A DNA stretch of 32,000 nucleotides, taken from Candidatus Baldrarchaeum yapensis (GTDB lineage: Archaea; Asgardarchaeota; Baldrarchaeia; Baldrarchaeales; Baldrarchaeaceae). The notes under the pieces were generated by a model. It was not told where the DNA came from and did no database searches. It saw nothing but the letters and a program-made list of their open reading frames with translations. The DNA is taken from positions 56,924 through 88,923 of the forward strand of contig JAEOSH010000004.1 in assembly GCA_016840465.1 (NCBI GenBank), given 5' to 3'. This document shows, in pieces, positions 1 to 32,000 of this stretch. Both the position numbers and the translations under genes were made by a program. Every line of letters begins with the position of its first letter. Position 1 is the first letter of the stretch.

Positions 1-334
1 CTTTCTCATATAATTCTGTGCATGCATATGCATACTTGTGCAGATACCAGTTAAAAATACCGTATGCAGTACGAGACGTGGTCAAAGTTCCAAGTGTTCA
101 ATCGGTGACGAGATTCTATGCATCTTTTACTAAATCTGAGCAAATTTTTAGCGGAAATCACGTCTTCCGCTTATGCATACACAGAACGACATCAAAATAC
201 CATTAATTATCATGTATGTGAAGCGGCAACAAGAGTAAATATCGTACGCGGATACTTATATACCGCTCACGTGTCAATCAGGTAAAATTATCGGTGAAGT
301 TACCAAGAAACTGGCACAGGTTTCGTAACATTTA

Positions 335-354
335 TAACTTACCTTGGTAAGTTA
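335..354. promoter_or_regulatory. 9-bp perfect inverted repeat (TAACTTACC-TT-GGTAAGTTA) overlapping a TTTATAA TATA box; putative operator
   Basis: Read directly from the sequence. TTTATAA at 331-337 lies about 50 nt upstream of the ATPase reading frame. Confidence 0.5.
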
Positions 355-389
355 CCGAACCGATCAGTAAGCTATAGCTATATTGAAGT

Positions 390-1252
390 GATACTCATAC
401 GCTTAGGCTCTTACCATTCTTCGTAGATAGGGAGGAGGAATTAGCTTTTCTCAAGACGATTATCAGAGCGAGTGGAACTCTGCTCATAAAGGGGCGCAGA
501 GGTTCCGGGAAGACCGCGGTAGTGGTAAAGTTGCTGGAAGAGTTAGAGAAGGAGGGGATGAAGTGCGTGTTTATAGACTGTCAGCGACTGTCGAGGGTGA
601 TAGACCTGGTAAAAATCGCCATGAAGGAGCTAGAAGAGCGTTTTCTCACTCCCAGAAATGGAGATAGAGAGTCCCTCGAGAAACTTTTTGCAATTTTAGG
701 GGAGGAAGATGTGCGGGTTGTCGCATTTGACGAATTTGTATTCTTGGTAAAGTGTCTTTCTAGGCGCGAGGACTACGGAAATACTGAGTCCATGGTGGCG
801 CGTTTGAGAGCACTCGCATCGACTGCTCCGTTCTCAACAGTCTTCACTTCAAGTTCCCTAAGGGAAGTACGTGCAATGATGAGCACGCATAGAAGGGTCA
901 TAGCAAGAGGATTTGATGCGATCCTTGGTTTAAAGCCGCTATCCTTTAAGCACTCGGTGGAGTTCATCAAAAAGGCTTCAGCACTGTACGGCATCGACAT
1001 ACCGGAGGATGATACGCTGAAGATGGCAATATACGGCGATGAAATACCTTTTTACATGCTATCTCTCGTGAGATCATACGTAATGGCTAAAAGTGCTGAC
1101 AACGCGCTTAAGGAGGAACTCACGAATAGACCAGTTGAGAGATCTTAAAAAAAGATAAAAATGGGGCCGTTTTTCTAAGTCTTCCCGAAGCAATGAGGCT
1201 ATGGTTTTCGGCATCTCTATCGGAACAAATAAGAGGAAACCCGGATACTTAG
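390..1252 (+). pseudogene. Archaeal AAA/P-loop ATPase (wHTH-associated type), degraded
   Basis: The frame is open upstream of ORF 522 and gives FVDREEEL and Walker A GRRGSGKT; Walker B is VVAFDEF. There is no in-frame ATG/GTG (GTG at 388 is out of frame). It stops at 1148, and a wHTH-like tail (ILKKDKNGAVFLSLPEAMRLWF) continues in another frame to 1252, implying a frameshift plus internal deletion. Confidence 0.7.
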
Positions 1253-1268
1253 GTTGAGAGGGATTCCA

Positions 1269-1794
1269 ATGTATCGCATTGAGGTTCAATCTCTTACATT
1301 ATCTGTCCCGAGAGAGATTATCGAAAAGGCCGAGAGAAAGGGTGTAGATTTAGAGTCATTAATACTAGAGGTGTTGATAGAAAAGCTCGATCTTAATCCT
1401 GATGATGCTTCAAAAATCCATATTAGTCGAGCAAAGAAGTTTCTAGACGAGGGAAAGGAATTAATAAGTAAGGATTCCGTGCAGGCCAGTGAAAAGTTGT
1501 ATAAGGCCGCAGAGGAGTGCGTTAAGGGGCTCACTTATTACTTCAATATCGAAGACGTAATAAACGAGGGAAGGAGGAGGGGGAGATGGACAGTTTCATT
1601 GCTCGAAAAAGCGGTGGAGGAAATTTCAGAGAAGCTGGGTACGTGGTTTCGAAGAAGCGTGGGACAGAGCAAATTACCTCCATGCCTGGGGCTTCCACGA
1701 GGCAAAACTCGATGTCATTGCGGTGGAGAGAAGAGCACCTTACGTGGAGAAAATGGTAAATGAAGCCCTAAAGATAATTTTTGGACCCGCATAA
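1269..1794 (+). pseudogene. PaREP1-family (HEPN-like) protein, frameshifted near 1651-1656
   Basis: QASEKLYKAAEECVK motif. The shifted frame reads AWDRANYLHAWGFHEAKLD...GPA-stop (1792-1794), the typical PaREP1 C-terminus. Confidence 0.8.
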
Positions 1795-1978
1795 GATAGA
1801 GATACCGAATGACATTCGAGAGTAGCGGTATTATTCTCCAAACATTATGTGGCGTTTTTAAGTGCGACATTTAGTCGGATATGAGTACTTCTAATGACTC
1901 CAATCCACACATTGAAAAATGTATGTGCTATTGTAAAACTTGGTTGTAATAACTCATACAACAATCGGGATGATATTT

Positions 1979-3205
1979 ATGCCAGAAGAGTTCTTTACAG
2001 AAAAATCCAAGGACGCCGTCAAAATATGTGACGATGTGTACTGGGTTGGCGCAATCGATTACAAAATCAGGGACTTCCACGGGTATTTTACGCCGCATGG
2101 CACCACATACAACGCGTATCTGATCCTCGGAGATGAGCCCATCCTTATCGACACTGTGAAGAGGGGGTTCTTCGGGGAAATGCTGAGCAGGATAAGCAGC
2201 GTGGTCGAGCCGGAGGAGATAAAGTATATCGTAGCACTGCACTCCGAGTTAGACCACTCCGGCAGTCTTCCCGCAATTTTGAAGATAGCAAAGCATGCGA
2301 GAGTAATAGCGTCGGAAAAATGCCAAGAGTTTTTAAAACTGCACCACCACAACCTTAACTTACAGGTCCTCACCGTCGAAGATGGAACGACATTGAAGAT
2401 CGGCAACATGACGTGTACGTTCCTCAACGCGTCGATGCTCCACTGGCCCGACAACACAATGCTCTTCCTACATGAAAGAGGAATCCTATTCTCAAGCGAT
2501 GCGTTCGGACAACATCTGGCAACGCGCGAGAGGTTTTCCGACCAGGTGTCTAATGACGTGGTCATGTACGAGGCTAAGAAGTACTACGCAAACATAATAT
2601 CAAGATACGCCGCCGTAGTCACCAAAAAACTGAATGATCTCCTCAGTAGGAACTTTAACATTGAGATTATTGCCCCGGCACATGGAGTAATATGGCGCGG
2701 GGATCTCAAGGGGATCCTAGATGCGTACCTCAAGTGGAGCAACGGGGTTCCCGAGAAAAAGGCGGTAGTGGTATATGATACAATGTGGGGAAGCACCGCG
2801 AGAATGGCGCACGCAATAGCGAGCGGGATCATGAGTAAGGGAGTGAAGGTGAAGGTCTTTAACCTGAGGAGCACGGACAGGTCGGAGGTCCTTACCGAGG
2901 TCTTAGATGCATGTGCGATTGTCGTGGGCTCCCCCACGCTAAACAACACCATGTTTCCAACAGTTGCAGATTTCCTCACATATCTGAAGGGCTTCAAGTT
3001 AAAGAATAAGATAGGCGCCGCATTCGGATCTTACGGGTGGAGCGGTGAGGCGCCCAAAGAGGTACTCGATATTCTGAAATCCATGGGGTTCGAGGTCATA
3101 GAACCTCCCCTCAGAACAAAGTACGTGCCGTCAGAGGAAGACCTCGCCAAATGCCAAGAATTCGGCACAAAAATAAGCGATATGGTGCTATCCAAAACCG
3201 CTTAA
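1979..3205 (+). CDS. fprA: Flavodiiron protein (A-type flavoprotein; metallo-beta-lactamase + flavodoxin domains)
   Basis: GTTYNAYLI, HSELDH (HxExDH), HWPD, SSDAFGQH, APAHG, YDTMWGST and AFGSYGWSGEA motifs. Start set at ATG 1979 after GGGATGA. Confidence 0.93.
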   Translation: MPEEFFTEKSKDAVKICDDVYWVGAIDYKIRDFHGYFTPHGTTYNAYLILGDEPILIDTVKRGFFGEMLSRISSVVEPEEIKYIVALHSELDHSGSLPAILKIAKHARVIASEKCQEFLKLHHHNLNLQVLTVEDGTTLKIGNMTCTFLNASMLHWPDNTMLFLHERGILFSSDAFGQHLATRERFSDQVSNDVVMYEAKKYYANIISRYAAVVTKKLNDLLSRNFNIEIIAPAHGVIWRGDLKGILDAYLKWSNGVPEKKAVVVYDTMWGSTARMAHAIASGIMSKGVKVKVFNLRSTDRSEVLTEVLDACAIVVGSPTLNNTMFPTVADFLTYLKGFKLKNKIGAAFGSYGWSGEAPKEVLDILKSMGFEVIEPPLRTKYVPSEEDLAKCQEFGTKISDMVLSKTA

Positions 3206-3380
3206 AGGAATCATCTTAGCCCGCTGTTTGTAGCAATTATCTTTTTTCTTTCATCTAAGAACATTTAATTTAAACCCGTTCTTTCCGTAATCGCTAAAAC
3301 GATAAAAACATCCGTATGCTCCACACCGTTGTCCATCGTTCCGTTTTCGCAGATTTATATACGGAGAGTTCTGTAAATAA

Positions 3381-3896
3381 ATGAATGAGCACGGAGGGGC
3401 TTCGTTGACAGTAGAGCTGCCCGAGAAAATCTTTAAGGTAATAGCAGAGGAGGCACGTAGAAAGAAGAAGACGATAGAAGGTGTAATAGTGGAGAGGTTC
3501 ATAGAGGGTCTCGATCCCAGAGCGAGGGTTGAAGTGTACATGGAGTTGTTCGATAAATACTTGCGAGAGGCGGATGAGAACTACCAGAGGGGAGATTTGC
3601 CACAGACGGGTGAGAAGTACTGGAGAGCCGTGACATCCCTCTTAAACGCAATCGGAGAACTGGAGTCCCTCCCCCACTATACCCATAGGGACTATGTCGA
3701 AATCGTCGAACATATTGCCGAAAAGTATAGCGACCCCGAAATATCGACCCTTTTCAGACTGGTGGAGGGGCTTCATGCAAACTTCTATCATAATTTCCTC
3801 AGAAAGATGACCTTCGAAAGTCATAGAAGTGGCGTTCTCACTCTCATTAAAAAGCTAGGGTCGGTAATTGAGAATCTAATGCGGAAAAAACTTTGA
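3381..3896 (+). CDS. PaREP1-family (HEPN-like) protein with N-terminal RHH-like segment
   Basis: GDLPQTGEKYWRAV and LHANFYHN motifs. TTTATATA about 26 nt upstream suggests a leaderless transcript. Confidence 0.8.
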   Translation: MNEHGGASLTVELPEKIFKVIAEEARRKKKTIEGVIVERFIEGLDPRARVEVYMELFDKYLREADENYQRGDLPQTGEKYWRAVTSLLNAIGELESLPHYTHRDYVEIVEHIAEKYSDPEISTLFRLVEGLHANFYHNFLRKMTFESHRSGVLTLIKKLGSVIENLMRKKL

Positions 3897-3929
3897 TTAT
3901 TTGCGAATCAATGTTTTATCCCGGACATC

Positions 3930-4172
3930 GCATCATCCGAAAGAAGTTTTCACAACTTCGAAACTCTCACAGATGCTAATGCGGCCTTCTCCGCATCGGA
4001 TGAGTATATGAAGATCTTACCTCTCTTAATTTTATTTTTCAATATCTATTCTTTTTCTCCTCAATACGGTTTTTATGCTATTAACTAGGATGTTTTCCAT
4101 TCTCGATCTGACTCTATCGGACTTTAGGGCTATTTCCCCGTATCTGACGATGACGGTGTCGTACACTTTCAT
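3930..4172 (-). pseudogene. thiI: 5' fragment of tRNA sulfurtransferase ThiI
   Basis: Not in the ORF track. ATG at 4172 gives MKVYDTVIVRYGEIALKSDRVRSRMENILVNSIK with a stop at 4032-4034. Shifted frames continue RGKIFIYSSDAEKAA and VFEVVKTS, then similarity is lost. Confidence 0.75.
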
Positions 4173-4201
4173 GAAACCCCATACATTTTCATGTTAAGGG
4201 G

Positions 4202-4527
4202 CATATAGGGCTCGATGTAAGTAGCTTATCAAAGGCAATAGACATAGTCGAAAAATTCAAGCGCTGCCCGAGGGTCTTCATGATCTGCACGTGCTCCGGG
4301 GATTATAACCTGATACTAATACTCATTGCGGAAAACTTTGATTCTCTGAGAGCCTTCATTGAGAAGAATATACGAAGTATCGCGGAGGTCAGAAAGATTA
4401 GCGTGAATTTCGGAGACGTTGTGCGTCCCGATTTCGTTCCGATCCCATTCAGGATACATGACCCCTGTTGTATTCCCAATTGTGATGAATGCGAAATGCT
4501 CAAGGACCTTCAAATTTGCTCGGGATG
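4202..4527 (+). pseudogene. Inverted internal segment carrying the C-terminal (ligand-binding + Cys-rich) half of an Lrp/AsnC regulator
   Basis: Reads HIGLDVSSLSKAIDIVEKFKRCPRVFMICTCSGDYNLILILIAEN...CCIPNCDECEMLKDLQICSGC. It has no HTH on this strand and is bounded by CAT (4202-4204) and ATG (4525-4527). Confidence 0.75.
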
Positions 4528-4750
4528 TGCCATGTGCAGGTTTAGCTTTCGAGGATTGATGTTCGCCTGGACTTTCATCACTCCCTCTCTCACAAGTCTT
4601 GATATGCAATCCCGTACGGACGGGTGCTTCAGCCCCACCTTCTCTCCTAAGCTTACGAGGCTCTCCCTTCCGTTATCTTGGAGTTCCGCTATGAGTTTTT
4701 ACGTCGATGCTGTCCAGCTGGGGTACATCCTTTCTGACCCTTTTCTCCAT
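4525..4750 (-). pseudogene. N-terminal HTH half of the same Lrp/AsnC regulator
   Basis: ATG at 4750 gives LDSIDVK(+1 shift in the T-run at 4696-4700)LIAELQDNGRESLVSLGEKVGLKHPSVRDCISRLVREGVMKVQANINPRKLNLHMAH, an AsnC-type HTH. Confidence 0.78.
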
Positions 4751-4832
4751 TTCGTACACACTGTCTACAATTTGTAGGGATAATCATATATTTGCCTACT
4801 GATTGTAAGTAAAGGTGCCGCGAGGGTGTCAT

Positions 4833-5051
4833 ATGGTGAAGCGAAGGGTTGGTCTGAAAATCAGAGGTATGCGGTGTATTGGTTGTGTTGAAACGATAAA
4901 GGGCGCACTTAAGCGCATTGATGGAGTTCTAGACGTAAATATAGATTTGGAGTCGGGAAACGCGGTCATAATATTCGATGATGAAAAGACGTCTCTGGAT
5001 GCGTTGGTTGGGGTTGGCGAGATAAAGAGACTGGGGTACGATGTTACATGA
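4833..5051 (+). CDS. HMA-domain heavy-metal chaperone (CopZ-like), or detached N-terminal domain of the downstream P1B-ATPase
   Basis: GMRCIGC (GMxCxxC) in a ferredoxin-like fold pattern. Confidence 0.85.
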   Translation: MVKRRVGLKIRGMRCIGCVETIKGALKRIDGVLDVNIDLESGNAVIIFDDEKTSLDALVGVGEIKRLGYDVT

Positions 5052-5085
5052 CGAACGTTACCACATCTTCGCTCTTTATTAGGGT

Positions 5086-6938
5086 ATGGTGCTTGTGTAT
5101 GTTATGGAGCGCGAATATCTTTTTCCGACACTGGTAATAGCTCTAGGAATTACCAGCATGATCCTGCATTTTTTCCTATTTGAAAGATTGGAGTCAGTTC
5201 TTCTCATGGCAATTCTGCTCATTCTCGGTATCTGGACAATTATTGACTTTTTAAAGGGAGTTACAGGCGCAAGCGAGGAAATCGTCAGGGTTCTTATGAT
5301 CTTCGTAGGTGGGGTTCTCCTGTACTTTGGGTTGCACTTGGAGTGCATACTGCTGATGGTAATGTTCGGGACCGCCGAGTTGATAGAGGAGCGCGTCAAG
5401 GAACTTGCCGAGCACGGTCTGAGAAAGACTTTAGAGCTAATGCCACGGGTTGTTAGGGTCATCGAGGGAGAGGTTGTTGCGATGAAGGATGTGGGGGATA
5501 TGAAAGCCGGGGATGTTGTTGTGGTGGGGAGAGGAGAGCGCATTCCGGTGGACGGTGTGGTTGTTGAGGGGGAGGCTTTAGTTGACGAGTCGGCGATAAC
5601 CGGAGAACCAGAGCCGAGAAGTATCGGGATCTTTAATGAGGTGATTGCGGGAGGACTGGTACTATCGGGGCTTTGAGGGTAAGAGCTAGGGTTTCTGGGC
5701 CGGAATCGACATTAGCGCAGATAGTTAAGCTTGCCGAGAGGTATAAAGAGAGAAAGGCGAGAATAGAGTCTATAGTTCATAAGTTCTCGCGCATTTATCT
5801 TTCAATGATGCTGGTGTTGGCGGCGGTGGTGTGGGTCACGCTCGGATATTACAAAGCGCTAATAGTGCTGGCGGTGGGTTGTCCCAGCGCATATCTTGTG
5901 GCAATTCCCGCCACGCTTCTTCTATCACTGAGCGTTTATGCACGGAGAGGTATTGTGGTTAAGGGTACGCGCCCAATAGAGGCAGCATCGAAAGTGAAGG
6001 TAATGGCGCTCGATAAAACGGGGACGCTCACCCTAGGCGATCTGTTTCTGGAGAAAATAGTGATACTGGATGGTAGGTTCACGGAAAATAATGTTCTCGC
6101 TTACGCGGCATCTCTTGAGGTGCATTCCACGCACCCCATCGCGAGAGCAGTACTGAGAGAAGCAAGGAGGAGAAAGATACGGCTTTTGAAGATCTCTGAC
6201 GTTATGGAAGTGCCCGCGGTAGGGATACAGGGGAAAACTTTGGATGGAAGGCGAATATTTCTAGGCAAGCTTGACATCATGCGAGTAAAGGAGCACCTTC
6301 CAGTGGAGTATACTGAGATTGAGGGAAAGACGATAGTACAATTATCCGTGGATGATAGAATTGCAGCGTTGATGGTATTTTCGGATAGATTGAATCCGAA
6401 AGCGAAAAGCATGATAAAAGAGTTGAAGAAGTTGGGATTGCGAATCCTACTGCTGACAGGGGATAAAATATCAAATGCAAAAGCGGTTGCGGATGCCTTG
6501 GAAATAACCGAGTTTTATGCGGGTTTGTTGCCCGAGGATAAGGTTAGGATCATTGAGGAGTTGAAGTCCGTTTATAGGGGCAGGGTCGCGATGGTCGGGG
6601 ATGGTATAAATGATGCGCCCGCACTTGCGGCGTCGGATGTTGGTATTGCGATAGGTTCACTGGAAGTTGCAGGCGAATCGGGGGATTTCGTTGTCCCGGC
6701 GCAGAGAATTAGGAATGTGCCCTTTATAATCAAGTTCTCACGCAGATGCATGCGCGCGGTGATGGAAAATATTAGCATCATTTTAGTAACAAAAATTATA
6801 GCGCTAGTACTGGGACTTCTCGGACTCTTGCCACTGTGGTTGTCCGTTGCAGTGGGAGACGATGGTGGCGTACTGCTCGCGTTATTAAATACGATTAAAA
6901 TATTGCGTGCTCCGATGATTTTCAGTTCAAAATCCTAA
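5086..6938 (+). pseudogene. Heavy-metal-translocating P1B-type ATPase (Zn/Cd-like), split by a 1-nt frameshift at the G-run 5667-5670
   Basis: GERIPVDG, TGEP, GCPS, DKTGTLT, STHP, LLTGD and GDGINDAPAL motifs, with K in the penultimate TM and D in the last TM. Adding one G joins SG-A-LRVRAR across the two ORFs. Confidence 0.88.
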
Positions 6939-7122
6939 TTTTTCTGAATTGGGGAAGTTTTTCAGATCCTGAGAGGCGGAAGGCGTAATGACCTGCGTTT
7001 CTTGTAACTTGCCAATCGCATATGGGTTAAGTTGAAGCCGTGGGTACGAATCATGACTTTAACCGAACAATAAACATAAGTTTATGGCTCAACGAATGTA
7101 TTTTCAGAGAATGGTGTTGTGA

Positions 7123-7635
7123 ATGACCGACAAGGAGATTATTGTGCTTCCTAGGAGCCTTATTGAGAAGATTCGTCAGGAGGCGGAGACGCTAGGAGTC
7201 AGCCTAGACGAGTTAATAATCGAAAGGCTAACATCTGGCTTGGATCCGAAGGAAAGAGCGGAAAAGTACATTGAAGCCGCATTATTGTTTTTAGAACGAG
7301 CGAAAAGAGAGTTAGAAGAGGGAGATCTTAAACAGGCATCGGAGAAACTCTGGGGTGCGGCAGCACCTGCAATAAAGGCATATGCTTACTGGAAGGATGG
7401 TAAGCGATTGGCGAGTTATCGTGATCTCTGGGAGTATAAGGATAAGGTTGTAATCGAATTGGGCAAATGGGTTAGAAGTGCGTGGAACGTTGCTAATAGT
7501 ATGCATACAAACTTCTATGAGGGATGGGCGACAAGAAAAGATGTAGAAGATGCGTTTACGGAGATTGAAAGGCTAATTAAGGTAATATCGGAAAGATTAC
7601 GTAGATGTCGGAGTAACATTAAGAAAGAAGGTTGA
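7123..7635 (+). CDS. PaREP1-family (HEPN-like) protein
   Basis: GDLKQASEKLWGAAA and AWNVANSMHTNFYEGW motifs. Confidence 0.85.
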   Translation: MTDKEIIVLPRSLIEKIRQEAETLGVSLDELIIERLTSGLDPKERAEKYIEAALLFLERAKRELEEGDLKQASEKLWGAAAPAIKAYAYWKDGKRLASYRDLWEYKDKVVIELGKWVRSAWNVANSMHTNFYEGWATRKDVEDAFTEIERLIKVISERLRRCRSNIKKEG

Positions 7636-7759
7636 TGAGCCTCATTTTATCGCTCGTGCATTTGAGTGTTCAATTAGCAGACTAAATTTGTGTATGGAGG
7701 TTAGTATATTAATAACCGGAACTAATTACCTAAAACAATAGATAAAAGTTTAAGGTAGT

Positions 7760-7848
7760 GTCACGGTGGTGGTCTGTCACCCCATATCATTCCAGGGATG
7801 GCCACCGCCATGGTGACCACCCCCGGATCCTTTTTGCTTTCGTTTTTC
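7760..7848 (+). other. Long GC-rich hairpin followed by T-tracts (structured RNA, terminator or attenuator candidate)
   Basis: GTCAC(7760-64)/GTGAC(7813-17). GGTGGTGGTC pairs with GGCCACCGCC using two G-U wobbles on the + strand. Followed by TTTTT-GC-TTT-CG-TTTTT. Confidence 0.4.
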
Positions 7849-8336
7849 ATGTTATAGTTATATTTATCGATATTTATACTCAACTGATAGGTGAGCTATC
7901 TTTTTGACGCTTCTAAGCGACTCTCGACACTTTTATTCAATATTCTATCAGTAGACACTATTTTCTGATTACATTCTGATGATACGGCATAGTGGAGCCC
8001 AATATTTGTTCTGTCGTGAAAAATCTTTTGTACAAAGCGGATTTCGTCACGTTACTGGGGAAATCTAAGTTTAAGAGTTGTCGTTCCCCATATCTAACCT
8101 GGAGGTCGCCGTATGAGCATTAGGCGGAAATTGCTCGATAGATTTATGCCGCGGGAGTTCATGGAACTCGCTGGGATGTTTCATGCATGTATCTTCGTAT
8201 TTCAGCGTACCGTTTCGAAACCATGATATTTGCGGCATTATTGCGTGAAGTTCTCGGGAAGGAGGTATCAGTGGGATGGTAAACTCTTACTGAGAAGGGT
8301 AGCGAGACCGTAATCAGGGTGCATGAGTGACGAGTT

Positions 8337-9130
8337 CTATACCATACCGTGCAGTCGAATAAGTCGGGTGGAAATTTCCATTATGGACACATTTCTTTGT
8401 AGGTCTCTGAAATCCGCAAACAGAGAAATGGACACCATTAGTAGATCGTCTATCGAGCAAACGCATAATGCTCTTTTTTCGTTCCTACGGCGACGAATGA
8501 GATTCCATCTCCTTCTATCCACTTCCTTACTCTCTCGGAAAGGTTGTATATCATGATTGGGAGAAGTTTTCTCTGCTTATTTTCAGTCTTTTTGCAGACT
8601 TCTCGTAAATGACGCTTTCAGACTTCTTATCTATTAGTGAGATGTACTCGGAGTTCGAGTACTCAAATGCCCTTTCCACAATTTCCTCTAAACTCTCGGA
8701 TAGCATTAGAGTTAACATTCTCTTCTCGAACTCCTTGAATACCATAACGTTTCCATCCCACGCCTCCAGCACTCTCTCGAACTCCAGAATGAAGAGTCTC
8801 AGTAGCGAGGATATCAGGTCATACGCAAGGTCTTCTGGAATTTCGGTGCTTACACGCATGACCTCCTATCAGTCCTCTAGTTCGTAAGCAGTACACTTTT
8901 TCTTCCTTGAACATGAAGCCTGATAGTTCGCCGGCGCCTATCTCCCGTGCAAATGACAGAACTGCGGAGACGAATCCGGAAAACAATTGTTCATCGGTTT
9001 CGTGCTCCTTTGACGCTAGGGAAACCAGACACTCGCCGCTTTCTCTCAAGATGTATATTCCCTTAATCGTCTGCTGCCCGCGCGTCATGTTACTCGCCTG
9101 CTGCCTTTCCTTAGGGGTTATACCTCTCAT
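8337..9130 (-). pseudogene. Longin-domain protein with a second roadblock/profilin-like domain, about 3 frameshifts
   Basis: IKGIYILRESGECL..DEQLFSGFVSAVLSFAREIG..WDGNVMVFKEF matches the Asgard longin pattern. It continues across shifts (about 8860, 8560, 8455) into YISLIDKKSESVIYEK..ISFVAVGTKKEHYAFAR/IDDLLMVSI. Confidence 0.6.
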
Positions 9131-9139
9131 AATAACCAG

Positions 9140-9176
9140 AATTTGAACTTAAGGATATTCGGGGCATGTTCAAATT
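9140..9176. promoter_or_regulatory. 9-bp inverted repeat (AATTTGAAC-N19-GTTCAAATT) enclosing a TATA-like CTTAAG upstream of the longin gene
   Basis: Read directly from the sequence. Confidence 0.35.
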
Positions 9177-9282
9177 TCGGATATGGTCTCGCATCTCTGT
9201 ACAACCGCGGGATGGGGCTTGTTGGTGATAAATTCTTGGAGAAAAAGAAGGTATAGAGATGCTCATGGAATTGATTGCATAA

Positions 9283-10482
9283 TCATATCGGAAGTGGAAT
9301 TTCCTTAACTCTTCCTTCCTCATCTACTTTCTTTACCTTTACTCCTATCGATGCTCCACCTTTCCTGAATTTCCCAGCCCACTCAAATACATCCATGGGG
9401 TTAACCGCGGCCTCGGGCGGGAAGACCCCCTTCATTTCTATTTTTCCTTGCGCCATAAGTATAGCTCCTATGGCAGCGGGTATGGCGGTCCCCTCCATCA
9501 TTCCACCTCTAGACACCGCCTCCGCGACGTACTGCACCTTCTTCCCCTTCTCCACTCCACCGATTACTATCTTCAGCGCGCCTATGGGTTCGGTGATGCC
9601 AGCCTTCTTGAGAAGTTCCTCCCTTCTTTTGAGAACGTACGACGCCACGAAGTCTATAGGTGCGATTTTCTGGCCGGCGACCTCTATCGGTTCCTCTTCT
9701 ATCATTCCTAGGCTTACGATCTTTATTATGAGTTCAAAGTACTCCTCCGGCAGCACGACTCCTCTGTTCATCACCCACTTCAATCCTTTTATGTAACGTG
9801 GCAACGTAATGGTCTCCGGGTGCGGATACGGGTACACCTTGCACTTTCCGATTTCGGGAAACTCCACCTCCTGTATAAGGGCGCGCCCACTTTCCTCAAG
9901 GAACTTTACCGTTTTTAACTGCCCGTTATCGAATACCGGAATGTCTATGAGCATTGAGTGTATCCGGTGCTTTATTACACCGGGTCCTTCGGGGTCCCCA
10001 CCGTGTGCGTGATAGATATCGACAGAGTGAGCCTCTTCCATTATTTGCTCGGCACAGAACTTTACGAAGACGTTTGCGGCGCCGGGGGAACTTCCCATGC
10101 CTATCAGTGCGGAGACTCCCGCTTCCTTCGCCATGCTATCGAGTTCAAGCATTTTGAGAGTGGCGTCGTAGTCGTCGCAAATATCAACGTAGTTCTTACC
10201 TGCCTTTATTGCGGTTTCGAGTATGGGAGGGCCATACCTGTAAAAGGGGCCAACACAGTTTACCACTATATCGACATCCTTAACTGCTTCTTTTATCGAC
10301 TCCGGGCTTTCGGCATTAACCTCCCTATATGACACATTGCCGCCGAGTTTCTCGGCAACCTCTTTTGCCCTTGCAGCGTTGATGTCGGCAAGAATGACCT
10401 CATCAAAGACATCGGACATCAGGAGTCCCCTGGCGGTCCAACTGCCCACGATTCCCGCGCCGCCGAGCACCACGACTTTCAT
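9283..10482 (-). CDS. Saccharopine dehydrogenase family NAD(P)-dependent oxidoreductase
   Basis: Rossmann VVVLGGAGIVG, VNCVGPFY, YVDICDD, GMGSSPG and HPETITLP motifs. Confidence 0.88.
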   Translation of the reverse strand: MKVVVLGGAGIVGSWTARGLLMSDVFDEVILADINAARAKEVAEKLGGNVSYREVNAESPESIKEAVKDVDIVVNCVGPFYRYGPPILETAIKAGKNYVDICDDYDATLKMLELDSMAKEAGVSALIGMGSSPGAANVFVKFCAEQIMEEAHSVDIYHAHGGDPEGPGVIKHRIHSMLIDIPVFDNGQLKTVKFLEESGRALIQEVEFPEIGKCKVYPYPHPETITLPRYIKGLKWVMNRGVVLPEEYFELIIKIVSLGMIEEEPIEVAGQKIAPIDFVASYVLKRREELLKKAGITEPIGALKIVIGGVEKGKKVQYVAEAVSRGGMMEGTAIPAAIGAILMAQGKIEMKGVFPPEAAVNPMDVFEWAGKFRKGGASIGVKVKKVDEEGRVKEIPLPI

Positions 10483-10760
10483 CTCAAATCACCATATATC
10501 TGGGAATATCTTGGAGTTTTTCAGATACTTAGTGGAGGTCGTGTTATTTAAGGGTTCCGGAGAATATGTCACTGAATCTGGAGTCGCGAAGGTGATAGTA
10601 CTTTCCTTTTGAGTCGGAAGCCGAAGCCGCGTCCCATCAATATGGTTGCCAATTATATCGACCAAATTCTATGTGGGAAGCTTGAAAGTCGTGTTCATGG
10701 CAAAATTTTATAAATGCCAAGAGGATCGCAAGGAAATCAATTTAGGCCCCCCATAATCCG

Positions 10761-11181
10761 CTAAAGCTTCTTTTCACTTTCTTCTCCCTCTACTGTGGTC
10801 TCCTCGGGTGCAAGGGCTCCACCTAATCCTGCAAACGCTACTACTGTAGATATCTGAAAGGAGCAAGCCGAATGTGTCAACTAAAGTCATCGCGTCACTA
10901 TTGCTCACGAGGAAAACTGCTTTCGCCCACAGGAGAATGACAAACCAAAACAAAAATGGTCCTATGAGGGGCACGAGGCCGATGGCTGAAGTGAATAACA
11001 CCGCGATGCCATAGGCAAACCCCTCTATCCAGCCAGTTGGTTTGCCCGATAGCGCTCCCACAGCCGATGAGTAAATTAACAGCAAGATAATGACTAGGTA
11101 GCCCATACTCGCGATTAACGTTGTGAGACGCAAGTGCATCACCGGAGAAGACCATCCTTTTTGCCGAGAGATATCAATCAA
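10761..11181 (-). pseudogene. Small multi-pass membrane protein, probable frameshift near 10855
   Basis: Several hydrophobic helices. The shifted frame gives a more natural end, ISTVVAFAGLGGALAPEETTVEGEESEKKL-stop (10761-10763). Confidence 0.5.
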
Positions 11182-11393
11182 AGAAATTACTAACCGTTGC
11201 TCACATAAGATTCTCGTAACCCAAATTTCGCAACATTTTCCCGGTAGCGATGCCAGACCCCTTTAGGTATCCGTATATCCCGAAAGACGCGTATGATGCG
11301 TAATATTACAAGTTATTAAATTTTGTCGTGAAAGTCATCACCTTCCGGCGGCTCGCCTCATGCAATCCACACGGCTTACCTAAAGTCTTAAAT

Positions 11394-11424
11394 TAGACAT
11401 CAGTGTCTAAGACACTGATGTCTA
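11394..11424. promoter_or_regulatory. 31-bp palindrome (15-bp perfect arms) between the TATA box and the ATPase start codon
   Basis: TAGACATCAGTGTCT-A-AGACACTGATGTCTA, preceded by TTAAAT (11388-11393). The last A is the A of ATG 11424. Confidence 0.7.
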
Positions 11425-11783
11425 TGAGGTACGATTACTTGGACACAATACTTTACCCGCAGGGAGAGCGGAACATATTCACGGATCGAGAGGATGTGCT
11501 TAAAAAGTTGGAAGTTTCCCTTGAAAGGGTGAAGGCAGGAGAATTTCGAGGTTTTCTTTTCATAGGCATAAGAAGATGCGGAAAAACGCTTATACTTAAG
11601 GAATTTTTGAAAAGAATAATAGGAGATCCTTCTATTAACGTATTCTACGTGGATTGTGAGAGCATTCCGCGTCAGCCTGATATCTTTACCGACCGACTCA
11701 TGAGTTGGTTCGTATACTGGTGCATCGAACGGGGGCGTGGCACACCTGAGCGCTATATGAACTTGGAGAATCTTCCGTTCTGA
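11424..11783 (+). pseudogene. N-terminal part (Walker A) of an archaeal AAA-wHTH-PD-(D/E)xK ATPase interrupted by an insertion
   Basis: IFTDREDVL and Walker A GIRRCGKT. Ends at TGA 11781-11783 before Walker B. Confidence 0.82.
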
Positions 11784-11957
11784 CTCTCCGCCACTTTTGT
11801 TGCATTCGATGCGTGTGTAGCGGAGAGTCTTCCCGTCTCGGGGTCCATCGACGGGCCTTCGCGGGGAACGGTACTCCGCACATCCATCTGGCCACTCGCT
11901 CCGCCCTTTCGGGCTTCCCCTCCCTCTTACCACCCATCCCACATCCCGGGCGGAGCC
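11775..11957 (-). ncRNA. Putative structured non-coding RNA of unknown family (about 180 nt)
   Basis: 113/180 G+C (63%) over 11781-11960. It has four or more stems, a GCCC-GAAA-GGGC GNRA hairpin and a G-U pair that work only on the minus strand, and a BRE/TATA 29 nt upstream of the first stem. Confidence 0.55.
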
Positions 11958-11979
11958 ATTTGACATAACAAAACCTTCC

Positions 11980-11994
11980 TTTATAAGGGTTTTG
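11980..11994 (-). promoter_or_regulatory. Archaeal promoter CAAAACCC-TTATAAA driving the putative ncRNA
   Basis: TTATAAA at 11986-11980 on the minus strand, with an A-rich BRE-like element. Expected TSS is about 11957. Confidence 0.5.
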
Positions 11995-12022
11995 AGGTTG
12001 CAAAAGTGCATGAAAGCAACGA

Positions 12023-13357
12023 ATGCAACACTATACGTTTCTGCCCCACATCATCGAGACCTTAGAGGCAGTTCCAGAGGGGTTGAAGCAGGCCGTGAGG
12101 GAGTATTTGGAAGCGCGAGGCATCGATATAAAGTTGAGAATAGCACTCTCCACGCCGCTTAGATTGAAACGCCCGGCGGTCATGATATTTGACGAGTTCC
12201 AAGATGCAATCGAGACCTTCTCACTCATGAAAATAGACATACTCGGAATTATGCGGGAGATCATGCGAGGGCGGGTTCTATTAGTACTCTCCGGGTCCAT
12301 TCGCAGCATAATGGAGAGGGTGGTCAAAACAGGAGAGGGCAGATACTTCCTCCAAATGGAGAGAATCGAGTTGGAGAGTTTCGATACGAAGAGCACGTGG
12401 GAAATGATTGAGAAAATCTGGGGGATGCCGGTATCGGGAAAAACGGTAAGAGAAATCATGAGGTTAACTGGGGGCTTTCCCTTCTATATCCACACGGTTC
12501 TCGAAAGGGCGCTCGAGAACTCAAAAATTTTCGGTGGACGACCCGAAGATTACATAGAACTATCCTTTTTCCAAGAGGCGTGTTCGAGCGGCGGGAAAAT
12601 CTACGAACATTGTCGCTACCTCTGGACAGATTACGTGAGGTATGCTAAACGAAGGGCCCTGCTGAGATCGATTTTGGAGAAAATTGCAATACATGGAGAA
12701 CTGACGCTCACAGATCTCGCCAAGATGTTGGGAAGAGACGCCTCCTACGTTCAAAAGTACTTGGACGAGTTGCTGAACCTTGGGCTGATAAAGAAAAGAG
12801 GAAGAAGATTTTCCATCTTCAACAGAGTTTTTTCCTTCTGGATACTTGCACGTAGAGAGATTCCTGAAGTGTCTAGGATCCCCTTCGGGGAGAAAGCGCT
12901 ACTAGAAAGACTGAGAGAGTTGGAAAGACGCACATCTAAGGTGGAAAGATCAATTGCCATAGGATTTGAAGCGTGGGTTCAGCGCGTATTGGAAAATGTT
13001 GCGGGAAAAACAATAGGAGCTCGTGAAGTCGGGATCACAAAGTTGGAGAAGGTGACACTCCCCAGTAACGTGAGAAAGAATCCCATTAAACGGATCGGGG
13101 ATGAAGTTTTTGAAGCCGATCTAGAGTTCTCAAACGGTATGAAATGTATAGTTGAAGTGACCGTCAAACGGGTTGATGCCGAGTACCTCAAGGAAATTGA
13201 AGAGATATGGCAGGCGGATATTCACTGGGTAGTGTCCAGAGAAGGTTTCACCACGTCCGCAGTTAAGTACGCTATGGAGAAAGAAAACTTCATACTCAGC
13301 GATTTGGAGGCAATAAACATGCTTTCGAGAAAGGTTGGCGTGAAACCATGGAGGTAG
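12023..13357 (+). pseudogene. C-terminal part (Walker B, wHTH, restriction-endonuclease-like domain) of the interrupted ATPase
   Basis: Walker B VMIFDEFQD, LVLSGS and LTGGFPFY; wHTH LTDLAKMLGRDASYVQKYLDELLNLGLI; FEADL..IVEVT..WVVSREGFT (DUF234-like tail). Confidence 0.82.
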
Positions 13358-13378
13358 CCTCTAAAACGGCGAAAACAT

Positions 13379-14701
13379 CTACCCGCATCTTATAGACTTC
13401 ACACATCTTTTAAAGTCCACTGATGTTACACATTCTTTAATCTTCCTAGAGATGCAACCCATTAGGAGCCCCGATTTGATGCCTAACCCTGCTAGCTTCC
13501 GCATATACTCATGCGGGTCCTCACCACGGTAAGTTGCCAGAATAAGTTCGGTTGCAACCACGTCTGCACACACCCGTCTCACAAGCCTCTTACCTCTATC
13601 CGAAAGCCTGAAATCCTCCTCTATGTACCTGTAAACGGAATCGACGATGTCATCGAACCTCTTAGCTGCCTCTAATATGGTAACCTCCAGGAGAACCTTA
13701 GAAAGTTCCTTATGCACTCTCTCCTCGGATGGAACTCCCCTCGCTACCTCTAGATCATGTCTCATAATGCTCCACGCCTTTAACTTATACATGTTTTTGT
13801 CAAAATGCAGAACTGCACCCTCGGTCACGTTACCAAGCCTCTTATTCACCTCCTCAAATGTGCCCATCAATTTCATCAGAAACTCTCTCAAATTGTCCTC
13901 TGACGGGAAGGGCACCCCATGAAGGCCCGTCTCCTCGATTACCTCCGAAACCTCCCCCCTCTCGACTCGAATGATACCATATCTCTTAACTAGAGGGAGC
14001 CCATAATCCGCCGCTATATCCTCTCGTTCTTCGGGCGATACGTGCTCGTAATTGTCCCATTCGTCGATGTCCCCTTTTCTACGTAAAAGGTGTGTCAACT
14101 CGAAGTGTATCCCGGGCTTGAGTTTTTCCACCTTCTCCGTCCTTCTCTTATCCGTAATACCCGTCAAAACCCCGTACTGTTCCTGAACAGCGGATCCCCA
14201 CACCTCAAATACCGGAATGTAACCCGCTTCTACCACCGCCATTACCTTTGACCGCAAATACCTCGGCATACGTTTCATAACGTCCATAATCCTGCCCTTC
14301 GAAACAACTGCTGTCCTCGTCTTCGGAACAACGATAAATCCCCCGTCCTTTCCGTAGATGGGATAAAAGAGGCAGTTAAACCCATCCCTCTTAACATCAA
14401 GATAAATGAGCCCTGAAAACTCGAGTAGGTTGGATGCCAGCTGCATACTTGGTATCTCAAAACAATACTCGAGCTTTGGCATGTTAGGCGTTATCTGGAA
14501 CCGAACCCTCTCGTTCTCGTGTATCACGACCTTCCCTAACCATCTATCGTGTCGCATCCAGATACTCGCCGTCACCTCACCATACCTGTCCACATTTAAC
14601 TTGAGAGTTCTCCAAACATTCTTCTTGCTCCAATCCGGCAACTTCATCAATCTCGGATCTGCCCAATTATTAGTTTTTCGCGAAATTGCAATCTCCTCCA
14701 A
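13379..14701 (-). CDS. ATP-dependent RNA ligase (covalent nucleotidyltransferase superfamily, Rnl-type)
   Basis: Motif I VKRDGFN (KxDG), Ia KTR, III FEVWG, IV EGAVL, V YKLK. No OB-fold pattern of DNA ligases is evident after motif V. The true start may be ATG 14647. Confidence 0.75.
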   Translation of the reverse strand: MEEIAISRKTNNWADPRLMKLPDWSKKNVWRTLKLNVDRYGEVTASIWMRHDRWLGKVVIHENERVRFQITPNMPKLEYCFEIPSMQLASNLLEFSGLIYLDVKRDGFNCLFYPIYGKDGGFIVVPKTRTAVVSKGRIMDVMKRMPRYLRSKVMAVVEAGYIPVFEVWGSAVQEQYGVLTGITDKRRTEKVEKLKPGIHFELTHLLRRKGDIDEWDNYEHVSPEEREDIAADYGLPLVKRYGIIRVERGEVSEVIEETGLHGVPFPSEDNLREFLMKLMGTFEEVNKRLGNVTEGAVLHFDKNMYKLKAWSIMRHDLEVARGVPSEERVHKELSKVLLEVTILEAAKRFDDIVDSVYRYIEEDFRLSDRGKRLVRRVCADVVATELILATYRGEDPHEYMRKLAGLGIKSGLLMGCISRKIKECVTSVDFKRCVKSIRCG

Positions 14702-14987
14702 AATTCGTGAATCATTACGTATTCACGGCGGTCTTAGAGATCCTCCTAGGTGCCTTATAAGTTGATGTGATCGTGCAAATACGCAATTGCGTTTAGTCGC
14801 CCCCAGAGACAAATGTTAGGAACAAATTCTTCCAAATTTAACATCGAATCTCGACATAAGTTTCGATTTGACGATCATTAACGGACCTCTCAAAACTTAT
14901 ATGAGCGCCGCCCGTATCATGTTCATAGACGCTTTTGTAGGATGAGTGGGGATCAAGAGTATAGCGGAGTATAGGGAGGTAGCGGTC

Positions 14988-15935
14988 ATGCAGGATCTCC
15001 TAATTGATCCACTGCTGGCCGTAGTTATCATAATAGTCACAATACTACTGATATTCATACTCTCCGGAATAAAGGTCCTGGCAGAGTACGAGAGAGCGGT
15101 CATCTTCAGGCTGGGAAGGGCGCTTCCGGGAGTAAAGGGGCCGGGGATCATTTACGTCATCCCAATAATCGACAGAATGGTAAAAGTAGATCTGCGGGAA
15201 CACTTCTTCGACGTGCCACCCCAGCGTTGCATAACCAAGGATAACGCTCCAGTCGATATCGATGTCCTTATTTACTACAAGGTGATAAACGCGCGGGACT
15301 CCGTAATTAAGGTCCGAAACTTCCGAGATGCCGCGATAGGAATAGCCCAGACGACGCTTAGGAGCGTCATCGGAGACATGGTGCTTGATGATGTGCTTGC
15401 AAAAAGGGAATACATAAACCAAATTCTCAGAGAAAAACTTGACGAGGTAACGGCTAGGTGGGGCGTCAAGATAACCCTCGTGGAGATAAGGGAAATAACC
15501 CCACCGATCAAGGTCACCGAGGCGATGATAAAGCAGATGGAGAGTGAAAGGATAAGAAGGGCCATGATCACCGAGGCGAACGGGAAGCGCGAATCCGCGA
15601 TAAAGGTAGCGGAGGGGGAGAAGCAAGCTGCCATTTTAAGAGCAGAAGGGGAGCGACAAGCTGCAATCTTGAAAGCAGAGGGAGAAAGACAAGCGATGAT
15701 ACTGAGATCTGAGGGGTTCGCAATGGCACTTGAAAGGATCTTCAACGTTGCGAGAAGGCTCGACCAGAAGACAATGGCGCTTCAGTACCTCGAAACCTTG
15801 AAGACCCTTGGCTCGAGTCCCGCGACAAAGTACGTGTTCCCCGTGGAATTCTTGAGCCTGATGGCACCACTTAGGGAGTTCCTCCAATCGGTTACTGCTA
15901 CGACATCCAAATCCGCTAAGTCGTCCGGCGGATAG
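14988..15935 (+). CDS. SPFH/Band-7 (stomatin/QmcA-like) membrane protein
   Basis: N-terminal TM; EYERAVIFRLGR, GPG..IIPIID, VDLRE, ITKDN, AQTTLRSVIG and QMESER..AEG motifs; EGE(K/R)QAAIL repeats. RBS GGAGGT before ATG 14988. Confidence 0.93.
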   Translation: MQDLLIDPLLAVVIIIVTILLIFILSGIKVLAEYERAVIFRLGRALPGVKGPGIIYVIPIIDRMVKVDLREHFFDVPPQRCITKDNAPVDIDVLIYYKVINARDSVIKVRNFRDAAIGIAQTTLRSVIGDMVLDDVLAKREYINQILREKLDEVTARWGVKITLVEIREITPPIKVTEAMIKQMESERIRRAMITEANGKRESAIKVAEGEKQAAILRAEGERQAAILKAEGERQAMILRSEGFAMALERIFNVARRLDQKTMALQYLETLKTLGSSPATKYVFPVEFLSLMAPLREFLQSVTATTSKSAKSSGG

Positions 15936-16259
15936 CCAAATCTTCCATTTATTTTTATAGTCAATGATTTAGATGGCGCCACCGCATTACGAAGCATATG
16001 TTCTAACTAATCTTGCGTCCCTTTGCGAGGATGTTGCCATGGGAGATGCAAGATCCGCGCTCATCGAGTTGCTTTCGCTGATGAGAAGTTTCCCTAGACT
16101 GATGGCGTGGTTGCTGGAAAAATTAAGACATTGCCATGCCAACATCATCGAGTTAATGCAATCCGCGATAATGGGCGTCATACGATCGTATTAGAGGAAA
16201 ACGCATGTGAATCGCTTATTTTTCAAATATTACTCCTGCTGGTCGAAGAAGGCAATCCG

Positions 16260-16469
16260 ATGAGTACGGATTCGAGTAAGGCCAATGAACTACCGCTTCT
16301 CCTTGAGGAAGTAGAAAAACGTTTTCGCACATCCCCGTCTCTTCATCATAAACATAACATTGAGAGGGTGGAGCGAATAGTACGGGGAATGCTTGGAAAC
16401 GATGCCGTCGAGAGGTTTAGGAGGTTCGTCGGGGAGAAACGAGGGAAGTTTGTCGTTAATAATATATGA
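16260..16469 (+). CDS. Small hypothetical protein
   Basis: 69-aa charged helical ORF (MSTDSSKANELPLLLEEVEKRF...); no family recognised. Confidence 0.3.
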   Translation: MSTDSSKANELPLLLEEVEKRFRTSPSLHHKHNIERVERIVRGMLGNDAVERFRRFVGEKRGKFVVNNI

Positions 16470-16735
16470 GAAGTGGTGCACGGCCCCTGTCGACTGCCAG
16501 TACGCATACGTGCTCTGAGGCACAAGCATACCAGCAGTATGGGACAGGGCTCATAGGCCCATGTGCCGGGGCCCGTGCACCATTATATTCTCCAAGGTTT
16601 CTGCAAATATTTCTTTCGCATAACCGGCATAACCGCCATCAACCAGCAATAACAACAATGGTGAAAATTTTGTCAATTGGCATGGAGTTTTCAATTGGAG
16701 TTTTCATGGAGGGCGGGGATCGATTTTTGACGGTG

Positions 16736-17890
16736 CTATACTTGTAAAAATTCTTTAAGTAGATGCAATCCGCTTAACGATGATTGCAGGGACTCCACTG
16801 TTTCCACGGATATAACTTGCACATCTGTTGATATCTGCCTCTTCACTTCCTCCATTCTCTCACTACTGACTACGAGAAACCTCTTTCGCACATCACTTTC
16901 CGCAAGCCTCTGCAAGGCCTCCTTTACTCCGTCTATTAATACCACCTCAAAGGCTATCACGGGTTCATTGGCTTTAAACCATACAACGTCAATGGGGCCC
17001 CCTCCGAGGTCGATATTCCGCTTGACATCATACCCCAGACCCCTGCCAACCCTCTCCAGAATGTCGCATATTTTCACGTGCTTATCGGCATGAGTCCTTA
17101 CAACAAATAGCCTGTTGGCAAGCCTCAGTATTCTCCGCATGTTCCATTCATCAAACGGCTCACTCAGGTCGAGTTCAATTCTGTCCTCAGCATCCACCTC
17201 ATAGTGAAGTAGTTCATTAGGTTCCGCTCTTGCAATTTTTCTCTCCTCACCGCCAACATCGATAGTTTTTCCCTTGAAGTCAGGCGTTCTCACGAGTTCC
17301 GGATCTAACCAGTAAAGGTCGAGTACGCACCTCTCATGCACCTCGTAGCCCGATACCTCCCTCAACCTGTCCACTTGAACCATGAGTACCAAGTCGTTGA
17401 TGGCATCCCTAGGGATAACGAGGTAGACCGTTTTGTTCCCCCTAATGACCTCTCCCAGCCTTCCTAACCTTATAAGTTTATTGCCTTTCCGCAGGAAGAA
17501 GTACCTCCGCCTCGAAACAACACCCTTTGCGTACTCCGCCAGCGCACCCTCCCATATAATGACCTTATCGCTAAGATACTCCTTAAGGTCGCTAATGGTC
17601 CTCTTGAACTCGTCTCGTGAAACTACAAACTCGAACTCATCAACCCGAGAGCCCCGCCTCAATATGCCCTCCCCGAGTAGCCATTTCACCAGTGCGGCCA
17701 CCTCACCCTCTCCGGGACCCCCCGCCTTCTCCCTCGACAATAATCCTTTCTCCATGCACGCTTCTTTCAGCTTCTTACCGGACAGTGGCTGTACCTCACT
17801 GATAATCTCTAATACTGAAAGTACCCACTCACAGTTATAAGGCGACGATACAACAAGAAACTTTAGGGTTTCCATGAGACTCGCCATCAA
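16736..17890 (-). CDS. Hypothetical protein with an N-terminal wHTH-like region and a C-terminal PD-(D/E)xK restriction-endonuclease-like domain
   Basis: N-terminal LSVLEIISEVQPLSGKKLKE..VAALVKWLLGEGIL; C-terminal LERVGRGLGYDV..PIDVVWF..VIAFEV..EALQRL..RFLVV. Confidence 0.6.
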   Translation of the reverse strand: MMASLMETLKFLVVSSPYNCEWVLSVLEIISEVQPLSGKKLKEACMEKGLLSREKAGGPGEGEVAALVKWLLGEGILRRGSRVDEFEFVVSRDEFKRTISDLKEYLSDKVIIWEGALAEYAKGVVSRRRYFFLRKGNKLIRLGRLGEVIRGNKTVYLVIPRDAINDLVLMVQVDRLREVSGYEVHERCVLDLYWLDPELVRTPDFKGKTIDVGGEERKIARAEPNELLHYEVDAEDRIELDLSEPFDEWNMRRILRLANRLFVVRTHADKHVKICDILERVGRGLGYDVKRNIDLGGGPIDVVWFKANEPVIAFEVVLIDGVKEALQRLAESDVRKRFLVVSSERMEEVKRQISTDVQVISVETVESLQSSLSGLHLLKEFLQV

Positions 17891-18207
17891 GAACGCACCT
17901 GCACCAGCATGTCATAATCGAAATAATCAGCGTCAACCGGATAATAAAGGATGCTCTTTATGAAGTCCATCTGTGGGGCAAAAAGGCGATTAAAACTTCT
18001 AATTGCGTGCAAGTCGGAAAATTCGCCGATATTATACTGTAACATACAATGATATGCAATGCGGTAGGATTAAACAAGTAGCAGGTAAAAATGTGATCCT
18101 GTGCTTGAAATGTCGCTTCATCTATGGTGAAAAGAAATACATAAAGCATCGTGACGGTAACATTTCATAAAGTCGTGAAATTTCCCGTCATTTAGGAGAG
18201 GGTGCTG

Positions 18208-19392
18208 ATGAGGTTTAGTGAGTACGCTATGAGCATCATAAGGAGGATCATCGAGGAAACCGATGGCAGGCTTCCGGGTAGTGACAATGAAAGAAAGGCT
18301 GCGGAGATGATAGCCGAGGAGTTACGGAAGTACTGCGATGAGGTGCACATCGAGGATTTTGAACTTAGGCCCGGTGGATTTCTAGGCTTTATACCGATAA
18401 GTGTGGCATTAATAGTGGTGGCATACATCCTCTGGTTCCTACCGCCGCTGTCTCTCGTGTTTGCCTTAGCGGCATTTGTCATCACCTATATGGAGTTCTT
18501 CAGGTACGCTGAGTTTGTAGATCCCTTGTTTCCCAAGAGAATATCACAAAACGTTTACGGGAAGATAAAAGCGAAGGGGGAGAGAAGGAAACTCATAATA
18601 GTGTCTGGACATCACGACTCGGCACCCGTGTACCTTCTGATGCAACTCAACCCTTACTTCTACGTATTCGAAGTTCTGCTGGCGTTCATAACGCTAGGAA
18701 CGATGATCATCGCCGCTCTTATCGGCACAGTCACCTATTTCATCAGTATACCGATTCTGGATCTCGTAAGAGAAATCCTTAGGATCGCATTACTCGTAAT
18801 GTTACCCCTAGCGTTTCCAATGGTCTTCTTCAGATCGATAAGCAGAGGGACTCCAGGAGCCACGGACAATCTCTCAGCAGTTGCGGTGGCGCTGGCAGTT
18901 GCAAAATATCTACATGAAAACCCAGATGTTATCCCCGAGGGAACAGAGGTGTGGATTGCATCTTTCGGTTCCGAGGAGGCTGGATTGCGGGGGTCCAGAA
19001 GGTTCGTCAGAAGACATCTGGAGGAACTGGAAGGTCAGGAAACTTACGTGCTCAATATGGAGATGCTGGTAAATCCGGAGGAACTTGCAATTATAACGAG
19101 AGAAAAAACTACAAGAACAAAATTATCGCAATTACTGGCTCAGAAACTCAAAAAGATCTGTGAAGACATAGGCATAAAAATAAAAATGGCAGAGTTGCCA
19201 ACAATAGGCGGTGGGACCGATGCAGTTTCATTCGCAAGGGCGGGAATAGATGCGGTGACGATAATAGGTGCGGAGTTCAGCATTAAGACCTTCAGATACT
19301 ATCATACCGTGAGGGATACACCCGATAAGATAAATCCCGAAATTCTAGACCTTGCCGGAAGGATCATCATCGAGGGAATAAAGAAACTTTAA
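18208..19392 (+). CDS. M28-family Zn-dependent peptidase with inserted TM helices
   Basis: GHHDS, GATDNLS, GSEEAGLRGS, LNMEM, GGTD and YHTVRDT motifs. Confidence 0.88.
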   Translation: MRFSEYAMSIIRRIIEETDGRLPGSDNERKAAEMIAEELRKYCDEVHIEDFELRPGGFLGFIPISVALIVVAYILWFLPPLSLVFALAAFVITYMEFFRYAEFVDPLFPKRISQNVYGKIKAKGERRKLIIVSGHHDSAPVYLLMQLNPYFYVFEVLLAFITLGTMIIAALIGTVTYFISIPILDLVREILRIALLVMLPLAFPMVFFRSISRGTPGATDNLSAVAVALAVAKYLHENPDVIPEGTEVWIASFGSEEAGLRGSRRFVRRHLEELEGQETYVLNMEMLVNPEELAIITREKTTRTKLSQLLAQKLKKICEDIGIKIKMAELPTIGGGTDAVSFARAGIDAVTIIGAEFSIKTFRYYHTVRDTPDKINPEILDLAGRIIIEGIKKL

Positions 19393-21502
19393 TCGGAACG
19401 AAAAATCCTCCTTTCCGATTTTTCCTGTATGTGAACCTCCGAATATGAGAAACGCCCCGTAATAATTCCTGTCTGAAAAGATAAACAAGTGAGCACATCC
19501 ATGCAATCGCAGATATCGATACAATCGCGTTTCTAAGCGGTATCGCATGCACTCTTATCTCGATGACGTGTGACCCCTCAGAAACCCTAATGGCGTATAT
19601 CTTTGGATATGCCACCTCGAAATCTTCAACGACCTTACCGTCCATTTTCACCTCCAAATAAGGGTCGACAAGTACGGGAATTATTACCCAAGAGCTTCTA
19701 TTAACCGAAACTTCGACCCTAAGCATGTCCTCTTTTTGGATTACATGAACATACAAGAGAGGATCGCTGTGCGGTGGTATTTCATCGAGGCTTCTCGGGA
19801 TATAACTAAGGGCGAACACGGGGGTAAAATTCTCCACTCTGAACAAGTACCTGCTTCCGCACACCTCAATGAGTGTTATTTCATTCGTGGAGGTCGCAAC
19901 TCTTAGGAGAGTTTCGAGTATTTTTTCGGAGAGTTCCGGAAATATTGGATCATCGCGCTCCACGATTATATACTTGACCCCGAGATAGCGTAGGAGACGT
20001 ATCGTTGCGATCGGATTGTTTATAATGCTCCTTTCGAGATACGCATGCTTATCGTACATAACTAGGCAACCTAAGACCTCAAAGACCTCGGGAGGAAGAC
20101 TTTGGGGGTACCAGCCGCAGACCGTCGGGTGGTTTGTGTAAAGGGGTGCCATTGCCCCCCAGTACTCCTGTGGCAGATCTAAGGTTCGGTACCAGCAGTC
20201 ATCATCGCAGATCCTTTCATATATTTCGCCGTAATTGTCGGGATAAATTCTATTGTGGATCCTCTGAAGAGATACGGCAGATTTTACAAATATTCCGCAG
20301 ATGACTGCAGATACTGCAAGCATCATTAGCGACAGCGCTATCGCAGCTCTTCTATCCATCTCAGACACATAATATGCACAAATCATCAAACCTAATGAGC
20401 AGAGAACTGTGAACGTACGATCGCCTCCAGCCACCGAGAACCATTCGATATCTAACGCCGACAACGCAAGCACGAGGATCATTATTAGAAGGTGGTACTT
20501 AAGAACGCGAACCCAGAAAACCTTCTTGAAGCGCCCAAGTCTGCACGCTCTCACATATATTATGGATAAAAAAACAAACGTGTACATGATTGCCATCACA
20601 TAAATCTCCAACATGGAAAGCTGTAGAACCCTGCACATCCATTCCCATCCCCTTTCGGAGGAAACGGAAGTTGCGGGCAACGGTGTACCCTCAAGCGTAA
20701 AGTAATCATAAAGGAAGAATCCTGTAAGAGCCGCGGATATCAACCCTACCCTTATAAGTCCCGGAATGTCGCGCTTGACCACCAGCCAAACAGCTGTTAA
20801 TACCGTCATCCAGAAGCCTATTGCCATGTTTAGTAACATCATTATCGAGAGGGTTGCCGCAATTTTCACCTCATAATGAGATTTTCGTTCTTCCGCTGAG
20901 AGTTTGCTTAGGAAGAGCACGTGCCATGGTATGACAACCATCGAGAGCGATTGACCTATAGATCCCCACAGCCATGTTGTGACAAAAATTGCGGGAGAGT
21001 AAGTATAAGCGACCGCAAACACCATGGAGGCCCTCTTGTCGCCGGTCAGGCGCATTAGCACCTTATACGTGGAGATGTAGGATAAGATGGGTACGGAACT
21101 CAGCAGTATGCGTACAGCGATGTTAAGCGGAAAAATGAACGCGAGGAGCGCTATCAGTAGGTATCCGAGTGGAGAGTAACTCCTCAGGAACGGGTTGCCG
21201 AGATACCAGGACCAATCCCAGACTCCCCATAGCCATGGCGGTAACGTCACCATCTGATGTTTTAAAACCAATGCCTTTACAGCATGAGTCATCGTGTCAT
21301 TTCCGGTGATGGAAACATCCACCAGCACTATTATTAATAGCATTGGTAAAAGCGCTACAATATGCGGGACAAGAGACAAACTTTCTGAAAGTATTATTCG
21401 TAATGTCGCCTTTAACGGTCCCCTTTTGAAATTATCCCCCAAGAGCACTTGCCTCCGGGTCTCAAGTATGCTCTTCGGAGTCAAGCACTCGTAGATCTCC
21501 AC
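19367..21502 (-). CDS. Polytopic membrane protein, GT-C-fold glycosyltransferase-like (PTPS-related/YfhO-like)
   Basis: Early DxxxH (GNDTMTH), WDWSWYLGNPFLRSYSPLGY, about 11-13 TM segments, and a soluble C-terminal domain (GWYPQ, LRYLGVKYII). Confidence 0.65.
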   Translation of the reverse strand: MEIYECLTPKSILETRRQVLLGDNFKRGPLKATLRIILSESLSLVPHIVALLPMLLIIVLVDVSITGNDTMTHAVKALVLKHQMVTLPPWLWGVWDWSWYLGNPFLRSYSPLGYLLIALLAFIFPLNIAVRILLSSVPILSYISTYKVLMRLTGDKRASMVFAVAYTYSPAIFVTTWLWGSIGQSLSMVVIPWHVLFLSKLSAEERKSHYEVKIAATLSIMMLLNMAIGFWMTVLTAVWLVVKRDIPGLIRVGLISAALTGFFLYDYFTLEGTPLPATSVSSERGWEWMCRVLQLSMLEIYVMAIMYTFVFLSIIYVRACRLGRFKKVFWVRVLKYHLLIMILVLALSALDIEWFSVAGGDRTFTVLCSLGLMICAYYVSEMDRRAAIALSLMMLAVSAVICGIFVKSAVSLQRIHNRIYPDNYGEIYERICDDDCWYRTLDLPQEYWGAMAPLYTNHPTVCGWYPQSLPPEVFEVLGCLVMYDKHAYLERSIINNPIATIRLLRYLGVKYIIVERDDPIFPELSEKILETLLRVATSTNEITLIEVCGSRYLFRVENFTPVFALSYIPRSLDEIPPHSDPLLYVHVIQKEDMLRVEVSVNRSSWVIIPVLVDPYLEVKMDGKVVEDFEVAYPKIYAIRVSEGSHVIEIRVHAIPLRNAIVSISAIAWMCSLVYLFRQELLRGVSHIRRFTYRKNRKGGFFVPIKVSLFPR

Positions 21503-21759
21503 TCACGGCACTTCTAGTACTTTGGGATCGATCATTATTAAAATACTATGTCTCTGTCCTTCTTGGAGTTGACAATAAAATAAATTTTTAAGAAACGCTC
21601 AATGTACAACCCATTGCGGCTCGGAGCGTTGGTTATTGATGCGACGATTGCCGAGCGGCTACGGGAATTGCGCAGAAAACTTTCGTATAACATGTGGTAA
21701 CTGTTGCATCTCAGCATCGATGCATTTATTGAAGCGCGGAGCCAATGATAGGGTGAGGG

Positions 21760-22548
21760 ATGAGCGTGTACGTGGCCGGAATAGATGTTGGTGCGGCCAC
21801 TGCAAAGTGCGTTATAATGGACGATGGAGAAATTGTCGGGTATGAGATAATTCCCGTGTCGTACGATCTCTCCGAGAGCGCAAAAAGGGTATTCAATGCC
21901 ACCCTCAAAAAATTAGGCATCTCGGCGGATGAAATAAAATCGGTAGTGTCGACCGGATATGGTAGATACAACGTTCCCTTTGCCAAAAAGCAGGTCACCG
22001 AGATAAGTTGCCACGGGAGGGGCGCGATCTTCCTGATTCCCTCGACTAGGACGATAATAGACATCGGGGGACAGGATACGAAGGTGATAGCAATAAACGA
22101 GCGGGGGAGGGTTCTGGACTTCGTTATGAATGATAAGTGCGCCGCGGGAACCGGAAGATTCCTTGAGGTGATGGCGAGGGTTCTCGATGTCAAGGTCGAA
22201 GAGATGGGAGAAATCGCGCTAAGAGCCAAAAAGAAAGTGAAGATTTCAAGCACATGCACGGTCTTCGCGGAGTCAGAAGTGATAAATCATCTGGTGCATA
22301 AAGTTCCAAGGGAGGATATAATTGCAGGTTTGGTGGACGCAATATCCTCACGGGTGGCCGCACTCGCCCAGAGGGTCACAATCAGGCCCGATGTCATACT
22401 AACGGGAGGGGTTGCAAAAAACGAGGCTGTTCGCAGAAGCTTATCAGAAAAGCTTGGCTTGGAAATCCTCAGGCCGAAGGAACCCCAAATAGTTGGTGCG
22501 ATAGGCGCCGCCCTTTTCGCACGTGATATTCTCCAAGGGAAAAGATAA
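21760..22548 (+). CDS. 2-hydroxyacyl-CoA dehydratase activator (BadF/BadG/BcrA/BcrD, HgdC-like [4Fe-4S] ATPase)
   Basis: GIDVG, TGYGR, EISCHG, IDIGGQDTK, NDKCAAGTGRFLE, STCTVFAESEV and TGGVAKN motifs. Confidence 0.92.
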   Translation: MSVYVAGIDVGAATAKCVIMDDGEIVGYEIIPVSYDLSESAKRVFNATLKKLGISADEIKSVVSTGYGRYNVPFAKKQVTEISCHGRGAIFLIPSTRTIIDIGGQDTKVIAINERGRVLDFVMNDKCAAGTGRFLEVMARVLDVKVEEMGEIALRAKKKVKISSTCTVFAESEVINHLVHKVPREDIIAGLVDAISSRVAALAQRVTIRPDVILTGGVAKNEAVRRSLSEKLGLEILRPKEPQIVGAIGAALFARDILQGKR

Positions 22549-22597
22549 AACGAAAACGAGATGTTGTTCGAGAACGTGCAACGTACTTTCTAAAACA

Positions 22598-24169
22598 TTA
22601 AAACTCTATGCCCTTCTCGACCCAATCTGGAAACCACTGGTAGTATTCCAGCGGCTTTATCTTCCTGAGCCCAATGTAGGTTGCCTTTGCCATCCTTATT
22701 TTACCCTTTTCCCTATACAGTTTGACGTATCTCTTTCTTTCCAAACTTTCTAGTATCTCGTCAAGTTTATCGCCCTTGATTCCTGTATCCTCCTCAATAT
22801 CCTCCCTCAGCATGTAAAGCCCGGGATTGACCCTATAGTCCTCCGCGAGCGCCTCGAGCACTAAATCCTCGGGATCCGTCGACTCAAACTTGGGCTTTAA
22901 CTGCTCCCGTTTGTAAACGTTCAGCGGAATTCCGTACTTCTCGCTAATTCTCCTCCTCGGCTCCTTAACCTCATCTCCTAGGAGTCTCCTCACCATACGC
23001 GCCAGTAGAATCCTCAGTACATCGTTTGTTCCCGCGCCTATTTGCATGAATAGTCCCTCTCTATGCACCATTTCCACAAAGTAGAACTTCGTGAGCCCGT
23101 CACCGCCCATGCACAGCACTGCATCGGTTCCTATGCGCTGGCACATTTCAGATGTGAATATTTTTGCGATTGTAGACTCGAGGATGGGCTCTCTCCCCTG
23201 ATCCAGCAGATAACTTCCATAGTATACTATCAACCTCGAAAGCTTGTACCACATAGTGATGTCCGCGATCCTCAGCTGGTTCGTTTGGAACTCTATCGTC
23301 CTTCTGCCAAACTGAACTCTTCTCCGAGTGACGTAGAGGGCCATCCGTAGAGCCTCTTTCATTCCCCCTAAAAGACCTGCCGACAACAGCAGTCTCTCGA
23401 AGTTCAGCCCACTTATCATTACCAGCCAACCGTTGCCCTCCCCGCCGATCACGTTCTCCGCCGGAACTCTGACGTTATCAAGATCCAAATATCCGTTGCG
23501 GACACCATCCGCGACGCCAAGCTCGTTTATTTTCTCCACCCTCAGTCCAGGTGTGCCTTTTTCTACAACAAATGCTGTTAGATGCCTATAGTTCTCTCGA
23601 TCTTTCGGATCATCACTGGTCCTTGCGTATACCAAGTATATGTCCGCGATCCCCGAATTACTTATGAACCGCTTCTTGCCATTGATTATGTACTCATTGC
23701 CATCGCGGATCGCAACTGTCTCCACAGCGGCCGCATCGGACCCCACGAACGGTTCCGTCAGGCATATAGCCCCACATAACTTTCCTTCGGCCATTTTTGG
23801 TAGCCATCTCTCCTTCTGTTCCTCGGTTCCAAATTTCGCAATTTGGTAGCATCCTCCGAACATTGTGGTGTTATAATATGATGCAACCATGGAGCTGAGG
23901 CGACCCATGCCCTCGGCTATTATGCATGCGCCGGTGATTTTCGATTTTTCGTACATTCCTCCGTACTTTTCAGGAATGGTGGCACCCAACCATCCTTTTT
24001 CTCCGATCGCTTTTATTATGTCCCATGGAAACTTCCTCGTCCAGACGGCCTCAATGGCCCTAGGCATGTACTCATCGGCAAACTCCTCAACCTCATCTGC
24101 GAGTTTCCTCTGAAAATCGGTCCACCAAGGAAACTTTTCCAAAATCAGCCACCCCTCTGAACTCCACAC
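22598..24169 (-). CDS. Acyl-CoA dehydrogenase (isovaleryl-CoA dehydrogenase-like catalytic layout) with an about 130-aa C-terminal extension
   Basis: CLTEPFVGSD, NGKKRFISN, GLNFERL and QIGAGTND motifs. The extension contains a wHTH-like pattern. Likely start is TTG 24142. Confidence 0.9.
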   Translation of the reverse strand: MWSSEGWLILEKFPWWTDFQRKLADEVEEFADEYMPRAIEAVWTRKFPWDIIKAIGEKGWLGATIPEKYGGMYEKSKITGACIIAEGMGRLSSMVASYYNTTMFGGCYQIAKFGTEEQKERWLPKMAEGKLCGAICLTEPFVGSDAAAVETVAIRDGNEYIINGKKRFISNSGIADIYLVYARTSDDPKDRENYRHLTAFVVEKGTPGLRVEKINELGVADGVRNGYLDLDNVRVPAENVIGGEGNGWLVMISGLNFERLLLSAGLLGGMKEALRMALYVTRRRVQFGRRTIEFQTNQLRIADITMWYKLSRLIVYYGSYLLDQGREPILESTIAKIFTSEMCQRIGTDAVLCMGGDGLTKFYFVEMVHREGLFMQIGAGTNDVLRILLARMVRRLLGDEVKEPRRRISEKYGIPLNVYKREQLKPKFESTDPEDLVLEALAEDYRVNPGLYMLREDIEEDTGIKGDKLDEILESLERKRYVKLYREKGKIRMAKATYIGLRKIKPLEYYQWFPDWVEKGIEF

Positions 24170-24294
24170 AGGGTATTTTTCGACTTTCTCGTATATTTAG
24201 TTTTTGAGGAAGTGTCTGCTATGACGCATGAGGACGATGCCAAGGACAGGTAAGATTAAGATTGAAGGAATGTGTAATGTTTCGGGGGGATCGA

Positions 24295-24849
24295 ATGAGT
24301 GATGATCTCGTGAGGAGAATACGGGAGGCGCTTGAAAAGCGAGTGGAATATTCTTGTAGTTTCAAGAATGCGTCTGTACTTGTTCCGCTCAGCATAAACT
24401 CGAAGCGAGAACTGCACGTGACGTTCATAAAGAGGTCTTCCAAACTCTCCCTTCACGGGGGAGATGTTGCGTTCCCGGGTGGACTCAGAGAGGGGAATGA
24501 GGATCCCATCGAGACAGCACTGAGGGAGGCGTGGGAGGAGTTGGGTATCCGTAGGGAGGATGTCAGGGTCCTTGGGTTTCTGACCCCCACCGTCACCCGA
24601 ATAACAATGATACACATAGTGCCCGTTGTCGGCCTTATACCCATGCCTTACCCCTTCAGGCCGAATGAGAACGAGGTCACGGAGGTCATCCAGATTTCGA
24701 TCTCGGATCTTTATAGGAACCAGTTCGAGAACTGGTATGGAAAGTATTACAAGTGCGGGGACCACATTATCTGGGGAGCATCGGCAAGGATCCTGACAAA
24801 CCTCCTCGAAAGATTAAAACCTATAATCATGCCCCGCGCATCCCCATAA
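24295..24849 (+). CDS. Nudix hydrolase, CoA pyrophosphatase subfamily (NudL/PCD1-like)
   Basis: LHGGDVAFPGG, the Nudix box ETALREAWEELGI and IWGASARIL. Confidence 0.9.
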   Translation: MSDDLVRRIREALEKRVEYSCSFKNASVLVPLSINSKRELHVTFIKRSSKLSLHGGDVAFPGGLREGNEDPIETALREAWEELGIRREDVRVLGFLTPTVTRITMIHIVPVVGLIPMPYPFRPNENEVTEVIQISISDLYRNQFENWYGKYYKCGDHIIWGASARILTNLLERLKPIIMPRASP

Positions 24850-24980
24850 CTCGTGATCTTTATAGACACCGGATCCTCGCTGTTTTTCCGTTTTAAAATT
24901 TTTAATACTGCCCTAGTTACCGTTACTGCTACGTTTTAGAGGTATCGTGAATAATTTATGTTGGCAGAGAGGTGCATACG

Positions 24981-25595
24981 ATGGCCACCACTTTGCAAAA
25001 ATTCACATGCATGGGATGCGATGCACCCTGTTGCAGAGAAATAGTAAGAGAAGTCGAAGGCATCACCTTGGGGTTGCTACTCACGAGAAGAGAGAGAATG
25101 AGGATAGAAAGGCTTGCTACAATGCGAGGCCACTCAATAGATATAAGGCCCATGATAGGCTTCGGTTATGATGAGGATATAGGGGAGCCGGAGTTTATAG
25201 GCTTCTACCAGATCACAAATAATCCATGTCCATTTCTCGCCGGTAGCAAATGCGAAATTCACGGACAACGCCCGCTCATCTGCAGGGCATACCCCCTGGT
25301 CATGAGGGACTTCTACATAACTGGTGAGGGAAGGAGGGCGAACGTGCACGTAGTGATATCCTTTGACCTGCGGTGCAAATGGGTTGAGGGGATCAGGAAG
25401 TCCGTAAAACTTACAAGATTGCGGGATTCGGATATTGTAAAGTTGGGGATAAAGAGAGAGGCGGAGGCAATGAAGTCAGTGGTGGACCTTTTCGTCAAAT
25501 ACATGAGGAGGTACCGCTACAGGGTGTGGTACTTTGACCTTAGTAAGGACAAGTGGGTTGAGATAGAGGTCATGGAGGTTCGCGAAAGAGGTTAA
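24981..25595 (+). CDS. YkgJ-family cysteine-cluster (putative Fe-S/Zn) protein
   Basis: CMGCDAPCC, CPFL, CEIHGQRPLICRAYP and a late C. Confidence 0.82.
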   Translation: MATTLQKFTCMGCDAPCCREIVREVEGITLGLLLTRRERMRIERLATMRGHSIDIRPMIGFGYDEDIGEPEFIGFYQITNNPCPFLAGSKCEIHGQRPLICRAYPLVMRDFYITGEGRRANVHVVISFDLRCKWVEGIRKSVKLTRLRDSDIVKLGIKREAEAMKSVVDLFVKYMRRYRYRVWYFDLSKDKWVEIEVMEVRERG

Positions 25596-25740
25596 AATTC
25601 GTAGAGTGAGCAGTTTTATTCTTTTGAGGAATCTCGGAATTTCATTACATGGAACTGGGCCGTTAATGGTTCCGCATTTAGTTTTCCGTCACAGTTTAAA
25701 TTGACTTATGCGAAAGTATCCATGGTAGGAGTAGCTAGAG

Positions 25741-26427
25741 ATGAGGGACATGAACATTCAGGTCGAAAAGGCCCGCTATATATTCAAGCACTTGGTGCAT
25801 GTCGGAGCCCCTTTCCCGGTAAGGGATGTAATGCAACATCTGCTGTCAAAGGGATACAGGTACACGATAAGGAAAATAAAAGTTGGAGGGCCCACACCTC
25901 AAACAAGCCCTGTGCCGGCAGATTTTCCCCATGCAAAGGAACTTACAGAGTACCTGTTTTTCAGGCAGGATCTTCCCAATCTCCTGATAGTCGTGAGCGA
26001 AAATGGGTTTGTGGTTGATGGGCAGGAGTGGGGTGACGTCTACGACCACATATGGTTTGTCCGAGATCTCTATCTGAAGATAGAGAAGAGGCCGACAACG
26101 AAGTTCATCATAGAGATACTGGCGTTCCTGCAGGTGTATTCCTCTGTCAGCCCTAGGAGAATACTGAGCGGGATCGTCAATCCTGCAATTCTCAAGAGGA
26201 TGCAATCCCTCGAACTCTTACCGTTTGCAATAGATCTGTGGACCGGCGAGCCGGAGAAAAGCAAGACCTGGGCAAGAGTGAGATTAGAACCCCTCAAAGA
26301 GGATCCACAGAATAGATTTGGTGTGAATATAAATTATAGAGCACACTCGTTTAATGAGGGGGTAAAATTCTTCGAACAAATAAATGATTTCGTGTCCCGG
26401 CTCATCGTAAACCTAAGACCAGAGTGA
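25741..26427 (+). CDS. Hypothetical protein
   Basis: 228-aa ORF with plausible composition, co-oriented with the Nudix and YkgJ genes; no family recognised. Confidence 0.6.
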   Translation: MRDMNIQVEKARYIFKHLVHVGAPFPVRDVMQHLLSKGYRYTIRKIKVGGPTPQTSPVPADFPHAKELTEYLFFRQDLPNLLIVVSENGFVVDGQEWGDVYDHIWFVRDLYLKIEKRPTTKFIIEILAFLQVYSSVSPRRILSGIVNPAILKRMQSLELLPFAIDLWTGEPEKSKTWARVRLEPLKEDPQNRFGVNINYRAHSFNEGVKFFEQINDFVSRLIVNLRPE

Positions 26428-26429
26428 AG

Positions 26430-27242
26430 TCAACGCACGACTTCCTCAACGTCGCGGTACCACTTCTTCTTCGTTCCTTGCTTCGCCCTCTTCCTCCAGC
26501 GCTTCGTTTTCGGAGTCTCATCTATGATCTTGAGCAGCTGGTCTACCTTACTGGTTACATCCTTTAGATCCTCCTCGCTAAGCAGTCCGTTCTCCTTGTA
26601 CTTCTGCGCAAACACCTTTATCTTGTTGAGATTTGTTGTCGCAGTGTACCAGAAGCCCCAATCGTCCGCAAGTACCGTCGCAATACGGGTCGCGTTTATA
26701 ACATCATCGTCGTGATTCCCTATCTGGTGTGCCCTAAGGAGGACGATTGAGTCCTTTATGTCCTTCTCATTTATCTGGACGATCTGAAGCTTTTCCATAA
26801 GCATTTCTGCGAGCGGAATCGTTGGTCTATCAACCTCAAGCCTTCCTCTGAAGTCTATATCATGAGCCATCTCTAGTTTATCGAAGAAAAAGTCGACGTG
26901 GAAGTCCCACTTCTTGTGGTAGTAAATGTGACGCTTCCAGCCAGCGAGATGTAATATTCTGAGGTCACATATGTAGCCGAGTTCCTTCTCCATGATCTTC
27001 CTCAGGTTCTTCCGATGCTTGCTGTAGGTCATAAAGTCGAGGTCGCTGAACTCCGGCTGTCCCGGTCCAAGCCTTTCGAGCCTCTTATGCAGGTCGGCGA
27101 AGTCCATGCTGTGCAGTCTTATTGCAACGGCTCCCATAACTCTAGCGACTATTCCATTTTCCTCAAGGACATCTACTATCCTCTGTGCCTCTTCGAGGAA
27201 TACCTCCGGGGGTGCGGGTTCTCTGTCCCTTGGAATCATCAT
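26430..27242 (-). CDS. Pol-beta-superfamily nucleotidyltransferase-like protein
   Basis: VMGAVAIRLH followed by SDLDF (DxD) and a later HVDFF; EKLQI..KDIKD helical tail. Confidence 0.65.
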   Translation of the reverse strand: MMIPRDREPAPPEVFLEEAQRIVDVLEENGIVARVMGAVAIRLHSMDFADLHKRLERLGPGQPEFSDLDFMTYSKHRKNLRKIMEKELGYICDLRILHLAGWKRHIYYHKKWDFHVDFFFDKLEMAHDIDFRGRLEVDRPTIPLAEMLMEKLQIVQINEKDIKDSIVLLRAHQIGNHDDDVINATRIATVLADDWGFWYTATTNLNKIKVFAQKYKENGLLSEEDLKDVTSKVDQLLKIIDETPKTKRWRKRAKQGTKKKWYRDVEEVVR

Positions 27243-27264
27243 ATAGCATCACCTGAAATTGAAA

Positions 27265-28236
27265 TTAGCCCTCCACCTTCCACCATCGGAGGATGCCGTT
27301 ACGGTCTAAGTCTATTATGAAACCTCTTAATATACCTTCTGTATACTCGGAACCAGGGTTCACACATAACGTGCGCCCGATCTTTTCAGATGCATAGGAT
27401 TCGTGAATGTGCCCGTGAAGGCCCAGGAGAGGCTGGTACTTCTCTATGAACTTTCTAACGGCTCTGCTACCGACGTGCTCTCTCTGCTGCTCTCCGAGGA
27501 CATACACGGGTCTGAGGTTCTTATCCAGTTTTGGAGCGAGGTCCAGTCTCGTGCCGAAGGGTGGACAGTGGAAGTTCAGGATGACCTTTTCGGGGTCAAC
27601 ATTCACCTTATTCCATAATTTTTCGAGATCTTTGCTTATTCCCTTCTCGTTCTTCTCTCTGGGAGAGTTCCAAGGTGTGGGGTTGACCCACTCGTAGCTT
27701 ATCATCTCATAGTCGTAGCAGAGGTTCACAACTTTACCCAAGGGGTAGATTATGTTTTCATACTCCTTATCGAATTTCTGGATCACCGGATCTATGAAGA
27801 ACTCGTCGTCGTTTCCGGGCATAACGACACACGTGACATCCTTAGGGATGAGGTCCACAATCATCTGCAGCCATCGCTCCATAGTCTCGCACATAAGTTT
27901 CTCAAACAGCTGATCGACCCTCTTGGGGTTTGCCTTCAGCTCCTCAACCTCGTCCTTTGTCGTGACGTATGGGTAGTATCCGCTGAACCTGATCTTGTCC
28001 TCCATCTCCTTGACTTCCTCTTTGCTCTTCAGCACGTACTTCTTTCCGAAAATGCTACAAGTGTACGTTCCATCTGGCTGCTCTATGATTGGAACTATGG
28101 ACTTTCCAGTAAGGTCGCCACAGAATAGGAGTATGTTTGCCTTATGCACCTTAGGCACATTTAACCATTTTCTCCAAACCTGCTCGGATCCGTGCACATC
28201 CGTTGCATGATATATACGTACGAACTCACCACTCAT
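27265..28236 (-). CDS. Calcineurin-like metallophosphoesterase (Icc-related)
   Basis: ATDVHGS, CGDLTGK, GNDD, HCPP, LHGHIHES and NPGSEY motifs. Confidence 0.88.
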   Translation of the reverse strand: MSGEFVRIYHATDVHGSEQVWRKWLNVPKVHKANILLFCGDLTGKSIVPIIEQPDGTYTCSIFGKKYVLKSKEEVKEMEDKIRFSGYYPYVTTKDEVEELKANPKRVDQLFEKLMCETMERWLQMIVDLIPKDVTCVVMPGNDDEFFIDPVIQKFDKEYENIIYPLGKVVNLCYDYEMISYEWVNPTPWNSPREKNEKGISKDLEKLWNKVNVDPEKVILNFHCPPFGTRLDLAPKLDKNLRPVYVLGEQQREHVGSRAVRKFIEKYQPLLGLHGHIHESYASEKIGRTLCVNPGSEYTEGILRGFIIDLDRNGILRWWKVEG

Positions 28237-28781
28237 GATCCTTCACATCCCTTTAAGGAAAACTGTGGTACATTTTAGTCCGCCTTTATAAAACTTTTCG
28301 ACACAAGGTTCAAACACCATCTTTACATAGTTGGAAGATGGGGAGAATGGAATCCACAAGAATTAGATGTGAAATCAGCATACAATACTTTTTCGGTATT
28401 GATATTCGGACTGCACCGGGCGTTGGAGCCTCACACCCATGTTAACTTACTGTTGCGGACAATTGGCTTTTCAAAATCTCATATCCCTAGAATCCTCATC
28501 TGCGAATTTACCAGCGGCTGTCTTCAAATTTTAATCGAAAAATTGTAAAGCTTTGATGTTTCTTTCGTTCCAGTTAAGGTGGGGATAAAATCCTTTCTTG
28601 CAGGCAGATCAATTATTCTGAGGGCCAATTCTTGGGACATGCGAGAGGCGAATTGTTCAGTAACCTTGACCTTGAGAAGTTACTTCATTATATGCTCCGG
28701 TAAAAGAATGACAAAACATAATTATATTCACGGACATCACAAAAGATCTGGCACGCCCGCAATTCGAAGTTGGCGGCTGCG

Positions 28782-29903
28782 TTAGATTAGTCCCCTCACC
28801 AGTAGAGTGAACACGAATACCTGTATTAGCATTATCATCACGCCCTCGAAGGAGTCCAGTTTCTCGTCGTCGAGAATACTTCGTTTCAGGAACCAAATGC
28901 AGATCGCCGTTATCAGAATTTGGAACAGCACATACTTATCTAGGATTATAGGGACAACGATGGCGACGCCTCCGAGTATTAACAGTACTACTTGGGAAAG
29001 CGACCCCAGAAGGTTTCCCAATGGAAAGTCTATCTGCCCCTTCATGGCGCCGACAAGCGCAACCGCATGCTCGGGGACGGCTGACATGAGCCCCAGTATC
29101 AGCCCACTCATTATTATGGGATCCCCGAAGCCCGCCACTGCCTCCTTTGTCAGTATCATCTCCACCCCATGGACCAATATGTGGGCGCCGATGAACAGCC
29201 CGGTGAACCCCACTATCAGCGAAATGACGGACTTCCTGATATCCACCTCTTCCTTTGCAACCTCCTCAGTTGGAGGAACTCCCCTTCCCGCGAATATGAG
29301 GTACGCAATGTACGCTGCGACCATGAGGACAGCGGCCTCTTTAGGTATGTAGAACGTCCTCTGACCGGACGAAAAGATCACATCTATCACTCCGAGCGCA
29401 AAGATCGCCATAAGCGCGGCCACGGTGAACCTCACCAACTCCAGTTCTTTTTCTAGCGCCTCGGGTGGGACCTCTATGAAATTTTTCTTCCCGGCGGCGA
29501 CCACTATGACCAGCCCCAGCAGGAGTATGTTGAACCCTATGGTCGAGAGAACGGTGAGAACCGCAACTTCCATGAACTCAATATTCCCCGAAACGTATCC
29601 CCTCCAGAGCGTGAACCCGAGTATCGCGGCCTCTGGCGTGTTGGACGCGAGGCTTATGAGAACCCCTCCCATATAGGTGGATATTCCGTAGGCTGCGCAG
29701 ATTCCCTCTATCCCCCTAATCGCCTCCTCCACCGGCCTGAAGACCAGCCAACCCCCCAGTATGAAGGACATACACACTATTAGCGGAACGTTATGCGTCA
29801 GCAAGGAGTGAACATAAAGTCCGGCCAGTGCAACTACTATGGAAAGCTCCACCTTGCTTATCCGGAAATGCTGATTTTGTCGATTAGACATTTCCTTCAC
29901 CAT
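28782..29903 (-). CDS. Cation/Ca2+ exchanger (CaCA, YrbG-like)
   Basis: About 10 TMs; alpha-repeat variants ISLASNTPE / STIGFN and MSAVPEH / GNLLGS. Confidence 0.8.
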   Translation of the reverse strand: MVKEMSNRQNQHFRISKVELSIVVALAGLYVHSLLTHNVPLIVCMSFILGGWLVFRPVEEAIRGIEGICAAYGISTYMGGVLISLASNTPEAAILGFTLWRGYVSGNIEFMEVAVLTVLSTIGFNILLLGLVIVVAAGKKNFIEVPPEALEKELELVRFTVAALMAIFALGVIDVIFSSGQRTFYIPKEAAVLMVAAYIAYLIFAGRGVPPTEEVAKEEVDIRKSVISLIVGFTGLFIGAHILVHGVEMILTKEAVAGFGDPIIMSGLILGLMSAVPEHAVALVGAMKGQIDFPLGNLLGSLSQVVLLILGGVAIVVPIILDKYVLFQILITAICIWFLKRSILDDEKLDSFEGVMIMLIQVFVFTLLVRGLI

Positions 29904-30185
29904 TGCAACTTCTGGTTCTTTTAAATGCCACGACCGCCGAAATAAAGGTTGGGGGATGGGACTAAACGATTGCCCTAAACAAATTTTAAGGAACTAGAAA
30001 AGATGATTAAAAGGGTTAAAATAAGAGAGGATAGAATGAGGGAGTCTAAGAAGTCAGAGTGGCAAAGAAGCAGGGTATCTGTGGCCATAACAGATCTATA
30101 TTTCTCGGGAAAATGAGAAGTGTCTTGGAAGATACCGCATGAAAGAAAAAGAGCAATCAATTATCTTAGGAAGGGATTAGAAAAG

Positions 30186-30629
30186 TTATGTTGTTCCCGA
30201 TGGTTCCTCTTTCGAGTAAAAGGTTTCTTTTATCTTCCTTGCGAAGTTGCGCACCTCCTTCTCGTCCATTCTGTTTATGAAGCCAAGTTTCCCGAGAAAA
30301 ACTGCTTCCGTTACGAGTTTTATCCCATATTTTGATTCGATTTTATTGAGGCAGAATCGTGCAAGCCTTTTTGATAACCCGACGGTGAACAGCACCACTT
30401 TCTTTTTCTTTAATGCATCTAGGTTTCTTTCGATGAAACGCTCAACAGTCTCTAAGGGCCTGAGATTGTAAACCGGAGTGCCCACTATTATGAGATCGTA
30501 TGACCCTACATCAACCTCCTCGGATGCTCTTTTGAGGTCTACACTCCCAAGTTCCTCTGCGATCCATGAGGCGATCATCTCAGTACTGCCGCGCTTCGTG
30601 TCGTATATGAGTAGCGTTTTCGGATTCAT
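30186..30629 (-). CDS. Flavodoxin-domain protein (HemG/Flavodoxin_5-like)
   Basis: IYDTKRGSTEMIA, YDLIIVGTPVY and VVLFTVG motifs. Confidence 0.85.
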   Translation of the reverse strand: MNPKTLLIYDTKRGSTEMIASWIAEELGSVDLKRASEEVDVGSYDLIIVGTPVYNLRPLETVERFIERNLDALKKKKVVLFTVGLSKRLARFCLNKIESKYGIKLVTEAVFLGKLGFINRMDEKEVRNFARKIKETFYSKEEPSGTT

Positions 30630-30772
30630 CCTCTACGCCCCGTTTGAATAATTACGGACTGAGAATTTTTAAACATGATAATCTTACTGTCATGCAGAAG
30701 GCGGGCAACGGTGATGAAGCTTATAATTATTGTCACGAGGAGTTTATCGTGCAAATTCGGGGAGTGAGAATT

Positions 30773-31789
30773 ATGGCGAAAATGCTGAAGCCTGTTCCAC
30801 TAACGGTGATACGCGATCCCAGACGTATATATTTGGGCACAGCAGTTCTCTACGCGATGGCCATTACCATATTTGTAGTCATATTATTAAACACGCCGTT
30901 GACTATCGAAACCCTGCGATCGGGAGATGCGGGGGCGATAATTGTTGGTTTAATTCTCGTGTTCGGCCTAATACCTATGCTTATAGCGGATACTACGCGG
31001 AAAGCGCGGGCGTATCAGCGTCTTTTACGCATTCTCGAAAATATTACGGTTGAAGATGATACTCTGGTTGTTAAAGGAGATGTTGTGATCGAGGCGGGAA
31101 GAGTCCTGACGTACAAATACGTAGGCGGGTACAGATATAGGAATGTCAGGGCCAAGGTGGTCTTCCATGGCGAGAAAACTCTGGAGGGAAACAGGATATA
31201 TTTATGGGATGTTGCGGGCCCGTACGTTGCAGTAGTTAATTTCTCCGAAAGCGAATATTACGTGGATTCCCCGGCGTTGAGAGTTCGTGGAGAAGATGGG
31301 GAGGCGATAATAGCGGTGCTTTCGCCCGCGATACCGGTGCCTAAGGACACGACTCTATCCGTTTCGAGAGATGAGGAGGACTACGGGTATGTTACGATCT
31401 CGAGAGAAAATAACAGCTACCGGATAAGCGCGAGATATGTAAAATCGTCGAGCAAGGAGCTGAGGCTTACGGTTCAGGTTAAGGGACTGCCCATTGTTTC
31501 CGACGAGTACGTGGTATTCAGGATGCGGGAGGGAGGAGTTGGTTCGGAGACGTGGCAACCTTATATTCTGGACGAAATAGTTCTGCTTCCGCTTCCCACT
31601 GTGGGTTTAGTTTATGACTCCACCGGACTGTATTCCCATATTAAAGAGAAGTACCCAGAGAACGAAGAGAGAATTTTCATAGTGGGTTATGAGGGTGCCA
31701 ATCTCAAGCTTGTGCTTGATGTGCCCCTGTGGAAGGATGTTATGAGCGAAACCGAACTTTCATGTCAGATTATTCGACAAAAATATTAA
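30773..31789 (+). CDS. Hypothetical membrane-anchored protein (2 TM + beta-rich domain)
   Basis: Two hydrophobic helices, then a beta-strand-rich region. GGAGTG upstream of ATG 30773. Confidence 0.6.
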   Translation: MAKMLKPVPLTVIRDPRRIYLGTAVLYAMAITIFVVILLNTPLTIETLRSGDAGAIIVGLILVFGLIPMLIADTTRKARAYQRLLRILENITVEDDTLVVKGDVVIEAGRVLTYKYVGGYRYRNVRAKVVFHGEKTLEGNRIYLWDVAGPYVAVVNFSESEYYVDSPALRVRGEDGEAIIAVLSPAIPVPKDTTLSVSRDEEDYGYVTISRENNSYRISARYVKSSSKELRLTVQVKGLPIVSDEYVVFRMREGGVGSETWQPYILDEIVLLPLPTVGLVYDSTGLYSHIKEKYPENEERIFIVGYEGANLKLVLDVPLWKDVMSETELSCQIIRQKY

Positions 31790-32000
31790 TTAGAGTTCCA
31801 CAAGGGCGAAAAGAGATTCAGAGGGTTTAACAACCCCATTCCTCATTTTTATGAAACCCAGCCTTTCTAAGTATTTGAGATCCTCGAGCACGGTTTTCAC
31901 TTCCACGCCACGCTTCTTAGCGACTTCCTCTATTTTCGCTTCTCCCTTTCCTGCACATAATTTTATGACCGCAAATAGCGTTGCTTTCACTCTATCCGGT
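31790..32000 (-). CDS. C-terminal winged-helix domain of a gene running off the window end (partial)
   Basis: Frame open to the window edge; AKIEEVAKKRGVEVKTVLEDLKYLERLGFIKM is an HTH-wing pattern. Confidence 0.6.
   Translation of the reverse strand, partial: PDRVKATLFAVIKLCAGKGEAKIEEVAKKRGVEVKTVLEDLKYLERLGFIKMRNGVVKPSESLFALVEL

Follow-up and report, generated by a model that had tools for sequence, protein, structure and literature searches.

A gene-less IS607 derivative with a probable TnpB omega-RNA scaffold lies antisense in an ATPase gene of Candidatus Baldrarchaeum yapensis

The omega-RNAs (reRNAs) of TnpB follow an architecture in which the scaffold ends at the boundary of the transposon and the flank serves as the guide (10.1101/2023.11.20.567912). 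Three consecutive stem-loops, the first of which (the "nexus") pairs with the 3' end of the scaffold, have been described as universal for the omega-RNAs of TnpB, those of IS607 included (10.1101/2023.11.20.567912). It was found for the Clostridium botulinum element that the IS607 transposase TnpA needs a strict GG core and prefers TGGG, which is also the TAM (10.1101/2023.11.20.567912), and the TAMs AGGAG and GAGGG have been reported for other IS607 TnpBs (PMC11061315). Stand-alone omega-RNAs that have been mobilised function in trans with compatible effectors (PMC10691335), and minimal, PATE-like IS605 elements encode omega-RNAs (10.1101/2023.03.14.532601). SMN1, a 320-bp MITE of Sulfolobus islandicus, is mobilised in trans by the transposase of ISC1733 (PMC3718332).

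We examine here a locus of Candidatus Baldrarchaeum yapensis in a window of 32,000 nucleotides (the whole stretch of DNA that was analysed, from contig JAEOSH010000004.1), whose positions are counted from its first letter. In our judgement, positions 11775-12047 are very probably a gene-less, non-autonomous (MITE/PATE-like) derivative of an archaeal IS607 element, antisense in an ATPase gene, that keeps the scaffold of the TnpB omega-RNA (Table 1). The insert belongs to a repeat family, its ends are common with those of an element that carries TnpA (a serine transposase) and TnpB, its RNA region is homologous to the 3' ends of tnpB, and the structure of this region is supported by covariation. 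In particular, its 3' 119 nt are homologous to right ends linked to tnpB, and full-length elements share the ends of the MITE. Judged on sequence, the defining features that we tested, both for a non-autonomous IS607 element and for a TnpB omega-RNA scaffold, appear to be present; transcription, binding by TnpB and cleavage are predictions.

Table 1. Features of the insert and of the interrupted gene, in window positions
Feature	Position	Strand	Basis and remarks
Whole MITE-like IS607 derivative with junction G's	11775..12047	-	omega sense GGGG-CAGAAACG...CAGAAC-GG; repeat copies, ends common with the full IS
GGGG at the left-end junction	12044..12047	-	GG core dinucleotide 12045-12044 and two upstream G's, TAM-like; probably derived from the target
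Left end (LE)	11997..12043	-	47-nt matches to LE-only sites, that of the C96 IS among them (85-96% identity); aligned with the LEs of full-length relatives
BRE/TATA-like box CAAAACCC-TTATAAA	11980..11994	-	kept in copies; putative promoter
Predicted transcript start (about 11957) and MITE-specific 5' hairpin	11898..11957	-	MFE fold, comparison with the IS right end
5' hairpin arms	GCUCCGCCC 11956-11948 / GGGCGGAGC 11906-11898	-	3' arm from the zinc-finger coding region of tnpB
Omega-RNA scaffold, 119 nt	11775..11893	-	covariance model R1, 125.6 bits, E 1.4e-37; covariation; 87% identity to the tnpB-linked copy
P1/nexus UGCGG/CCGCG	11880-11876 with 11864-11860	-	covariation
P2 CCCGUC/GACGGG	11855-11850 with 11837-11832	-	covariation
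P3, 13-bp stem with one U-G	11829-11817 with 11794-11782	-	covariation
Likely pseudoknot, P1-loop CCGUUC with 3'-terminal GAACGG	11871-11866 with 11780-11775	-	pairing kept, near-invariant
Predicted guide segment AAGAUUCUCCAAGUUCAUAU	11755..11774	-	host ATPase sequence just past the right end; predicted from omega-RNA architecture
ATPase Walker A part, N-terminal	11403..11774	+	Pfam AAA_14/ATPase_2; colinear with full-length homologues of 537-538 aa
ATPase Walker B and winged-helix part, C-terminal	12044..13357	+	Pfam ATPase_2 and HTH families; homologues P0002-P0004, 42-43% identity

A search of the genome's own assembly (2.27 Mb, 100 contigs) gave 22 DNA matches to the element. About 15 of these are near full length (252-279 bp, 73-99% identity), and their boundaries all correspond to window positions 11775 and 12047; the feature that an earlier note on this DNA had ended at 11994 extends in reality to the second of these positions. 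The repeat unit measures 269-273 bp. Read on the minus strand, the element runs GGGG-CAGAAACGTATAGTGTTGCATT ... GGAGAGTCAGAAC-GG, and in all copies the flanks diverge directly after CAGAACGG. Its GC content is 62.9% over 11775-11960, 58.2% over 11775-11994 and 55.7% over the whole insert, against 43.5% (11403-11774) and 49% (12048-12500) in the flanks, which means that the GC-rich gap of 63% described earlier exists for the structured part and not for the insert as a whole. One MITE copy, on contig C55, is 98-99% identical to that of the window and lies at a different site, which suggests recent movement of the MITE. At G000:C76:22491-24413, a solo LE (22491-22537) and a MITE with a truncated LE (about 24207-24413) bracket ~1.7 kb of unrelated DNA, including an ORF of 233 aa on the opposite strand, an arrangement that could be a composite or a nested rearrangement. 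The copies G000:C39:1-296 and G000:C69:3170-3439, one of them at a contig end, have the same left flank and differ in their right flanks, which is probably an assembly branch at the repeat; C57 and C80 are among several contigs with further MITE copies at their ends.

At G000:C96:26169-28026, two genes lie between the same LE (about 47 nt) and the same final 115 nt. The first encodes an IS607-family serine transposase TnpA (NCBIfam NF033518, E 8e-71; Pfam Resolvase and HTH). The second encodes an RNA-guided TnpB (NF040570, E 2.6e-47; Cas12f1-like TNB domain) that resembles solved TnpB/Cas12f structures and in which the RuvC D/E/D motifs and the zinc ribbon can be read by eye. The scaffold of the window, which ends at 11775, is 87% identical to the block linked to this tnpB. 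The MITE is made up of the LE to about the start of tnpA, a short MITE-specific segment, a fragment coding for the zinc finger and the last 119 nt. By tblastn, the short copies keep a remnant of TnpB residues about 341-402 (the ~60 last codons of tnpB) and no intact gene. Since the window element shares both ends with the C96 IS and keeps this remnant, it is taken as an internal-deletion derivative.

The tnpB frame itself (G000:C96:26822-28132, which is L014:411-1721) and those of the relatives L038-L079 are often stopless inside the element and run through the scaffold into host DNA. In 21 elements, the tnpB stop codon was found from -152 to +148 nt from the element end, and about half of the frames run out into host DNA. 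This variable position means that the tail of the protein is not what is conserved and, with the stop outside the element, that the C-terminal tail of TnpB depends on the insertion site. Two more tnpA-tnpB pairs of the IS607 type are present at G000:C96:32153-33800 and G000:C55:21079-22687, with TnpBs about 27% identical to that of C96; no match of covariance model R1 was found beside either pair, and their guide RNAs presumably belong to other families.

The gene that the insert splits in two parts encodes an archaeal-type ATPase on the plus strand. The ORF with Walker A covers 11403-11783 and is ended by a TGA, and the ORF of the second part (Walker B and winged helix) covers 12023-13357. 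Pfam ATPase_2 covers the first part with its model positions 1-56 and the second with 109-224, and the alignment with full-length homologues (537-538 aa, 42-43% identity) is colinear across the junction of the insert. Deletion of 269 nt (CAG...AACGG, 11775-12043) restores the ATPase frame as ...ENL-P-HIIETL, in which the P matches the conserved P of the homologues. Insert sizes of 271 and 273 nt were considered and rejected, as deletion of either breaks the frame that deletion of 269 nt restores. The DNA inserted in the ATPase gene is most likely these 269 nt, the deletion of which leaves GGGG beside the guide-matching flank; in omega sense, the target would be GATGTGG-GG-AAGATT, that is, GGGG with a GG crossover.

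The junctions of the other elements are of the same kind. Among 23 junctions, CAG is preceded by GGGG or (A/T)GGG in 20, and a G stands at -1, -2, -3 and -4 before CAG in 22, 23, 20 and 18 of them, respectively. GG lies ahead of CAG at the left end in 22 of the 23 and terminates all the listed copies and relatives, and the elements show no terminal inverted repeats and no target duplication beyond the GG at their junctions. GGGG precedes CAG also at two new MITE sites on metagenome contigs (L087, L088), the flanks of which have no counterpart in the own genome. We infer the GGGG target and TAM at the ATPase site from one frame restoration and these junction statistics, because an exact-pattern scan of metagenomes found no uninterrupted ATPase site. 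No intact orthologue of the ATPase was found in the four other genomes of the same order. When the flanks of the remaining MITE copies were joined, no other interrupted gene emerged convincingly (at C92, C69 and C82, the spanning frames are short or doubtful); these copies are mostly intergenic and do not lie inside the ATPase gene family. On this reading, a mobile element simply landed in the ATPase gene, and the antisense placement is an accident of insertion. Downstream, an ORF of 440 aa on the minus strand (window 13379-14701) is convergent with the ATPase gene and showed no link to the MITE.

In its final 119 nt, the element carries the conserved 3' end of tnpB, and this stretch stops exactly where the element does (...CAGAACGG). 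Among species-representative genomes, 47 loci with relatives of the C96 TnpB were found, in MAGs with the labels Bathyarchaeia, Thermoproteota, Archaeoglobi, Thermococci, Methanodesulfokora, Baldrarchaeota, Jordarchaeum, Asgardarchaeum and others. For at least 20 of the 47 loci, an nhmmer profile found the same block where tnpB has its 3' end, with an invariant CAGAACGG end after which the flanks diverge. The alignment A2 brings together 29 blocks, from 20 loci with TnpB relatives and from the copies of the own genome, and its RNAalifold consensus has 23 pairs, of which 16 show compensatory double changes. Pairs were counted on the named four-helix structure, and the controls were 500 column shuffles and partners slid by 1-3 columns. 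The cells paired amount to 96.0% in the named structure, against 83.0% with shuffled columns and at most 51% with slid partners, and the covariation score is 0.377, against 0.135 and at most 0.078, respectively. None of the 500 shuffles reaches the observed values of pairing and covariation, and a structured RNA region such as the earlier note had proposed is in this way borne out by the 29 homologues.

The stems which that note had named all lie where it had placed them, and the minus-strand MFE fold reproduces CCGUUC/GAACGG, CCCGUC/GACGGG, the 13-bp stem and GCUCCGCCC/GGGCGGAGC. Their arrangement is in part a different one. Instead of a small CC-GCGAA-GG hairpin, covariation supports P1, and CCGUUC/GAACGG, earlier taken to close a multi-way junction, more likely forms a pseudoknot, as its CCGUUC lies in the loop of P1. 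This pairing holds in 97.7% of the cells, with near-invariant columns (no covariation) and a C-A mismatch in 4 of the 29 sequences (one MITE subfamily has such a mismatch); a pseudoknot between the nexus loop and the 3' end of the scaffold is likely. In the 5' domain, the GCCC-GAAA-GGGC loop and the GCUCCGCCC/GGGCGGAGC stem have GGGC in common, so either can be drawn and both cannot form together. On the tnpB strand, the stem pairs include 56 G-U against 27 A-C, an excess that favours the sense strand of tnpB, and one terminal U-G is present in 25 of the 29 sequences. A-C mismatches occur in the stems of several MITE copies, as expected of decaying elements. The MFE fold of the single minus-strand sequence is weakly, and not significantly, better than shuffles (z -1.9), and the plus strand folds as well (z -2.7); folding reproduces the stems, and the real support comes from covariation in the homologues. 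From homology and covariation, we regard the structured block as the omega-RNA (reRNA) scaffold of an IS607-family TnpB.

Upstream of the scaffold, our analysis agrees with the earlier description as to the minus strand, the BRE/TATA-like box at 11994-11980 and an approximate, predicted 5' end near 11957. The box CAAAACCC-TTATAAA is retained in 13 of 15 own-genome copies and is also present in a 73%-identical MITE of G003, a genome from a different family of the same order. A BRE-like purine run upstream of TATA is found on the minus strand only. With the usual spacing between box and start in Archaea, transcription would begin near 11957, at the base of the 5' stem. The position of the box matches that of the TTTTATAAAG box which, in the LEs of full-length elements, lies just upstream of the ATG of tnpA, and the box may have been inherited from the IS left end, possibly as a mere relic. 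We rejected the idea of a promoter acquired specifically by the MITE, since the full-length elements have the TTTTATAAAG box at the corresponding place. As for the 5' stem, its sequence is changed and its pairing kept in the G003 MITE (CUCGCUC/GAGCGAG), and in copy C76b it is kept with a loop 29 nt shorter. The loop segment GGGAUGUGGGA (11925-11945), invariant in 7 diverged MITE copies, near-duplicates the region of the 5' strand of P1, GGAUGUGCGGA (11875-11890), both read on the minus strand, and might permit an alternative pairing.

It is conceivable, if on the unlikely side, that the same MITE is an inert relic, in which the TATA-like box is debris of the left end, no RNA is made or used, and the structure is still seen since the copies, being young, descend from a functional parent. 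The box does sit where the LE of full-length elements has one, and the own-genome copies are so much alike (86-99%) that conservation among them tells little, but the 73%-identical MITE of G003, from another family of the order, keeps the TATA box, the 5' stem and the three scaffold stems through compensatory changes. The A-C mismatches that build up in the MITE stems would suit an element without function, whereas stand-alone omega-RNAs are known to work in trans elsewhere (PMC10691335).

We consider it very improbable that the inverted repeats act as DNA only, with the serine transposase of IS607 binding them or using them for synapsis at the right end. The two strands fold to about the same degree, and the invariant CCGTTC/GAACGG pair with the terminal CAGAACGG could be a sequence recognised by a protein; however, the sequence of P1-P3 varies freely with the pairing kept, G-U included, which is expected of an RNA and not of a sequence-specific DNA site, and the architecture agrees with that of published omega-RNAs. 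Moreover, IS607 TnpA acts on double-stranded DNA with ends that carry no palindromes (10.1101/2023.11.20.567912), so covariation of hairpins is not expected of DNA recognition. A new self-standing class of ncRNA unrelated to transposons (a ribozyme or an antisense regulator of the ATPase) has next to no likelihood, since the lack of a matching Rfam family and the antisense position within a gene weigh little against a multi-copy element with transposon ends, an RNA part homologous to the 3' ends of tnpB in dozens of genomes, and other copies that lie outside the ATPase gene family. The RNA, which the earlier note had been unable to match to tRNA, 5S, SRP, RNase P or C/D-box patterns, belongs to no Rfam family, RAGATH-18 included: the window has no match at gathering thresholds, and the lone match at permissive thresholds is a miRNA at chance level (E 0.14, with 21 bits where the gathering score is 80). 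Among the identities that had been offered, the RNA-bearing non-autonomous element and the guide-type RNA describe a MITE with an omega-RNA scaffold well, and the undescribed ncRNA class and the ribozyme give way to a TnpB omega-RNA scaffold in an IS607 deletion derivative.

Taking the MITE with its omega-RNA scaffold as the preferred reading, we can propose how it would function within its host. The element has kept the LE up to about the start of tnpA with the TATA-like box, the 5' hairpin, the 119-nt scaffold and the right-end boundary, and IS607 TnpA would move it in trans through the GG core dinucleotide (ISC1733, cited above, is likewise of the IS607 family). Transcription driven by the TATA box would begin at about 11957 on the minus strand and continue past the scaffold into the flank, which would serve as a guide to the ATPase site without the insert. 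The one cognate TnpB (that of G000:C96) would load the RNA of the MITE and cut the empty site flanked by GGGG, which would favour retention of the insert by homologous repair; the occupied site, where the right end reads AACGG and not GGGG, would be spared from cleavage. A search for trans targets of the guides gave nothing beyond 12-nt seed matches, about as many as chance would produce; one adjoins GGGG. This match, at G000:C82:2919 on the plus strand, is exact over the initial 12 nt of the guide predicted for a C76 MITE and is preceded by GGGGG; the MITE in question is on the minus strand, with its right end at reverse-complement position 11921, which is C76:31882. The match may be a chance one (about 0.05 expected) or a trans target.

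A more speculative view, which we hold to be a long shot, is that the ~15 promoter-bearing copies of the MITE form a dispersed library of guides for the single cognate TnpB, and that the 5' hairpin, with its near-duplicate GAUGUGGGA of the 5' strand of the nexus, is a folding switch or a processing signal absent from the full-length element. If this were true, every copy would have its own TATA box to drive its transcription, and one nuclease would police many insertion sites.

With covariance model R1, 21 sites were found in the own genome, a single one of them beside the cognate tnpB; of the 151 genomes sampled from the phylum, 20 have sites, in some cases 10-22 of them. What had the appearance of an orphan RNA is settled as the guide-RNA scaffold of a transposon nuclease. 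It belongs to a thermophile-wide family of archaeal IS607/TnpB omega-RNAs with good covariation, found in MAGs labelled Bathyarchaeia, Thermoproteota, Archaeoglobi, Thermococci and Asgard lineages, and one genome of the Asgard phylum has about 15 gene-less carriers of the guide RNA for each cognate nuclease gene. The compact thermophilic TnpB, its scaffold and a TAM of the GGGG type are candidates for a potential editing tool. This is a known kind of selfish element and not a new class of RNA, and the current understanding of OMEGA systems is unchanged by it.

Among described systems, the CboIStron of Clostridium botulinum (10.1101/2023.11.20.567912) has the same right-end omega-RNA on the tnpB strand, with three stem-loops and a nexus loop able to pair with the 3' end of the scaffold, and the same GG at both junctions without target duplication, beside a G-rich target and TAM (TGGG there, probably GGGG here). 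Unlike it, the element described here is of an archaeal lineage, has no sequence similarity to the bacterial RNAs and no intron, and has a scaffold wholly in a tnpB frame that is often stopless in the element; the window copy, in addition, is without both genes. The stand-alone omega-RNA loci and PATE-like elements of IS200/IS605 (PMC10691335; 10.1101/2023.03.14.532601) are also gene-less, mobilised and multi-copy, and combine transposon ends with an omega-RNA whose compatible effector is elsewhere in the genome. Those examples, however, are mostly of IS605 type, with a Y1 transposase, hairpin ends in single-stranded DNA and a TTGAT-like TAM, whereas the window element is of IS607 type, with a serine recombinase, a GG core and an archaeal TATA-like box. 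The likeness to SMN1 (PMC3718332), which is by description and not by sequence, is that of an archaeal non-autonomous element of similar size with its transposase in trans. Finally, the reRNAs derived from RAGATH-18 in bacterial IS607 TnpBs (PMC11061315) are likewise guide RNAs with stem-loops and pseudoknots and a G-rich TAM (AGGAG/GAGGG), but they lie downstream of, and separate from, the coding sequence and belong to an Rfam family, whereas the RNA of the window overlaps tnpB and has no Rfam match.
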